Source: Phycisphaerae bacterium (GTDB lineage Bacteria; Planctomycetota; Phycisphaerae; UBA1845; Fen-1342). From it: a stretch of 64,000 nucleotides of DNA. Below are positions 1-64,000 of the stretch, one piece after another (positions within the stretch are counted from its first letter, which is position 1; each line of letters starts with the position of its first letter). The stretch spans positions 32,001 through 96,000 of the forward strand of contig JASFQK010000009.1 of NCBI GenBank assembly GCA_050115495.1. Reading direction: 5' to 3'. The notes beneath the pieces were generated by a model. It made no database searches. It worked only from the letters and a program-made list of their open reading frames with translations, and was not told the DNA's origin. The position numbers and the translations under genes were made by a program.

Positions 1-216
1 GAGTGCCGGCGACGGGAATTGGCCCGCGGCCACGAGACGGTGGCGACCGCGTACGGCCCGATCCGCGTGAAGGTCGGGCGGCTGGCGGGCACGCTCGTGC
101 AGGCCTGGCCGGAATACGAGGATTGCGCCGCAGCCGCCCGGGAGCACGAAACGGCTCTGCGGACGGTGCAGCAGGAAGCGCTACGGGTCTGGAAGCTGGG
201 TGATGATGCTCGGTGA
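1..216 (+). CDS. larC: C-terminal end of nickel pincer cofactor biosynthesis protein LarC-like (5' truncated by window)
   Basis: Translation TVATAYGPIRVKVG...PEYEDCAAAARE matches the typical LarC C-terminal motif (T.YG.VRVK...PEYEDC). Confidence 0.75.
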   Translation, partial: ECRRRELARGHETVATAYGPIRVKVGRLAGTLVQAWPEYEDCAAAAREHETALRTVQQEALRVWKLGDDAR

Positions 217-826
217 GGCGATCACGTTCGAAAACGGGATGCTGTTCCTCGCGGGCGCGCTCTCCCTCACGTTCTTCTCGCTCCGCTGGGTGCGACGCAA
301 CCAGCGGCGCGTGGCGGCGTCGGCGGAGCATTCGCGCGACGAGCTGCGCACCCTCCGCGAACAGGCCGCCCTGCCCTCCACCATGAGCGAATTGATGGTG
401 CAGCTCGAGGAGTTCTCCCGGCGAATCAACGCCCAGCTCGATACGAAGTTCGCCCGGCTCGAAACGGTCGTGCGCGACGCGGACGACCGCATCGCCAAGC
501 TGAAGCAGTTGCTCACGCAGCTCGGCGAAGCTCCGCCGCAGGCCGTCCGGAAAGCGCCGCCGGCCGCACGGGCGCCCCGTTCGGAAGTACGTCCGGCGAC
601 CGACAACGATGCCCCGCCGAAGCGACCGGCGCCCCCCGCCGCAGCGCCGCCGGCGAAGCCGTCAGCCGACCCCGTCGCCGTCAATCCTGACCTGCTGCCG
701 CGACACGAGACGGCACAGCGTGTGTACGCCCTCGCCGACCGCGGCGCCACGCCCATCCAGATCGCCGAAGAGACGGACCTGCCACTCGGCGAAGTGGAGC
801 TGCTGCTGAACCTGCGGCAGATGTAG
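200..826 (+). CDS. Hypothetical membrane-anchored coiled-coil protein with C-terminal HTH-like domain (DUF2802/DUF6115-like)
   Basis: N-terminal TM, coiled-coil, Pro/Ala linker, C-terminal VYALADRG...IAEETDLPLGEVELLLNL. Confidence 0.6.
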   Translation: MMMLGEAITFENGMLFLAGALSLTFFSLRWVRRNQRRVAASAEHSRDELRTLREQAALPSTMSELMVQLEEFSRRINAQLDTKFARLETVVRDADDRIAKLKQLLTQLGEAPPQAVRKAPPAARAPRSEVRPATDNDAPPKRPAPPAAAPPAKPSADPVAVNPDLLPRHETAQRVYALADRGATPIQIAEETDLPLGEVELLLNLRQM

Positions 827-940
827 GGATCCCTGCGAAATACCGGCGAACCGCGGAAATAGTGCGAGTTGCGCCCACCGCGTGGTTCTGCGCGTGAACG
901 GCGTTCCCCCGCAACGTGCGATCGGCGGGCCGAGACCGCC

Positions 941-2770
941 CTACGGTTCGGCGTCTTCCGACGCGTCTTCGGCGGCGTCGTCGGAGGGCTCTTCCGCCGG
1001 GGCGGCTGCGCTGGCCGGACGCATCAGGCCGGCGAGGCGCTCGAAGTAGCGCTGGACGGCGGTGTGGTACTGGCGGGGAACGAGGTTCTGATCGATGGCG
1101 TCCTGGGCGTCGCGCTGGGCGGCGTTGACGGCGCTGCGCTCTTCAGCCGTGGCCTGACCGCGCTGCTGCGGGCCGTCGATGAGCATCTGCCCGATGATGG
1201 AGCCGGGCCGCTGCTGCGTCTGGGCCTTAGTCGGCTGGAGATCGTGGGCGACGCGCTCGGCGCCGATGTTGGCGCCGATGCCGCGGCCGTACTGCGGCCC
1301 CTGCGAGCCGACCCGGTTGCCTGGCGGGCCCTGGCAAGACCCGTTGCGGCAGCAGTTGCCCTGGCAGACGTCCTGTCGCAAACTCTGGAGGTCGGCGAGC
1401 TGCGCCTCCAGTTCGTTCATGAGCTGCTCGCTCATTTCGAGTTCGGACATCTGGCCCATGGCGTCGGACAGCGCTGCCGACGCGCACTGGGCATCCGCCG
1501 AGCTGCAGCCGGACTTGCAGCAGCTTTGCATGGCCTGGGCCGCCTGGGACATGCACTTGCAGAGCTTCTGGCACTGCTTGCAAGCCTTCTGCTGCTGCTG
1601 CACCTTCTTGACCAGCTCCTTGATCTGCTCGGGCGTGAGGTTCTTGTTGGAAAGCTGGGCCTGAAGCTGCTTCTCGATGTCCTTGGGGTCCATCTTCTTC
1701 AGAGCTTCGGCCAGTTCGCGAGCCTGCTCGGGCGTGAGGCCGACCTTGTTCTCCAGCTCTTTGCGCAGGTACAGGGCGTCGTCCAACTCGGCCAACTGGT
1801 CGGCCAGACGCTGCATCTGGCTCTGCAACTGCTCGAGGCGCGCGCGGGCGGCGGGGTCGCCCTTGGCGGCGGCCTCCTCGAGTTCCTGCTTCATCTTCTC
1901 CAGCGCGTCGCGGGCGCCCTTGAAGTCGCCGTTGTTCAGGGCCTTGGACAATTCGCTGACGGGATTGTCGCCGGCCTGCGGATCGAGACGGGAAAGCGTG
2001 CGCTGGAGATCGTTCACGGCACCGAGCTGCGGGTCTTCCTTCTGAGCGGCCAGCTTGTCGGCGACGTTGTCGATCTTCTTGACGGCGTCGCGGCGAACGT
2101 CCTGCGGCGTGAGCGTGGCGTGCTCCGGCGTCTCGAGCGCCTCGAGCTCGCGGGCGAGATCGTCGAGGGCCGGATTGTTCTCGGCCATCTCCTTGATGCG
2201 GTTGACGCGGTCCTCAAGCTCCAGGTTGATGGCCGCCCGCTCTTCCTCGGCCTGGGCCCGGCCGATGCCGTCGTTCGCGTTCGGATCGCCGGCCAGCAGA
2301 TCGAGCTGCGGCATGAACAGGGCCAGCAGGACGGCGACGACCACCGTGGCCGCCGACCAGGGCCAGAGCTCCGGGGCCCGATAACGCAAATGCGAAGGAA
2401 CGTGCACGCGGCCGGCGGCACGCTCGGCGTCGGCGATCACGGCCCTCGCAAACGGGTCGGGGCTCGCCCCCATGGCCCACGCGGAGCTTAACCGCTCTCG
2501 CAGACCCGCCGCCTCGTCAATCGCCACCGCCGCCTGCAACGGTGCCACCCGTCCGACAGCCGTCCCGATGATGGCGATCAGCACAAACGCCCCAGCGGCC
2601 GCCCACATCGCCGGCATGACCGGAATGCCCAGGGCAAACAGCCGTTCGACGAGCAGGACCAGCGCCCACGTACCGGACGCGATCAGCAAGCCGATCGCGG
2701 CACGGTGCATGAAGACGTTCGTAGTCAGCCGCCGAGAAGCCCGAGCGATCTGTTGACGGAGCACGGACAT
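941..2770 (-). CDS. Hypothetical membrane-anchored coiled-coil protein with Cys-rich segment
   Basis: 609 aa ORF; about 3 N-terminal TM segments, long heptad-rich region, VPRQY...V.RYF C-terminal motif. Confidence 0.7.
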   Translation of the reverse strand: MSVLRQQIARASRRLTTNVFMHRAAIGLLIASGTWALVLLVERLFALGIPVMPAMWAAAGAFVLIAIIGTAVGRVAPLQAAVAIDEAAGLRERLSSAWAMGASPDPFARAVIADAERAAGRVHVPSHLRYRAPELWPWSAATVVVAVLLALFMPQLDLLAGDPNANDGIGRAQAEEERAAINLELEDRVNRIKEMAENNPALDDLARELEALETPEHATLTPQDVRRDAVKKIDNVADKLAAQKEDPQLGAVNDLQRTLSRLDPQAGDNPVSELSKALNNGDFKGARDALEKMKQELEEAAAKGDPAARARLEQLQSQMQRLADQLAELDDALYLRKELENKVGLTPEQARELAEALKKMDPKDIEKQLQAQLSNKNLTPEQIKELVKKVQQQQKACKQCQKLCKCMSQAAQAMQSCCKSGCSSADAQCASAALSDAMGQMSELEMSEQLMNELEAQLADLQSLRQDVCQGNCCRNGSCQGPPGNRVGSQGPQYGRGIGANIGAERVAHDLQPTKAQTQQRPGSIIGQMLIDGPQQRGQATAEERSAVNAAQRDAQDAIDQNLVPRQYHTAVQRYFERLAGLMRPASAAAPAEEPSDDAAEDASEDAEP

Positions 2771-2842
2771 GGTGAACCCTCGCCTGACGGCACGATGCCA
2801 CTGGTGGCTTGTCCACCAGTGCGATAGCTACCCGGCCAACGA

Positions 2843-2920
2843 CGGCCGACACGGAGGTCGGCCGCTACGGACGTCCGGTATGGAGCCCGGACGCTACGAA
2901 TGACCGGTACGGACCGCTAC
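2843..2920. repeat. REP-like palindrome cluster (2 intact + 1 degenerate unit, each ending CTAC)
   Basis: cggccgacacggaggtcggccg-ctac (2843-2868), cgtccggtatggagcccggacg-ctac (2872-2897), degenerate unit to 2920; CTAC is GTAG on the other strand. Confidence 0.75.
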
Positions 2921-3030
2921 GGGCGGGGATGCACCCCCACCACCCACATAGTAGATCGGCCCAGCGTCCATCTCAATTGGATTCGGCCGGGACCGGGAAT
3001 GTTCCCGGGAAATCCCTATCATGACCGCCG

Positions 3031-3939
3031 GTGGCAGGTATGAGCGAGGCAGCACGCGCCAGGTTGTGGATCGGACCGTCCGGGTGGAGCTATGACGATT
3101 GGTCCGGCGTCGTCTACCCGCAACGGAAACCTCGCGGGTTCAAGCCGCTGGCGCATATCGCCCGCTACTTCAACGCCGTCGAGGTCAACAGCAGCTTCTA
3201 CCGCATCCCCATGGCGCGGATGACGGCGGCGTGGGTGCCGCTCGTGCCGGCGGATTTCCGGTTCGCGTTCAAGCTGACCCAGATCTTCACGCACGAGCGC
3301 GGGAGCTTCCCGGATCGCCCGGAAGTGGACGCCTTCACGGCGGCGCTCGAACCCATCCGCGAGGCCGACCGGCTGGGGCCCCTGCTGATGCAGTTCCCGT
3401 GGTCGTTCCGGTTCACGCCGGTGGCGGTGGACTGGCTGCGGCGGCTGGCGGAAGCGTTCCCGCAATTCGACCGGTTCGTCGAGGTGCGGCATGCGTCGTG
3501 GGCGACGCCGGAAGCGCTGGCCGTGCTGGCCGAGGTCGGCGGATACTGCAACATCGACCAGCCGCGGCTGCGTGATTGTCTCGGACCGACCGGGCACGTG
3601 CTCGGCCGCGACGCGTACGTTCGGCTGCACGGGCGGAACGCGCGGAGCTGGTTCGCGGAGAACGTACCGAGCTACGAGCGGTACAACTACCTGTACACGG
3701 ACGCGGAGCTGCGCGAGTGGGTGGAGCGGATCGAGGCAATCTGCGCCAAGGCGGAAAGCGCGTACGTGTTCGCGAACAACCACTTCCGCGGCCAGGGGCC
3801 GGTGAACGCGCTGGAGCTGCGGGCGCTGCTGGAAGGCCGACAGGTGGCGGTGCCGGAGAAGTTGCTGGAGGCGTACCCGCGCCTCCGCGAGATCGCCCTC
3901 CCGCCGGCGGAACCGGGATTGCCGTTCGGACCGGCGTAA
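3031..3939 (+). CDS. DUF72 (YecE/YunF-like) protein
   Basis: IGPSGWSYDDW, VEVNSSFYRIP, YVRLHGRN, RYNYLY and FANNH motifs; the start may be ATG 3040. Confidence 0.9.
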   Translation: MAGMSEAARARLWIGPSGWSYDDWSGVVYPQRKPRGFKPLAHIARYFNAVEVNSSFYRIPMARMTAAWVPLVPADFRFAFKLTQIFTHERGSFPDRPEVDAFTAALEPIREADRLGPLLMQFPWSFRFTPVAVDWLRRLAEAFPQFDRFVEVRHASWATPEALAVLAEVGGYCNIDQPRLRDCLGPTGHVLGRDAYVRLHGRNARSWFAENVPSYERYNYLYTDAELREWVERIEAICAKAESAYVFANNHFRGQGPVNALELRALLEGRQVAVPEKLLEAYPRLREIALPPAEPGLPFGPA

Positions 3940-3965
3940 GCGTGCGTGGCGTTTCGCGCATTCGA

Positions 3966-4080
3966 CGTCGGCCACGGGGGGCCGACGCTACGGAAGACGT
4001 CCGGTGCGGAGCCCGGACGCCACAGGGACGGCCGGCACGGAGACCGGCCGCTACCGTCCGGTGCGGAGCTCGGGCGCTAT
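3966..4080. repeat. REP-like palindrome array (4 units, same family as 2843-2920)
   Basis: Units at 3966-3991, 3998-4023, 4029-4054 and 4055-4080; each is a 22-nt hairpin followed by CTAC, CCAC or CTAT. Confidence 0.8.
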
Positions 4081-5348
4081 ACGCCGCGGAGGGTGTGACC
4101 CATCTTGCGTTTCTTGGCTTCGAGGTAGCGGCGGTTCTCGTCGGTCGCGGCGACTTCCAGCGGAAGCTGCTGCACGACGTGCAGGCCGTACACCTCGAGG
4201 CGGCTGATCTTCTTGGGGTTGTTCGTCAGGATCCGCACCTCGGACAGGCCCAGGTCGCGCAGGATTTGCGCCCCGATGCCATAGTCTCGGCGATCCGCAG
4301 GGAAACCCATCGCCTCGTTCGCCTCGACCGTGTCCAAGCCGCCGTCCTGGAGGCGGTAGGCGTGCAGCTTGTTGACCAGGCCGATGCCGCGGCCCTCCTG
4401 GCGAAGGTAAACGAGCACGCCGCGGCCCTCGCGGGCAATCATCTCCATCGCACCGCGAAGCTGCTGGCCGCACTCGCACCGCAGCGAGCCGAACACGTCG
4501 CCGGTGAGACACTCGGAATGGACGCGGGCCAGCACGGGCTCGCTGACCGGGCGGACGGAGCCGTCGGCGTCGAGGTCGCCGATGCCGCCGTAGCAAAGGG
4601 CGACATGCTCTTCGCGGTCGGCCTGCGAGCGGTAGGCAATGAGCAGCCACTCGCCAAACTCGTTGCGCAGCGGGACGGTTTCGACGCGTTCGACGAGACG
4701 CTCGCGGCGCATGCGATATTCGATAAGGTCGGCAACGGTGCACATCTTGAGGCCGTGTTCGCCACAGAAGCGGGTCAGTTCGGGCACGCGGGCCATGGTG
4801 CCGTCGTCGTTGAGGATCTCGATGAGGACGGCGCCAGGCAACAGGCCGGCAAGACGGCAGAGATCGACCGAACCTTCGGTCTGACCGGCGCGGACGAGGA
4901 CGCCGCCGTCACGAGCGATCAGCGGATTCACGTGGCCGGGGCGAACGAAATCCTCGGGGACGGCCTCTTCGGCGACGGCGTGGCGGATGGTGGCGGCCCG
5001 GTCCCAGGCGGACACGCCGGTGGTGACGCCGAGGTGCGGGGCGCCGTCGACGGTCACGGTGAAAGCGGTTCCGAGCCGGGTGGTGTTCACGGGCACCTGC
5101 GGCTGGAAGTGCAGGCGTTCACAGCGGCTGTGGGTCAGGGGGATGCAGAGCGTCCCACGGCCGTAGCGGAGCATGAAGTTGATCTTCTCCGGCGTGATGG
5201 ACTGGGCGGCGCAAACGAGGTCGCCCTCGTTCTCGCGGTCCTTATCGTCGACGAGGACGATGAGGCGGCCCTGGCGAAGCTCTTCGAGGATCTCGTCGAT
5301 AGGGCTAAAGGGGCCCGCGGCGCCGGCCGGGGTCTCGTTCTGAGGCAT
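4077..5348 (-). CDS. ribBA: Bifunctional 3,4-dihydroxy-2-butanone-4-phosphate synthase / GTP cyclohydrolase II
   Basis: DRENEGDL, RPGHVNPL, RAGQTEG, RVHSECLTGDVFGSLRCECG, QEGRGIGL and TNNPKK motifs; start at MPQNET (5348). Confidence 0.95.
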   Translation of the reverse strand: MPQNETPAGAAGPFSPIDEILEELRQGRLIVLVDDKDRENEGDLVCAAQSITPEKINFMLRYGRGTLCIPLTHSRCERLHFQPQVPVNTTRLGTAFTVTVDGAPHLGVTTGVSAWDRAATIRHAVAEEAVPEDFVRPGHVNPLIARDGGVLVRAGQTEGSVDLCRLAGLLPGAVLIEILNDDGTMARVPELTRFCGEHGLKMCTVADLIEYRMRRERLVERVETVPLRNEFGEWLLIAYRSQADREEHVALCYGGIGDLDADGSVRPVSEPVLARVHSECLTGDVFGSLRCECGQQLRGAMEMIAREGRGVLVYLRQEGRGIGLVNKLHAYRLQDGGLDTVEANEAMGFPADRRDYGIGAQILRDLGLSEVRILTNNPKKISRLEVYGLHVVQQLPLEVAATDENRRYLEAKKRKMGHTLRGV

Positions 5349-5540
5349 TCTGGTCTCCTGCACATCCCCTCCTGAAGGGTAGCGACTGGCAAACCGGATG
5401 CCAAGCCGGACCGAACGAGGCGGGAAAAGAGGGGACAGCGATCGGAATAGCGGTGCCGGGCCCGGTTTACAGGTTTCACCCGGGACGATAAAATCGAACT
5501 GCGCGCCGTGTTCCGTACGAACGCAATGAGGAGGACCGTC

Positions 5541-5882
5541 ATGGATGATGGCCGAATCGCAAGCGTCGAGTTGTTGCCGCAGCAAGCGCCGAAGGTGCGG
5601 CAGACGCCACTGTGGCACATCGTGCTGCTCGACGACGACGAGCACACGTACGACTACGTGATGGAGATGCTGACCAAGCTCTTCCGTCACGATGCGGACA
5701 CGGCGTATCGGATGGCCTGTGAGGTTGACTCCACTGGGCGCGTGGTTGTGGAGACCACCGTCCTGGAGCGTGCGGAATTCAAACGCGACCAGATCCACGC
5801 CTACGGCAAGGACTGGCGACTGGCTTACTCGCCTGGGTCGATGCGGGCCACGTTGGAACCGGCGAACCCGGCGAGTCCATGA
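5541..5882 (+). CDS. clpS: ATP-dependent Clp protease adaptor ClpS
   Basis: WHIVLLDDDEHTYDYVMEML...AYRMACEVD..GR; RBS AGGAGG upstream of ATG 5541. Confidence 0.85.
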   Translation: MDDGRIASVELLPQQAPKVRQTPLWHIVLLDDDEHTYDYVMEMLTKLFRHDADTAYRMACEVDSTGRVVVETTVLERAEFKRDQIHAYGKDWRLAYSPGSMRATLEPANPASP

Positions 5883-6064
5883 CACGCGGCAGCGGAGGTG
5901 CTCGTGAACAGATCGGCCAAGCGAACCCAGAGGAAACACCGCAAGAACCGCGAGCGCCTCAAGAGAAAGGCCCGCGAACGCCGCGCCGCCGCGAAATAGA
6001 CGGGTTGGACGACCTTCCCCGGGGGGGATATGAACCGGTCACCACAAGCGTGAGGGAGCGTGCC

Positions 6065-8404
6065 ATGGGCGCAGGGCGCCTGTTGCTTTGGGCGGTCATC
6101 GGGCAGATGGTGCTGGCCGGTGTCGGGCCCGGGGCAGCCGGCCAGGACGGCGCGCTACCCACCGCCGAACTCCTGGTCGACCTGGCCCGTGACCACGGCG
6201 TCAACGTCGCCGGACGGCAGTCCCCCGCCGACGTCGTGCACATTGAGACGCTGCTGACGGCGGCCACGCGGCTCGATCCGCAGCTCGCCGAGGCGTATGC
6301 CTGGCTGCACGAATTGGCCGTACTGCGCGGCGATCGCAGCGGAGCGGCGACGGCGGCACGACAACTGCTCGTGGCCGACCCTGCGCACGTCTCTGCGTTC
6401 GACTGCTTCCTCGATGCCGGCCTGGCCGGCGTCAATACGGTCGAGCAACGCCGCGACTGGCTCGACGTTCAGCTCAACTCCTGCCCCGCCCGACCCGACT
6501 TCCAGGCCATGGTGCTCGTCCACGCCGCCCGGCTGGCCGTTTCCTGCATGGATCCGGCGACGGCCCGGTCCCAGGTACGGCGGGCGGTGGCGCTCGATCC
6601 CAACAACCTCGACGCGGCCGCGCTGGATATCCAGCTTCTGGAAGATGGAACACCGCCGGCCGAGCGTCTCCGGTCCCTGTTGCGCTTCCTGCGGCTCAGC
6701 CCGCTGCACATGGACACCACCTGGCAGATCGCCTGCCTGCTGGATAGCTGCGGCTACTACGAAGAGGCCGAGCTGTTCTACGAGCACGCCATCGAGCTGC
6801 ACCGGTTGGCCAACCCGCAAGCCACGCTCCCTGGCGAGTTGCTCATGCAGCTCAGCCGGCACGCCCTGGCCCGCGGCGATCTCGAAGCGGCTGCGCAGCG
6901 AGCCTCCGAAGGCATCAACGCCGACCGCAGCCTGGCCAGCGAAGGCGGCATGTACCTGTACTGGCTGATGCAGGAGCGGGGGCTGGCCAGCCAGGCGGAG
7001 TTCATCGGCCACCAACTGGCCCAGCGCTTCGCCGCCGTACGCGAGCCGGCCGAGTGGTCGGTCAACGAGGTCGCCCAGGCGGCGTGGTATCACTGTACGA
7101 TCGACCCGCAGCCGCAACGGGCCCTGATGCTCGCCGAGAACGCCGCCCAGCGTGCCCCGGACGATGTGTTCGTGACGCGCGTCCTCGGCTGGGCGCAACT
7201 GGCCAACCTCCAGGCCGCGCAGGCCGAGCGGACCCTGATGCCGATCGCCGGCCAGGACGTGTACGCCGCGGCGGCGCTGGCCCGCATCCTGCACGACATG
7301 GGCGAGGTTGAGGCTGCCGACCGCCTGCTGCGTGAGGCCGGCCCGCTGCCCACGATCGGCCCCGTGCGTGACCTGCTCATCGGCTTCGGCGGCGACGCCG
7401 CAGCCTCGCAACCCACGACGCACCGGGACGAAGGCATCCCCGCCATCCTGGCCGAGTTCGATCCGACGGTGCTGGGCTTCTACCGCGAGCCGGCCCAGTT
7501 CGTTGAAGCGTCGATCAGCGTGCCTCGCCCCGCCGTGAGCCCGGGCGAACCGTGGTGGCTCGAATTCAAGCTGACCAACCGGGCGAGCTTCCCCATCACG
7601 CTCGGACCGAACGGGATGATCAACCCCGTCTTCCTGGTCTCGATCGACATGGAAGGCGACCGCGCCCGCAGCTATCCGTACCTGCTCAACATCAACCTCA
7701 CCGAGCGGCGTGTGCTGCTGCCGGGCGAGACGGTGCAGATGCGCCGGACAATCGACAGCGGTCCGCCGCGGCTGGCCTCGCGCCTGACGCCGCAACAGAT
7801 CCAGCGCGTTACCGTGCGGGCGATCCTCGACCCCGTCGCCACCCCGGACGGCAAGTGGCAGCCGGGCCTCGGCGGTCAGAAGCTGGGCCCGGTGTACTTC
7901 AACCGGCTGCCCGCGGGAACGACGCGCGAAGCGTTGCGAGCGGTGCTGGCGGCTTTCCGCGGCACTTCGGACACGGTCCGTTTCGGGGCGGTCGAGGCCA
8001 TCGCCGAACTGCTCGGCGAAAGCCAGCGAGCCACCTTTACAAAACTTAACTACCGGCCGGAAGCGGTACCGAATGACCGGCTGGGTGAGGCGCTGCTGGC
8101 CGGGTTGCGGGCCGAGTCGTGGGAACTGCGAGCACGGACGCTGGACGCGCTCCAGGTCGCGGGACTGGACGCCACGCTGCTCGGCGCGGTGGACGAGTGC
8201 CTGAAACATCCGCACTGGCTGGTGCGGCTGATGTCGGTGCGGCTGCTGGGGATGCGACAGGGTCCGGCCGCGGCCGAGAAGCTCCGGCCACTGGTCGAAG
8301 GCGACGAGGACATGCTCGTCCGCAGCCTCTCCGGCGCGTTCCTGAGTTCGTGGACCACCTCACCGCCGACGAGCCAGCCGGCCGAGAGCGAGCCGAACGA
8401 CTGA
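6065..8404 (+). CDS. Secreted TPR-like / HEAT-repeat protein
   Basis: Signal-peptide-like N-terminus, helical repeats (A..LDP.., A...AP.D), C-terminal HEAT-like WELRARTL/HWLVRLM; the start is inferred. Confidence 0.65.
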   Translation: MGAGRLLLWAVIGQMVLAGVGPGAAGQDGALPTAELLVDLARDHGVNVAGRQSPADVVHIETLLTAATRLDPQLAEAYAWLHELAVLRGDRSGAATAARQLLVADPAHVSAFDCFLDAGLAGVNTVEQRRDWLDVQLNSCPARPDFQAMVLVHAARLAVSCMDPATARSQVRRAVALDPNNLDAAALDIQLLEDGTPPAERLRSLLRFLRLSPLHMDTTWQIACLLDSCGYYEEAELFYEHAIELHRLANPQATLPGELLMQLSRHALARGDLEAAAQRASEGINADRSLASEGGMYLYWLMQERGLASQAEFIGHQLAQRFAAVREPAEWSVNEVAQAAWYHCTIDPQPQRALMLAENAAQRAPDDVFVTRVLGWAQLANLQAAQAERTLMPIAGQDVYAAAALARILHDMGEVEAADRLLREAGPLPTIGPVRDLLIGFGGDAAASQPTTHRDEGIPAILAEFDPTVLGFYREPAQFVEASISVPRPAVSPGEPWWLEFKLTNRASFPITLGPNGMINPVFLVSIDMEGDRARSYPYLLNINLTERRVLLPGETVQMRRTIDSGPPRLASRLTPQQIQRVTVRAILDPVATPDGKWQPGLGGQKLGPVYFNRLPAGTTREALRAVLAAFRGTSDTVRFGAVEAIAELLGESQRATFTKLNYRPEAVPNDRLGEALLAGLRAESWELRARTLDALQVAGLDATLLGAVDECLKHPHWLVRLMSVRLLGMRQGPAAAEKLRPLVEGDEDMLVRSLSGAFLSSWTTSPPTSQPAESEPND

Positions 8405-8580
8405 CCGATCGGCGACGCTGAAGACGGGGCGAACGAACTTCCGATAAGTAGAGACGACCTGTCATGCGCTCGTCGGCGTCATTGACGCCAACCCGCGGCA
8501 GGTGGTAAATACCCGGTTCGGCACGGGGCGCGGCCCGTGCGAAAGGTGTCTTCGCCGACGAGGGGATAGCGGGAGCAGCC

Positions 8581-9582
8581 GTGTCCAGACGAACCATAGG
8601 CAGGCGTTGGATGCTCGTGACCTGCACAGCGGTGCTGGTCTGCACCGGGTGTACGCTCACGCGTGAGCAGGCGCGGGTCCGACTGGCCCAGGGCGACGCG
8701 GCCCTGGCAGCGAGGAACGTCGAGCTCGCCGTCGCCGAGTTCCGCGAAGCGGTCGCCCTCGATCCCAACTACGCCGACGCGCACACAAAACTCGGCCAGG
8801 CCTACCGCGAGGCGGGCGACCTGGGCCGGGCCGCCGACGAGCTGAAGACGGCGGTGCGGCTGAGCCCGCGCGACTTCGTGCCCGTGTTCGAGCTCGGCGA
8901 GGTGTACCGTCTGCTCGATCGGCTCGCGCAAGCCATCAGCGCCTACGTGATCGCCTGCGAGATACAGCCGGAGAACTTCGACGCCCGCGCCCGGCTGGCC
9001 GACTGCTACTACCGATCCGGTGATCTCGGGGCCGCCGCGGAAGCCTACGACGCCGCCCTCAGGCTGAACGACACCGACGCCCGCTGCTGGAGCAACCTCG
9101 GCGCCGTATATCACATGCAGAGCAAACCGTACGAGGCGATCCGGGCGTACAAGCGGGCCCTCGAACGCGGCTCGCCGCAGCCGGCCGTGCTGGTCAACCT
9201 CGCCACCGTGTACCTCCAGCAGGAGCGCTGGACCACGGCGCACCGAGCCCTGCTCCGGGCCATCGACCTCGACCCCAGACTGTCCGCCGCCCACGAGCGG
9301 CTGGGCTACTGCCTCTGGCGGCAGGAGCTGTACGACGACGCCGCCCGCGAATATCGGCAGGCCATCGACCTCGACGCCCGCAACGCCGCCGCTCACGCCG
9401 GCCTCGGCGTCGTGCGCATGACGCAGTACCTCAACGAGCCGGCAACGGTAGCCTTTCGCAACGAAGCCGTCGAATCGTGGCACATCAGCCTCGAACTCAA
9501 CCCTGACCAGCCCAAGCTGCGCAGCCTGCTGGAAAAGTATCGGCCCAAGCAGCAGCAGCCGACGCTGACGTACGAGCCATAG
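8581..9582 (+). CDS. TPR-repeat protein, probable lipoprotein
   Basis: Several canonical TPRs (AVALDPNYADAHTKLG, WSNLGAVY, AIDLDP); lipobox-like VCTGC. Confidence 0.85.
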   Translation: MSRRTIGRRWMLVTCTAVLVCTGCTLTREQARVRLAQGDAALAARNVELAVAEFREAVALDPNYADAHTKLGQAYREAGDLGRAADELKTAVRLSPRDFVPVFELGEVYRLLDRLAQAISAYVIACEIQPENFDARARLADCYYRSGDLGAAAEAYDAALRLNDTDARCWSNLGAVYHMQSKPYEAIRAYKRALERGSPQPAVLVNLATVYLQQERWTTAHRALLRAIDLDPRLSAAHERLGYCLWRQELYDDAAREYRQAIDLDARNAAAHAGLGVVRMTQYLNEPATVAFRNEAVESWHISLELNPDQPKLRSLLEKYRPKQQQPTLTYEP

Positions 9583-9673
9583 ACCGCGACGACCGGGCGA
9601 CCGCCCCGCCGCGGTTGGCGTGAGCGTGGGAACGCCTAAGATAGGGGTGGAGTTCGGGCACGGAGTTGCGAGC

Positions 9674-10417
9674 ATGCGTTCCCGGCACAACAGGCCCCCC
9701 CTTCTCAACCGCCGCCAGCCGCCGTCTGCGAGAAGCGGCTTCACGCTGATCGAGCTGCTGGTGGTCATCGCCATCATCTCGCTGCTGATGTCGATTCTGA
9801 CGCCGTCGTTGAGCCGGGCCCGGCAGCAGGCGAAGTCGGCCTTGTGCCTGACGCGGTTGTCGGAGTTCATGAAGGCGACCACGGCCTACGGGAACGACAA
9901 CAACTTCCTGCTGCCGCCGACGATGTACGAGGTGGCCCAGCCCGACGACGCCAGCCCGCCGCCCGGCATGGCCCCGCTGCACGGCTGGGCCGAGGCGCTA
10001 TACCAATACCTCTACGGCGACAAAGACTATCCGATGGACGAGGATTTCCCCGTCCAGCGCAACCGCCGCGGCCGCTACGAGCTGTGGCTGTGCAAGGAAG
10101 GCATCCCGCTGGCCAACAGCACGGGCCACTATCGCGTCTACGAGCTGAGCTGGAACAAGGGCACGCTCGACCTGATCAACCCCCGTCTGCCGCTCATCAT
10201 GGACGCCAACCCGAAGGTCACCGATCCGTACGACCTGCGGATGAGCTACATCCCGCGTGAACACCTGGCCGGGCTCGAAGGCGAAGCCTACATCGACGAG
10301 CGGCATTACGGCGGCACGAACTACGCCTTCAACGACGGCCACGCCGTGCGCAGCACGAACCTCAAGGAACAGCTCGCCGAAGACTGGGACCTCAACCCGG
10401 ACACGCTCAACCGATGA
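9674..10417 (+). CDS. Prepilin-type N-terminal cleavage/methylation protein with H-X9-DG motif (DUF1559-like)
   Basis: GFTLIELLVVIAIISLLMSILTPSLSRAR and C-terminal RHYGGTNYAFNDGHA. Confidence 0.9.
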   Translation: MRSRHNRPPLLNRRQPPSARSGFTLIELLVVIAIISLLMSILTPSLSRARQQAKSALCLTRLSEFMKATTAYGNDNNFLLPPTMYEVAQPDDASPPPGMAPLHGWAEALYQYLYGDKDYPMDEDFPVQRNRRGRYELWLCKEGIPLANSTGHYRVYELSWNKGTLDLINPRLPLIMDANPKVTDPYDLRMSYIPREHLAGLEGEAYIDERHYGGTNYAFNDGHAVRSTNLKEQLAEDWDLNPDTLNR

Positions 10418-11568
10418 ACGCACCACCCCTCACGTACCTCGACAACAACGCGACCACGCGCGTTGACCCGCGCGTCGTCGATGCCCTCGTCCCGCTGCTC
10501 GCCGAGCAGTACGGCAATCCGTCCAGCGCCCATCACTTCGGGGCGCAGGTCGCCGTGCAGATCGAGCAGTCCCGTCGACAGGTGGCCGCGCTGATCGGCG
10601 CCCGCGACGCCGAAATCGTCTTCACGTGCGGTGGCACGGAGGCGGACAACACGGCTCTGCGCGGCGTGCTGACGGCCCTGCCGGAAAAGCGGCACGTCAT
10701 CATCTCGCCCGTCGAGCACCACGCGATCTTCGAGACGTGCGAGCGGCTCGAAGAAGGCGGGCTGACGGTGACGCGATTGCGCGTCGACCGCGAGGGCCGG
10801 CTCGACCTCGATCACCTGGCGAGCAGCCTGCGCGACGACACGGCCCTGGTCTCGGTCATGCTGGCCAACAACGAGACGGGCGTCGTCTTTCCGCTACGAC
10901 AGATCAGCGAGATCGCCCACGCCCGCGGCGTGCTCGTGCACACCGACGCCGTCAACGCGACGGGCAAGCTCGCCTACGATGTGAACGAGCTTGGTGTCGA
11001 CCTGCTCTCGCTCAGCGCCCACAAGTTCCACGGACCCAAGGGCGTCGGCGCACTGTACATCCGCCGGGGGACGCCGTTCCGCTCGGTACAGATCGGCGGA
11101 GCCCAGGAGCGCGGTCGGCGCGGCGGCACGCTGAACGCCCCGGGCATCGTCGCCCTCGGCGCGGCCTGTGCCCTGCTGAGCGAACTCGGCGATGCAGTTC
11201 ACGAACGGATGCGCGTTCTGCGCGACCAGCTCGAAACGCGGCTGCGCGAACGGCTGCCCGACGTGTACATCTGCGGCAGCGGCGTTGAACGCCTGCCGAA
11301 CACGACGTGCGCCTGCTTCCCGGGTGTGAGTTCCGAGGCGATCCTGATGCTGCTCAGCGAGGCGGGCATCTGCGTCTCGACCGGCTCGGCGTGCGCCAGC
11401 GGCACGCTCGATCCGTCGCACGTCCTGGTCGCCATGGGCATCGATCCGCACGTCGCCCAGGGGCAGATTCGCTTCTCGCTCGGCCGGTTCAACACAAAGG
11501 CCGATATCGACCGGCTCTTCGAGGTCCTGCCGAATATCGTGGCCCGCGCGGCGACGTCGAACGTCTGA
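10414..11568 (+). CDS. Cysteine desulfurase (NifS/IscS family)
   Basis: YLDNNATT, GNPSSAH, SAHKFHGPKG (PLP Lys) and STGSACASG (catalytic Cys). Confidence 0.95.
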   Translation: MNAPPLTYLDNNATTRVDPRVVDALVPLLAEQYGNPSSAHHFGAQVAVQIEQSRRQVAALIGARDAEIVFTCGGTEADNTALRGVLTALPEKRHVIISPVEHHAIFETCERLEEGGLTVTRLRVDREGRLDLDHLASSLRDDTALVSVMLANNETGVVFPLRQISEIAHARGVLVHTDAVNATGKLAYDVNELGVDLLSLSAHKFHGPKGVGALYIRRGTPFRSVQIGGAQERGRRGGTLNAPGIVALGAACALLSELGDAVHERMRVLRDQLETRLRERLPDVYICGSGVERLPNTTCACFPGVSSEAILMLLSEAGICVSTGSACASGTLDPSHVLVAMGIDPHVAQGQIRFSLGRFNTKADIDRLFEVLPNIVARAATSNV

Positions 11569-11665
11569 CGCCGACCGCCGCCATCTCCGGCAGAATATCC
11601 TCGGGCCGACCCCGAATACGGTTCAGGCAGGACGGCCGGCGTTCACCGGCACGGCGAGGTATACG

Positions 11666-12202
11666 ATGATCCACCTCTGCATATTCAGCGGACACAACGC
11701 CCCACTCGCTCCCGGGCGGCGCGTCTACCTGACGGTGTTCGGCGGAGCCGACCTCAGCCGCCCCACGCTGGCCAAGCAGATGATCGAACGGTTCCGCCGA
11801 CAACAGGCCGGCGACACCGTGCCGGGGCACTTCTTCATCACGCTATTCGGGGGCGTGTCCATCAAGGTACCGACACTGGCGGAGGAGTTCCTCGACCTCC
11901 AGCACGCCGTGCGCGGCGGGCAGCTCACGCTGACCCAATGGGACCAGGCGCTCGCCGAAGTCGGCCACTACAACGTCTGGCCGCTCGGGTCGCTCACGCT
12001 GTTCGGCGGGTACGACGCTGAGGAGTTGCCGTCGGAGAATACCGAGGTCGAGCAGATCGCCCAGAGCCGGCACCTCGGGTATCTGTCCGATGAGGCGGCG
12101 ACACTGCTGGCCGGTGCGATCGGCACACGCGGCACGCCGCGTGGAACCGTCGTTCGCCAGGCCGTGGCGACGTCAATGGCACCGGACAGCGTCGAACGGT
12201 AG
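11666..12202 (+). CDS. Hypothetical protein (repeated FGG beta motifs)
   Basis: 178 aa ORF with RBS GAGG; IFSG/VFGG/LFGG repeats. Confidence 0.55.
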   Translation: MIHLCIFSGHNAPLAPGRRVYLTVFGGADLSRPTLAKQMIERFRRQQAGDTVPGHFFITLFGGVSIKVPTLAEEFLDLQHAVRGGQLTLTQWDQALAEVGHYNVWPLGSLTLFGGYDAEELPSENTEVEQIAQSRHLGYLSDEAATLLAGAIGTRGTPRGTVVRQAVATSMAPDSVER

Positions 12203-12258
12203 CGGCGTCTGGTAAGCCCCCCACCGCAACTCGTAACTCTTGCTGCTTCCCTCGCGAC

Positions 12259-13176
12259 CTACTCGCCCTTGCGAGCGGGGAAGGCCCGTTCCATTGCTTC
12301 GAGGTAGGCCCACTTCTCGCGGATCTGGGTCTTGATGCTCTCCGCGTCGATGGTCTCGGACTTGTAGCGGCGCTGGCCGGCGAGGTAGTCCTCGAGCGGC
12401 GTGCCGTCGGGACGCTCGTTAATGCGGTAGCGAACGCCGTCGAAGACCTCATAGACGGGGAACAGGCCGCAGCCGACCGCCGCCCGGATCAGGTCGACGC
12501 TCTGCGTCGGGTCCGATTTCCAGCCGGTCGGACACGGCGAGAGCATCAGCAGGAACTTGAAGCCGCGGATGGACCGCGCCGTCCGCACTTTGCGGAGGAA
12601 GTCGTCGCGGTTGGCGACGGAGAGCGTGGCGGCGTAGGGAATGCGGTGCGCCGCCATGATGCTCATGATGTCCTTCTTCGGCTCGGTCTTGCCGCTGGCG
12701 GTGGTCGTCGTCTTCACGCCCTGCGGCGTGGCGCTGGAGCGCTGCCCGCCGGTGTTGCCGTAGATCTCGTTGTCGTAGCAGACGTAGATGATGTTCTCGT
12801 TGCGTTCGGCGGCGGCGGAGAGGGTGGCCATGCCGATGTCGTAGGTGCCGCCGTCGCCGGTCCAGCAGACGGTGGCCCGGTTCTCATCGTTGAGGTCGTA
12901 GACGACGCTGACGCCGGTGGCGACCGCCGGCGAGCTGGCGAACGTCGCCGCCGCGGTGGGCACACCGAAAGCGCTGGTCGGGAAGGCGCCGGCGGTGACG
13001 ATGCCACAGCAGGCGGGAATGACCATCGTGGGCCGGTCGTCCTCGCCCAGGGCCTGGTCGAGCCACTGCAGGCCGAGCGACATGCCGCAGCCGGCGCAGT
13101 TGGTGTTGCCCGGGCGAAGCACGCCGTCACAGCGGGCGAAGTCGTTGGCGAAGTCTCGGGTGGTTGTGGTGGTCAT
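12259..13176 (-). CDS. porB: Pyruvate/2-oxoacid:ferredoxin oxidoreductase beta subunit (TPP-binding)
   Basis: CAGCG, GDGGTYDIG...YDNEIYGNTGGQRS and SPCPTGW motifs. Confidence 0.9.
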   Translation of the reverse strand: MTTTTTRDFANDFARCDGVLRPGNTNCAGCGMSLGLQWLDQALGEDDRPTMVIPACCGIVTAGAFPTSAFGVPTAAATFASSPAVATGVSVVYDLNDENRATVCWTGDGGTYDIGMATLSAAAERNENIIYVCYDNEIYGNTGGQRSSATPQGVKTTTTASGKTEPKKDIMSIMAAHRIPYAATLSVANRDDFLRKVRTARSIRGFKFLLMLSPCPTGWKSDPTQSVDLIRAAVGCGLFPVYEVFDGVRYRINERPDGTPLEDYLAGQRRYKSETIDAESIKTQIREKWAYLEAMERAFPARKGE

Positions 13177-14345
13177 GCGGCCACCTCCTTGAACAGCGGT
13201 GCGGTGGCCTGCTTGCGGGTGTTGAGGTCTTCGAAGATCTCGTCGATGAAGCGGGGCGTGACGTCGCCGCCGCCGAGGCCGACCAGGTAATCCTGCAGGA
13301 GCACGTCGGGGCGCTCGCGCAGGGTCGTGGCGATCTCATTCCAGAAGATGCCGCCGGAACCGGGCGAGTGGTTGCGGTCGAGCACGCCCACGCGCTTGGC
13401 CGAACCGATAGCCTTCAGGAAGAGCTCCCGCTCGAAGGGGCGGAACATCTTCAGCTTGATCATGCCGACCTTCTCGCCGCGCTCGCGACGGGCCTTCACC
13501 ACGCGGCGGAGCGTGCGGGCCATCGTGTTGCAGGCCACCAGCACGGTGTCGGCGTCCTCGGTGTGCTCGGCGGAGAAGATGCCGTGCGGCCGGCGGCCGA
13601 AGACCTTCTCGAACTCGTCGATGGCCTCGGCCAGCACCGTCGGCACATTTTCCATGGCCGCCTGGATTTCCTCACGGTGCTTCTCGGTCTCGCGCGGCCA
13701 GGTCAGCCCGCCGACCGTGGTCGGGTGTTCGTAGTTCAGGCGGTGCGGCACCACGCATGGCGGCAGGTAGCGGTCGACCAATTCCTGCTCGGGCAGGTCG
13801 ACGACCATCTGCGTGTGCGACAGAACGAAGCCGTCCATCGCCACCATCGCCGGCAGCAGCACGCGGGGATCCTCGGCGACGCGGAACGACAGCAGGATCG
13901 TGTCGACCAGATCCTGGTGCGACTCGCAGTAGAACTGCATCCACGCCGCGTCACGCAGCGAGAGGCTGTCGCCCTGGTCCACCCAGATGTTCCACGGCGG
14001 GCCCAGCGTGCGGTTGACGGCGATCATCACGATCGGCAACCGGTAGTAGCCGGCAGCGAAGACGTTCTCGTTCATGTACGCCAGGCCGTTGGCCGAGCTG
14101 GCCGTGAAGGCCCGCGCTCCGGCCAGCGACGCTCCGATGCACACCGCCATGGCACTGTGCTCGGACTCGACCGGCACAACGCGGCCCCGCGTGAAGTTGA
14201 ACCCGCGGAGAAACTCGATGATTTCGGTTTGCGGCGTAATCGGATAGGCGCCGGCACAGCAGCCCCGGGTGCCGCGGTTAGCCTCGCCGGCCCGGGCCAG
14301 AGTGTATCCGGCAGCGTGATTCCCGGTCACCAACGTGCGTGCCAC
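13173..14345 (-). CDS. porA: Pyruvate/2-oxoacid:ferredoxin oxidoreductase alpha subunit
   Basis: GNHAA, AYPITPQT, VESEHSA and FRPF motifs; GTG start after GGAGG. Confidence 0.9.
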   Translation of the reverse strand: MARTLVTGNHAAGYTLARAGEANRGTRGCCAGAYPITPQTEIIEFLRGFNFTRGRVVPVESEHSAMAVCIGASLAGARAFTASSANGLAYMNENVFAAGYYRLPIVMIAVNRTLGPPWNIWVDQGDSLSLRDAAWMQFYCESHQDLVDTILLSFRVAEDPRVLLPAMVAMDGFVLSHTQMVVDLPEQELVDRYLPPCVVPHRLNYEHPTTVGGLTWPRETEKHREEIQAAMENVPTVLAEAIDEFEKVFGRRPHGIFSAEHTEDADTVLVACNTMARTLRRVVKARRERGEKVGMIKLKMFRPFERELFLKAIGSAKRVGVLDRNHSPGSGGIFWNEIATTLRERPDVLLQDYLVGLGGGDVTPRFIDEIFEDLNTRKQATAPLFKEVAA

Positions 14346-14359
14346 CAGGCACCTCCTTC

Positions 14360-16579
14360 CTACAGCTCCCTGAGGTAGATCACGCCGCGCGGACACTGCG
14401 AAGCGCAGATGCCGCAGCCCTTGCAGTAATCGAAGTTGAACGTGTAGCGGTCCATGCCCTCGTGCAGCATCACACCCTCGGGGCAGTACGTCAGGCAGCG
14501 ATCACATTCGTTGCAGACGCCGCAACTGAAGCAGCGCTCCGCCTCGGCCACCGCCGCCTCGTGACCCGGCTCGTCCACCAGGCCCAGCCGCACCTCCGAG
14601 AACGACCGTCGCCGCACATTCGGCGGCAGCACTGTCGCCTGCTCCCGCGGCACGTGCGTGAACACGTGCATGTGAATCTCGTCGGCGCCGGCGACGGGCG
14701 GTGCCGCCGGCGGGAAGAGATCCTCGCCGGTCAGTGTCTTGTGCACGTGCAGCGCGGCCCGGTGACCGCTGCCGATGGCCGCGGTCACGGTGCCCTCGTT
14801 CGTGGCAAAATCGCCGCCGGAGAAGACCGGTGCCCCGGTCAGCCCGAGCAGCGCCTCGCCCTCGTGCACGTCGGAGCCCTCGGGCAGAATCGACAGGTCG
14901 CTCGACTGACCGAGAGCCAGCAGGACCTTGTCGCACTCGACGTCGAAGATGGCGTCTTCGCTCTCCAGCGGCAGCGGGCGACGGCGGCCGGACTCATCCG
15001 GCTCGCCCAGCTTCATCCGCTGGCAGGTCAGCACCGGGCCGTTGCTCCCCTTCTCCAGACGCAACGGGTTCACAAGCTCGTCGAGCTGGATCTTCTCCTC
15101 GATGGCTTCCTCGATTTCCTCTTCGATGGCCGGCATTTCGGCCCGCGTGCGGCGGTAGATAATGCGGACGTTCTGGGCCCCGACGCGGAGGGCCGTGCGG
15201 GCCGCATCCATCGCCGTGTTGCCGCCGCCCACCACCACGACGCGCTGGCCGCTGAGCGGGAACTCGCCCCGGCGGGCCCGATCGAGGAAGTCGATGCCCT
15301 GCAGGACCATGTCGTCGGCAAGGTTGCCCAGGTTCAGCGCCCGCAGCTCCTGGAGGCCGGTGCCGATGAAAACGGCGGCGAACTCGTGCGTCAGCTTGAG
15401 TAGCGCCTTGCGGTCGATCGTGCAATTCGTCTCGACCTCGACGCCGTGCCGCAGAATGAAGCTGATCTCGCGATCGAGCACGTTGCGCGGCAGGCGGTAC
15501 GGCGGAATGCCCGTGCGGAGCACGCCGCCGAGCTCGGCCGCGGCCTCGAAGAGCTTCACGCGATAGCCGAGGCGGGCCAGGTGATACGCCGCGCTGAGGC
15601 CCGCCGGCCCGGAACCGACGACCGCGATGCGCTCCTGGCGTGTCGGGTTGGCGGGCTCGGGCCAGAGGGCGTGGTCGGCGACGTAGCGTTCGATCTCGCG
15701 GACGTTGACGGCCTCGTCGTGCAGCCGGCGGTTGCAGGCCTCCATGCACGGTGCGGGGCAGACACGGCCGCAGATGCCCGGCAGCGGCGACGTTTGCAGA
15801 ATCGTTTGCAGCGCCGCGTCGTAGTCCTTCTTCACCACCGCCTGCACGAAGCCGCGGACGTCGTTGCCCGCCGGACAGCCGTCGTTGCACGGCGGCGTGA
15901 GCTGGTGGCGGTCGGGTTGGAACGAGGCCCACGAGCCGGTGCGGATGACCGGCATGCCGCCGACATCGGCGTCGAGGATGCTGGCCACGGCTCCGCCGCC
16001 GCCGCCACCCGTCGTCGCCTGCACCTTGCCTTTGAGCGTGGCGATCTGCACGGTGTCATAGGCCTCGCGGGCACCGGCGAGGTTGGGCCCGCCGAACTTC
16101 ATCTCCGCCAGCGTCGCCTCGACGTCGGCGAAGGGCATGTCGAAGACCTTGGCCACGGCGCCGAGCAGAATCGTGTTGACGATGGGCACGGCCTTGCTGC
16201 CGAGCTTGTTCTTGATGGCGATGGCGTTGGCGTCGATCGTCGCCACGCGGCGGCCGGCGAAGAGCTCGGCGTAGTCCTGTGGCGGCTGCGGCGTGTTCAG
16301 GATCGCCCAGCCCTCGGGCTTCAGGCCGGTGAGCACCCGCGGGGCGATGAGCGTGCTGTCCAGGACGATGATGTGGTCCGGCGACTCGATCTGGTTGTGG
16401 TTGTCGATCTCGGCGTCGTCGGCCCGCATGAAGGCCTGGATCGGTGCTCCGGAGCGTTCGGCCCCGTACACGCCGAAAGCCTGTACGTGCTTGCCGCGGA
16501 GGAAGTAGGCCGTGGCGATGAGCTTGGCGAGAGTGACGCCGCCTCGGCCGCCACGTCCGTAGATGGTCAATTCGATCAT
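14360..16579 (-). CDS. Fusion: 2-oxoacid oxidoreductase gamma subunit + GltD-like NAD(P)/FAD oxidoreductase + 2x[4Fe-4S] delta-like domain
   Basis: N-terminal GRGGRGGVT...YGAERSGAP; middle PPC...CP, CGRVCPAPC, GSGPAG, GGGNTAMD; C-terminal CFSCGVCNECDRC...CKGCGICASQCP. Confidence 0.9.
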   Translation of the reverse strand: MIELTIYGRGGRGGVTLAKLIATAYFLRGKHVQAFGVYGAERSGAPIQAFMRADDAEIDNHNQIESPDHIIVLDSTLIAPRVLTGLKPEGWAILNTPQPPQDYAELFAGRRVATIDANAIAIKNKLGSKAVPIVNTILLGAVAKVFDMPFADVEATLAEMKFGGPNLAGAREAYDTVQIATLKGKVQATTGGGGGGAVASILDADVGGMPVIRTGSWASFQPDRHQLTPPCNDGCPAGNDVRGFVQAVVKKDYDAALQTILQTSPLPGICGRVCPAPCMEACNRRLHDEAVNVREIERYVADHALWPEPANPTRQERIAVVGSGPAGLSAAYHLARLGYRVKLFEAAAELGGVLRTGIPPYRLPRNVLDREISFILRHGVEVETNCTIDRKALLKLTHEFAAVFIGTGLQELRALNLGNLADDMVLQGIDFLDRARRGEFPLSGQRVVVVGGGNTAMDAARTALRVGAQNVRIIYRRTRAEMPAIEEEIEEAIEEKIQLDELVNPLRLEKGSNGPVLTCQRMKLGEPDESGRRRPLPLESEDAIFDVECDKVLLALGQSSDLSILPEGSDVHEGEALLGLTGAPVFSGGDFATNEGTVTAAIGSGHRAALHVHKTLTGEDLFPPAAPPVAGADEIHMHVFTHVPREQATVLPPNVRRRSFSEVRLGLVDEPGHEAAVAEAERCFSCGVCNECDRCLTYCPEGVMLHEGMDRYTFNFDYCKGCGICASQCPRGVIYLREL

Positions 16580-16715
16580 GCCGCACCCAATTTGGTTTTG
16601 AGCCGCTGGCCGGGCGAGAGCACCGGACTCCGCCGATGGCGCCGCGGGCCAGGGAGATGACAGACGGGCCTGGTCCGGGTCAGCGCATAGCCCGTCGGTC
16701 GGCACGAGATCGCGG

Positions 16716-16730
16716 GCAAGATTCGTTCCG
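16716..16730 (-). promoter_or_regulatory. Possible sigma54 -24/-12 promoter for the por operon
   Basis: Minus strand reads CGGAACGAATCTTGC (GG-N10-GC). A second GG-N10-GC (TGGCAGGAAACCTGC) lies near 16771-16785. Confidence 0.3.
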
Positions 16731-16874
16731 TGTCCGGTATTCGGAATCCCCCCCACCGGGGCCACGCCGGGCAGGTTTCCTGCCACCGGAACCGATTTCG
16801 GCAGTAAGGCGACACCATAAGTCCGAAAGAGATGGGGATTTTCGTCCGACCGCTGCGCCAACCGGCGCTGCGGA

Positions 16875-17942
16875 TCAGAACGCCACCCGGACCTTCCCCT
16901 CCTGCCACTCCTTCATGAGGACCCGGATTTCCTCGGCGGCCTCGCCCAGCCGCTCTGCCGTCAGGACCAGGGACTCGTAGAGCTTGGCGTCGTTGAGCAG
17001 GAGGCCGACGGTGCCTTCACCCCGTTTCAGGCCATCTGCGATCTCTTGTGTCGTGTCCAGCAGCCGGCTGCCGCGTTCGAGCGTGTCCCGGGCATCCCGG
17101 CCGATCGCCACAACCTCCTCATCCAGGTGCTCAATGGTCCCTTGGGCCTTGCCAACGGCCGTCCGGGCGTCGGCGAAGAACCCCCGCGCCTCCTCGGCCG
17201 TAGCGCGGAAGTCGGCCACGGCCGCCTTGCCGTCCTCGCTCATGGCGTAGAGGTTGTCGATGGTCTCCTTGAGCCGGCTGCGGGTCTCCGGATCACCCAG
17301 AACGTCGTTGACATGCTTGATCGTGCCGTCGAAGCGGGCCATGGCACTGGAGAGGTTGCCCTGCTGTCCACCGGGCCGATCCACCTCCGTTGGGCTGCGC
17401 TTGACCATGATTTCGTGGAGATCCTGGAGCACCGGTGTCAGGTTCTCGGCGGCTTCTCCGAGTTGTGTTGCCGTCTTCTCCAGCGTCTTGACGATCTGGG
17501 CGGGGACGATGGACTCGACTGCCCCGCGAACCTCACCCGGAATGGTCGAATTGGGCGGCAGCGCCGACAGGCCGGCGTCGCCGGGAATGATTTCGATGGG
17601 CGGACGGCTCAACCCGAGGGCTGGCTCCGTTGTGATAGCCCGGCTGCCGTTGCGAAGAACGATGTCCTTGCGCATCTGAACGACGACGCGGACGCCGGCA
17701 TCGAGGTTATTGGGGTCGATAAAACCGACATCCAGGACGCGGCCGACCTCGATGCCGCCGAGCGTGACCTGGTTGTCCTGCCGAACGCCGGCGGCAGATT
17801 TGAAGTGAATGTTGAGCGGGTAGCCGCCGCCGCTGAAAAACGCGGTCGCCCCGCTGCCGAACAAAATGGCGAGCGCGCCGACGATCAGGAGGCCGCAGAG
17901 GACAAACAAGCCGACATAGAGATTCCGGCGTGCTTCTTGCAT
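16875..17942 (-). CDS. MlaD/MCE family protein
   Basis: N-terminal TM, F.SAAGV...VTLGGIEVGRV, helical region, GEGTVGLLLND..LY. Confidence 0.85.
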   Translation of the reverse strand: MQEARRNLYVGLFVLCGLLIVGALAILFGSGATAFFSGGGYPLNIHFKSAAGVRQDNQVTLGGIEVGRVLDVGFIDPNNLDAGVRVVVQMRKDIVLRNGSRAITTEPALGLSRPPIEIIPGDAGLSALPPNSTIPGEVRGAVESIVPAQIVKTLEKTATQLGEAAENLTPVLQDLHEIMVKRSPTEVDRPGGQQGNLSSAMARFDGTIKHVNDVLGDPETRSRLKETIDNLYAMSEDGKAAVADFRATAEEARGFFADARTAVGKAQGTIEHLDEEVVAIGRDARDTLERGSRLLDTTQEIADGLKRGEGTVGLLLNDAKLYESLVLTAERLGEAAEEIRVLMKEWQEGKVRVAF

Positions 17943-18076
17943 GGTCAGTTCTCCCGTGTTTGCCAGGCGCCGCACGAGCGGTGCCCCCGGGGCGGCGGCG
18001 TGAGGCGGCCGCCCCTCGTTGTCTTGTGCGAGTGGCAATACTACACTATCGGAGTAAGCGGCATAAGGAGGACGTC

Positions 18077-18463
18077 GTGGCCCAGAGCCTGGAAGGCAAA
18101 ACCATTCTCGTCGTGGACGACGACCCGGACATCATCACCGCCATTTCCGCCAGTCTGTCGGAGACGGGGGCGGCGATCGAGACCGCCGGGGACGGCGCCG
18201 CGGCCGTAACCAAGGCCGAGAGCCTCGACCCGGACCTGGTGATCCTGGACATCATGCTGCCGCAGAAGAGCGGTTTTCTCGTGCTGGAGAAGCTGCGGCA
18301 GAACCGCCCGCGCGGCAGTAAGCCGGCGGTAATCATGATCACCGGTAATGAGGGCCGCCGCCACCGTCAGTACGCCGAGGCGTTGGGGGTCGACGCCTAC
18401 CTGAACAAGCCGTTCAAGATGGAGCGGCTGCTCGAGCTGAGCGAGAAGTTGTTGGCTGATTGA
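18077..18463 (+). CDS. Single-domain response regulator
   Basis: ILVVDDD, DLVILDIMLP, MITG and YLNKPF; GTG start after AAGGAGG. Confidence 0.9.
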   Translation: MAQSLEGKTILVVDDDPDIITAISASLSETGAAIETAGDGAAAVTKAESLDPDLVILDIMLPQKSGFLVLEKLRQNRPRGSKPAVIMITGNEGRRHRQYAEALGVDAYLNKPFKMERLLELSEKLLAD

Positions 18464-18729
18464 GGGGGCCGCTCAAGGCGGCGCGCGGCACTTTCCGGGG
18501 AGCAGGCGCGGACGGTTCGGTGCGGGCCGGCCGTGGGGGTCCCTGGCCGGGCACGAGGACGGACAGTCCACGCCCCCGGCAGGCATTGACGTACCCCGCC
18601 AAGGTCGCGAATATACCGGTTCTTTGGCTGCCCGCCGGGGAGGACGGCGGGGCCGGTGGCGGCCGGTCGCGCCGGAGCGCGGCCGCGGCAAGGAACTGCT
18701 CGCTTTTGGAACTGGGAGGATACGCTCCG

Positions 18730-19617
18730 ATGTGGCAATTGCTCTGCACGCTCCTGTTGCTCATGCCCGCCGCCCCGCAGGAGGCGCGGCCTCAGGTCGT
18801 TCCGGTCCGCCCGGCCGATGCGGTCGCGCAGGAAACACCGCCGGTCACCTCGGCACCAACGTACGACGAGGGACCGCTGCGCTGTGAAGTGGCGGCGATC
18901 TTCGACGCCCGGTACTGGTACAAGGTCACCCCGCCGCGCGTGCAGCCCTCGGTGCTGCAGATGCGCCTGCAGGTGATGGGCGACCGCATCACACAGGTGG
19001 CCCGCGCCGGCGAAGTCATCTTCACCGAAGCGGTGGACGATACCGGCAAGGCCCTCATTGACCCGAACAGCTACACCGACGAGCAGCGAGAGGCCTTGCA
19101 CCCGCTGCGGCTCTCGCCGGAGCAGTTGCGGGCCCAGGGTCTGCTGCTGCCGGCGTCGTTCGACTCGCCCGACCGGGCGGCCCGCTCGATCAAGCTGCGC
19201 GGCACGGTGAAGGTCGTCCTGGCCGAAGGCCGGGAAGAGATCACCATCGACAACCCGCTGCAATACGCGGGCAAGACGATCGAGAACGAGCTGCTCCGCA
19301 AGCTGGGCGTCGTGGTCCGCATCGTGCCCCCCGACGAGCTGGAAGCCACCGGACCGGCGAAGACCCCCGCGGAGCTCCTGGCGCTCGAGTACGTCGAGAA
19401 GGGTGACCACATCAACACGGTCAACCTCGTCGACGCCTGGATGAAGCGGCTGGCCTTCCGTCAGCAGCCCATGAAGACCAAGGACGGCCGCGACGTCGTC
19501 ACCTTCACCCTGGGCCGCGAGAAGTTCACGGAAGAGACGCAGCTCGTGCTGGAGGTCTTCACCAGGTTCGAAGAGGTGGTCCTTCCGATCGACCAGGACA
19601 GCGTCACCCTGCCGTGA
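18730..19617 (+). CDS. Secreted hypothetical protein
   Basis: Signal peptide MWQLLCTLLLLMP after GGGAGG; codon usage typical of the host. Confidence 0.65.
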   Translation: MWQLLCTLLLLMPAAPQEARPQVVPVRPADAVAQETPPVTSAPTYDEGPLRCEVAAIFDARYWYKVTPPRVQPSVLQMRLQVMGDRITQVARAGEVIFTEAVDDTGKALIDPNSYTDEQREALHPLRLSPEQLRAQGLLLPASFDSPDRAARSIKLRGTVKVVLAEGREEITIDNPLQYAGKTIENELLRKLGVVVRIVPPDELEATGPAKTPAELLALEYVEKGDHINTVNLVDAWMKRLAFRQQPMKTKDGRDVVTFTLGREKFTEETQLVLEVFTRFEEVVLPIDQDSVTLP

Positions 19618-19742
19618 GTTCGGTCCAGCCCGAAGCGCGGCGCCGAGCGGCCCGCAGCCAAACGGCTTTCCATCGTCGGCGTCACGGCGTCCGCGGACGT
19701 TGTGACGCCGACGTTCGTTAACCGACCCTGTCGGAGACGCAC

Positions 19743-21140
19743 GTGTCCGACCGCGAGCGCCCGGCGACGATGAACGCCCCGCTCACGCACCGCCCCGGCG
19801 TCCGCTCGCTCAAGCTGAACACACTCTTCGCCGTCGGCGGCACCGGCCTGTTCCAGGCGTGCCAGTTCGGCGTCGTCGTGCTGCTGGCCAAGATCGCCCT
19901 GCCGGAGGTGCTCGGCCAGGTGCTGTACAGCCTGGCCGTGGCCACACCGCTCATCGTCTTCTGCTCGCTGGAGCTGCGCGGCGCGCTCGTGGCCGACACC
20001 GCGGCCGAGTTCACGTTCGGCACGTACCGCGCCCTGCGCCGGGCCACGATGGCCGTGGCCGGTTTCGCCCTCGTGGGGCTGGCTGCCTGGGACGCCCGCC
20101 GCGAGCCCAGCTTCGTCTACGCCATCATCTTCGTCGGCATGGGCGGCGGAAAGATCATCCTGCACCTGGCGGAGGCGAACTGGGGACTCCTGCAGAAACG
20201 CGAGCGCCTCGACCTCCTGGCCGGCTCGGTCGCCCTGCGCGGCATCGTGATGATGGTGGCCTTCGGCGTGATCGTGCCGCTGGCCGTGCTCTGGGGGCGG
20301 TCCGGTGAGACGCCGGTGAACCGCTCCGCGGAAGGTGCCGCGCTGGCGGTGAGCGTGTACGTGGCGATCTCGGCCCTCCTGCTGTTCGTCTACGACCGCC
20401 CGTGCGTCGCCGCCCGCCCGGACCACGACCCGAGCTGGAACTGGCCGGGGGTCTGGCGGCTGGCGCGGCAGACGTTCCCCCTGGGGCTCGTCGTGCTGAT
20501 GCTGCATCTGTGCAACAGCATCCCGCAACTGGTCATCGGTGGCGAAACGAACGGCAAGGCGGCGGTCGGTCGCTTCGGGGCGCTGGCCCTCGTGACGCTC
20601 GCCGGCAACCTCCTCGTGTTCCAGTCCGCGTACGCTGCCGCCAATCGCCTGTCAGCGTACTACCAAACGGATCTGCCGGCGTTCCTGCGGCTGCTGGGTA
20701 AGCTGCTGGCTCTGGCCGTCGGCGTCGGGGCGGTGGCGCTGGCCGTCACCTTCGGCTGCGGGCAGTGGTTGCTGCGCGTGCTGTTCCGGCCGGAGTACGT
20801 CGAGCACTACGCCGCCTTCCAGGTCATCGTCGTCGCCCAATGCCTGGCCCTGCTGACGAGCGTATTGGGGGTGACGGTCACGCAGATGCGGCTCTTCTGG
20901 CTCCAGGTGCCGGCCCAGGTGGTCGTGTTGGCCAGCACGGGCGTAGCCGCCCTGCTGCTCATCCACTCGGCGACGGACCTCGTCGCCGGCGGCGCGTGGA
21001 CCATGCTCGTGCGGTCCATCGTGCACCTGGCGTTGTACGTGGGTTGTGCAGCGGTCGGGCTGGCGCTTCGTTCGCGGCTGCGGCAGCGGCCGCCCGTCGC
21101 GGTCGAGGGCCCTCCCGCCGCGACCAGCGAACTCCCCTGA
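19743..21140 (+). CDS. Polysaccharide biosynthesis flippase-like (Wzx/MATE-like) membrane protein
   Basis: About 12 hydrophobic segments; LAK...LG...SLAVATP and GLLQKRERLD patterns. Confidence 0.7.
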   Translation: MSDRERPATMNAPLTHRPGVRSLKLNTLFAVGGTGLFQACQFGVVVLLAKIALPEVLGQVLYSLAVATPLIVFCSLELRGALVADTAAEFTFGTYRALRRATMAVAGFALVGLAAWDARREPSFVYAIIFVGMGGGKIILHLAEANWGLLQKRERLDLLAGSVALRGIVMMVAFGVIVPLAVLWGRSGETPVNRSAEGAALAVSVYVAISALLLFVYDRPCVAARPDHDPSWNWPGVWRLARQTFPLGLVVLMLHLCNSIPQLVIGGETNGKAAVGRFGALALVTLAGNLLVFQSAYAAANRLSAYYQTDLPAFLRLLGKLLALAVGVGAVALAVTFGCGQWLLRVLFRPEYVEHYAAFQVIVVAQCLALLTSVLGVTVTQMRLFWLQVPAQVVVLASTGVAALLLIHSATDLVAGGAWTMLVRSIVHLALYVGCAAVGLALRSRLRQRPPVAVEGPPAATSELP

Positions 21141-21146
21141 CGAGCG

Positions 21147-21177
21147 CAAAAGAAAGGACCCCTGCCAGCAGGGGTCC
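21147..21177 (-). terminator. Intrinsic terminator downstream of tRNA-Asp
   Basis: Hairpin ggacccctgc-ca-gcaggggtcc preceded by aaaagaaa on + (U-tract on -). Confidence 0.7.
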
Positions 21178-21188
21178 GATGGGGCTGA

Positions 21189-21263
21189 CGAGGCCGACGG
21201 GACTCGAACCCGCAACCTCCGGCGTGACAGGCCGGCGCTCTAGACCAATTGAGCTACGGCCCC
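21189..21263 (-). tRNA. tRNA-Asp(GTC), CCA not encoded
   Basis: Reverse complement GGGGCCGTAGCTCAATTGGTCTAGAGCGCCGGCCTGTCACGCCGGAGGTTGCGGGTTCGAGTCCCGTCGGCCTCG forms a cloverleaf with anticodon GTC. Confidence 0.97.
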
Positions 21264-21540
21264 ATACGGAAGTCGGCCCTGGGTACACGATCCAGCCGAC
21301 AGACTCGCCATTATATATCGGCTGGCGACCGTGTCAAACGACTCGAACCGGCAGCTCCGATTGTGAAAACCTGTCCGCGCCTACCTGACAGGCAAAGCCC
21401 CCCCCTGCCTGTTCCGATACTGCCTGCGGCCCCGGCCACCGAAGTGGTCCGACCGGGCACCGACCAGGGGACGCGGGGACGATCCCGTGATCGGTGCCGC
21501 CGATTCGACGGTTAAGTACCGGTGCGGACAGGAATGGCAG

Positions 21541-21882
21541 ATGGCGATTCTGAATGATTCGCGGACGTTGTTGCAGAGGCTGCTCGACCTCGGCCGATCG
21601 GAGCGGACGCCGGATTCGGACTCACCGGGAGCGAGAACGGACGCGCCGGTGGCGCAAATCCTGCTGCTCACCGAGTCGGACGGGGGCATGCCGGCCCACC
21701 TGGGGGACGTCACTCCGGTGGGAGCCAAGGTTCACGCCGACTACAAGCCGCGAATCGGTGAAGTCGTGGTGCTCTTCTACCGAAGCGGATTGGAGACGGC
21801 CTCCATCTCTGGCGAGGTGATCCACCTCGGACAGTCAGATGAGATGCCGTACTTCCGCATTCGGTTTGCGGATGTCGTCTAG
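21541..21882 (+). CDS. Small hypothetical protein, PilZ-like beta-barrel
   Basis: Degenerate D(V)T..GA...GEV...FRIRF pattern resembling PilZ; lies upstream of cheB. Confidence 0.45.
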   Translation: MAILNDSRTLLQRLLDLGRSERTPDSDSPGARTDAPVAQILLLTESDGGMPAHLGDVTPVGAKVHADYKPRIGEVVVLFYRSGLETASISGEVIHLGQSDEMPYFRIRFADVV

Positions 21883-21957
21883 GGGGTTCATCGCGGCGGG
21901 GGCCGCCGACGCGTCGTAACCGGCGGCCGCCGAAGCCGTCAACAAGGACCGAACAAG

Positions 21958-23058
21958 ATGCCCGCACTCGGCAATCGTCAAGGAGCTACCGGAAAGATCA
22001 GGGTGCTGGTCGTTGACGACAGTGCCATCGTCCGGTCCATCCTGCGCGGGGCGCTGGAACGACATCCGCGGATGGAGGTCGTCGGCGTCGCCGTGGACGG
22101 TCTCGACGCCCTGAAGAAGATCGCCGCCCTGCGGCCCGACGTGGTCACGCTGGACGTGGAAATGCCGCGGCTGAACGGGCTGGGCGTGCTGGAACGGGCG
22201 GCGGGCAAGCTGCCCGTCAGCTTCGTGATGATCTCAACGCTGACGCAGTCCGGCGCGCAGATCACGTTCGAAGCCCTGCGGCGCGGGGCGTTCGACTACG
22301 TACCCAAGCCGGAGACCGGTAATCAGGCGGCCCTGGAGCAGTTTCGCCGGGACGTGCAGCGAAAGGTCGCGACAGCGGCCAAGGCCAAGGGCCGGGCGCG
22401 GCGGATCTTCAGCAAGGGAGACGCGAAGAGCGCGGCCCCGACGCTGCCGCCGAACCAGGTTCGCGGTTGGGTGGTGGCCATCGGGATCAGTTGCGGGGGG
22501 CCGCCGACGTTGACGGAGATGATGCCGGCGTTTCCGAGCGATTTTGTCCCGATCGTCATCACGCAGCACATGCCTGCGGGGTTCACCAAGGCGTTCGCCA
22601 AGCAGCTCGATGGCTGCTGCGCAATGAAGGTGCAGGAGGCCGAGGACGGCCAGCCGCTGGTCCAGGGCACGGCCCTGATCGCCCCGGGCGATCGTCACCT
22701 GCGGCTGGTACGCCGCGGGTCCCTGCTGCTCACGAAGCTGGATGCCGGACCGCGTGTATCCGGACACTGCCCCTCGGTGGACGTCATGTTCACGTCGGTG
22801 GCGGAGGCCTGCGGGACGCGCAGCGTGGGCGTTATCATGACCGGCATGGGCCGGGACGGCTCCGACGGCATCCAGGCACTCCGCGCCGCCGGCGCCCAGA
22901 CCGTCGCCCAGGACCAGGAGAGCAGCCTGGTGTACGGCATGCCGAAGGCGGCGGCGGCCACGGGCTGCATCGACCACGTCCTGCCCTATTTGCAAATCCC
23001 GCAGGCTCTCGCACGACTGATAAAGAACGACCGGCGTCCCGTGTCAGCCGGTGTCTGA
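21958..23058 (+). CDS. cheB: Chemotaxis response regulator protein-glutamate methylesterase
   Basis: REC domain (VVDDS, TLDVEMP, PKP) plus esterase motifs GISCGGP, QHMP, PSVDV and TGMGRDG. Confidence 0.95.
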   Translation: MPALGNRQGATGKIRVLVVDDSAIVRSILRGALERHPRMEVVGVAVDGLDALKKIAALRPDVVTLDVEMPRLNGLGVLERAAGKLPVSFVMISTLTQSGAQITFEALRRGAFDYVPKPETGNQAALEQFRRDVQRKVATAAKAKGRARRIFSKGDAKSAAPTLPPNQVRGWVVAIGISCGGPPTLTEMMPAFPSDFVPIVITQHMPAGFTKAFAKQLDGCCAMKVQEAEDGQPLVQGTALIAPGDRHLRLVRRGSLLLTKLDAGPRVSGHCPSVDVMFTSVAEACGTRSVGVIMTGMGRDGSDGIQALRAAGAQTVAQDQESSLVYGMPKAAAATGCIDHVLPYLQIPQALARLIKNDRRPVSAGV

Positions 23059-23267
23059 GGCCGGCGGCGTGCCCGCGTGCCCCCCCCCGGCGGTTGCCGT
23101 CGGGCGACATAATACGCATAAATGAACGGGGCCCCCAAAGCGGTCGATGACTCAGACAGTTCTACGCCGCGGGTCACGCCCGCTGCGGGCGTGCGGCAAC
23201 CAGGGAGTGAATCAGCCTCCTCCAGCCAGCGGCGACGCCGCGAGGTACAGCTCCAGTTCTCGGAGGT

Positions 23268-23735
23268 ATGTGCGTGAACGTTGCCTACATCAACCCGTTT
23301 GTCGAAAGCGTCGCCTCGGTTTTCGAGACGATGTTGGGGGTGCAGCCCAGGCGAAACACGCTGAAGGTCGGTCCACAGCCGGTCCAGGGCGAGCGTCTGA
23401 CGTCCCTGATCGGGATCACGGGCCTGATGCACGGCTGCGTGGCCCTCAGCTTCCCGCCGCAGACCGCCCTGGCCCTGACCGGCAAGATGCTCGGTGAGAC
23501 GCCGGCGGAGATCAACGGCGAGGTGATCGACGCCATCTCCGAGCTGGTCAACATGGTGGCCGGTTCGGCGAAGGCGAAATTCAACACGGATCCGCCGCTG
23601 CAGTTGGGCCTGCCCACGGTGGTGGAGGGCGCGGCGTACCGCGTGAAATACCCGAGCAAGTCCGTCTGGCTGGAAGTGCCGTTCAGTTCCGAGGCCGGTG
23701 ATTTCAGCATGGAAGTGACCTACAGCGAGAATTGA
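23268..23735 (+). CDS. cheX: Chemotaxis phosphatase CheX
   Basis: YINPF, IGITG...G, DAISELVNMVAG (ExxN) and LPTVV motifs. Confidence 0.9.
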   Translation: MCVNVAYINPFVESVASVFETMLGVQPRRNTLKVGPQPVQGERLTSLIGITGLMHGCVALSFPPQTALALTGKMLGETPAEINGEVIDAISELVNMVAGSAKAKFNTDPPLQLGLPTVVEGAAYRVKYPSKSVWLEVPFSSEAGDFSMEVTYSEN

Positions 23736-23745
23736 GGGCAAGCCC

Positions 23746-24114
23746 GTGAAAGCACTTGTAGTTGACGACTCGATGACCATTCGACGAATCGTCATCAAGG
23801 CCCTCGGCATCGTGGGCATCACAGATGCCACGGAAGCGGGCGACGGCGTGCAGGCGCTCGAGGCGCTCAAGCACGGGGAGTACGATCTGGTCCTGCTCGA
23901 CTGGAACATGCCACGTATGAGCGGCATCGACACGCTGCGCACGATACGGCAGTCGGGCAAGAAGGTGCCGGTCATCATGGTGACCACGGAGGCGGAGAAG
24001 GCCCGCGTCATCGAAGCGATCAAAACCGGCGCCAACGACTACCTCATCAAGCCCTTCTCCCCCGACCAGTTGGCCGACAAGGTCAAGAATGTCGTGGCCC
24101 TTCCCTCGTCGTAG
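23746..24114 (+). CDS. cheY: CheY-like response regulator
   Basis: LVVDDS, LLDWNMP, MVTTEAE and YLIKPF motifs. Confidence 0.85.
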   Translation: MKALVVDDSMTIRRIVIKALGIVGITDATEAGDGVQALEALKHGEYDLVLLDWNMPRMSGIDTLRTIRQSGKKVPVIMVTTEAEKARVIEAIKTGANDYLIKPFSPDQLADKVKNVVALPSS

Positions 24115-24414
24115 GCCTGCGCCGCAAGGGGTCGGGCCGGCGTTACCGCCATCTTCGCGGGCGGCCGTCGGTTGTCAGTCAGAAAACTGTGAACCATCTG
24201 GTGACGGCCTCGCCGGGCGGCTACCATGTCGCCCATCGCCAAGAGGCTCCGGCCTGGACCGCAGGAACAGACCGCTGGTCCGTGCCGGGGGTGATGCAGT
24301 GGAAATGGATCTGCCCGGGCGGCGGAGTGCACCGGTGCGGTCGCCGGCTCTGCACAGGGGCCGCCGGTCGGGGTCCGGGGCTCGCCTCTGGACAGTGGGT
24401 GACGACAGCTACCG

Positions 24415-26034
24415 ATGCGCCTGGTAGTCCTGCGAGAGAGCGCGATGGTCGCCGACGTGGTCTGCGGTGAGCAGGCCGTCTACATCGGCGCGCGAGAGGA
24501 CTGTCTCGTCTGCCTCGACGATCCCCAGGTTCCACCCCAACAACTGGTTATCTATCCCGAAGGCCCGAGCGTCTGGGTCGTGCAGCAGCTCTCGCCCGAG
24601 CAAGAAGTCCTCGTCAACCAGACCCGTCTGATTGAAAAGGAAACGCTCAAGACCGGCGATGAGATCCAGGTGCGGGACTTCGTGATCCGGGTCTACCCCG
24701 AGCACGAGGATCAGCCCGGGGCCCGTAGCGGCGTCGGCACATCCCGGGCCCAGCTCGAACGCTTCGCCGCTGCGCGTCTCCCACCGGGCACCCTCATCAA
24801 GAAAGCAGATGAGCCCGTTGGTCTCCAGCATGGCGACCTGGCCCGGATCGGCGAGCTGACCCTGGGCCTGGCCGGCTGCACGCAGGTCGAGCAGCTCATG
24901 GACGTCGCCCTGCGGACGATGCTGGTCACGTTCGCCGCTCAGCGGGCGTGGATGGGCGTGCGCCGGGTGAACTACGGCTCGATGGAGTACGTCGAGGGCC
25001 GGCTGCTGACCGGGCCCTCCACCGACCTGCCCGAGACCGGCAACGTGCTCAAGCCGCGCGTGCTCGATCGCGGCCAGTTTGTGCTGGTGCCGATCTTCAG
25101 CGCCGAGGAGCGGGCCTCTGTGCTGGCCGGTCCCTTGCCCGGGCCCGACGGTACGCTGGGCATGGTCTACATCGACACCGGCAATACCAACCGCCGCTTC
25201 AGCACGCCCGAGCTCGACGTCTTCGTCGTGCTGTGCAGCCTGTTCGGCGTGCAGCTCGACGCGATCTTCAAGCAGATCGCCCGGAACCGCTCGGCGATGG
25301 TCGAGGGCGAGGTGGCCGTGGCCCACGCCATTCAGGCCCGCCTCACGCCGCGTAAGCTCCCCCAGTGGGACAAGCTCCAGTGGGGCGCTTTCCGCGAGCC
25401 CGGCCGCGTGAACACGGGCGACATCTACGACGTGGTGAAGCTGGGCAACAACATGGCGGCGTTCATGGTAGCCCATACGCCGGCCACCGGCCCCCTGCCC
25501 AGCATGCTCATGGGGCAGATGCAGGCCGCTTTCCGCTTCGGGGCGATGCACCAGGACCCGCCGCACGTGCTGCTGCGTTCGCTCAACCGCATCATGTACG
25601 ACGGCGAGACCGACCACGCCCTGAACGCGATCGTCGGCGTCATCGACCCCAACACCGGTGAGATGCGCTACGCCATGGCCGGCTCGACCGGATCGTACAT
25701 CATCTCCAACCGAGGCGAAGAACGGCCGCTCGCGCCGGAGAAACCGATCCCGGCGCTGGGCGTGAGCCGCAACGCCGTCTTCCCCCTGCTGCCCGAACAG
25801 CTCGATCCGGGCGAGACGCTGGTCGCCTTCACGCCCGGCGTGACGACCGCCAAGAACTGCGAGGAGGAGACGTTCGGCGAAGAGCGCTTCGTGAACATCC
25901 TCTGCGACGGCTTCGGCCAATTGGCCAGCGCCATGCTGAAGGAAATGCTGACCGATCTGCGCAACTTCACCGAGGCCGGTTCGCAGCCGGATGACATCAC
26001 GGTGCTGATGGCCCACCACGTGAACGTGGGCTAG
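24415..26034 (+). CDS. FHA-like + GAF-like + SpoIIE/PP2C-family protein (probably catalytically degenerate)
   Basis: FHA-like N-terminus (VNQ...LKTGDEIQV); A..IQ..L.P, GDIYDV, FGEERF and DDIT motifs. Confidence 0.8.
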   Translation: MRLVVLRESAMVADVVCGEQAVYIGAREDCLVCLDDPQVPPQQLVIYPEGPSVWVVQQLSPEQEVLVNQTRLIEKETLKTGDEIQVRDFVIRVYPEHEDQPGARSGVGTSRAQLERFAAARLPPGTLIKKADEPVGLQHGDLARIGELTLGLAGCTQVEQLMDVALRTMLVTFAAQRAWMGVRRVNYGSMEYVEGRLLTGPSTDLPETGNVLKPRVLDRGQFVLVPIFSAEERASVLAGPLPGPDGTLGMVYIDTGNTNRRFSTPELDVFVVLCSLFGVQLDAIFKQIARNRSAMVEGEVAVAHAIQARLTPRKLPQWDKLQWGAFREPGRVNTGDIYDVVKLGNNMAAFMVAHTPATGPLPSMLMGQMQAAFRFGAMHQDPPHVLLRSLNRIMYDGETDHALNAIVGVIDPNTGEMRYAMAGSTGSYIISNRGEERPLAPEKPIPALGVSRNAVFPLLPEQLDPGETLVAFTPGVTTAKNCEEETFGEERFVNILCDGFGQLASAMLKEMLTDLRNFTEAGSQPDDITVLMAHHVNVG

Positions 26035-26097
26035 CCCGGCCGCGGGCGGGGCTGCACGCCGAGCTGCCGCCGATCATGAGCCTGGATCGCTGGCAAC

Positions 26098-26649
26098 GTG
26101 TTCGACCCAACCCCTGCTGAGCCCGATGCTCGTACCGTCGCCCGGCTGCAAGCCGGTGACGTCGCCGCTCTCGGACGCGTGTACGAGAGCTGCGGGCTGC
26201 GTGTGCACCGCCTCTGCCGGCGAATGCTGGGCAGTGCGGCGGACGCAGACGACGCCACACAGGACATCTTCCTGCGGGCCTACGAGCGGGCGGGGAGCTT
26301 CGACGGACGATCGCGGTTTTCCACGTGGCTGTACCGGCTGGCGGTTCGATATTGCCTGAACTGGCTCCGGGAGCGGTCGCGGGAAGATGCTCGGCATCGA
26401 GCTGCGGCCCGCCGGGCGATCACGACCACGGAGCCCGCCGACGCCCTCGACGCCGCCGAGAGACACGACCTGGTCCATCGGCTACTTGCGGGGCTGCCGC
26501 CGCATTATCGGGCATGCGTCTTCCTCCGCGAGATCGACGGCCTTTCCTACGCCGACATTGCCGACCTCCTCGACATTCCCCGTGGCACGGTGATGTCCCG
26601 GCTGGCCCGGGCCCGGCTGCTGCTGGCGGGTCGGAAATTCGTGGAATAG
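26098..26649 (+). CDS. ECF RNA polymerase sigma-70 factor
   Basis: DADDATQDIFLRA, FDGRSRFSTWLYRLA and LSYADIA...GTVMSRLARAR. Confidence 0.92.
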   Translation: MFDPTPAEPDARTVARLQAGDVAALGRVYESCGLRVHRLCRRMLGSAADADDATQDIFLRAYERAGSFDGRSRFSTWLYRLAVRYCLNWLRERSREDARHRAAARRAITTTEPADALDAAERHDLVHRLLAGLPPHYRACVFLREIDGLSYADIADLLDIPRGTVMSRLARARLLLAGRKFVE

Positions 26650-26685
26650 GCCCGCCGTCGGCGGTGTCCAATCGGAGAAGGAGCG

Positions 26686-27171
26686 ATGCCAGACGTGAGC
26701 TGTCGCGAGTTCCGCAATCGGCTGTCCGCGTACCACGACGGCGAGCTTGATGCCGCCGACCGGGACATGGTCGCTGCGCATCTGGCCGACTGTGCGGCGT
26801 GCCGGGCGTACCTGGACGAGTTCGGCCGACTGAGCAGCGTGCTGCGGGAGGGTCGGCAGGGACAGGTGTCGCCGGGGTTATGGGACCGCATCGCGGTCGC
26901 CGCCCAGACGGCCCGACGCCGACGACGTGTGCCGTGGGCTTTGCATGTCGGGGCGGTGGCGGCGGGGTTCGGCGTGTTCTGGGCAGGGTATGGCCTGTTG
27001 GCGGCGCGGATCCCGACACAGCAGGCCGGACAAGCCCAGGTCGAGCAGTTGCTGCACGACACCGCGCTGACCCTTTCCGGACAGGCGCTGACCGAGGATG
27101 TGCTCGTCGAGCTGGATCGCCGACCGGAGCTGGCCTTGCTCCGTGAACTCGGGGAGGAGACGGCCCCATGA
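26686..27171 (+). CDS. Zinc-finger (zf-HC2) anti-sigma factor
   Basis: C...LSAYHDGEL...HLADCAAC followed by one TM. Confidence 0.88.
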   Translation: MPDVSCREFRNRLSAYHDGELDAADRDMVAAHLADCAACRAYLDEFGRLSSVLREGRQGQVSPGLWDRIAVAAQTARRRRRVPWALHVGAVAAGFGVFWAGYGLLAARIPTQQAGQAQVEQLLHDTALTLSGQALTEDVLVELDRRPELALLRELGEETAP

Positions 27172-27617
27172 AAACGACTCTGGTTATCTGCGTTCTGGTC
27201 GGAGCGTTCACCGCCAGCGCGGGGCTGAACGTGTACCACGCGGCACAGCCCGTGCCGGTGCCAGCGGTGTGCGATCAGCCGTGCGGGCGCATGGCCGGCG
27301 GCGAGGGTGTTTGTCCGCTCACGCAGGCCGTCGGGTTAACGGAGGCACAGCGTGAGCGACTGAACGGCTGCTGCCGGGGGACGTGTGCCCGCCAGCGGAG
27401 CGCAGTCCGCGACAGGCTGCGCCAGTTGATGACGGAATTGCAGGACGCGCTAAACGCGAACCCGATCGATCTGGAACAGGTGGATAGCCTGACCGAGAAG
27501 ATCGCGGCGGCGCGAGCACAGGAGTGGCAGGAGCGAATACGGTGTGTCCTCCAGGTCCGCGAACTGCTGACGCCGGAACAGGTGCAGCAGCTCATGGCGG
27601 CAGTGGAAAGTCCGTAG
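27168..27617 (+). CDS. Periplasmic Spy/CpxP-like (heavy-metal sensor family) protein, Cys-rich
   Basis: LTEAQ and LLTPEQ (LTxxQ) motifs, signal peptide. Confidence 0.75.
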   Translation: MKTTLVICVLVGAFTASAGLNVYHAAQPVPVPAVCDQPCGRMAGGEGVCPLTQAVGLTEAQRERLNGCCRGTCARQRSAVRDRLRQLMTELQDALNANPIDLEQVDSLTEKIAAARAQEWQERIRCVLQVRELLTPEQVQQLMAAVESP

Positions 27618-27705
27618 GGGCGCGGGTCCCTGACTTGTATTGCAGAAGTTGTTGATGAGATTCCCGCTCGGGATCGTCCTGAGGCGGAGCACAGTTGGAA
27701 GGAGC

Positions 27706-28623
27706 ATGGTAATGAGCATTCGTTGTATGGGATGGATCGCGGCCGCCGGCTTGATGCTGGCCGCAACCGGTATCGTGGTGGCGGACACGCCGAAGGCGGA
27801 CGACGCGCTGACGCAGGCGAACGCGCTGCTGGCGAAGGCGGACTTCGACGGGGCGATGAAGGTGCTACTGGCGGCGGCGAAGGCCGAGCCCGACAACCAG
27901 GTCTATCGGGAGCAGGCGACGCTGCTGCGGCAGGTGATCCGCGTGCGCGAGGCACTGCCGAAGCTGGAAGGCACCGAGAAGTGGACGCTCAACGCCCAGG
28001 CGCTGTGCGCGTACTACAACGACAAGATGATCTACAGCGAGGCGCTGCCGCTGGCGCGGAAGCTGCACGAGCAGTCGCCGACGACCGACACGGCGGTGGT
28101 CCTGGCCCGCATCGAGCTGGCCCTGGACAAGAACGACGACGCGGCGAAACTGCTTGGCGGCCTGGTCGCGGAGCAGACGACGCCGGAGACGCGCGTGTTG
28201 CTGTGCCTGGCGTTGGCCCGGCAGAAAGAACTGGACGCGGCTCGCGGAGCGCTGGGTGAGTTCGAGGTGCCCGAGAACGCCGGCTGCGAGATGCTGTACG
28301 ACCTGGCCTGTGCGCAGGCCTGCCTGGGACAGAAGGACGAGTGCCTGGCGACGCTGACGCGCTGCTTCGAGTGCACGCCGCCAGGGCGGCTCGATTGCCT
28401 GAAGTGCCGGGCGCAGTGCTGCGGTGACTTCGCCAGCATGAAGGAGAGCTGCTGCTTCAACAAGGCGATGGCCACCGAGTCGAAGGTCGCGGATACGTGC
28501 AGCGGCGGGACGAGCTGCGGCAAGTGCCCGGCGCGCGGCGGGTGCTCGGGCAAGACCACCAGCTCGTGCCAGGACAAGTCGAAGGACGAGTGCAAGGACC
28601 ACGATCAGAAGCCGAAGCCGTAA
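27706..28623 (+). CDS. Secreted TPR-like protein with Cys-rich C-terminal tail
   Basis: Signal peptide, helical repeats (YDLACAQAC.G), tail CSGGTSCGKCPARGGC. Confidence 0.7.
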   Translation: MVMSIRCMGWIAAAGLMLAATGIVVADTPKADDALTQANALLAKADFDGAMKVLLAAAKAEPDNQVYREQATLLRQVIRVREALPKLEGTEKWTLNAQALCAYYNDKMIYSEALPLARKLHEQSPTTDTAVVLARIELALDKNDDAAKLLGGLVAEQTTPETRVLLCLALARQKELDAARGALGEFEVPENAGCEMLYDLACAQACLGQKDECLATLTRCFECTPPGRLDCLKCRAQCCGDFASMKESCCFNKAMATESKVADTCSGGTSCGKCPARGGCSGKTTSSCQDKSKDECKDHDQKPKP

Positions 28624-28713
28624 CGCAGTGATCACCGCCTGAATCCCCCGGGCGCGGGTCGCGCTGCACCGTCGCCGCGCCACCCGCGCCTTCTTTGCCC
28701 CCCCCTGCCCCAC

Positions 28714-29892
28714 ATGAAATACACCCGCCGACTTATTCAGCTTGCGTTTCTTACGCTCACCGTGGTCGCCGTCTTTGTCGTACGCGGCAACGCCGAGCGG
28801 TGGTGCCCGTTCGGAGGCGTCGAGGCGATCTACCAGTACACGCAGGAAGGAAACCTGCTGTGCTCGCTGGGCGTGTCGAACTTCTACGTGCTGGCGGCGG
28901 TGCTGCTGAGCACGCTGCTGCTGCGGCGGGCGTTCTGCTCGTACATCTGCCCGCTGGGCACGGTGTCGGAGTGGCTCGGAGCGGGTGCCCGAAAGCTCGG
29001 CCTGCCCCAATGGCGGGTGCCGCATGCGCTGGACCGCGTGCTCGCCCTGCTGAAATACGTCGTGCTGGTCGCGATCCTGTACTTCACGTGGCGCGTGGGC
29101 GAATTGGTCTTCCGCGGGTACGACCCGTGCTACGCCCTGCTCAGCCGGCACGGTGAGGACATCACGATCTGGGCGTACGTCATCTGCGGCGTACTCGTCG
29201 TGGCGTCCCTGCTGGTGATGCTGCCGCTGTGCCGATGGCTGTGCCCGCTGGCGGCGGTGCTGAACCCGTTCTCCTGGCTGGGCCTGACCCGCATTCGCCG
29301 CGGCGACGAAGCGTGCATCGAGTGCGGCGCGTGCGCGGCTGCGTGCCCGATGGGCATTCGCGTCGATCGCGTGCGCGAGGTGACGGCCGCTCGCTGCACC
29401 GGGTGCTTCGAATGCACCGAGGCGTGCCCGACGCGCGGCGACGGGGCGCTCGTCTGGGGACCGCCGAAGAAGCTCGGCCGATCGTGGCCGCGCGGTGCGC
29501 TGGTCGCCGTGTTGCTGGCGTGTATCGGCGGAGCGGTCGTGCTGGCGTACGCGCTGCCATTGCCCTCGTTCGTGCACACGCGAGGCACGCCGCCGGCGGA
29601 GATCGCGAGCGTCGAGTTGGGCGTGCACGATCTGACGTGCCGGGGGCGGGCGAACCTGTTCGTCTACTACGTCGAACGGGATGACTACCTGGCCGTGCCG
29701 GGGTACCTGCGCATCGAGGCGTGGCCGGGGCCGGGAGCGGCACGCTGCGTCATTTCGTACGACCCGGCGGAGACGGACGAGAGCCAGATCAAGGCGGCGA
29801 TTACGGAGCCGTATTTCGATGCGCTGGGCGGTTCGTGGCGGCCGTCGCCGTTTCGGATCGAGGGGTATGATCCGTTGTTTGGAGAGGAGTAG
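28714..29892 (+). CDS. Membrane 4Fe-4S-binding protein (NapH/MauN/YccM-like) with C-terminal HMA-like domain
   Basis: WCPFGG, FCSYICPLG, CRWLCPL and CIECGACAAACP...CTGCFECTEACP; C-terminal VHDLTCRGR. Confidence 0.85.
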   Translation: MKYTRRLIQLAFLTLTVVAVFVVRGNAERWCPFGGVEAIYQYTQEGNLLCSLGVSNFYVLAAVLLSTLLLRRAFCSYICPLGTVSEWLGAGARKLGLPQWRVPHALDRVLALLKYVVLVAILYFTWRVGELVFRGYDPCYALLSRHGEDITIWAYVICGVLVVASLLVMLPLCRWLCPLAAVLNPFSWLGLTRIRRGDEACIECGACAAACPMGIRVDRVREVTAARCTGCFECTEACPTRGDGALVWGPPKKLGRSWPRGALVAVLLACIGGAVVLAYALPLPSFVHTRGTPPAEIASVELGVHDLTCRGRANLFVYYVERDDYLAVPGYLRIEAWPGPGAARCVISYDPAETDESQIKAAITEPYFDALGGSWRPSPFRIEGYDPLFGEE

Positions 29893-29964
29893 AGGAGGGA
29901 GTCAGGGGTCAGAAGTTGCGGGCGGGGGGTGGTTGGGGGGAAGCCTTGAGCCTTGAGCCGGACG

Positions 29965-30051
29965 GTGTGGCATGCTGAAGCCTTAGGCGCCGGCATGTCT
30001 TTCCCTCGCGTCAGGAAGAACATGCCGGCGCTGCGCTTCGGCATGCCACAC
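29965..30051. repeat. Long imperfect palindrome (REP/MITE-like)
   Basis: gtgtggcatgctgaagc...gcgccggcatgt...acatgccggcgc...gcttcggcatgccacac. Confidence 0.65.
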
Positions 30052-30102
30052 TCGGGCACTGGTGGGCGAGTCAGCGGTGACACCGACGCGGAGCGCCGTC
30101 TG

Positions 30103-30185
30103 TCCGAGCCGCGACCGGTGGGCAGTGGTCTGCGCAGACGGTGCGTTGCTGGCGACGACCCGCTCGCTACCGCTCGGGGCTCGGA
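30103..30185. repeat. REP-like inverted repeat pair (GAGCCGCGACCG-type)
   Basis: tccgagccgcgaccggtgggcagtgg ... ccgctcgctaccgctcggggctcgga. Confidence 0.55.
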
Positions 30186-30249
30186 TAGGCGTTGACACGC
30201 CGCGCCCGGCGCTACGGGTGGTGGGAGAAACCGGTTGTGGACGGGGGAT

Positions 30250-30298
30250 AAAAAAGCCGGCGGAGGGTTCCGCGTGAATAACGGAACGGCCTCCGCCG
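30250..30298 (-). terminator. Intrinsic terminator of a minus-strand transcript
   Basis: Minus strand reads CGGCGGAGG-CC-GTTCCG-loop-CGGAAC-CCTCCGCCG-GC-TTTTTT. Confidence 0.75.
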
Positions 30299-30633
30299 AG
30301 CGGCAATACGTGCATCACTCTTCGTTAGGAAGGGGAGCCAGTGACGCACGAAAAAGCGGAAGGACCAGCGTGAAGCCGACCCTCCCAAAAAGCATTGCTT
30401 ATGCTCATCGTTGAAGCAGACGCGGCGAGAAACGACTGGTACCGCAGTCACCGACCTTTCGGCTCCCACTGAAAGGTGGAACTCGTACCGCTGCTGCCTA
30501 CCCTTCCGTTCGTTTGGCTCCCTTACTCTCCGCCGGAAGGGCGAGGGCTGTACTTACCTTCCCACGTGTTGGCTCCCATGTTGTGGAAGGTGTGCTTCTT
30601 GAACTACCTCCGCATCTGCCCCTCTCGAAAGAG
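30250..30633 (-). ncRNA. Candidate structured non-coding RNA with three GGGAGCC-loop hairpins
   Basis: Three sister hairpins, a long-range closing helix, G-U pairs that work only on the minus strand, and a terminator; no credible ORF. The 5' end is approximate. Confidence 0.6.
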
Positions 30634-30957
30634 CAACAGCGAAAAATGTTAGGCACGCTGGGCGGCGGATTTCCACTTCTGCCCCATAAAAAGTGGAGAA
30701 TAGAGCGCAAGCTCTTGATATTGCGATGGTTACAGTGCGAGATTCTCGGCAGAGTGCAATGGGACGGCCGCCGACGGCCATTGGCGACCGGCGGGCGTGG
30801 AAACCCGGCGGCGGCGCGGGCCCGCGGTCGCCAAGCGTCGGCGATTCAGCTATATTGTGTGGCTCGTCAACAAGTTACGTCGGCAGACCCCTGCGGAGCG
30901 CGTGCGCCGAGCCGCCGGGGCCCGGCGGCAGCACGGCAGGAACAGGAGCGGGCGCTC

Positions 30958-31521
30958 ATGGCCAAAGCGAGCGAACTGAAAAAGGGCAAGGTCATCCAGT
31001 ATCAGGACGGCCTCTACTCGATCTTCGACATTACGCGGGTCTCGAAGGGCAACTGGCGCAGCTACCTCCAGGCCAAGCTCAAGTCGCTGACGACCGGGCA
31101 GATCCTCGACGTCCGCTTCTCGGTCGACGACAAGGTCGAGACCCCCTTCGTCGACACCAAGCCGTACGAGTACCTCTACCGCGACGGCGAGGACTACGTG
31201 ATCATGGACCAGCAGAACTACGACCAAGTCACGATTCCGGCGGACGTCATGGGCGACGCCCATCTGTACCTGAAGGGCAACGAGCTCGTGACATGTTCGT
31301 TCGTCGACGGGAAAATCGTGAGCGTCGAGCTGCCGAACGTGGTGGAGCTAAGCGTGACCGATACACCGCCGGTGGCCCGCGGGGCCACGGCAACGAACCA
31401 GAGCAAGGATGCCACGCTGGAGACGGGGTTGCGCGTGCGCGTGCCGCCGTTCATCGAGAACGGCGAGCTGATTCGCGTCGACACCCGCACGGGTGAGTAT
31501 CTGGAGAGGGCCAAGGGGTGA
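30958..31521 (+). CDS. efp: Translation elongation factor P
   Basis: [27 protein letters not shown]...[28 protein letters not shown]. Confidence 0.95.
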
Positions 31522-31567
31522 GCAACACCGAACGCTCCGCGGCCCGCCGTGCGGAGGCTATGCCCCG

Positions 31568-35554
<3,987 letters not shown>

Positions 35555-35569
35555 GGGGGGAAGAGAAGA

Positions 35570-35611
35570 AGGCAACCAGGCAACCAGGCAACGAGGCAGA
35601 AGATTGCCTCG
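35570..35611 (+). repeat. Short tandem 8-mer repeat (AGGCAACC x3-4) with small hairpin
   Basis: aggcaacc-aggcaacc-aggcaacg-aggcagaa followed by gattgcctcg. Confidence 0.6.
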
Positions 35612-35757
35612 CGGGCACGTATTCCGTTCGGGGATCTGACGGGGCAACGAGAGATAGGTAGGCGTGGGCGGGGATGCGCGCATAATGTGCTTGGATCGGG
35701 CGCGTTTTTCCGGTGCGTAGACGGTGCCGGCTGTTCTGCACGTCCAGAGAGGAAGCC

Positions 35758-37068
35758 ATGCCTGCTCACTCCGCTCGAACGATCGCGCGTCGTCGTTGGC
35801 GCAGACTGTCGGCTGCCCTGCTCGTCGGGGCCGCCCTGCTGCCGTGCTGGGTCGGCTGCGACCGAAAGCCCGCCGACGGAGAGGTTCGTGTGGTGCGGCT
35901 GTGGGCGCATCAGGGGCAGGAGAAGGAGAACGCGGCGATGCGGGCCATCGCCGACGCGTTCAATGCGGAGCATGCTGCGCAGAAACTGCGCGTGGAGATC
36001 ACGTTCTATCCGGACCGGCAGTATGCGGACAAGGTGTCCATCGCCGCCTTCTCGAAGACGCTGCCCGACGTGCTGGACGTCGACGGCCCGTACGTGGGCC
36101 CCTGGGCCGCGGAGGGCATTCTCCAGCCGCTGGACGAGCTGATCGACGAGACGCTGCGGGCGGACCTGCTGTCCTCGCTGATCGAGCAGGGCACATATGC
36201 GGACCACCTGTACGCCGTCGGGGCGTTCGATTCGGCGTTGGTCGTCTACTACAACGCGGACGTGATCGAGCGGGCCGGCCTACACCCGCCCGAGCACGTC
36301 GCGGAGGCGTGGACCTGGGACGAGTTCGTGCAGGCGCTGGAGCAGGTGAAGCCGCTGGCGACCGTTCCGCTGTCGCTGCATATGGACGACGCCAGCAGCG
36401 AGTGGTTCACGTATGCGTTCTCGCCGCTGCTGTGGTCCAACGGCGGGCAACTCATCGATGATGGGCGGGCCGTCGGTGTGCTGGACAGTCCGGCCAACAT
36501 CGCGGCGCTGACGCGGTGGCAGCAGCTCTTCCGCGACGGTCTCGCCGAGCCGACGTCGACGAATCCGGACCCGTTCTCCGCCGGCCTGGCGGCGTTTGAC
36601 TGGACGGGGCATTGGATGCTACCGAGGTTCGAGCAGAAAGAGGGGCTGCGGTTCGGCGTTATGCCGCTGCCGAAGATGGGCGAGCGATTCGTCGCCGCCT
36701 CGGGGAGCTGGTGCTGGGGGATCTCGCGGGATTGCGGCGATCGGGCGGCGGCGTGGCAGGTGATCTCGTGGCTGCTCGATCCGGAGCACGGCATCAAACC
36801 AATCGTGCAGGCCAACGGGGCCGTGCCGGGACGGCGGAGTGCGTTCGCGCTCTTCCCCGAGTACGAGGAGCTGCCGCGGCAGCTTTTCCGCGAGCAGCTT
36901 GAGCAAGCGGCTCGCGCTCGGCCGCGGACGCCAGCGTATCTGACGCTCACGAGCGAGTTCGCCGCCGCTTTGCGAGACGTGGCCCGTGGGACGGATGTGG
37001 CCCGGCGGCTGAAGGAGGCCGCGGAGAACGTGCAGCGTACGCTGGACCGCCGGGGCGGTGACGGATAG
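35758..37068 (+). CDS. Sugar ABC transporter substrate-binding lipoprotein
   Basis: Lipobox-like WVGC; LPDVL.VDGP, VYYN, AWTWDEF and GVMPLP motifs. Confidence 0.88.
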   Translation: MPAHSARTIARRRWRRLSAALLVGAALLPCWVGCDRKPADGEVRVVRLWAHQGQEKENAAMRAIADAFNAEHAAQKLRVEITFYPDRQYADKVSIAAFSKTLPDVLDVDGPYVGPWAAEGILQPLDELIDETLRADLLSSLIEQGTYADHLYAVGAFDSALVVYYNADVIERAGLHPPEHVAEAWTWDEFVQALEQVKPLATVPLSLHMDDASSEWFTYAFSPLLWSNGGQLIDDGRAVGVLDSPANIAALTRWQQLFRDGLAEPTSTNPDPFSAGLAAFDWTGHWMLPRFEQKEGLRFGVMPLPKMGERFVAASGSWCWGISRDCGDRAAAWQVISWLLDPEHGIKPIVQANGAVPGRRSAFALFPEYEELPRQLFREQLEQAARARPRTPAYLTLTSEFAAALRDVARGTDVARRLKEAAENVQRTLDRRGGDG

Positions 37069-37972
37069 ACCGCAACCCATGGCCGCGATGCCCCGCGAGA
37101 GACTGGTCGCCTGTCTGTTCGTCGCGCCGGCGACGGCGGTGCTCGGCGTGTTCGTCGCGTGGCCGGCGCTGTACATGGCCTGGGCCAGTCTGCACGAAGG
37201 GGCGTGGTCGCAGACGACGGGCCAGACGTTCGCGGGTCTGGCCAGCTACCGGGCCCTGCTCACCGACCGAGCCTTCGGTCAGGCCGCGGCCAACACGGCG
37301 TGGTTCACCGTGCTGGTCGTGCCGCTGCAAACGGCTCTAGCGCTCGCCTTCGCCGTCTGGACGAACCGCCCGGGCAAGGCCGTGCGATTCCTGCGGATGG
37401 CGGTCTTCGTGCCGACAACGCTCTCGCTGGCGGTGCTGAGCGTGGTCTGGAGCCTGCTGTACGCACCGGCGACGGCGACGGGGGCCGGGCTGTTCAACGG
37501 CTTGCTCAGCGGCGTCGGGCTACCAGTTCAACCGTTTCTGGCGAGCCCACGCCAGGCTCTGCTCGCGATCGTGGCGATGAGCGTCTGGCAGGGCGTCGGG
37601 CTGCAAATGATGGTGTTCCTCTCCGGGCTCCAGCAGATCCCGGAGCAGCTCTACGAGGCCGCTCGTCTTGACGGTGCCGGCCGCTGGCAGCAACTCCGCC
37701 ATATCACGCTGCCGGCCCTCGCTCCGACGACGCTGTTCGTCGTCATGATCACGACGATTTTTGCGTTGAAGCTGTTCGTGCAGCCGCTGCTCATGACCGG
37801 CGGCGGGCCGGAAGGCGCCACGCGCAGCGTCGTCCAATACGTCTACGAGGCGGCCTTTCACAGTCGTGACCTGAGTCTGGCTTGTGCGGCGGGTGTGGTG
37901 TTTCTCGTCGCCGTGCTGGTGATCGCGGCTGGGCAGCGCTATGCCGGCCGCCGGGCGGAGGACTGGCAATGA
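37058..37972 (+). CDS. Carbohydrate ABC transporter permease
   Basis: EAA loop LQQIPEQLYEAARLDGAGRWQQLRHITLP. Confidence 0.92.
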   Translation: MTDRPQPMAAMPRERLVACLFVAPATAVLGVFVAWPALYMAWASLHEGAWSQTTGQTFAGLASYRALLTDRAFGQAAANTAWFTVLVVPLQTALALAFAVWTNRPGKAVRFLRMAVFVPTTLSLAVLSVVWSLLYAPATATGAGLFNGLLSGVGLPVQPFLASPRQALLAIVAMSVWQGVGLQMMVFLSGLQQIPEQLYEAARLDGAGRWQQLRHITLPALAPTTLFVVMITTIFALKLFVQPLLMTGGGPEGATRSVVQYVYEAAFHSRDLSLACAAGVVFLVAVLVIAAGQRYAGRRAEDWQ

Positions 37973-38832
37973 GCCGCGGCAGGCGGATGGCGATTCGCTG
38001 GGCGGCGGCGCTCGTCGCCGTGGTCGTGGCCGTCCTGTATCTGACGCCGATCCTGTGGACCGCGGCCGCGTCGCTCAAGCCGGACGAGTTCATCCACCGT
38101 GACGTGGACTCACTGCGCAGCCTCGTGCCCGGCCCGACGACGCCGGACAACTACGCGGCGGCGGAGCGGCGGGGACAGGTGAGCGTCACGCTGGTCAACA
38201 CGTTCATCGTCGTGGTGGTCATCGCCGCCGGCGGACTGCTGATTAACGCCCCGGCGGCGTACGCGTTCGCCCGGATGCGTTTCCCGGGGCGGGACGCGCT
38301 GTTCCTGGCGTTCGTGGGGACGATCATCGTACCGCTGGAGGCGATCGTCATCCCGCTGTTCGTGACCGTGCAGGGTAGCCGCGGGTTGGAGAGCGTTCTG
38401 GGCGAGCGAACGTGGACGCTGGTCGCGCTGAGCGTCCCGTTTCTGGCCAAGGCGTTCAACGTGTTCCTGCTGCGGCAGGCCTTTCTTTCGTTGCCGCGAG
38501 CGCTCGAAGAGGCCGCGTTCATCGACGGGGCCGGCTGGTGGCGGGCGTTCTGGCGGGTCGGGCTGCCCAACGTGCGGCCGGCGCTGGTTACCGTCGTGCT
38601 GCTCGACTTCGTCATTCACTGGAACGACTTCCTCTGGCCGTTGGTCATCTGCCAGGATGAGAGCACGCGCACCGTGCAGATCGGCCTCGGCGCGTTCTTC
38701 ACCCAGCCGCCGGTGTCGTGGGGGGCGATCCTGGCGTACGCGGTGCTGATTACGCTGCCGGTGCTGCTCGTGTTTGCGGTGGGCCAGCGGTGGATCGTGC
38801 GTTCGCTGGCGGCGACGGGCGTGCGGGAATAG
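37969..38832 (+). CDS. Carbohydrate ABC transporter permease
   Basis: AAYAFARMRFPGR, LEEAAFIDGAG and WNDFLWPL motifs. Confidence 0.92.
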   Translation: MSRGRRMAIRWAAALVAVVVAVLYLTPILWTAAASLKPDEFIHRDVDSLRSLVPGPTTPDNYAAAERRGQVSVTLVNTFIVVVVIAAGGLLINAPAAYAFARMRFPGRDALFLAFVGTIIVPLEAIVIPLFVTVQGSRGLESVLGERTWTLVALSVPFLAKAFNVFLLRQAFLSLPRALEEAAFIDGAGWWRAFWRVGLPNVRPALVTVVLLDFVIHWNDFLWPLVICQDESTRTVQIGLGAFFTQPPVSWGAILAYAVLITLPVLLVFAVGQRWIVRSLAATGVRE

Positions 38833-39114
38833 TCGCCGTCATGCTCTGCAGCGTGCAGCGTCGCCCGCGGTAACCGCCTGTGGGTACTTGCGACTGTCGC
38901 TCAACCCGGCCAGAGCCAAACCGTCCTCTTGGCGCCGGTGGCCATCACGGTCGCCAGATGTCCAGAGTCTCTTGCTCCTTCTTCAGCGCATACTCAGAGC
39001 CGCCGCTGACACGGCCACGTCCCTGCCAGCTCCGGTAGTCCATAACTCGCCGCTGTCACTGCGCAGACCCCGTGCCGCTGGGCACGTCCAAGCATCTTGC
39101 GTGAGCCACGCGCT

Positions 39115-40449
39115 TCACGACGTCAGCGTGTCCATCCAGCGCTGGAGATGGGCCACACCCTCAAGGCCCGCCACGTCCACGAAACTCGTGATCCCATTGC
39201 CCAAGTCCGCAACCAGCTGCTCTTTCGACGCGGTGGCTGCGAACTGGTACTCAACGCGCTTGCGCTGCAGGTAGTGCCGCAAGCAGCGCATCTTTGCCTC
39301 GGTCGTCGGGAAGTCTATGCGTACGATGCCATGTCGGCGCCGGACGCTCTTGACCGTGCTATCGCCAAACAGAGCGAAGTTGTTCGCATCATTCGCCAGG
39401 ACCTGCTTGCAAACCTCACAAGCGCACACATTCTCATGAAACACAGCTGCGCTCTGAAGGTACCCTGCCGCTCTGAACATGGGCGCCGCGTCCTTGAATC
39501 GCACGCGTGCGTGCAACGGCGGGACGTAGTAGCGGGCAATCGGGATACCACCTCCTACTGGCACCGCCGGCCGAAACTCGCCGAACTCCGGAGCATGCGT
39601 CACGCCGGACAGGGCGCTCTTGCCAAGTACGCCGGCAGCCAGAATCGAGAAGTATCCGCCGTGGAGGTTGACCACCTCCCGGCGCCCTGCCTTTCGAAGC
39701 CGGCGAGCGAACCGCAGAAGGCCGGCGAGTTCAGGCTTGCTGGCTGTCTGTTCGTCGAGATTGTCCGCCCAGAGCAAGTAGCCGTCCGGGCTAGCCCTGC
39801 TCAGACCATCCGTGATGGAGTCTTGGATAGACTCGTCTAACAAGACGCCCTGGCTCACGAGAACAGCCGCAAACAGCTTCGAATCACCGCCCGGCGGGAC
39901 CAGCTCGCGCGCCCGTTCCGCCGCTGCAACACAGACTGGCAACCAATCAACGCAAGTAGTCTCTGTCAGGTAGAAATACGGAGCGACAATCGCATATGGA
40001 GGGAGATCGACCTCGTGGTCATCCAGGTACTTCGCCGTATCCGCGTTTCTCATGTAGCTACGAAGACTCTCACGCTGGAATGCCACACACCGGTCAGTGA
40101 ATCCATCCAAGACACGAGCGGCCTTCAGGTGCTTAGGCAAGAGCCTGCGTGCACCGACCAGCGTGTCTATGGGGCGTCCGTACACCTCCGCCAAGCCCCT
40201 GATGGAGGCCCTCGGCTCCCCTTCGGCGTTGCAGATGGCCTCCGGATCGTGCTGAAAGGCATGCGTCAGAGGATCGATGACATAGACAGCCTGTGCGGTC
40301 TTCTCCAACAAGAAAGCCGCCAGCCCAGCCGGCGCATGTTGTACCATGTTGGCGTTAATGACCACGCCGCGGTACGTTCCCTTCTCTGGATACTCGAAAT
40401 GCCGCTGCTCCGCAAATGTACTGAACATCATCCAATGGTCAATCGACAT
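39115..40449 (-). CDS. Hypothetical protein, TGT/beta-family-like TIM barrel with CxCxxC...H putative Zn site
   Basis: IDP.TH near N-terminus, alternating beta/alpha pattern, RYYVP.LH and CACEVC...HYL near C-terminus; the fold is inferred. Confidence 0.6.
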   Translation of the reverse strand: MSIDHWMMFSTFAEQRHFEYPEKGTYRGVVINANMVQHAPAGLAAFLLEKTAQAVYVIDPLTHAFQHDPEAICNAEGEPRASIRGLAEVYGRPIDTLVGARRLLPKHLKAARVLDGFTDRCVAFQRESLRSYMRNADTAKYLDDHEVDLPPYAIVAPYFYLTETTCVDWLPVCVAAAERARELVPPGGDSKLFAAVLVSQGVLLDESIQDSITDGLSRASPDGYLLWADNLDEQTASKPELAGLLRFARRLRKAGRREVVNLHGGYFSILAAGVLGKSALSGVTHAPEFGEFRPAVPVGGGIPIARYYVPPLHARVRFKDAAPMFRAAGYLQSAAVFHENVCACEVCKQVLANDANNFALFGDSTVKSVRRRHGIVRIDFPTTEAKMRCLRHYLQRKRVEYQFAATASKEQLVADLGNGITSFVDVAGLEGVAHLQRWMDTLTS

Positions 40450-40873
40450 ACGAGATCGCCCTCATTGCGGCGGCCATGCGTCGCCGTTGCGGCGGCCAGA
40501 CCTTGAGATTCCGGCTCGGCTCAACCACCCATTCGCAGTCCCACGAAGTCGGGTCACACTGGATGAGCCCGTAGCCTTCTCCCCGCACTTGTTTCAGCAG
40601 GGCATCGGGCACCGAACGTAACGAGATTGCGATGCAGATGTAGTCGGCCACAACCTGATGTGCTCGGCACTGCTCAATCGCCCGTCGCCAATCGTGTCGC
40701 TTTGCCTCGACGAACGTCACCCATCGATTGCGAGTCGCCACAACATCCGCACTCTGTCCGAGATTCGGGACTTCAAGGCGGACGCGGTATCCCTGGTTTC
40801 TCAAGAAGCCGACCAGGCTGCCGACCACGTCTGCCTCCGTGGCCCTTACGGTCTGACTAGGTAATCTCCTCAT
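40439..40873 (-). CDS. Small PD-(D/E)xK-like nuclease
   Basis: E...EV...ADVVA...VEAK..WRRAIEQ; ATG 40873 overlaps the upstream gene end. Confidence 0.65.
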   Translation of the reverse strand: MRRLPSQTVRATEADVVGSLVGFLRNQGYRVRLEVPNLGQSADVVATRNRWVTFVEAKRHDWRRAIEQCRAHQVVADYICIAISLRSVPDALLKQVRGEGYGLIQCDPTSWDCEWVVEPSRNLKVWPPQRRRMAAAMRAISYVD

Positions 40874-41351
40874 AGGTCTCCAGCCTGCATGAGGCCCAGT
40901 AAAGAAGAACAACAAGGCCAGTCTGGGCCGACAGAAGAATGATCCCCGCGGGCAGGGCCCATGGTCGAGCGTCAATCCACAACCATGACGCCAATGCGCC
41001 GCCGGCTCCGAGAATGATCGTCCCGAGTAGAGCCGTGTACGCAGAACGCACAACGAGCCGCAAGGTCTCCAGCCTGTGGAAGATCGCGAACAACCGAAAG
41101 GTCTCATCGGTTAGGTTGCCGACGAGGTCCGGCTCCTCCCGGCCATCGCCGCGCACCAAGTCCCCGTCGGGAAGCTGACGCACGTGCTGAAGGAGTGCCG
41201 CGTGCTTGACTGCCAATTGCTCAAGCAGGGCTTGCCGCCGTAGCTTGACCCTTGACCGGAAGCTGGCCTGCGATTCAATGAACGGCTTGAAGTACGTGGC
41301 GAGCGCCCCGACTATAATCGGGACTATGGAGGCGACCAATGATGGCCACAT
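40857..41351 (-). CDS. Hypothetical 3-TM membrane protein
   Basis: One N-terminal and two C-terminal hydrophobic helices; ATG 41351 lies 5 nt after the upstream stop. Confidence 0.6.
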   Translation of the reverse strand: MWPSLVASIVPIIVGALATYFKPFIESQASFRSRVKLRRQALLEQLAVKHAALLQHVRQLPDGDLVRGDGREEPDLVGNLTDETFRLFAIFHRLETLRLVVRSAYTALLGTIILGAGGALASWLWIDARPWALPAGIILLSAQTGLVVLLYWASCRLETYEEIT

Positions 41352-41355
41352 CGGA

Positions 41356-41952
41356 TCAGGTTGTGCCCCTGCGCCCAAGGACCTGCCCCTTGATTTTCGA
41401 CCTGGTGGTCTGGTCTTCGTAGTTCTCGTAGACGTATTTCAGCAAGGCACGAAGCGGAATCCTCTGAAGACGGCTCTTGAATTCGCGCATGAGACCTTTC
41501 TGCTCGACGGTCAGCAGGCCGTATAGGTCCGCAGCGAACGCCGCTCCCTTTGGCGAGAGGCGAAAGACTTGTTCGTCGTACTCGGAGACGGACGACTCGG
41601 CGGTATCCGCCCGCGACATCGCCAGCCAGCGCTCCCATTCCGCCGCACACTCGGGCAAGGTGTCTTCCTGAGAATCTTCTCGCTCGATGAACCCGTGCAA
41701 CTCGAAGAACGTCAGATCGTCATAGACGTCGCGAGAAAAGGGGCCGAAATCCCAAGCGAAGAATTGGTAGAAATTCTCACTGTCTATCCTGATGTTGGCA
41801 CGGAAGCGAACTAGAGCCTCTTCTCGGAAGAGAAACAGCATCTTCATAAGCCGGGTGCGGCCCGTGATTGGCTCATTGGTCTGCTCGGAGCGTCCCGGCG
41901 AATACAGCAGAAGGAGCAAGATATCCCGTCGATTGTCGATGCGGCGCGCCAC
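41356..41952 (-). CDS. YwgA/Panacea(DUF4065)-like winged-helix protein
   Basis: GRTRLMKMLFL...YQFFAWDFGPFSRDVYDDL...GFI...FRLSPKG; GTG start after GGAGG. Confidence 0.6.
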   Translation of the reverse strand: MARRIDNRRDILLLLLYSPGRSEQTNEPITGRTRLMKMLFLFREEALVRFRANIRIDSENFYQFFAWDFGPFSRDVYDDLTFFELHGFIEREDSQEDTLPECAAEWERWLAMSRADTAESSVSEYDEQVFRLSPKGAAFAADLYGLLTVEQKGLMREFKSRLQRIPLRALLKYVYENYEDQTTRSKIKGQVLGRRGTT

Positions 41953-42584
41953 GACGTGCCAACCTCCATACTGCGCGAGCCAACAACACCGGCACCAACG
42001 CGGGGGCTTCGGCGCTACACACAGCCTGCGCACCGCGCGGGGGCAACTTGGCCGACCGTCGACTGCGAATAGTACCGCGGGACTGGCACCAAGTCCAAGG
42101 CGTCTTCCGCAGGGCCTTGACGGCCTGTGAAAGAACGCTCGACCCGGACGCGGCCCCAAACCGACTCTCGGCGTGTCAGAACCAGTCCCCGCGAAGGAGG
42201 CTCGCGGCCTCACTTGAACGATCTGGAGCGGCGCGCGTGGGACCGTGTTGGCACACGGCCTTGCCCACAGACAAGCCACGGGCTGAATCGCACACCGTGG
42301 CTGGGTAGCCCCAGGCGGCCTTCCGCGTGGCCCGTGCCTGGAGGTCCGGCATGGGTCGATGCCGGCATTCGCGCTGTCGGCCGGCCCGGTAGTCTGGCGC
42401 AGCGTCGCCCGGGCATATGCTCAGAGACAGCGGCGCGTCAGGACGATCCTGGCGCCGCACTGCGTGGACCGCAGGCCATACACAGAGACGGGCGGCCAGC
42501 GTGATGCTGACCGCCCGCGAGTTCTAAGACAACAAGCGCCGGCCGCCGGGCTTCAGTGCCGGGCGGGCGGAGGTCGCCGGCCGA

Positions 42585-43511
42585 TCAGCAGCCGCGCCGG
42601 CGAGAGAACGCCAGGGCCAGGCCACTCACGACGAGCAGCATGGTGCCCGGCTCGGGAACGGAGCAGGACAAGGCAATCTGGTCGTTGCCGCAACTGGCGG
42701 CGGTGTGCAACGCGATGTCGAAGGTGGCATCGGTGGAGAGCTGGCTGAGGTCGATGGACCAGGTCTCGAGGTACCAGGTGCGGTTACTGTCGATGATCGT
42801 GGCGTAGGTCAGGCCGGCGTCTCCCAGGTCGTCGCCGCCCTCGGCGAAGGCCCGCATGTCCAGGCCTACGGGGGCATTGCTCGCGGTGTAGGCGCCCTGG
42901 CCACCGGTGAGGGTGACATCGCCGTCGCCGAGCAGGGCCACGAGGTGACCTTCGAGGCTGGTGTCGCCCGTGCCGCCGAAGAGGTGGAACTCCTGGGCGT
43001 CGGCGAAGTGGCCGCCGTTCAGGGAGATCGGGTCGCCTTCGCTGTTGCGGGCCCAGGTGTTGAGCAAGGCGAAGTGGCTGATGCCGTCACTGTCGGAGAC
43101 GGTGACGAAGAGGTCGCCCTCACCGTACCAGGCGCCCCAGCCGTTGTGGTAGTAGCCGGCGTGGGGATCGAGGGCGGTGGCCAACTGGAGAACGAGCGCA
43201 CCGTCGACGACCTGGGCGCCGAGGACGCCCTGGTCAAACGCCAGGCCGGTCGAACCGCCGGGGCTGGGCACCTGGCCGACGCCGCTGGGGTAGGAAACGC
43301 GGTCAGGTCCGAGTTCGGGGAAGTAGTTGCTGATGGTCGGGCCGGAGAGGGGATGGCCCTGAGCCGTGTCGTTGTAGTAAGAAGACTTGAGTCCGGAAAC
43401 GCCGATTTCCCAGGTGGCGTCGAAGCCGGAGAAGGCGTTGACCAGGTCCGCCTGCACGAGGCAGGTGCCGAGGGTAGCGACAACGAGAACGCTCAGAAGG
43501 TTGATACGCAC
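42585..43511 (-). CDS. PEP-CTERM sorting domain protein
   Basis: Signal peptide; C-terminal VPEPGT + TM + RRR. Confidence 0.88.
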   Translation of the reverse strand: MRINLLSVLVVATLGTCLVQADLVNAFSGFDATWEIGVSGLKSSYYNDTAQGHPLSGPTISNYFPELGPDRVSYPSGVGQVPSPGGSTGLAFDQGVLGAQVVDGALVLQLATALDPHAGYYHNGWGAWYGEGDLFVTVSDSDGISHFALLNTWARNSEGDPISLNGGHFADAQEFHLFGGTGDTSLEGHLVALLGDGDVTLTGGQGAYTASNAPVGLDMRAFAEGGDDLGDAGLTYATIIDSNRTWYLETWSIDLSQLSTDATFDIALHTAASCGNDQIALSCSVPEPGTMLLVVSGLALAFSRRRGC

Positions 43512-43842
43512 ACCAAGCTCCTTTCCCTATCCTGCGGCGATGTCTCGGCGAATCCCAGACACCAGCCGAAGGGTGGGTCGAGCCTGGCTGGCTGATGGCC
43601 TAGTGCCCAAACGATAGGCTCGACGCCGGCGGCATTTCCACCGCCCCCCGCAGAAAAAGTGGCAATCAATCGGCGGAAAGTCGCGGCATAAACGACAGCA
43701 AAACGAGCGTTCTCATAACAGCAGGGTTTGCGCCGGCGCGCGCGGGGATGCGGAAGGCGACGGCGGACATGCGCGGGTGGAAAGGCTGTTACGCGGACGG
43801 TTCGAAATTCTGCGTCATTGGGCGACGGTGAGTGGTTTCCGG

Positions 43843-44670
43843 TCAGCCGCGCTCCAGCACCACCGATGTGACGATGAATGCGTCGCAGATCGCGTGCACC
43901 GCCACCGCCGGCCAGACGCTACGGGTCCGGTAAGTCAGCACGCCCATCACCCAGCCGAACGTGAAGGTGAGTCCGACGCCGACCCAGCCGTTGGGAAACC
44001 CGCTGCGATAGTGCATGGTCCCGAACAGGGCCGCCTGAAAGAAGATGGCCGGCCAGACGCCGGCGACGCGTCGCGCCTCGCTCTGGAGGACAACGCGGGC
44101 CAGGAACTCCTCGAAGAGGGCGTTCGTTATCGCCACCGCTGGCACAGCCGCCAGCAGCGCGGCCGTCGACCACGGCGGCAGCATCCGGGCGAGGGCGAGT
44201 GGCCGTTCGGCAATGAAGAAGTGCCACCAGGCGAGCCCGGCGATGCTGAGCAGAGCGAAGGGAATGGTCAGCGCCCAGGCTCGGCGCGTCGTCGGCCAGC
44301 GCAGCGAGAGCTCGGTACACGAACGACCGCGCAGGAAGCGGTCGAAGGCGATCAGGGCAACGGCAATGAGCAGTTCCGGAAACGGTGTGGGCAGGTACCA
44401 GTACACACCGAAGTACTGCACCGCCAGCCGAAGCGCCCGGTAGAGCAGGACGATGTCGACCAGCTCCACGAGCGGTACCGGGAGACGTACGTAACGTACG
44501 AGGACGCTCGCCGCCGCCAGGAGCATGAACATCTGGAGTGCCCGGCCGGCGATGATATCACCGGTGGCGATCAGGGCAGTCAGGGCAATGAGCCCGATGA
44601 CGCCGACCACGGTGGAGGCTGGCCGGCGGTGCCGATTCGCCGGATTGCCCTGCGGGGCTGGTGGTGCCAT
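43843..44670 (-). CDS. CPBP (CAAX/Abi) family intramembrane metalloprotease
   Basis: EEFLAR, FGTMH and AVHAICD motifs; start 44670 or 44706. Confidence 0.85.
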   Translation of the reverse strand: MAPPAPQGNPANRHRRPASTVVGVIGLIALTALIATGDIIAGRALQMFMLLAAASVLVRYVRLPVPLVELVDIVLLYRALRLAVQYFGVYWYLPTPFPELLIAVALIAFDRFLRGRSCTELSLRWPTTRRAWALTIPFALLSIAGLAWWHFFIAERPLALARMLPPWSTAALLAAVPAVAITNALFEEFLARVVLQSEARRVAGVWPAIFFQAALFGTMHYRSGFPNGWVGVGLTFTFGWVMGVLTYRTRSVWPAVAVHAICDAFIVTSVVLERG

Positions 44671-44722
44671 CACGTCCTTCGTTCGCGGCCGCTCAGCGAC
44701 GGGCACACCGCCGCCGGCGGCT

Positions 44723-45091
44723 CTATCGCTTTGGGAGCAGCGATTTGAGCCATTCGGCCACGGTGACTTCCTTCATGTCGCGGAATTCGCCGGCGTCGAA
44801 GAACCAGCCGTAGCAGACCGTGCAGCTTTCGAAGTGAATGTGAGGCTGCCGGTGGACCGCCATCTGGATCATCGGCTCCTGGCAGACGGGGCAGAGGCGC
44901 GGGCCTTTGACCTCCCGTGCGGCAGATGCCACGGTCGGTCCCTGATCAATGGCCTCGGAGCCGGGGATCTTCCGGAGCTTCTCGGCTTCGAGGGCGTCGA
45001 ACCAGAGCCCGCCACACGCCGGGCAGCGGTCGACCTCGATGCTGGCGTACGTCACCTTCTCCATCGCGGTGCTGCATTTCGGGCAATTCAC
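44723..45091 (-). CDS. zf-TFIIB double zinc-ribbon protein
   Basis: CPKC...VDRCPACGGLWFD.LE and CPVC...CTVCYGWFFDAGE. Confidence 0.85.
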   Translation of the reverse strand: MNCPKCSTAMEKVTYASIEVDRCPACGGLWFDALEAEKLRKIPGSEAIDQGPTVASAAREVKGPRLCPVCQEPMIQMAVHRQPHIHFESCTVCYGWFFDAGEFRDMKEVTVAEWLKSLLPKR

Positions 45092-45129
45092 GGGCGACCT
45101 CCAGAACAGCTTTCATGGTCGAACATTCG

Positions 45130-47535
45130 TTACTCGTCGGTGTCGGCCGGGGCGGTCGAGGGCATCCGATCCTCGCAGACTTCGATGGCGCGGTCGAGCA
45201 GCTCGTCGCGGCCGGCGCGGACGCCGGCGAGCGTGCGGTGTGCGGGGACGGTCGGCTGGATGCCGACGCCATGGTGCGTCGAATCGTCGTGCTTGAGAAC
45301 GCGCATGCCGGTCCACGTGACCCGGTACCCGCCGGGCAGGTTGAAGGGGTTGACGTTGCCGTTCGTGCCGGCGGTCGGCTCACCGACGATCTCCGCGAGC
45401 CGGTAATGCTCGACGATGCCCATGCACGTCTCGGCGTAACTGATCGCCCGGCCATCGGTGATGAAGACAACGTTCTTCGGCAAGCGCGGTTTGGCGGGCT
45501 TCACTGGCCAGCCGGACCTGCGCCACGACCACTGCTGGCGGTCGGGGCGGGTCACGATCGGAACACACCAATTCGCGGACTGGATGGTCTCGTCGGTGAG
45601 ATGGCCGAGGACAGTCGGCGGCAGGCGACGGGGATAACCGCGCAGGTCGAAGATGATGCCGCGCGCCTGGGCCAGGTCGGGCAGGGCCGCCTGAAATTCG
45701 TCGTTGTCGACGCGGTCCATGTCGACGTACCACAGGCCGGGCTGGATCTCGGCGATCTTGTCCGGCCGCGTGCTGTGCTCGGCCAACCAGAACCCCCGGC
45801 CGGCGAAGACGAGTCGAACGGTGCGCAGTGGCTCGTCGCCGCGCTGGATGCCCAGTTCGCACTCCTGCCCATACGCCCCCCGCGACGACTCCTCACGAAT
45901 GCGCCAGCGCAGCCACTGCGGCGTGGCGGCCGAAATCAACGACTCGTGAGCGGCGATGACCTCAGCGGCGGGCCGGCCGTCAATCGTGGTGACGATGTCA
46001 CCGGGCTTGAGGTCCTGGCCCGCCGCCACTTCGGGATCGGCGGCAAGGATGACCAGTTGGTTCTCGACAATGTCCCAGGAAAGCGGCAGCCAACCCACGC
46101 TCTCCAGCATGCGACCGCTCACACGCCCATGTCCGTCGTGCAGGGCCGCGACGAGCCGCCGTAGCGTGCCGAGGAAGGCTCGTTCGTCCGGATCGGTGGC
46201 GGCGGACTTCAAGGCCGTGCGCAGCACGGCGGGCCAATCGGTCTCGACGACGTCGAAGTAGGGATAGAAGTGCTGGAAGACGTTCCAGGCCAGGATAACG
46301 TCGGCCAGGCGGACGGCCCGGTCGTTCGCCGACTGGCGACGATGCACGCCCGGAGCTTCCTCGATCGTAGCGGGCGCGGCGGCGGTGGCGCCATCGGCGG
46401 GCCCCGTGGCGGACGCGTGCGGAACCGTGCCGCCGACGCTCTTGTACACGGCCATGGGCACGATGCAGGTAACATCGCCGGGCAGATCGACGACGAGCGG
46501 TTCGTCCGGCTCGGGCAGCTCCGGGGTGTCATCCCGGCCGAAGAGCCTTCCGAAGACGTTGCTCACGCGGTGGACGCTGACGCGTTCGCTGTGGTAGACC
46601 CCGCCGGGCCGGTCCACGCCGAGCCCGCAGCCCTCGTGCCGCCAGGCGATGGCGCGGTATCCGTCGGTGTCGGGCGGCTCGGCGACGGCGGGCGGCAACT
46701 CATAGGGCTGTCCGGTGGGGACCATCTGCACGGTCGGGGCCACGTCGTGCACGACCTCGGTCAGCGCGGCGGCCAGTGCTCCCGGCGAATCGGCGGGTTC
46801 GACCGTGCGCACGGCGTCGATGGCGATGCTCGGCCAGTCGGCCGCGGCGGCCTCGTCGCTCGGGTGGAAGTAACGAACGTAGCCGAGCAGGCGCGCCAGG
46901 GCGACGAGGTTGTCGAGGCCGCGGTCGGACAGCGCTCGCGGCTCGCCGTGTACGGCCGCGCACTCCACGACGGCCAGGGCCAGGTCGTCCACCCATACCG
47001 TTCCGCCGCCGCTCAGCGAAGCCCCGAAGAGCAAGCGCTCGGCTTCCGCCGGGACTTCGAGCGTGATCTCGCACTTCGTCCAGGGGGTAGTGTGCTGGAG
47101 GCCGTACGACAACATGTTGTCGTAGATGAGCGGCCGCTCGGTATCCGCGCCGTCGATGCGGAGGAACAGGCCGGCGTAGCCGTCGTCCACGCCGTCCAGC
47201 CGCAGCCAACCAGTCAGCCGGATGCATTTGCCGCGAAAGTCGACGGCGGGCAGGATCTGCCGCAGCCGGCCGTATTCTCGGAGGTCGGCCGGCACCCCCT
47301 GCCGGCTCAGGCGGGCGCTGCGCTGGCCGCTGTGTTTGACGTCGGCATCGGCGACGACGCTGTACGCTGGGCTGACGGGGACGCCCAGTAGCGCTTCCGG
47401 CTCGTTCCACCCCGGCAGGGCCTCCCCTTCGCCCGTCTCGAATCCGCCATTTCGCACGCCCTGGCCACAGGCTGCGCCAGCCAGCAGCAGGACGAGCCAC
47501 ATCCCCCAACCCTGCCCGCGCAAAGTCCGACCCAT
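45130..47535 (-). CDS. S41 family peptidase with N-terminal carbohydrate-binding-like domain and PDZ-like domain
   Basis: NGGFE...SG..S..L CBM-like region, YVRYFHPSD, FQHFYPYF, LHDGH, IFDLRGYP, AISYAE and GEPTAGTNG. Confidence 0.85.
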   Translation of the reverse strand: MGRTLRGQGWGMWLVLLLAGAACGQGVRNGGFETGEGEALPGWNEPEALLGVPVSPAYSVVADADVKHSGQRSARLSRQGVPADLREYGRLRQILPAVDFRGKCIRLTGWLRLDGVDDGYAGLFLRIDGADTERPLIYDNMLSYGLQHTTPWTKCEITLEVPAEAERLLFGASLSGGGTVWVDDLALAVVECAAVHGEPRALSDRGLDNLVALARLLGYVRYFHPSDEAAAADWPSIAIDAVRTVEPADSPGALAAALTEVVHDVAPTVQMVPTGQPYELPPAVAEPPDTDGYRAIAWRHEGCGLGVDRPGGVYHSERVSVHRVSNVFGRLFGRDDTPELPEPDEPLVVDLPGDVTCIVPMAVYKSVGGTVPHASATGPADGATAAAPATIEEAPGVHRRQSANDRAVRLADVILAWNVFQHFYPYFDVVETDWPAVLRTALKSAATDPDERAFLGTLRRLVAALHDGHGRVSGRMLESVGWLPLSWDIVENQLVILAADPEVAAGQDLKPGDIVTTIDGRPAAEVIAAHESLISAATPQWLRWRIREESSRGAYGQECELGIQRGDEPLRTVRLVFAGRGFWLAEHSTRPDKIAEIQPGLWYVDMDRVDNDEFQAALPDLAQARGIIFDLRGYPRRLPPTVLGHLTDETIQSANWCVPIVTRPDRQQWSWRRSGWPVKPAKPRLPKNVVFITDGRAISYAETCMGIVEHYRLAEIVGEPTAGTNGNVNPFNLPGGYRVTWTGMRVLKHDDSTHHGVGIQPTVPAHRTLAGVRAGRDELLDRAIEVCEDRMPSTAPADTDE

Positions 47536-47625
47536 CGCCGTACCCTCCTTCGGCAATAACAGGGCGCACAACATCGCGCCGGTCATGCGGCTCGCGTTCC
47601 CGGCGACACGCCGGGCGCGAGGCCG

Positions 47626-48102
47626 CTACTCGACGTGTACTTCGAGCTTCTCGCGGCCGGCCAGGCGGGCGGCGTAGAAGGCGCCGATCAGCCCGCCGCC
47701 CAGGGCGAACAACGTGTCCGAGCCACCCTCGACGAGCATCTCGGGGATGTAGCGGACGAACATCGGCCAATCCACGGGTATGCCCTCCTCCGCCGACGCC
47801 TGGCTCCAGCCGTACGCGTAGACCATCACGTTGCCCGCCACCACGGAAACGACAGTCGCGACGATCGAAATGAACTGGACGAGCCACCCGCCCTTGCCGG
47901 CCGCCTTCGCCGTCGCCACGCCGATCGCGACACCGATGCCGATGGCCAGCAGCCAGAACATCATTTCGAACTTGATCGCGACGAAGGCCCAGATTGCCGC
48001 ACCGACCAGGCCGGTCACAGCAGCGGCCACGATGGCCAGCGTCACCCGCGTCGGCCTGGCGTCGTAGGCCGCCTGGGCTTCCTCGCCGGCCGCCTGCCAC
48101 AT
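47626..48102 (-). CDS. Hypothetical membrane protein (about 4 TM)
   Basis: Hydrophobic helices with GxxxG motifs; the start is uncertain (48102 or 48180). Confidence 0.6.
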   Translation of the reverse strand: MWQAAGEEAQAAYDARPTRVTLAIVAAAVTGLVGAAIWAFVAIKFEMMFWLLAIGIGVAIGVATAKAAGKGGWLVQFISIVATVVSVVAGNVMVYAYGWSQASAEEGIPVDWPMFVRYIPEMLVEGGSDTLFALGGGLIGAFYAARLAGREKLEVHVE

Positions 48103-48227
48103 GCAGGACCTGCCCCCTGCTCGCCACGAGTCTACCACGCGGGAGGGTATGAGCAACAGGGATTGCTCGGCGGGCGGCACCCCGAGAGGGTGATTTCGAT
48201 GAATGACTGGCGATCTGAGGCGGCCGG

Positions 48228-49208
48228 CTAGCGCTCGGCGACCCAGGCCAGCTCTTCCTGGCGATGCGTGCGGCTACGCTCGTGGGACCGCTTGCGAACG
48301 GCACGTTCGAGCGCGTCGAGCACGATCGTGTCGTAGCCCGCTTGCGGAGCCGCCCGCAGGCGGCGCAGCGCCACCGCGGAAGCCTCCGGCGTAGCCACCT
48401 CGTCCGCACCGAGTGCATCATCGTAGGCCCGCGCGGCGCGGATGATCTGGGCCCCCATCGGCTGCAGGACGGTCTGCACGGGCGGGGCCTGGGCGTGCGT
48501 GAGGAAGTCGCTCGCCGCATCGTCCTGGCCGGCCAACAGCGGCAGCGCACCGTCGAGCACCGAGGCAAGCGAATGCACCAATTCGGTTCCGCAGAACGTG
48601 TGCCGGCTCGGCTTGTCCTCGAGGGCGTCGAAGGCCTTGCTGAGCACCTGCGTCGTGATCTCGAGGTTGGTCAGGTCGTGCAGGAGCGCCGCCACGCGGA
48701 TGTCGTCCACCTGCTTCGGCGGCAGACCCAGCTCTTCGGCGATGACTTGGCTCAGCTCGGCAACGCGGACGGAGCGGGCCTTGACGTGCAGGTTGCCACC
48801 CTGGAGATACTTGGAGAGCACTTCGACGACACCGACGTAAGCTCTGTGCAACTCGCGGACGGTCGTGGCCCGGGCGTCACAGAGCGTCCCGACCAGAATC
48901 GCCACGAGCCCGAGGGCGCTGCCCCAGATCGTCAGCATGAGCCCCACCATCAGCGGCGAGTCGTAGGCGGCGAAGCCCGTCGCCGTCGACGTGGTGGCGA
49001 TCGTCACCACGAGCACGCAGAGCAGGGCCAGCACGCCCGTTGTGGTGCGGCCCAGGTAATAGCCGCTCAGCACGATCGGCAGGTAGAACAGGTTCAGCAC
49101 GACGCCCTTGTACGGGCCCATCATCGCGAAGAGCGCCGAGGCCCCGATCGTGGTGAGGACCAGGAACAGCTCGAGCGCCCGTCGATCCTTCGGTATTGGA
49201 CCTGGCAT
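48228..49208 (-). CDS. Membrane protein with degenerate HD-GYP-like domain
   Basis: N-terminal TMs (LFYLPIV), RSVRVA...IAEELGL...AALLHDL; HHE/GYP motifs are absent. Confidence 0.7.
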   Translation of the reverse strand: MPGPIPKDRRALELFLVLTTIGASALFAMMGPYKGVVLNLFYLPIVLSGYYLGRTTTGVLALLCVLVVTIATTSTATGFAAYDSPLMVGLMLTIWGSALGLVAILVGTLCDARATTVRELHRAYVGVVEVLSKYLQGGNLHVKARSVRVAELSQVIAEELGLPPKQVDDIRVAALLHDLTNLEITTQVLSKAFDALEDKPSRHTFCGTELVHSLASVLDGALPLLAGQDDAASDFLTHAQAPPVQTVLQPMGAQIIRAARAYDDALGADEVATPEASAVALRRLRAAPQAGYDTIVLDALERAVRKRSHERSRTHRQEELAWVAER

Positions 49209-49221
49209 GGAAGTCCTCCCG

Positions 49222-50616
49222 TCATGCCGACTGGCTGGTCACGGAGTCCTGCTCCGCGACGTCCGCGGCGGCGGCGGTCGCAGGCTGCGCCACGTCGGCG
49301 GCCGGCTCCGGCAGGAAGCGGCCGTGGATCTCGCCGGACGCGAGGTGGCGCGCGGTAATGGCCGCCATGTCGCGCTCCACCGCGCGCAGGGCGGCGACGA
49401 TTTCCGGGTCGAACTGCCGGCCGGAGCCGCGGCAGATGATCGCCATTGACTCTCTGTGCGAGACCGGCTGCTTGTATACGCGGGCCGTGACCAGGGCGTC
49501 GTAGACGTCCGCCACGGCGACGATGCGGGCAGGCAGCGGAATCTGCTCGCCCTTCAGCCCGGTGGGATAGCCGCTGCCGTCCCAATGCTCGTGGTGCCCC
49601 AGGGCGATCGCGCGGGCCATTTCGAGGAACTTGGATCCCCCCAGCCGCAGCGCGATCTCTCCCAGGCACTGGCCGGCGATCAGTGTGTGTTGTTGCATGT
49701 GCTCGCGTTCGGATTCCGTGAGCGGACCCGACTTGCGCAGCACGCGGTCCTCGATGCCCACCTTGCCGATGTCGTGCAGCACCGAGCTCAGCTCGATCAG
49801 GCGGACGAACGCCGGCGTGATTTCGGAGGCGTAGCGCGACCCGTCGCGCAGCGCCGTGGCGATCAGCGTCGAGTATGCGGCGATGCGTTCCAGGTGCGCC
49901 CCCGTCTCGTAGTCTCGCGAGCCGGCGAGCTTGCCCAGGGCGAAGACGACGGCGTCGCGGGCACGGATGACCTCCTGCGACTGGCGCAGCGCCAGCGACG
50001 CGGAACGCGCCCGCTCGTCCTGGAGAATCTCCCGGTGACGGCTGGTCAGCAGGTAGAGCGTGAGCACCAGCAAGGCCATCGTCCACAGGAACGTGATGCC
50101 GGTGACGCCCCAGAGGCCGGGCAGCGCCGTATTGGCGCCCCGTTCGATCGCGTCGCGCGACCAGTGCAGCACGAGGCGCTGCTCGCCGCCGGGACGGGGC
50201 CATACGACCGCCAGGTGCGGCACGCCGTGCACGCGCAACAGCCCGCGGGTCATCCCGGCGCTGGCGGCGGCGTCTCCCGGGGAATGTGTCGGCGCCGCGT
50301 TGTCCGGCAGCGAGGCGACGGACAGCGCGGCTCCGTCCGTGCCCGGCGACAGCGGTTTCCACTCGCGATCGACGAGGACGGCCTGGTAGCCGTCGGGCCC
50401 GTGTTCGGATGTCGCGGCGCAGCGCTCCAGCAGCGCGGCCTCACTCTCCGTCGCGGCGAGCGTGCGTGCCGCGTCTTCCAGTGTACCCCACGCCTGCTCG
50501 ACGGCGGTCCGGCGTAGCTGCGAGCCGCAAAGCTGGTGCAGCATGAAGAGCCCAACCGCCAGGCAGATGGCCTGACCGAGCACGATCAGTCCGAACTTTC
50601 GATCTCGTGTAGTCAC
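49222..50616 (-). CDS. Membrane-bound HD-GYP cyclic-dinucleotide phosphodiesterase
   Basis: RDYETGAH, LHDIGK, HHEHWDGSGYP, VADVYDAL, RVYK and QFDP motifs; two TMs flank a periplasmic domain. Confidence 0.9.
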   Translation of the reverse strand: MTTRDRKFGLIVLGQAICLAVGLFMLHQLCGSQLRRTAVEQAWGTLEDAARTLAATESEAALLERCAATSEHGPDGYQAVLVDREWKPLSPGTDGAALSVASLPDNAAPTHSPGDAAASAGMTRGLLRVHGVPHLAVVWPRPGGEQRLVLHWSRDAIERGANTALPGLWGVTGITFLWTMALLVLTLYLLTSRHREILQDERARSASLALRQSQEVIRARDAVVFALGKLAGSRDYETGAHLERIAAYSTLIATALRDGSRYASEITPAFVRLIELSSVLHDIGKVGIEDRVLRKSGPLTESEREHMQQHTLIAGQCLGEIALRLGGSKFLEMARAIALGHHEHWDGSGYPTGLKGEQIPLPARIVAVADVYDALVTARVYKQPVSHRESMAIICRGSGRQFDPEIVAALRAVERDMAAITARHLASGEIHGRFLPEPAADVAQPATAAAADVAEQDSVTSQSA

Positions 50617-51056
50617 GCCCCGTGTCCTGACAACCGGTAGTAGTCGTCACCACCCCGCCGGCTCGCCCCGCCCACACTGTTCATCGGTCCGCCGGGCGGC
50701 GTGATTCGGTGAGTTACAGGTAATTTGGCGTCCGCGATGGTCCCGAATGCAATCGCCCGCCACGTCGCGCCAGGCCGGTGTCGAGTCCCCTGGCGGGCTG
50801 ACCTTGGCCCCCGGACGGGCGCTTGTCGGTCACGATGCTTGGGGGTCGCCAGGTCCGCAAACCGGAGGCGTGTGCGGTTGCGCTACATGAGCCGGTTGTC
50901 GCAATACGTGGCTGAACCGACTGCGGCCGGCGACGTACTACAGGCGTGGTACGCATGCCACGATGGACGGAAAGTCCAGCATCAACCGAGGTTCGCGCCG
51001 CCACCTGCGGCCCTGCAACCGGAGGGGCGGCGACGTCTCCGCACGGGAAGTAATGG

Positions 51057-52592
51057 ATGACTGACACCGCTGCCGATCAGGCGGGCCCCGCGCCCGCGGC
51101 TACTCCTGCGCCCACCGTCGAGCTGCGTCCGGGCGATGTCGAACGAGCACGCGGCTTCCTGCCCTTGCTGGGTATCGGCGTGGCCTTCGCGGTCACCGCC
51201 GACTGGTTGTTCTGGGATCAGCCGCGAGGCTGGACCGTCGGGGCGTTCGGCCTGCTGCTGGCCGGGACGACGTTGCTGTGGGAGCGCCAGCGAGTTCGCC
51301 GATCTGCATGGATCGTTCTGGCGGCACTGGCGGGGCTGTTGCTGCAATGCGTCGTGGAGCCGGGCACGCTCGCTGTGGCGTTGGCGGTGTTGGGACTCGT
51401 GACGCTGGCTTTCACCGTGCGGGAAGGCTGGCGAGCGAGTGCGATCGCATGGTTCGAGCGCTGGGGGCTGATGGCCGCGCTGGGCTGGCTGAGCTTCTTC
51501 CGCGACGCGGAGGCGTGGGGCCGCGTGGAACGGGCCAGCGGCGGCGGAATGACGCGCTCCGGGGCGCGTTTCCTGCGCGGTTGGCTGATACCCGTCGTGC
51601 TGACGGCGGCGTTCTTCGCGGTGTTCGCAGTGGCGAATCCCGTGCTGGCCCGCTGGGTCACGAACGTCTGGGAGCGCTTGTACGACTTCGTCAGTGAGTT
51701 TCTCGACCGGTTGCCGACCGCCGGCCGCGTGCTCATGTGGGTCCTGGTCGGCATCGCGGTGTGGGCGCTCTTGCGCTATCGGGCCGGCACGCGCGTGCGG
51801 ACGCCGAATGCGGCGATCACGTCGCCACGCGTTTTGGCGGACTTCCCGTCGGCAGCACTCCTGCTCCGCTGCCTTGTGCCGTTCAATCTGCTGTTCGCGC
51901 TCCAGAGCGTGCTCGATGTGCGTTACCTCTGGTGGGGCGCCGAGCTGCCGAGTGGGCTCACGTACGCGGAGTACGCGCATCGCGGGGCGTATCCGCTCGT
52001 GGGGGCGGCGCTGCTGGCGGCGTGCTTCGTGCTGGTCGCGTTCCGCTCGGCGGCGCAGACGCCTGGTCTGCGCTGGGCGCGGCGGCTCGTGTACCTCTGG
52101 CTGGCGCAGAACCTGTTCCTGGTGATCTGCGCCGTGTGGCGCCTGAAGCTCTATGTGGAGGTGTACAGCCTGACGCGATGGCGCGTGGCGGCGGCGATCT
52201 GGATGCTGCTCGTGCTGGCGGGGCTCGTCTGGATCCTGTGGCGGATCGTGGGGCGACGCTCCGGAATGTGGCTGATCAACGTTAACGCGATCACGGCGCT
52301 GGCGGTGCTCTACGCCTGCGCGTTCGTGGATTTCGACCGGTGGATCGCGGATGTCAACGTCGCTCATTGCCGCGAGCTCGGCGGCGAGGGGCCGCCGATC
52401 GACGTACCGTATCTTGAACAGCTCGGGCCGGAGTCCCTGCCCGCACTCGCCCGGCTCGCCGAGAGCCGGGTCGACCCGAAGACGGTCAACCGGGCGGGCT
52501 CGGCGGCGTGCCGGCTGCGCGCCGCGCTGCGCAGCGACCTGAGCACCTGGCGTGGGTGGACGTGGCGCCGGCAGTGCCTGGCCGACGGGTGA
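51057..52592 (+). CDS. DUF4173/DUF4153 family membrane protein
   Basis: FAVANPV, TYAEYAHRG..PL, RL.LYV..Y.LT..R and IDVPYL motifs. Confidence 0.8.
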   Translation: MTDTAADQAGPAPAATPAPTVELRPGDVERARGFLPLLGIGVAFAVTADWLFWDQPRGWTVGAFGLLLAGTTLLWERQRVRRSAWIVLAALAGLLLQCVVEPGTLAVALAVLGLVTLAFTVREGWRASAIAWFERWGLMAALGWLSFFRDAEAWGRVERASGGGMTRSGARFLRGWLIPVVLTAAFFAVFAVANPVLARWVTNVWERLYDFVSEFLDRLPTAGRVLMWVLVGIAVWALLRYRAGTRVRTPNAAITSPRVLADFPSAALLLRCLVPFNLLFALQSVLDVRYLWWGAELPSGLTYAEYAHRGAYPLVGAALLAACFVLVAFRSAAQTPGLRWARRLVYLWLAQNLFLVICAVWRLKLYVEVYSLTRWRVAAAIWMLLVLAGLVWILWRIVGRRSGMWLINVNAITALAVLYACAFVDFDRWIADVNVAHCRELGGEGPPIDVPYLEQLGPESLPALARLAESRVDPKTVNRAGSAACRLRAALRSDLSTWRGWTWRRQCLADG

Positions 52593-52781
52593 TGCGTGTC
52601 GCGAGTCCGCAGGCCAAAACGACGTTGATTCGACACACGGCGCCACGGCGGGTGAAACCCGCCCTACCTGCTTGGCGCCGGCAGTTGTAGGGCGGGCTCG
52701 GCCCGCCGAAGGTCCGCAGGCCAGAATAGCACCGATTCAACACACGGCGTTCGCCGACGGGTGATACGTATCGCGAGTTCG
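52563..52781. repeat. REP doublet (CTAC/GTAG-ended hairpins) embedded in a degenerate ~110-bp tandem duplication
   Basis: ggcgggtgaaacccgcc-ctac (52647-52667) and gtag-ggcgggctcggcccgcc (52687-52707), with flanking direct repeats. Confidence 0.7.
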
Positions 52782-52807
52782 GTGCCCCACCGTGGGGTGC
52801 CCCAACG

Positions 52808-52848
52808 AGAAACGGGCGGTCAGTGTCTGGCTGACCGCCCGTTCGTTT
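52808..52848. terminator. Hairpin terminator downstream of tRNA-Leu
   Basis: aacgggcggtcag-tgtctgg-ctgaccgcccgtt. Confidence 0.65.
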
Positions 52849-52855
52849 GCGGAAA

Positions 52856-52940
52856 TGCGGCTGACTGGAGTCGAACCAGCACGGGCTATTCGCCCACAAG
52901 GACCTGAACCTTGCGCGTCTGCCAATTCCGCCACAGCCGC
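52856..52940 (-). tRNA. tRNA-Leu(CAG), long variable arm, CCA not encoded
   Basis: Reverse complement GCGGCTGTGGCGGAATTGGCAGACGCGCAAGGTTCAGGTCCTTGTGGGCGAATAGCCCGTGCTGGTTCGACTCCAGTCAGCCGCA. Confidence 0.97.
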
Positions 52941-53076
52941 GTGGTCGGGCACCGGGAAGCCGCACGGTTGCGAAACCACCCGAGAACAGGCATCATACGC
53001 ACCGTTTGGCCGGCGTCAAGCACGCTTCACGCCAGGCCCCGGCGGAACTGGACCCAGGCGGAGGGCGGCAGAAACC

Positions 53077-54270
53077 ATGGCCGCAAACGGACGAAACAGC
53101 ACGCTATTCCGGCGGACCCGGCACGACAACCGCCGAGTGGTGGTCACCGGCCAGGTGGGCGTCGACAAGAAGCCCTTCCTGCAAGAGGTCACTCGGGTCG
53201 CCGAGTCGCGCGGAGAGCCGGTACGACTGTTCCATATCGGCGACATGATGTATCGCGAGGCGCCGGACGTCCGCCGGGGACAGATCCTGGACCTGCCCCT
53301 GGCCCGGCTGAACGCTCTGCGGCGGTCGGTGTTCAAGGACGTGCTGGCCCAGGTGGACACGCCGGCGACGGTCATCGTCAACACGCACGCCTCGTTCCGG
53401 TGGAAGCACGGGCTGTTCCCGGCGTTCGACCACGACCAGATGCGGGCCCTCGACGCCGACGTGTATATCACGTTGGTGGACAACGTGGACGCCATCCACG
53501 AGCGGCTGACGCGTGAACACGACGTACCACACACGCTCAAGGACATCCTGGTGTGGCGCGAGGAGGAGATCCTGGCGACGGAGGTGCTGGCCAGCGCCGT
53601 GCGCGGGCAGGGGCACTTCTACGTTTTCGCCCGAGGCACCGACGAGAGCACGACACGCTCGCTGCACCGGCTGATCTTCCGCCCGGACACGAAGCGCGTC
53701 TATCCGTCGTTCCCCATGACGCACGTGATGGATATGCCCGATACGCTGGCGCAGATCGACGCGTTCCGGGCGGCGCTGTCCGAGCATTTCATCACGTTCG
53801 ATCCGGGGGACCTCGATGAGAAAAGGCTGCTGTTCGAGGCGGGAGCCGCCACGCAGCGGGGCGAGTCGTCGTTCACGCTGAACGTGCACGACCGGGATAT
53901 CGAGTTCGACGCCCGCGAGGTCACCGGCGTGGCTCGCGACATCGACGCCCAGATCTACGCTCGCGATTTCAAGCTGATTGACCAGTCGGACATGATCGTC
54001 AGCTTCATTCCGGAGCTGCCGGACGGCAAGCCGGGGCTGTCGTCGGGCGTGGAGCGCGAGCTGCAACACGCGTTCGAGGCGACGAAAGAGGTGTACATCG
54101 TCTGGCAGCCGCAGGCGGAGCCCTCACCCTTCATCACGGAAACGGCCACGCGGATCTTCCGGAACACCGAGGCAGCGCTCGAGTTCTTCCAGGAGAAGGG
54201 CTACCTCTCGTCGTTCCAGAAGCCGCTGTTCCAGGCACCGCGTCCTCGTGAACGCGGCCGGCACGGCTAA
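53077..54270 (+). CDS. Fusion: archaeal-type adenylate/NMP kinase-like P-loop domain + nucleoside 2-deoxyribosyltransferase-like domain
   Basis: VVVTGQVGVDKK, IVNTHASF, WREEE; C-terminal VYPSFPMT...RDFKLIDQSD...SSGVERE. Confidence 0.7.
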   Translation: MAANGRNSTLFRRTRHDNRRVVVTGQVGVDKKPFLQEVTRVAESRGEPVRLFHIGDMMYREAPDVRRGQILDLPLARLNALRRSVFKDVLAQVDTPATVIVNTHASFRWKHGLFPAFDHDQMRALDADVYITLVDNVDAIHERLTREHDVPHTLKDILVWREEEILATEVLASAVRGQGHFYVFARGTDESTTRSLHRLIFRPDTKRVYPSFPMTHVMDMPDTLAQIDAFRAALSEHFITFDPGDLDEKRLLFEAGAATQRGESSFTLNVHDRDIEFDAREVTGVARDIDAQIYARDFKLIDQSDMIVSFIPELPDGKPGLSSGVERELQHAFEATKEVYIVWQPQAEPSPFITETATRIFRNTEAALEFFQEKGYLSSFQKPLFQAPRPRERGRHG

Positions 54271-54582
54271 GCCGGCCGCCGACGCCGCGGAGTATCCCCT
54301 CTTATGCCCTGTCTCCGGGTTACCGGTCCCAGGGCGAGGTCCCGTCTTTCCGAGAACGGGCCGCCCGCGTCGTGCGGACTCACTCCTGCATTTCGCACGC
54401 TGAGGGCTTACCAGGGGGCCTGCGCAGGTGGGAGCATGTGACGACCCCGAACGGCTGACAGCCCGTCCTTGCCCATAGCCTAGATTTCTTGAAATCATTC
54501 TGGCGAATTACATGATATATTTTTGGCGGTTATCTGGAGTTTTTTCTTGAGTTCCGGACCGCTACCGGGTAACCTGCATCGC

Positions 54583-55857
54583 ATGGATAGGGAATCGCCG
54601 CAGACAGCCCTGAAGCAGAAGCACCATCGGGACTTCCTGGATGACGCGCCCGTTGTCCTGGCGAGCGTTCAGGATGCGTTTGCGAAGGTCATCAGCGCGT
54701 TGCCCGAGGACATCGCGCACGCCAACGAGCTTTCGAAGACGCTGGGCGTGAGCAGCAAGCTCGCCTGGCAGATCAGGCGGTTGGTGTACGAGACGGACCC
54801 CTTCGCCGCCGTCCAGTACATCCCGGGGCAGAGCTCCATAAAGAAATTCCTCCACGCGGCGGCGACGCTGAGCGTACAGAGTGACGTGATCGCGTCGGCG
54901 GAGAAGGCGATCCAGGAGTTCGAGCGGCTCGTGCGGACGCACGCCGACAACCGCGAGGCGTTCGACATTCTCGCGGCGGGGTGTGCCAGCCGGATGGTGG
55001 AGCGAAAGCACCTGGATTATCGCAAGGCGTCTTTCGTCGGTAACAGCTTCTCATGGGGCGTGCATGCCCGGATTCAACTGGTGACCGAATTCGTGTTTCC
55101 GTCGCCGAGCGGCAGGGACATCAGCATGGTCAGCGTGTGCGGCTTCGGCGAATTACGTCGCCTGCGTCCGAGTCTGTCCTGGCCCATCCAGACCAGGCGG
55201 ATGGTGGATAAGGGGGGACACGTGCATCCAACGCTGAAACGCGAGCCGTTGGAACCGCAGGGTGGGACGGACTGCGTCTCCGAAGTTCCGCTGTTCCCTT
55301 CATTCTGCACGCAACCGACGCCCGAGGTTCGGCGCGTGTTTTCGCCGGACGGCAGCATCCGGGACGAAGTGGTTGCCGGGAGTGTCGGGAAGACGGGAAC
55401 GATGGACTGCCTGATCGGCGAGATTGTCCATGATTCGGGGCCGCGCTACGTGTGCGGTGATTCCAAGGAGTGGGGTGTCGGGGTCCACGTCCGGACGCCC
55501 TGCGAGGCCTTGATCCTCGACCAGTTCATACATCGGGATTTGTTTGGCCCGGTCACGCCGAAGCTGAGCGTTTTCAACGATCTGCTGGCGGCGAATGTGG
55601 CGTTGCCGCCGACGATGCGTGTTGCCGACCAGATGCCTGTGTTTGAAACGGTGCAGTCGTTGGGGCGCGGACTGCGCAACGTCCGCGTGCCGGAGTTTCC
55701 GCGTTATGTCGAGATGGTTGATTTCGTGCTGAAACGCATGGATTGGAAGGCAGAGCAGTTCGACGGCTACCGCGTCCGTATCGAATATCCGCCCGTGCCG
55801 ATGTCGGTAGTGATGCACAACGACGTGCCACCGGCGCCCGGGGCTGGCGGGAGTTGA
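54583..55857 (+). CDS. Hypothetical protein with N-terminal HTH-like segment (putative regulator)
   Basis: ANELSKTLGVSSKLAWQI is HTH-like; an AT-rich tract lies upstream at 54481-54550. Confidence 0.55.
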   Translation: MDRESPQTALKQKHHRDFLDDAPVVLASVQDAFAKVISALPEDIAHANELSKTLGVSSKLAWQIRRLVYETDPFAAVQYIPGQSSIKKFLHAAATLSVQSDVIASAEKAIQEFERLVRTHADNREAFDILAAGCASRMVERKHLDYRKASFVGNSFSWGVHARIQLVTEFVFPSPSGRDISMVSVCGFGELRRLRPSLSWPIQTRRMVDKGGHVHPTLKREPLEPQGGTDCVSEVPLFPSFCTQPTPEVRRVFSPDGSIRDEVVAGSVGKTGTMDCLIGEIVHDSGPRYVCGDSKEWGVGVHVRTPCEALILDQFIHRDLFGPVTPKLSVFNDLLAANVALPPTMRVADQMPVFETVQSLGRGLRNVRVPEFPRYVEMVDFVLKRMDWKAEQFDGYRVRIEYPPVPMSVVMHNDVPPAPGAGGS

Positions 55858-55983
55858 GAAGAAGCAGGCAGGCCGAACGCCTGCGATGGCGGGGCAAGTA
55901 TAGAACTGGGTATTCAGAGTCGCCCGAGGGCGCGTGCTTTCGGCGTTCCTGGTGGTCTTGTTACATCATGAGGAGGAGATTCG

Positions 55984-56601
55984 ATGCGAACGATGCTGGC
56001 ATTCGCCGCAGCCGCCCTGTTGCTCACGACCGGTGCGGCGTCCTACGCGGGCAACATCCTCGAGAATCCCGGGTTCGAAACCGGGGGCATCGAGCCGTGG
56101 GAGCACTACAAGTTCATCGAGTTCCCCGGGGACCCGGATCCGGAGGAGCTGTGGATCGCGACTACGGAGAACCCGCACAGCGGGCAGTATTGCGCCAGGG
56201 GCCTGGGCTGCCGCCTGATCTTCCAGCAGATATTCGAGCCGATGGAGGTCGACAGCATCACCGAGTTCTCCTGCTGGCTCCGACAGGACCAGAACCTCGA
56301 TCTCAGCATTAACATGGTGTTCGACGATCCCACCGACGACGAACCGGGCGTTGGCTTGCTATTCGACAGGTACCTCGAATCAACGGATTGGTGGTTCTAC
56401 GACGGCCTCACCGAGCTGCACTGGGCCGCCGAGATGGCGGAGGAAGCGCTGGGAAATGGATGCCGACTCGTGGCCGTCGGCATCAACGGCACGTTCGAAA
56501 CGTACACGTACGTGGATGACTGGGTAGTGGCTCCGGAGCCGACGAGCCTGACCCTGCTGAGCCTGGCCGCCTTGTTCGTCCTGCGACGAAGACCGGTCTA
56601 A
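55984..56601 (+). CDS. PEP-CTERM sorting domain protein
   Basis: RBS GAGGAG, signal peptide, NPGFE motif, C-terminal APEPTS + TM + RRR. Confidence 0.85.
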   Translation: MRTMLAFAAAALLLTTGAASYAGNILENPGFETGGIEPWEHYKFIEFPGDPDPEELWIATTENPHSGQYCARGLGCRLIFQQIFEPMEVDSITEFSCWLRQDQNLDLSINMVFDDPTDDEPGVGLLFDRYLESTDWWFYDGLTELHWAAEMAEEALGNGCRLVAVGINGTFETYTYVDDWVVAPEPTSLTLLSLAALFVLRRRPV

Positions 56602-56633
56602 CCGCCGGCCGCCGGCGGGCTGCTGCTTCGGAT

Positions 56634-56688
56634 GAAGGGGACGTTCCACCCGGTGCCTGCGGGACGAGCGGAACGTCCCCTTCTCTCT
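56634..56688. terminator. Hairpin between convergent genes (probable terminator)
   Basis: gaaggggacgttcc ... ggaacgtccccttc followed by tctct. Confidence 0.55.
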
Positions 56689-56738
56689 GCTCACTCTTCC
56701 TACGGCCTACGCTGGGCAGCGCCATCTGGCCGGGCGAA

Positions 56739-58697
56739 CTAGGGGGACGACGTTTCGCCCAGTTTGTCCAGGGCTGCGCGGGCCGCGGTGAAGCCGGGGT
56801 CGGCGGCAACGGCGCGGCGGAAGCAGTCCGCCGCCTGATCGGGGTGGTTCTCGTCGATGTGCAAGAGGCCCATTTCGTACAGGGCGCGGGCGCTACCCGG
56901 CCGCTCGCGCAGGGCGATGTCGAGGTGAGCGCGGGCCTCGTCGTAGCGCTGCAATGAGCGCAAGACCGAGCCGAGCGTGCACAGCGTGTCGACGTCGCCG
57001 GGCCGTTGCTCCAGCAGACGCTGTAGATGCGGCAGGGCTCGCGCGAACTGCTCGTGCTCCACGAGCAGCGCGGCCAGGTGCGCGCGAGCCTGCACGTCGG
57101 CGCGCTTGATGTCCAGGGCACGTTCGTACACGTCGTAGCATTCGTCAAGCCGCCCCTCGCGCTCGAACATGAACCCGAGATCCCACAGCACGTCCGGCGC
57201 GCCCGGCAGCGACGCAAGCAGCTCCCGGTAGAGCGTTTCGGCCGTGGCCAGCTCCCTGCGGCCGAGAGCCTCGCGGGCGCGGAAGAGCAGCTTGATCGTC
57301 GCGGTGAATTCGGCGGGGTCACGGCCTTCGGGCTCGAAGGGCTCGGCGGACTCCGCCGCATCGGCCGGCACGGCACTGCCGACGTAGCCCAGCGACTGCA
57401 AGTCGCGCAGCGTCTCGTCACTCAACGGGGCAGTCGCGGCGACGCTGCGCGCCGCCGGCGCCTGGCTGAGCAGGTCGCGCAGTACCTCCTCGAACTCGGC
57501 CAGCCGCTCGGGCTGCGAATACGCGAGGTTGTGCTGCTCGCCCGGGTCGTGCGCCAGGTCGAACAGACAGGGATGGGTGGACTGGATGTACTTCCAGTCG
57601 CCGGCCACGAGCGTCCGCAGACGACAGAGCCGGAACACCTCGTACGCCTCGGGAGCTTCGCCGAACGCCTCGAGCTGGAGATCGGTGGTCTGGCCGTCGA
57701 GCAGTGGCACGAGGCTCACACCCTGGGCCGCGGGTAGCGGCGGGACGTTGGCGAGGTCGAGAATCGTGGGAGCCAGGTCGATCGTGCGGACGACCGGCTT
57801 CAGCCGCGCCCCCGCCGGCAGCCGGTTCGGCCAGCGCATGAGCAACGGCACGTGCATCGTCGTCTCGTAGGCGAAGTAGCCGTGCTGGTACTCGCCGTGA
57901 TCGTCGAGGCCTTCGCCGTGGTCGCCGACGAGCACGATGAGCGTGTTCTGGTCGAGGTGCAGCGTCTCGAGCTCGTCCAGGATGCGGCCGATCTGCTCGT
58001 CCATAAACGTGATTTCGTCGGCGTAAGCGGTGGGCGAGTCCGGGTCGACCACGCGCTCGGAACGGTACGGATGATGCGGGTCGTAGAAGTGCACCCAGAA
58101 GAAGAACGGCTTGTCGCCGGCGGCGTGGAGCAAGCCCACGGTACGGTCGCACACCTCGTCGGCCCGCCGTTCGCCACGGGCCGGGGCGTTGCCTGTCGGC
58201 CGCCCGGCCTCGTCGTAGACGTCGAAACCCTGATCCAGGCCGCACGGGCGGTTCATGCCGACGAAGGCGATGACTGCCGCCGTGATGTACCCGGCGGACT
58301 TGAGCTGCTCGGCGAGCGTCTCCGCCGCGCCGGTGAGCGTCTGCATGCCGTTGCGGCGGACGCCGTGCACGTAAGCGTATTGGCCGGTCATCATGGAGCA
58401 GTGTGAGGGCACGGTTAGTGGGATGCAGGTCTCGCAACGGAGGAACAGGGCGCCTTCGCGAGCAAGGCGGTCCATGTTCGGCGTGCGCGCGGACGGGGAA
58501 CCGTAGCACGCGAGGTAGTCGGCGCGCGTCGTGTCCACCGTGATGAACAGCACGTTGACCGGACGGTGGCCGGCCCAGGGGAGCCACGACGGGCGAGCGA
58601 GCACGGCATAGAGAACAAGTGCGCCCAGGCCGACGACGAGAATCGCCGGCAGCACCAGGCGACGCGTGCGTTTTTGATTCGAGCGAGGTCCCACCAT
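56739..58697 (-). CDS. Sulfatase-like hydrolase (alkaline phosphatase superfamily) with C-terminal TPRs
   Basis: NVLFITVDTTRAD, TVPSHCSMMTG, HFYDPH, GDHGE, DPGEQHNL and LQSLGYV motifs, then TPRs. Confidence 0.88.
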   Translation of the reverse strand: MVGPRSNQKRTRRLVLPAILVVGLGALVLYAVLARPSWLPWAGHRPVNVLFITVDTTRADYLACYGSPSARTPNMDRLAREGALFLRCETCIPLTVPSHCSMMTGQYAYVHGVRRNGMQTLTGAAETLAEQLKSAGYITAAVIAFVGMNRPCGLDQGFDVYDEAGRPTGNAPARGERRADEVCDRTVGLLHAAGDKPFFFWVHFYDPHHPYRSERVVDPDSPTAYADEITFMDEQIGRILDELETLHLDQNTLIVLVGDHGEGLDDHGEYQHGYFAYETTMHVPLLMRWPNRLPAGARLKPVVRTIDLAPTILDLANVPPLPAAQGVSLVPLLDGQTTDLQLEAFGEAPEAYEVFRLCRLRTLVAGDWKYIQSTHPCLFDLAHDPGEQHNLAYSQPERLAEFEEVLRDLLSQAPAARSVAATAPLSDETLRDLQSLGYVGSAVPADAAESAEPFEPEGRDPAEFTATIKLLFRAREALGRRELATAETLYRELLASLPGAPDVLWDLGFMFEREGRLDECYDVYERALDIKRADVQARAHLAALLVEHEQFARALPHLQRLLEQRPGDVDTLCTLGSVLRSLQRYDEARAHLDIALRERPGSARALYEMGLLHIDENHPDQAADCFRRAVAADPGFTAARAALDKLGETSSP

Positions 58698-59029
58698 CAG
58701 CCGACGTCTCCGAGGGGGTCAGGCCCGGTTCGGTCGCCGAGCCGGGCTGGGTCATTGTATGGCACAAACCGCCGTTTGTGTCGGAACGGTTCGACTGCTT
58801 TCCAGGAGCGAAGCGTGCGGGCCACGCCGACGGACGAATGGGGGATCGTGCGCGGTTGCAGGCGGAGCGCAGCGCGGTGTGTGTTGTTGTCGCCGTAACG
58901 TCGACCGTCGCATGCGCAGAAAACCAAAGACAAAACCGCCGGAGTGCGCGCTATAACACACTGGAAGAAGGCCGTCGGGCGGCGGCGCCGGGCGGCATGC
59001 CACGGACCATTTCATAAGAGAGGGACATC

Positions 59030-60325
59030 ATGAACGGGAGAACAGCTTTCCAAGTGGTGTTGTGCGCGCTGGCCGGCTTCCTGGCCACCGCTGGCCCTGT
59101 CGCCTCGGCCGGCTACATTCTTGGCGACGCGAACTGCTCGGGGGCGATCGACTGCACGGACGCCAACGCGTTCATACTGGCCCTCACAAGTCCGGAGGCG
59201 TATGCGGTCGTCTACCCCGACTGCAACATGCTGGCGACGTGCGACATGAACAACGACGGCTGGGTCAACAACTACGACGTTGATTTGTTTGTGGCGGTGT
59301 GGATCGGCGCCCTGGGTGGTGATCAGGATGGGGACCTGGTACCGCAGGACTGCGACAACTGCCCCGATGATCCCAACGCGGAACAGGAGGACGGAGACGG
59401 CGACCAGGTCGGTGACGTATGCGACAACTGCCCGGACGACGCCAACCCGAGCCAGCAGGACACCGACGCCGACGGGCTCGGCGACGCCTGCGATCCCTGC
59501 CCGACTATCTCCGCCGGCGACGTGAACGGAGACGGCCAGGTGGACTGCGACGACATCGGGCCCTTCATCAACCTGCTCCTCGATGGCAAGAACGGAACGG
59601 ACGCCGTCTGCATCGGCGATTTCAACGGCGACGGTCACGTCGACAACATGGACATCGCCGGATTCTTCGCTCTGCTGGGCGGTGACGCGGACGGAGACCT
59701 CGCCCCGGAGAACTGCGACAACTGCCCGGGTCTGTACAACCCCGACCAGGAGGATACGGACGGCGACAGCCTCGGCGATGCGTGCGACCCCTGGCCGATG
59801 TTCATGGCGGGCGACGTCAACGGCTCCGGAGCGATCGACTGCGACGACATCCACGCGTTTGTGTACGCGATCATGCATGACCAGGCCGAGTTCGAGGCCG
59901 CCTTTCCCGACGGCTGCTACTTCTGCGCGGACATCACCGGCGACGGCACGGTCAACAACTATGACATCGAGGATTTCAGAGCACTATGGATCGCTGCGCT
60001 GGGCGGTGACGCTGACGAGGACCTGATAGCCGATGACTGCGACAACTGCGTAGGCCTGTACAACCCGTACCAGGAAGACGCTGACGAGGACAATCTCGGC
60101 GATTTGTGCGATCCCTGCCCGACGGTCCCCGCTGGCGACACGAATTGCGACGGCGCCGTCGACAACTTCGACATCCGTCCGTTCCTCACCGCCCTGATCG
60201 ACGGACAGGCGGCGTGGGAAAGCCAATATACCTGCGGTTTCTTCTGCGCGAATGACGCCAACGGCGACGGCCGCGTGGACAACTTCGACATCAGCCCGCT
60301 CATCGACCTGATCTCGCACCAATAG
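59030..60325 (+). CDS. Secreted protein: 4 dockerin-like modules alternating with thrombospondin type-3 Ca-binding repeats
   Basis: GDxNxxGxxDxxD...DxNxDGxVNxxD modules; DxDGD...CDNCP repeats. Confidence 0.85.
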   Translation: MNGRTAFQVVLCALAGFLATAGPVASAGYILGDANCSGAIDCTDANAFILALTSPEAYAVVYPDCNMLATCDMNNDGWVNNYDVDLFVAVWIGALGGDQDGDLVPQDCDNCPDDPNAEQEDGDGDQVGDVCDNCPDDANPSQQDTDADGLGDACDPCPTISAGDVNGDGQVDCDDIGPFINLLLDGKNGTDAVCIGDFNGDGHVDNMDIAGFFALLGGDADGDLAPENCDNCPGLYNPDQEDTDGDSLGDACDPWPMFMAGDVNGSGAIDCDDIHAFVYAIMHDQAEFEAAFPDGCYFCADITGDGTVNNYDIEDFRALWIAALGGDADEDLIADDCDNCVGLYNPYQEDADEDNLGDLCDPCPTVPAGDTNCDGAVDNFDIRPFLTALIDGQAAWESQYTCGFFCANDANGDGRVDNFDISPLIDLISHQ

Positions 60326-60476
60326 CCGTCTGGCCACGGAGCCCATCGTGACTGACGGGACGGCGGTGCCCGGACGGCCAGACGGAGGAGCGTGCACGCT
60401 GTGAAGTATGGACGAGAGCCGCCCGGCAGCGGTGCCGGGCGGCGCGTCGCGAACCATTTCATAAGAGAGGGACATC

Positions 60477-62417
60477 ATGAACGGGAGAACAGCTTTCCAA
60501 GTGGTGTTGTGCGCCCTGGCCGGCCTCCTGGCCGCCAGCGGCCCTGCCGCCTCCGCCGGCTACATCCTCGGCGACGCGGACTGCTCCGGAGCCATCGACT
60601 GCCCGGACTTCGACGCACTGCTGCTGGCCGTGGCGAACCCGCCGGCCTACGCGGCGGCGCATCCGGGCTGCAACATGTTCGCTACCTGCGACATGAACGC
60701 GGACGGACAGGTCAACTCGTCCGATGTCTTCAGCTTCCTCGTCCTCTGGACGAGCGCCATGGGCGGCGATGCCGACGCCGACTTCGTGCCCGACGACTGC
60801 GACAACTGCCCGGGCCTGGCCAATCCCGGCCAGGAGAACATGGACGGTGACATTCTCGGTGATGCGTGCGATCCGTGCCCGACGATCATGCTGGGTGATG
60901 CGAACGAGGATGGCACCGTGGATTGCGACGACGGTCCCGCTTTCATCAGCTTGCTCGGCACCAACTCGTACTGCCATGGCGACTTCACCGGCGACGGAAC
61001 CGTCAACAACTTTGATATTGAGGGGTTCGTCGCCGTTCTCGGCGGTGACGCGGACGGGGACCTCGTCCCGCAGGACTGCGACAACTGCCCGGACGTGTCC
61101 AACAACGATCAGGAAGACGACGATGAGGATGGGGTCGGCAACCCGTGCGACAACTGCCCTGACGACGCCAATCCGAGCCAACTGGACACGGACGGCGACG
61201 GGGTCGGCGACGCGTGCGACCCGTGCCCGACGATCGTGCCAGGCGACGCCAACATGGATGGCCGGGCGGACTGCGACGATATCAACGCCTTCGTCATGCT
61301 GATCCTGGGAGGCGGATCGAGCACATGGGAACTGTGTGTCGCCGACTTCGACGGCGATGGGGTGCTCAGCAACTGGGACATGCCGGGATTTATCGCGCTC
61401 CTGGGTGGCGACACAGACTCGGACGGTATGCCGGACGACTGCGACAACTGCCCGAATGATCGCAACCCAGATCAGGAGAACCAGGACGGCGACCTTCTCG
61501 GCGACGCGTGCGATCCGTGCCCGGCAATCATCCTGGGCGACGCCAACATGGACGGCCAGGCGAACTGCGACGACATCCCCGCCTTCGTCTACCTGATCAC
61601 AGGAGGTGGCGGCGGCGGCGGTTGGGAGCTGTGCGTCGCCGACTTCGACGGCAACGGGATGCTCAACAACTACGACATCCCGGGGTTCGTCGCGCTCCTG
61701 GGCGGCGATCCGGATGAGGACGGCGCGCCGGAGGACTGCGACAACTGTCCCGGCCTGCACAACGATCAGGAAGACGACGACGGGGATGGGGTCGGCAACC
61801 CGTGCGACAACTGCCCCGACGACCCCAACCCGGGCCAGCAGGACACGGACGGCGACGGGCTCGGCGACGCGTGCGATCCCTGGCCGACGATCCCACCGGG
61901 TGACGCCGATTGCTCGGGAGCGCTCGACTGCGGGGACGGTGAGGCATTCATGTATGCGATCACCCACACCGAGGCGGAGTACAACGCCGCTTACCCGGGC
62001 TGCAACATGGTCGCTGCCTGCGACATGAACGGCGACGGCCTGGTCGACAACTCGGACGTGCAGACCTTCCTGGCATTGTGGATCGGCACGCTCGGCGGTG
62101 ACGCAGACGGAGACCTGGTGGCCGACGACTGCGACAACTGCCTGGGCGTGTACAACCCGTGCCAGGGGGACATGGACGGCGACGGGTTCGGCGACTTGTG
62201 CGACCCCTGCCCAACCGTCCCAGCCGGCGACGCGAACTGCGACGGGACCGTCGACAACTTCGACATCAGCCCGTTCATCGTGGCTCTGAGCCAGGGACAA
62301 GCGGTGTGGGAGGCGAGCTACACCTGCGGCTACTACTGCGCGATTGACGTCAACGGCGACGGTCACGTCGACAACTTCGACCTGAACCCGTTCATTGAGC
62401 GACTCGGGCCGCACTAG
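60477..62417 (+). CDS. Secreted paralog: 6 dockerin-like modules alternating with TSP3 repeats
   Basis: Same architecture and near-identical N-terminus to 59030-60325. Confidence 0.85.
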   Translation: MNGRTAFQVVLCALAGLLAASGPAASAGYILGDADCSGAIDCPDFDALLLAVANPPAYAAAHPGCNMFATCDMNADGQVNSSDVFSFLVLWTSAMGGDADADFVPDDCDNCPGLANPGQENMDGDILGDACDPCPTIMLGDANEDGTVDCDDGPAFISLLGTNSYCHGDFTGDGTVNNFDIEGFVAVLGGDADGDLVPQDCDNCPDVSNNDQEDDDEDGVGNPCDNCPDDANPSQLDTDGDGVGDACDPCPTIVPGDANMDGRADCDDINAFVMLILGGGSSTWELCVADFDGDGVLSNWDMPGFIALLGGDTDSDGMPDDCDNCPNDRNPDQENQDGDLLGDACDPCPAIILGDANMDGQANCDDIPAFVYLITGGGGGGGWELCVADFDGNGMLNNYDIPGFVALLGGDPDEDGAPEDCDNCPGLHNDQEDDDGDGVGNPCDNCPDDPNPGQQDTDGDGLGDACDPWPTIPPGDADCSGALDCGDGEAFMYAITHTEAEYNAAYPGCNMVAACDMNGDGLVDNSDVQTFLALWIGTLGGDADGDLVADDCDNCLGVYNPCQGDMDGDGFGDLCDPCPTVPAGDANCDGTVDNFDISPFIVALSQGQAVWEASYTCGYYCAIDVNGDGHVDNFDLNPFIERLGPH

Positions 62418-62448
62418 GCCCCCCTGCTCCGGCGCCCGGCGGCTGCGG

Positions 62449-63180
62449 CTACGGCTCGGCCGCCGGGCTGGCCTGTACCGAGACGATGATGTACGGATCG
62501 TCCTCGCGCTCGTGGGGCAAGCGGAGCAACATCACCTGGTCGCGGCTGATGACGAACGCCGTCGACACCTGGCGGGTCTCGATCATCGGCTTGCCCACGT
62601 CGAAGGGGACGTCGGGAATGGGCTCGCGGGAGACGATGCGGCTCAGGGAGAAGGACAGGTTCTCGAAGTGCACGCGCTCCGCGTCGATGGACTCGACCGT
62701 GACGCGCAGCTCGACTCCCTCAAACACATCCGGCTGGTGCACGACGGTGAGGCAGCCATCTTCGCGCGGCTCCAGGTAGGTCACGGACTGACCGATCGTA
62801 ACCGCCGCCGGCTGGTGCAGGGACACGACCAGGCGCGGCGCGGCGATCACCTCCCAGGTGATGCGGTCGCTGCCGGCCGCCGGCTTCGACTCCGTCGGGC
62901 CGCCCGGCGTGGCCACGAGTCGGCGGAGGGCCTGTTCGCTGATCGCCGCGGAGGCGACGGGCGAGCGGGCGGGATCGTCGGCCCCCGCCGCGGGGTCGCC
63001 GATGAGGAGCGCACGCAGCGCGGGTTCCTCGGTACAAACGGCCTCAAGCTGGGCCGCGGTGATATGGACTTGCAGGAATTGCGCTTCGATGGCGACGGCG
63101 GTCGTGTCGCCGTCGGCAGGCGCAGCGGCGCCCGCCGGCAACGTGACAGCGAGCAGTGCGGACAGAATCATTGCGATCAT
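62449..63180 (-). CDS. Secreted protein with minimal secretin-like (type II/III secretion C-domain-like) motifs
   Basis: Signal peptide; IEAQFLQV, APRLVV...AAVTIGQ, GVELRV and P.IETRQVST motifs. Confidence 0.5.
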   Translation of the reverse strand: MIAMILSALLAVTLPAGAAAPADGDTTAVAIEAQFLQVHITAAQLEAVCTEEPALRALLIGDPAAGADDPARSPVASAAISEQALRRLVATPGGPTESKPAAGSDRITWEVIAAPRLVVSLHQPAAVTIGQSVTYLEPREDGCLTVVHQPDVFEGVELRVTVESIDAERVHFENLSFSLSRIVSREPIPDVPFDVGKPMIETRQVSTAFVISRDQVMLLRLPHEREDDPYIIVSVQASPAAEP

Positions 63181-63215
63181 CCTGGCTTCCTTTCGTTCAA
63201 CAGGTACAACACAGC

Positions 63216-63575
63216 TCAGCGCGTGGCCAGCACGTCCCAGCGGGAGGCGTCGAGCCGTCCGGTGTCCGGCGGGGGATACAGCGGCTTGTCCACCGCCACC
63301 CAGACGCGAACGGGCGGCAGATCCTGTTCGACCGCATCCGGCGGCGACGGTGCATCCACCGACGCACGGCGGCCGCCACCCCAGAACGCCAACGCCGCCA
63401 GCACGAGCGTCGCGGCCACGGCCTGCCACAGCGGGACCGGCCGCCGCCACCACGGGCAGGGTCTTGCCCCGCCGGCGGCGTGAATCGCTTCCAGAATCTG
63501 CGTCTCCGCCTCGGCCGACCAGGTCGTCACGGGCAGTTCCCGCAAGGCCCGTTCGATGTCGTCATCGGGACACAT
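63216..63575 (-). CDS. Single-TM putative anti-sigma factor
   Basis: Overlaps the ECF sigma stop; DDIERALR...WWRRPVPLW + TM. Confidence 0.55.
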   Translation of the reverse strand: MCPDDDIERALRELPVTTWSAEAETQILEAIHAAGGARPCPWWRRPVPLWQAVAATLVLAALAFWGGGRRASVDAPSPPDAVEQDLPPVRVWVAVDKPLYPPPDTGRLDASRWDVLATR

Positions 63576-64000
63576 GCTCTTCCTCCGGCAGTAATCGGAC
63601 CCGCAGCATCTGCAACCCCCGGGCGTACTCGCTGGTCACCGTGCCCAACGGCCGCTCCAGCACCGTCGCGATTTCCTCGAACGTGAGCTCGGCATACGTC
63701 TTCAGCACGATGATCTCGCGGCGGACGTCCGGCAGCGATAGCAGCGCGTCGCGTAAACGCCGCTGCCGCTCGGCAAGGCGGTCATCCGGCACCGCCAGCA
63801 GTGGCGGCGCCTGAGCGAGCGTAACGGCTTCCGGCCGGCGGCCCGCCGCGCGCCGGCGATCGATCGCCAGGTGCCGCAGGCAGCGCAGCACGTAGGCTCG
63901 CGGGTTATCCGCAGCCGGCTGGCGGCGGACGAGCTGAACCAGCACGTCCTGGAGCAGGTCGTGCGCATCGGCCTCGGTGGGCGCCAGGGACAGGGCGTAG
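63562..64000 (-). CDS. ECF sigma factor (5' end outside window)
   Basis: DAHDLLQDV, RAYVLR..R..AID and REIIVLK...LTFEEIA..L..P.GTV.S. Confidence 0.85.
   Translation of the reverse strand, partial: YALSLAPTEADAHDLLQDVLVQLVRRQPAADNPRAYVLRCLRHLAIDRRRAAGRRPEAVTLAQAPPLLAVPDDRLAERQRRLRDALLSLPDVRREIIVLKTYAELTFEEIATVLERPLGTVTSEYARGLQMLRVRLLPEEEHVSR

What the first reader, a model, noticed from the sequence alone, without database searches (positions are those of the whole stretch)
30250..30633. Candidate novel structured ncRNA: three GGGAGCC-loop hairpins plus a fourth hairpin carrying the complementary loop
Seen in sequence, read on the minus strand 5'->3': (a) a small cucu-UUCG-agag hairpin (30633-30622). 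(b) Helix GCAGAUGCGG (30619-30610) pairs at long range with CCGCGUCUGC (30425-30416), closing a domain. (c) That domain holds three sister hairpins with related stems and the same loop motif: ACCUUCC...AUGGGAGCCA...GGAAGGU (30591-30556), CCCUUCCG...AAGGGAGCCA...CGGAAGGG (30541-30501) and ACCUUUC-AGUGGGAGCC-GAAAGGU (30477-30454). (d) A 12-bp hairpin GGGAGGGUCGGC-UUCAC-GCUGGUCCUUCC (30386-30358) needs four G-U pairs. (e) An 11-bp hairpin (30350-30309) has a loop starting GGCUCCCC, the complement of the three GGGAGCC loops. (f) A U-tailed intrinsic terminator ends the element (30298-30250). The wobble pairs would be A-C mismatches on the plus strand, so strand and terminator agree. There is no convincing ORF, and the element is divergent from efp-secA. 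Established knowledge: CsrB/RsmY-type sRNAs sponge CsrA/RsmA through repeated GGA loops. Inference: this is either a CsrA-like protein sponge with a built-in kissing-loop switch (one anti-loop able to pair with any of three loops) or a new RNA class. I do not recognise it as a known family.
Basis: partly seen in the sequence, partly recalled or inferred. Interest (0 to 1): 0.85.

Follow-up and report, generated by a model that had tools for sequence, protein, structure and literature searches.

The report
Conserved multi-hairpin small RNA in Phycisphaerae
This is a real, expressed and previously undescribed small RNA of one planctomycete family that shows ribosome-binding-site look-alike loops on repeated hairpins and probably soaks up a regulator, though its partner is not yet known.

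Summary
Window 30640-30250 (minus strand) is a single-copy, non-coding RNA gene with its own conserved promoter, and no Rfam family matches it. It holds a long closing stem, three hairpins with GGGAGCC loops, a terminator-like hairpin d, a hairpin e whose loop carries the complement GGCUCCCC, and a terminator f. Hairpins d and e covary strongly. Metatranscriptome contigs from four studies cover 30630-30332.

The RNA belongs to a modular family found only in the window's own bacterial family among the genomes searched (35 of 72 genomes there, 0 of 146 elsewhere in the class). The one named carrier is titled a Phycisphaerae MAG. The two modules are separable:
- The GGGAGCC-hairpin array occurs with d-e-f, as here.
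- In 11 genomes the array occurs with only a plain terminator.
- The d-e-f module also occurs behind unrelated 5' domains.

A built-in kissing switch is therefore not obligatory. My best reading is a decoy or sponge RNA whose loops mimic Shine-Dalgarno sites. Its likely partners are CsrA (present in 71 of 72 genomes, but in a fliW-csrA-flagellin cluster) or the GGCUCCCC-loop module. The partner is unproven.

The parts
30646..30676 (-). Promoter: -35-like GTGGAAA (30676-30670), 17-18 nt spacer, extended -10-like CCTAACAT (30653-30646). The predicted start is near 30640.
   Evidence: Conserved as GTGGA(A/C)N - N15-20 - C(C/T)TAnnn(A/T/G) upstream of 18 of 19 type-A homologues by regex, and of the 19th by eye. 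RNA contigs begin at 30630-30612.
30398..30640 (-). 5' domain: a long imperfect closing stem (5' flank about 30640-30592 with 3' flank about 30437-30398, including GCAGAUGCGG 30619-30610 / CCGCGUCUGC 30425-30416) that encloses three hairpins.
   Evidence: RNAalifold pairs with compensatory changes. The duplex between the two flanks is significant in 6 of 6 lineages, although the sequences differ.
30622..30633 (-). It is present in the sequence but not conserved, and it is probably replaced by the closing stem.
30556..30591 (-). Hairpin 1: stem ACCUUCC/GGAAGGU, with loop GGGAGCC at 30577-30571.
   Evidence: The stems differ but stay complementary in the other lineages.
30501..30541 (-). Hairpin 2: stem CCCUUCCG/CGGAAGGG, with loop GGGAGCC at 30522-30516.
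30454..30477 (-). Hairpin 3: stem ACCUUUC/GAAAGGU, with loop AGU-GGGAGCC (30467-30461).
   Evidence: Four or more different stem sequences occur among six lineages, and all are complementary.
30351..30386 (-). Hairpin d (12-13 bp, four G-U pairs) followed by GC-UUUUU (U run 30355-30351). It is terminator-like and is the first part of the shared d-e-f module.
   Evidence: The terminator scan lists it. For covariation, 9 of 12 pairs show changes on both sides. A U-rich tract follows d in 19 of 19 type-A forms and in none of the 10 type-B forms seen. RNA contigs of X2 and X4 end at 30345 and 30332.
30309..30350 (-). Hairpin e: a 10-11 bp stem whose loop begins with GGCUCCCC (30339-30332), the complement of GGGAGCC.
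   Evidence: 9 of 10 pairs show changes on both sides, and the loop motif is invariant in the 15 aligned homologues. This is the only such module in the window's own genome.
30250..30302 (-). Terminator f: GGCGGAGG...CCCUCCGCC stem with a U run at 30255-30250.
   Evidence: The 3' strand (G)CCCUCCGCC is widely conserved in the family.
30332..30630 (-). Stretch covered by metatranscriptome contigs.
   Evidence: X2 30345-30630 (depth 151), X3 30382-30615, X4 30332-30612, X7 30454-30620. These are four runs of four studies, with 0-1 differences from the window. Contigs carry no strand information.

Best explanation
It is a stand-alone, trans-acting small RNA gene on the minus strand, a member of a new, modular, lineage-specific family.

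Shown: it has a conserved promoter, a structured 5' domain that displays GGGAGCC in the loops of repeated hairpins (three here, one to four in relatives), a terminator-like hairpin d, a hairpin e that displays the exact complement GGCUCCCC, and a final terminator f. It is also present in RNA libraries.

Inferred mechanism: the hairpin array is a decoy or sponge. Its loops look like this lineage's ribosome-binding sites (GGAG followed by C). They would titrate a factor that normally recognises such sites, so that mRNAs escape that factor. Two partners fit, and they are not mutually exclusive. One is the GGA-binding protein CsrA. The other is the anti-Shine-Dalgarno-like GGCUCCCC loop of the d-e-f module, which in this genome is made only if transcription reads through hairpin d. 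That would give a short sponge-only isoform (about 290 nt, ending after d) and a longer form (about 390 nt) that carries both decoys and seed.
For: Real gene: the promoter, hairpins and terminators are conserved in 5 of 6 other genomes of the genus. The d-e module was found in 35 of 72 genomes of the family, 1 of 118 genomes of other families in the order (a hit that lacks the loop motif), and 0 of 146 outside the family in the class. On 15 homologues, d and e are 96% paired, 18 of 22 pairs change on both sides, and 0 of 500 shuffles reach this.

Loop display: 34 of 37 GGGAGCC motifs in 19 homologues lie in loops of stems of 6 bp or more, against 27% of 684 other genomic sites.

Sponge-like traits: the hairpin number varies from 1 to 4. 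GGA is 2.1-fold enriched overall (144 against 68.7). The RNA contig depth is 151, against 5.9 for the neighbouring efp contig in X2 (depth is a poor measure).

Resemblance to ribosome-binding sites: ndk start regions in 30 genomes mostly carry (N)GGAGC. The csrA start region AGGAAGGAGCCGCG is identical in 21 of 21 genomes. The 16S 3' end is the usual CCUCC type.

Partners: CsrA is encoded in the window's own genome and in 71 of 72 genomes of the family. The e loop is a perfect 7-nt complement (8 nt where the motif is GGGGAGCC), and in 5 of 19 homologues the global MFE fold pairs the two motifs directly.

Published analogues: G-rich sponge RNAs for C-rich seed sRNAs, namely RosA (PMC8216469, passages) and RsaI (10.1101/278127, passages).
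Against: No binding of any kind has been shown. In the window's own RNA, GGA is barely enriched (8 against 6.5 expected). Seven invariant bases are more than a GGA reader would be expected to need.

CsrA here sits beside fliW, and a review states that fliW is anti-correlated with the regulators of Csr sRNAs.

The RNA-decoy partner is missing in some genomes. Twelve genomes match the array model R3 but not the d-e model R2 at E<=0.001; in 11 of them no e hairpin directly follows the array. Two of these, rechecked at E<=1, still gave nothing. In the window's own genome, the only e loop is the one in cis.

GGGAGCC is not enriched in front of start codons (36 of 691, 5.2%; 25 control heptamers gave 3.3-10.2%). 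At the one start region checked it is not conserved (ndk, 2 of 30).

The short isoform rests only on where contigs stop (30345 and 30332, 13 nt apart), which is a weak hint.

Sister hairpins have similar stems, so an anchored alignment gave RNAalifold an alternative register, pairing the 3' strand of hairpin 1 with the 5' strand of hairpin 2.
Confidence: 0.5

Rival explanations
1. It is specifically a CsrA sponge. CsrA dimers bind the GGA inside the GGGAGCC loops and the neighbouring GGA-rich purine strands, as with CsrB/RsmZ. The RNA would then be a second, RNA-based antagonist beside FliW.
For: CsrA is present in the window's own genome and in 71 of 72 genomes of the family, including the 11 genomes whose arrays have no e hairpin directly behind them. 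GGA sits in hairpin loops. A second GG(A/G)AGC motif lies about 10 nt downstream in the compact forms. GGA is enriched 2.1-fold overall. The invariant csrA start region contains GGAGCCG and AGGAAGGA, both of which resemble the RNA's motifs. The chance of GGAGCCG in a given 20-nt window is about 0.35%, but this was noticed post hoc.
Against: It has no homology to CsrB, CsrC, RsmX, RsmY or RsmZ in Rfam. Seven bases are invariant, not three. There are only 1-4 loop sites. The fliW-type system makes this atypical. CsrA is equally present where no RNA was found. GGAGC is simply a common ribosome-binding-site context here.
Confidence: 0.3
2. It is specifically an RNA-RNA device. The GGGAGCC loops pair by loop-loop kissing with the GGCUCCCC loop, either in cis (self-quenching, the reader's switch) or in trans with the paralogous type-B sRNAs. 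In this way they set how much anti-Shine-Dalgarno seed is free to repress mRNAs.
For: Two invariant motifs are exact complements, with a chance of roughly 1e-4 for a given heptamer. They are linked in one transcription unit in 22 genomes. Both are largely unpaired in predicted ensembles. Three genomes carry type A, a CUCCUCC sRNA and type B in tandem. RosA and RsaI are precedents.
Against: The modules occur apart. No covariation is possible because the motifs are invariant. Flanking bases extend the pairing only in 2-3 lineages (L023, L032/L167), which could be chance. The internal-loop variant GGAAGC would mismatch. No RNA contig covers f, and only one reaches into the e loop.
Confidence: 0.25
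3. It is a structured RNA with another role, for example a scaffold for an unknown protein or a ribosome-binding RNA. In that case the loop complementarity serves tertiary folding.
For: The genus form has a large closed multi-branch domain with significant closing stems in 6 of 6 lineages.
Against: The hairpin number varies from 1 to 4, and the closing stem is absent in compact forms, which does not fit one fixed tertiary fold. The e hairpin is dispensable in many genomes.
Confidence: 0.12
4. It is a cis-acting leader, an attenuator of a downstream gene, or an efp-linked element.
For: It has two terminator-like hairpins in series. It is divergent from efp in 6 of 6 loci of the genus.
Against: No conserved sequence or gene follows f. 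The next gene is convergent (Fer4 protein, 28714-29892 on the plus strand). efp is not within 1.5 kb in any other genus.
Confidence: 0.03

Closest known systems
CsrB/CsrC/RsmX/RsmY/RsmZ sponge sRNAs of Gammaproteobacteria
   Same: It is a stand-alone, abundant sRNA with a variable number of repeated hairpins that expose a GGA-containing motif, in a genome that encodes CsrA.
   Different: It has no sequence or structure match in Rfam. The motif is a fixed heptamer, there are few sites, and the host has FliW. A complementary anti-motif hairpin sits behind a terminator in the same unit.
RosA (B. subtilis) and RsaI (S. aureus), G-rich sponge RNAs for C-rich-seed sRNAs such as RoxS/RsaE (PMC8216469; 10.1101/278127; passages read)
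   Same: Accessible G-rich motifs are complementary to the C-rich, anti-Shine-Dalgarno-like seed loops of other sRNAs. RsaI also combines both kinds of region in one molecule.
   Different: It comes from an unrelated phylum and sequence. The decoys are displayed on repeated sister hairpins. The seed lies downstream of a terminator-like hairpin. The partner in trans is absent from the window's own genome.
C-rich-loop anti-Shine-Dalgarno sRNAs (RoxS/RsaE type), for the d-e-f module
   Same: A conserved C-rich loop (GGCUCCCC) on a covarying hairpin is followed by an intrinsic terminator.
   Different: There is no Rfam match, and its targets are unknown.

Membership tests
Csr/Rsm sponge sRNAs | Match to the Rfam covariance models of the family | tested here: not met
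   No match at gathering score or at E<=10; none in six related loci either.
Csr/Rsm sponge sRNAs | Multiple GGA motifs exposed in hairpin loops | tested here: met
   The window has three GGGAGCC loops. 34 of 37 motifs in 19 homologues lie in loops. GGA is 2.1-fold enriched overall but only 8 against 6.5 in the window RNA.
Csr/Rsm sponge sRNAs | CsrA encoded in the genome | tested here: met
   G000 C31:14029-14184, 86 bits; 71 of 72 genomes of the family.
Csr/Rsm sponge sRNAs | Binds and sequesters CsrA | not testable with these tools
   Needs a gel shift or RIP-seq.
Csr/Rsm sponge sRNAs | Host lacks FliW (the two antagonist types are reported as anti-correlated) | tested here: not met
   fliW lies next to csrA and flagellin genes; the review statement was read.
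RNA sponges of C-rich sRNAs (RosA/RsaI-like) | Accessible G-rich motif complementary to the partner's seed | tested here: met
   GGGAGCC against GGCUCCC(C). The mean unpaired probability of the motifs is mostly 0.5-0.8.
RNA sponges of C-rich sRNAs (RosA/RsaI-like) | A separate partner sRNA in the same genome | tested here: not met
   The window's own genome has one e module, in cis (the second hit is a plain terminator). It is met in G012, G019 and G023.
RNA sponges of C-rich sRNAs (RosA/RsaI-like) | Demonstrated pairing and an effect on the partner's targets | not testable with these tools
   No covariation is possible because both motifs are invariant.
REP/MITE or other dispersed repeat | Many copies per genome | tested here: not met
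   1 match in the window's own genome.
Protein-coding small ORF | ORF conserved in relatives | tested here: not met
   None of the 7 ORFs has more than fragmentary tblastn matches in 12 homologous loci; no Pfam hits.

The most novel reading that the evidence does not exclude
It is a two-isoform riboregulator in which a leaky terminator (hairpin d) separates an array of ribosome-binding-site decoys from its own anti-Shine-Dalgarno seed hairpin. Termination gives a pure sponge; read-through gives a self-quenched regulator. The sponge would also be the first RNA antagonist of CsrA in a FliW-type, non-proteobacterial lineage (Planctomycetota). If so, both halves of post-transcriptional control of translation start sites would be wired into one gene.
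Probability: 0.15. Interest if true: 0.8.

Novelty: new variant of a known kind. Interest (0 to 1): 0.62.

Why it matters
My literature searches found no regulatory RNA of this kind described in Planctomycetota. This work provides several things:
- a well-delimited, expressed sRNA family with covariation support, a defined promoter and testable motifs;
- a natural series of architectures (array alone, array plus seed module, seed module alone) that can be used to test what each part does;
- a possible overturning of the view that FliW-type systems do without sRNA sponges, if CsrA is the partner;
- a sponge and its seed in one transcription unit, if the partner is the complementary loop.

Tried and rejected
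- **Rfam:** no match at gathering score or at E<=10.
- **BLASTN in relatives:** it found only d+e, so covariance models were needed.
- **R1 false positives:** L024, L025 and L027 are REP-like GGGAGCATCGGCG... repeats. The one hit outside the family, L034, lacks the loop motif.
- **Genome contigs pattern scan:** the pattern was too loose.
- **CsrA co-occurrence:** not informative, because CsrA is nearly universal.
- **GGGAGCC as a conserved mRNA target site:** there was no enrichment before start codons. Ten candidate genes were heterogeneous: hydrogenase, NDK, ValRS, glycogen phosphorylase, NuoH, DnaB and others. The ndk site was not conserved.
- **16S rRNA:** it has no GGCUCCC or GGGAGCC.
- **Motif-anchored alignment of six lineages:** RNAalifold gave cross-hairpin pairings rather than the three hairpins, so I did not use it as support.
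- **R3 on the window's own genome:** R3 does not detect the window's expanded form. 'Not found by R3' therefore undercounts arrays.
- **RNA contigs:** none covers 30331-30250. This is not evidence that the region is untranscribed.
- **Earlier scan notes:** nothing found.
- **Unused tools:** Complex prediction, structure tools and protein searches were not used, because they do not bear on an RNA.

Full report
**Observation**

This includes the three GGGAGCC loops (30577-30571, 30522-30516, 30467-30461), hairpin d (30386-30358), hairpin e with GGCUCCCC at 30339-30332, and terminator f with its U run at 30255-30250.
- The 401-nt stretch folds at -168.9 kcal/mol, against -146.9 +/- 6.3 for shuffles (z -3.49; 1 of 100 as good).
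- The simple terminator scan lists d and the inner part of f (3 sites found, 1.0 expected).
- GGGAGCC is rare in this 5.97-Mb, 66.7% G+C genome: 691 sites on both strands, rank 103 of 105 same-composition heptamers, median 2552. Three copies plus the complement within 250 nt is therefore far from chance.
- The element is single-copy.

**Context**

The element lies in a roughly 1-kb gap between a convergent 4Fe-4S protein gene (28714-29892, plus strand) and divergent efp (about 30934-31521, plus strand), which is followed by a 1353-aa secA. None of the small ORFs over the element has a Pfam hit or more than fragmentary similarity in 12 homologous loci.

**Not a known family**

Rfam 15 gives only two tRNAs in the whole window at gathering score. 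On 29900-31000 it gives only five matches at E<=10, all far below gathering (best 17.2 bits against a cut-off of 40). Six related loci also gave no relevant family. Literature searches found nothing on such an RNA: Planctomycetes + small RNA + CsrA; GGGAGCC + sRNA; Planctomycetes + sRNA + transcription start site (listings and abstracts only).

**Conservation within the genus**

BLASTN hit 5 of 6 other genomes of the genus, but only over d+e. All five loci are divergent from efp. Aligning the upstream regions showed that the whole element is conserved:
- a promoter-like GTGGAAA-N17/18-CCTAnnAT;
- three GGGAGCC hairpins with different stems;
- d, e and f.

A metagenome scan for the genus-type e hairpin gave nine loci. 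One belongs to the L006 lineage, six to the L004 lineage, and two are new lineages, L294 and L296.

In all six lineages, the RNA's 5' flank and the region after hairpin 3 form a long duplex (dG -39 to -53 kcal/mol; z -2.6 to -5.0; 0-2 of 200 shuffles as good), although the sequences differ. RNAalifold on the first six sequences also found the closing helices with compensatory changes.

One caveat applies. The sister hairpins have similar stems, and a motif-anchored alignment led RNAalifold to pair the 3' strand of hairpin 1 with the 5' strand of hairpin 2 instead.

**The wider family**

A model of d+e (R1) and a second model built from 15 homologues (R2) gave these counts:

| Group searched | Genomes with the d-e module |
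|---|---|
| The window's bacterial family | 35 of 72 (21 of 40 genera) |
| Other families of the order | 1 of 118 (hit lacks the loop motif) |
| Class, outside the family | 0 of 146 |

On the 15 homologues the two helices are 96% paired, 18 of 22 pairs change on both sides, and 0 of 500 shuffles reach this. Slid controls drop to 31-60% paired. The alignment is fitted to the model, which favours the structure.

The only named record with the module is L081, titled as a Phycisphaerae MAG. The family therefore presumably lies in that class of Planctomycetota.

**Two modules, three architectures**

Inspection of the loci shows a shared 3' module: d, then e with an invariant GGCUCCCC loop, then f with a conserved GCCCUCCGCC strand. 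Two kinds of 5' part sit in front of it.
- **Type A** (22 genomes, including the window's) has the GTGGAAA promoter, 1-4 GGGAGCC-loop hairpins, and a U-rich tract after d in 19 of 19 forms examined.
- **Type B** (10 genomes seen without type A, plus 3 that have both) has a different 5' part and no U tract after d. It often follows a short sRNA-like gene rich in CUCCUCC.
- **Array alone.** A pattern search and a third model of the compact array (R3) found the array in 24 of 72 genomes, 12 of which have no R2 match. In 11 of those 12, the array is followed only by a plain G+C-rich terminator, with no e hairpin directly behind it. G062 has a divergent e. G022 and G016 still gave nothing with R2 at E<=1.

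R3's main hairpin is 93% paired, with 7 of 14 pairs changed on both sides. R3 misses the window's expanded form, so arrays are present in at least 34 of 72 genomes.

Across 19 type-A RNAs, 34 of 37 GGGAGCC motifs sit in loops of stems of 6 bp or more, against 27% of 684 other genomic sites. The 5' strands are pyrimidine-rich and the 3' strands purine-rich.

**Expression**

Twelve public runs hold part of the stretch, six of them RNA libraries. Contigs of four metatranscriptomes from four studies lie on the element with 0-1 differences:

| Run | Contig span | Depth |
|---|---|---|
| X2 | 30345-30630 | 151 |
| X3 | 30382-30615 | 15.6 |
| X4 | 30332-30612 | 3.6 |
| X7 | 30454-30620 | 3.5 |

- In X2 the efp contig has depth 5.9.
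- Contigs give no strand, and depth is a poor measure.
- The starts fit the predicted start near 30640.
- Two contigs end just past d's U run and none covers f, which is only a weak hint that d terminates most transcripts.

**What the loops resemble**

The 16S 3' end is the usual ...GGAUCACCUCCUUUCU. Start regions in this lineage often read (N)GGAGC, as in the ndk genes of 30 genomes and many AAGGAGCC-N-ATG sites in the window's own genome. GGGAGCC therefore looks like a Shine-Dalgarno site, and GGCUCCCC like an anti-Shine-Dalgarno seed.

GGGAGCC itself is not enriched before start codons (5.2%, against 3.3-10.2% for 25 control heptamers). It is also not conserved at ndk (2 of 30).

**CsrA**

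- The genome encodes CsrA within a fliW-csrA-flagellin cluster.
- CsrA is in 71 of 72 genomes of the family, so presence or absence cannot test the sponge idea.
- The csrA start region AGGAAGGAGCCGCG(G/T/A)-AUG is conserved in 21 of 21 genomes. It contains GGAGCCG and AGGAAGGA, both of which resemble the RNA's loop and purine-strand motifs. This was noticed post hoc, and GGAGC is common at start sites.
- GGA is 2.1-fold enriched over 19 type-A 5' domains, but only 8 against 6.5 in the window's RNA.
- A review states that fliW is absent from Gammaproteobacteria and anti-correlated with BarA-UvrY, the activators of Csr sRNAs (PMC7652899, passages). The abstract of PMC4894983 describes a FliW-type species as lacking antagonising sRNAs.

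**Reading**

The gene is real, expressed, non-coding and new. Repeated, loop-displayed, invariant Shine-Dalgarno-like motifs in variable copy number point to a decoy or sponge.

The exact complementarity to the e loop argues that array and e loop interact wherever both exist. In this genome that means in cis, after read-through of d. However, each module also occurs alone, so the kissing switch cannot be the array's only role. CsrA is the obvious universal candidate, but nothing here shows binding. RosA and RsaI are the nearest published analogues for the RNA-RNA version, and CsrB/RsmZ for the protein version.

**Verdict**

- The element is a new sRNA family with a new arrangement of known kinds of parts, and its mechanism is open.

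Noticed in passing
G000 C19 about 2570 and about 2416 (minus strand), outside the window; also L019, L021, L029, L033, L035, L037, L040: Short sRNA-like genes with the same promoter type. They have one or two CUCCUCCUCC tracts and an intrinsic terminator. Two lie in tandem in the window's own genome, and in relatives they lie directly upstream of type-B RNAs. They look like anti-Shine-Dalgarno sRNAs, and no Rfam match was found in the loci scanned.
   Followed up: partly
G000 C9:154539, C13:69779, C53:29142, C53:23006 (minus strand), outside the window: There are four copies of a hairpin of 7-13 bp (CCCCGCCCC / GGGGCGGGG core) with a GGGAGCC loop. Each lies in a conserved stretch about 180 nt downstream of paralogous genes that end in ...NNFDISPFVGLLVEP. 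They could be further sites for whatever reads the GGGAGCC loop.
   Followed up: no
G022 loci L246, L251, L253-L257, L259-L261; also L245 (G068): These loci carry tandem arrays of up to about 14 GGGAGCNA octamers. They are intergenic and often sit next to a dispersed repeat that begins GTAGGGTGCGTCATCGACGCGGC. It is unknown whether they are transcribed or related to the sRNA motif.
   Followed up: no
G000 C31:14185-14200 and 20 relatives (L174-L193): The csrA ribosome-binding region AGGAAGGAGCCGCG is identical in 21 of 21 genomes across genera, and a conserved GCAUCGGCA lies about 10 nt upstream. This is unusually strong constraint for a start region.
   Followed up: partly
window about 43641 (minus strand; G000 C9:75641): This is a second site in the window with the same promoter-like pattern, GTGGAAA-N17-CCTATCGT. 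What it drives was not examined.
   Followed up: no
L024, L025, L027 (G087, G068, G063): REP-like inverted repeats GGGAGCATCGGCGTCTCGCCGGTG..., in tandem copies, gave weak false matches to model R1.
   Followed up: no
window 31493-35554 (plus strand): SecA is unusually long (1353 aa), with a large gap between its DEAD-like and P-loop/wing matches.
   Followed up: no
four genomes of the family (G000, G022, G016, G023): GGCTCCCC and its complement are less frequent than the reversed control word in all four genomes: 188 against 287, 106 against 262, 41 against 174, and 98 against 189. The motif may be avoided genome-wide.
   Followed up: no

Follow-up and report, generated by a model that had tools for sequence, protein, structure and literature searches.

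The window analysed here, a 64,000-nucleotide stretch of a Phycisphaerae bacterium contig, contains a compact cassette of four minus-strand genes, each lying where the preliminary description of this DNA had placed it:

41356..41952, minus strand: g1, a protein of 198 aa with a GTG start and GGAGG 10 nt upstream
40857..41351, minus strand: g2, a three-helix membrane protein of 164 aa
40439..40873, minus strand: g3, a minimal PD-(D/E)xK nuclease-fold protein of 144 aa
39115..40449, minus strand: g4, a TGT-superfamily TIM barrel of 444 aa with a zinc site

A gap of 4 nt separates g1 from g2, and the following genes overlap by 17 nt (g2/g3) and 11 nt (g3/g4). The cassette sits between a sugar-type ABC transporter (binding protein) and a PEP-CTERM gene, as had been claimed, and the codon use that had been called foreign-looking is indeed distinct: GC3 is 0.68–0.73 in the cassette genes and 0.83–0.92 in eight flanking genes, and the cassette has a GC content of 0.598, whereas the genome averages 0.668 (s.d. 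0.022); 16 out of 2063 equal-sized windows of the genome reach so low a value. An Rfam search of positions 35000–46000 gave no matches, promoter-like sites occurred at chance level (1 versus 0.8) and terminator-like sites numbered 6 versus 2.8 ± 2.0. A 13-bp direct repeat at 38855 and 42399 has 10 copies across the genome and was therefore rejected as an attachment site. One metatranscriptome (n = 1, share 0.06) yielded two short contigs in g4 at a depth of about 2, which is uninformative on transcription.

The preliminary description had compared g4 with tRNA-guanine transglycosylases (TGTs), and structural comparison bore this out. The AF2 model of g4 (pLDDT 89.6) has the TGT fold: it matched ArcTGT 1iq8 with a Z score of 21.7 (rmsd 3.2, 302 residues aligned), TGT 3unt with 20.6, QTRT2 with 18.5, DpdA with 17.1 and Cap10 with 14.1, whereas other barrels scored at most 14.4, and TGT was in the top rows of a Foldseek search. 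With TGT and DpdA (PF01702; 1iq8, 3unt, 7ui4), g4 shares the eight-stranded barrel, a predicted zinc site (C342, C344, C347 and H392, a CxCxxC...H motif invariant in 72/72 homologues) and an Asp ending strand 3 (D59; 71/72), which corresponds to the TGT acid/base Asp by motif register. The polar pocket residues N32, T62, Q66, D229, H285 and E291 are each present in all 72. The family is far from TGTs in sequence: PF01702 was found in none of the 72 homologues at E ≤ 0.1, and hhalign against host-type TGTs gave probabilities of 1.5–2.6%. The host genome encodes its own canonical TGT. The g4 sequence matched nothing in Pfam, PADLOC or NCBIfam, its best PDB match had an E value of 0.7, and BFVD held no match at E ≤ 0.001. 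Screening 8000 candidates revealed no long fused form of g4 (827–2360 aa), a result of little evidential weight.

The active site of g4 also differs from that of TGT and DpdA. We take the TGT nucleophile to be the Asp in which strand 8 ends, and by our assignment of the register the corresponding g4 strand (282–285) ends in H285 (72/72); within columns 281–287, Asp is found only at 281, in 4/72. The nucleophile position of g4 thus appears to hold His, not Asp, and catalysis is therefore uncertain, although E288 (68/72) or E291 (72/72) could substitute. Canonical base exchange on DNA was not supported in the form suggested previously, given this apparent replacement and the absence of Dpd genes adjoining the cassette. 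None of the four proteins matched Dpd models (dpdB/dpdC and further dpd), nor did the 126 nearest ORFs at E ≤ 1e-20. Our data suggest that g4 is likely to be a regulator of the effector.

The motifs earlier pointed out in genes 1, 3 and 4 are all present and are conserved among homologues. In g3, E13, D43, E56-x-K58 and Q68 are invariant in 72/72 homologues, so the protein appears to hold an intact PD-(D/E)xK catalytic set (E...D...ExK), and nuclease activity is predicted. It has weak matches to YraN, Hjc and Vsr. A suspected relation to the sce7725/sce7726 pair proved real but distant: NF033832 (sce7726) was matched by 4/29 g3 homologues, with a best score of 33.9 bits against a cut-off of 70, and the profile match was confined to residues 9–91 at a probability of 3.7%. 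From these profiles, g3 is probably distant kin of sce7726/P4 cII, outside the sce7726 family proper.

Likewise, g1 falls below the threshold of its closest Pfam family, scoring 20.1 bits against SocA_Panacea (PF13274; cut-off 25.7), and 30/72 of its homologues matched that family at E ≤ 0.01 (best 9.4e-5). Residues G31, T33, K37, G70 and P71 are invariant. The best fold match of the AF2 model (pLDDT 89.9) was M. tuberculosis DarTG 7yk3 (Z score 8.4, rmsd 4.6, 150 residues aligned; Foldseek E 5.8e-3). An acidic insert at residues ~90–129 carries a net charge of −7 to −19 in 28/28 proteins. With PanAT (PF13274) and the DarG C-terminal domain (7yk3), g1 shares a winged-helix-type fold, and with the DarG domain an acidic surface, but it belongs to a four-gene unit rather than a pair; neither a macrodomain in g1 nor a DarT in the cassette was matched, which separates it from DarTG. 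Searching for long fused forms of g1 yielded two, both fusions to type I RM specificity subunits. Together, these features make g1 a likely winged-helix antitoxin or sensor.

The remaining gene, g2, is likely to encode the effector. By hydropathy it has hydrophobic segments at residues 3–21, 108–126 and 132–150, laid out as one TM segment, a soluble helical part and a TM hairpin; 43 full-length homologues have three segments in 31 cases, two in 11 and four in one. It matched nothing in Pfam, PADLOC or NCBIfam, and an Atlas search returned only unnamed clusters under 0.9. Across 123 loci with g4, the TM gene was detected by HMM in 52 and a SIR2 gene in 59, and the two never occurred together. 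In three further loci the g2 slot is occupied by a divergent 3-TM gene, and of the remaining nine most are truncated where the contig or locus ends; one locus (L165) has g1, g3 and g4 with no effector detected. The SIR2 gene starts −100 to +18 nt from the g4 stop in 59/59 loci, including four rearranged ones, and the proteins match Pfam SIR2 and PADLOC SIR2 models and carry the motifs N[WY]D (45/46) and HGS (46/46). We therefore newly find that the TM gene of the cassette is an either-or slot that is exchanged for SIR2. The best trees need three changes of effector, and a single SIR2 clade was not rejected (p-AU 0.231). Six viral SIR2 matches lacking any cassette gene were left out of membership.

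The cassette is mobile and its distribution is patchy. About ten phyla contain it, its flanks differ between loci, and the searches used under-sample the size of the family and its distant branches. In 36 GTDB loci the g1–g3–g4 core is fixed: 28 keep g1-g2-g3-g4 in order and five have g1, g3 and g4 with SIR2, the others being two loci cut by contig ends and one g4 remnant. Close relatives mostly lack it, with 0/24 same-family genomes, 1/16 other same-order genomes and 5/301 genomes of the phylum, its own genome counted, being positive. Among the observations that the preliminary description had named as speaking against it, we examined three, namely genes that fail to co-occur, a gene 4 of another fold and vertical conservation at this locus, and observed none of them. 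Searching with the g4 profile revealed four viral contigs with the cassette, whereas a viral scan with the g4 sequence alone found none, and a plasmid search gave one weak match (26%, E 8e-5). Broken copies also exist, with an IS66 in L014, a split g4 in L035 and a remnant in L029. Only 2/40 relatives encode a close orthologue of the flanking permease, neither with a cassette gene within 1.5 kb, and an empty site could therefore not be constructed at base level.

A defence context had been proposed for these genes, and the neighbourhoods of their homologues are defence-rich: 17/126 nearest ORFs matched PADLOC at E ≤ 1e-20 compared with 2/120 control ORFs, all controls being taken from a single genome and three of nine positive loci being closely related. 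Restriction-modification genes are frequent neighbours. The present copy sits between housekeeping-type genes, and 25/34 GTDB loci have no clear defence match among the nearest ORFs. None of the PADLOC and other defence libraries used recognises the cassette itself.

The closest architectural relative is the TIM-B family (PF14350; P4 gop-beta-cII and PD-lambda-2). According to the available text of a preprint (10.64898/2026.10.19.760177), PF14350 is likewise a TGT-related barrel coupled to alternative effectors (sirtuin, 2TM and restriction-endonuclease-fold), and standing negative regulation is proposed there too. The claim that our system is undescribed therefore needs qualifying: the combination of four genes is unreported in that text, although its Figure 6B and supplements may include it, but the same logic is given there for PF14350. 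The two families are distinct. PF14350 was found in 0/72 g4 homologues, hhalign against five members gave a probability of 0.15% (E 0.4), and the PF14350 and g4 profiles match different genomes. Fetched PF14350 proteins match PADLOC PD-Lambda-2_C and beta, their scanned nuclease partner matches P4 cII and three nuclease partners are of the sce7726 family, whereas our four proteins matched no gop, beta, cII or PD-Lambda-2 PADLOC model at E ≤ 1, under conditions in which true beta loci match. The full CxCxxC...H zinc motif of g4 is absent from the five beta proteins aligned; g3 is shorter, has no C-terminal extension and runs co-directionally instead of convergently; a Panacea/DarG-C-like g1 takes the place of an IrrE-type peptidase as regulator; and the effector has three TM segments. 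A kinase-fused relative is a further case of a barrel coupled to an effector. Cap10 of type IV CBASS (9ntn) is also a TGT-fold protein recruited into anti-phage defence, but the CD-NTase and QueC-like Cap9 of that system are absent from the cassette and its nearest ORFs.

Considering these data, we regard an anti-phage role for the cassette as probable. For the overall wiring we tentatively favour, at somewhat less than an even chance, abortive infection with toxin–antitoxin logic, the barrel acting as the restraint on the effector. In this model, a toxic effector (g2 or SIR2) would be held in check by g4, acting together with the nuclease-like g3, until phage infection breaks the control and frees it; g2 would then depolarize the membrane, or SIR2 would deplete NAD, and the infected cell would stop. 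g4 would play the part of standing negative regulator that beta plays towards Gop in phage P4, either by binding directly or through a modification or product of the nucleobase-transfer type. The available text of PMC9122126 describes gop as toxic without beta and gop-beta-cII as protecting against lambda and P1. As g4 has no sequence-level link to beta/PF14350, this precedent is an analogy via shared ancestry. g1 may be a second brake or sensor, its acidic insert mimicking nucleic acid as the DarG C-terminal domain mimics ssDNA (PMC11481870, available text), and its loss, or capture by a phage protein, would release the system. Counting against such a brake, one barrel family would have to restrain two unrelated effectors.

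The favoured model also expects g3 to bind g4. A complex model of g3 with g1 and g4 scored 0.35 against 0.00 for the best of three controls, one of which replaced g4, with contacts agreeing by at least 89% and partner pLDDT of at least 81. This predicted interface passes weakly: 116/157 solved and 2/215 mismatched pairs reached the mark, but at 0.60 or under only 18 solved pairs and both mismatches did so. When g4 was swapped for an unrelated protein in the model with g1, g3 scored 0.00, which gives no support for g1–g3 binding and is not evidence against it.

Signalling systems typically combine a fixed enzyme core with TM or SIR2 effectors, and g4 might accordingly switch the effector on rather than hold it off. 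Here, g1 would release g3 on infection, and g3 and g4 would produce a nucleotide or oligonucleotide, base-exchanged or abasic, that activates TM or SIR2 in a manner resembling Thoeris or CBASS. The effector swap, the many invariant polar residues of the g4 pocket and the weak g3–g4 pass fit this reading, but we consider it somewhat unlikely: no SLOG, STING, macro or similar ligand-binding family was matched in five SIR2 partners, the soluble part of g2 is a helical stretch of only ~80 residues with no recognizable ligand-binding domain, and Gop is toxic without beta in the P4 relative. A bolder and still less likely variant is that g4 and g3 make a base-exchanged nucleotide or a nucleobase protein tag controlling a membrane pore or SIR2 NADase, with g1 as a DNA-mimic phage tripwire; if true, CBASS, Thoeris and Pycsar would be joined by a signalling class based on nucleobase transfer, with new His/Glu chemistry in a TGT pocket.

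Less probable again is a role for g4 as a receptor without catalytic activity that recognizes a phage protein or a phage-modified base such as a 7-deazaguanine and gates the effector directly, as in Cap10–CdnD. The apparent loss of the nucleophile Asp and the continued adjacency of g4 and SIR2 after rearrangement would suit a receptor, and Cap10 is described in the available text of 10.1101/2025.04.06.647259 as a TGT-fold protein remodelled as a binder. However, the cassette has no QueC-like or CD-NTase gene, g2, g3 and SIR2 have no conserved N-terminal tail, Cap10 scores below true TGTs, and the retention of g1 and g3 is left unexplained. We think a Dpd-like division of labour improbable, in which host DNA would be marked through base exchange by g4 and DNA lacking the mark would be cleaved by g3: the DpdA fold match, the intact g3 active site and the restriction-modification neighbours point that way, but DpdA needs two aspartates and DpdB (PMC10164549, available text), Dpd models are unmatched among the neighbours, the obligate TM or SIR2 gene has no role, and g3 seems too small for an obvious recognition domain. 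We find it equally improbable that the cassette plays no part against phages and is a selfish addiction or stress module, since the location of most loci among ordinary genes and the broken copies are set against enriched defence neighbours, a SIR2/TM effector pair typical of defence and an architectural relative in P4 that is a validated defence system.

The cassette is a compact, testable system found in about ten phyla and some phage contigs. Its SIR2 version offers a simple NAD read-out for how a TGT-like barrel controls a toxin, a question raised by the finding that beta neutralizes Gop. With its zinc site and a near-complete pocket retained, g4 is intermediate between the beta family and true TGTs, and the chemistry of both groups could be learned from it.

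Four minus-strand genes form the cassette that the preliminary description had singled out as a foreign-looking operon. We confirmed their positions and tight packing, with a 4-nt gap followed by overlaps of 17 nt and 11 nt:

41356..41952, minus strand: g1, 198 aa, Panacea/DarG-C-terminal-like protein
40857..41351, minus strand: g2, 164 aa, three-TM membrane protein
40439..40873, minus strand: g3, 144 aa, PD-(D/E)xK nuclease-fold protein
39115..40449, minus strand: g4, 444 aa, TGT-fold TIM barrel

Their composition is indeed atypical: GC3 is 0.68-0.73 in the cassette versus 0.83-0.92 in eight flanking genes, and just 16 of 2063 windows of the genome have GC as low. Each gene occurs once in the host genome. 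Library scans gave a sub-threshold SocA_Panacea match and partial PADLOC PDC-M19A and Specificity_I matches for g1, weak Vsr matches for g3, and none for g2 or g4. Two 13-bp repeats span the cassette, one direct (window 38855 and 42399; 10 copies in the genome) and one inverted (window 38970 and 41909). Elsewhere, window 31493-35554 holds a 1353-aa gene that we take from its motifs to be SecA-like and that is long for SecA; window 43843-47586 holds a CAAX protease gene, a 122-aa cysteine-rich ORF without an NCBIfam match and an 818-aa ORF weakly matching a tail-specific protease.

Among 8000 candidates scored, 350 were g4 relatives, and a GTDB profile scan identified 36 loci. These loci lie in Planctomycetota, Myxococcota, Pseudomonadota, Bdellovibrionota, Bacteroidota, Acidobacteriota, Sumerlaeota, Nitrospirae, Bacillota and one Fimbriimonadaceae genome. 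The four genes recur together, in the order g1-g2-g3-g4, at 28 of the 36; five loci carry g1, g3 and g4 with a different gene, two are cut by a contig end and one is a g4 remnant. Flanking ORFs are mostly unrelated from locus to locus. The operon is not vertically conserved: g4 was found in 0/24 genomes of the same family (six of the same genus), 1/16 others of the same order and, by profile, 5/301 of the phylum including its own, all counts from drafts in which a gene not found may still be present. Damaged copies were also seen, one with IS66 within g3 and g2 in two pieces (L014:4543-8011), one with g4 split over two frames (L035:2479-3844) and a lone remnant of the g4 C-terminal part (L029:8070-8579). 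A same-order genome with the cassette on a different contig has a second, divergent PF01702 match (296 bits; G027:C78:17070-18131).

In the five GTDB loci lacking g2, a SIR2-family gene of 350-460 aa follows g4. The full census covers 131 loci, among them 4 viral loci and 80 metagenome loci, the latter being the best 80 of 278 ranked by a SIR2-type query and so biased toward that type. Once entries without g4 were excluded (two loci found through a permease and six hits to SIR2 alone), 123 loci remained, with redundant copies and two own-genome loci counted in; 52 of them had the TM gene, 59 had SIR2 and none had both. A divergent 3-TM gene occupies the g2 position in three further loci of the 123 and in two distant relatives. 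SIR2 starts -100 to +18 nt from the g4 stop in 59/59 loci, and stays beside g4 even where g1-g3 has relocated as a block (L031 and three viral contigs). The SIR2 proteins keep N[WY]D (45/46) and HGS (46/46), motifs that mark NAD cleavage. The effector label changes at least three times on g4 trees (FastTree, 98 rows; IQ-TREE, 34 chosen rows); because a single SIR2 clade was not rejected (p-AU 0.231), only one swap is certain. On the three viral contigs g4-SIR2 is convergent with g1-g3 (L128-L130:5965-9858); a fourth (L131) carries the TM form, and one cassette lies near a terminase gene (L034:11535-13634). In a distant g1-g3-g4 cassette, g1 carries an N-terminal extension; an effector gene was not detected at that locus (L165:6635-9168). 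The cassette is real, widespread and mobile; g1, g3 and g4 make up its constant core, and the effector, TM or SIR2, can be exchanged.

The assignment of g4 to the TGT fold was borne out by its AF2 model (pLDDT 89.6, eight barrel strands), which matched ArcTGT best (Z 21.7, rmsd 3.2, 302 aligned), followed by bacterial TGT (Z 20.6), QTRT2 (18.5) and DpdA (17.1), versus at most 14.4 for all other barrels (Cap10, 14.1); Foldseek agreed. The zinc ligands are invariant. With the register set by motifs and secondary structure rather than superposition, D59 lies at the end of strand 3, where the acid/base Asp sits, and an invariant H285 closes strand 8. No conserved Asp was found around H285. We therefore place g4 in the TGT superfamily, although it probably does not exchange guanine in the canonical way. 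DpdA requires both aspartates, according to the available part of PMC10164549. The host genome has its own TGT.

Both structural searches placed g1 closest to the DarTG complex 7yk3, with a modest score (Z 8.4, rmsd 4.6, 150 aligned; Foldseek E 5.8e-3); judging by its length, the 187-residue chain is probably the C-terminal domain of DarG. Residues 90-129 of g1 are net negative in 28/28 homologues (median -11.5). In the accessible text of PMC11481870, the DarG C-terminal domain mimics ssDNA and thereby blocks DarT. Two proteins, P0125 and P0126, fuse a g1-type domain to type I RM specificity subunits (PF01420), in agreement with the partial Specificity_I match of g1. The nuclease signature reported for g3 is present as the full PD-(D/E)xK set, and g3 is net positive in 27/29 homologues. 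A three-chain model gave g3 a score of 0.35 (contact agreement at least 89%, pLDDT at least 81); of three controls, one with g4 replaced, none scored above 0.00. The mark was reached by 116/157 solved and 2/215 mismatched pairs, but at 0.60 or under only by 18 solved pairs and both mismatches; the modelling tool rates such a pass as weak.

Across the family, neighbouring genes are enriched in defence functions; the window's own copy lies outside any island. Considering the two nearest ORFs per side at 34 GTDB loci, PADLOC (E<=1e-20) matched 17/126 neighbours versus 2/120 control ORFs from 20 arbitrary stretches of a single genome, the host's. Setting aside two sigma-54 activators and one TraG-like match leaves 14 proteins at nine loci, three of them close kin: type I, II and III RM, Gabija, DUF499, AbiD and PDC candidates. 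At L015:2695-16034, a DUF499 gene and a DUF1156 gene enclose the cassette together with a Gabija pair, a position inside a BREX-related operon.

The cassette is a variant of the TIM-B/gop-beta-cII kind, comprising PF14350 barrel systems including that of phage P4, and would work in the same manner. It differs in that 0/72 g4 homologues match PF14350 (profile comparison of g4 was also negative), g3 falls below the sce7726 cut-off, and its regulator, g1, is Panacea-like, whereas PF14350 loci have IrrE-type peptidases. PF14350 proteins of the same phylum neighbour such peptidases and sce7726 nucleases, and their loci match PADLOC PD-Lambda-2_C, beta and cII. A distant g4 relative has a kinase-like N-terminal part and is followed by a 220-aa g3-like nuclease (L168:1399-3496, on G189:C17); Atlas kinase-barrel clusters of 665 aa and 683 aa have 78 and 85 members. 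As far as the available texts go, gop-beta-cII has been validated as a defence system: Gop harms the cell when beta is missing (PMC9122126), and the trigger is a gene of the phage (10.1101/2023.04.06.535777). The available text of an October 2026 preprint unites PF14350 with the deazaguanine transglycosylases, names sirtuin, 2TM and REase among the effectors and suggests that these are kept under negative control constitutively; it pairs PanA only with a different effector, and its figure or supplements may include the cassette family (10.64898/2026.10.19.760177). We found no paper describing the four-gene unit in a search that covered only a minority of subscription papers, nor is it described in the accessible parts of 10.1101/2025.04.06.647259, PMC12839542, PMC13434031, 10.64898/2025.12.03.692087 and PMC9503650.

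How the cassette acts can be read in several ways. The leading one, which we hold tentatively, is a brake model in which g4 would hold the effector off until infection. It ranks ahead of an activating signal, which we consider unlikely, and of a receptor role, which is less probable still; DNA modification and plain addiction are both very improbable. An anti-phage role for the cassette is likely.
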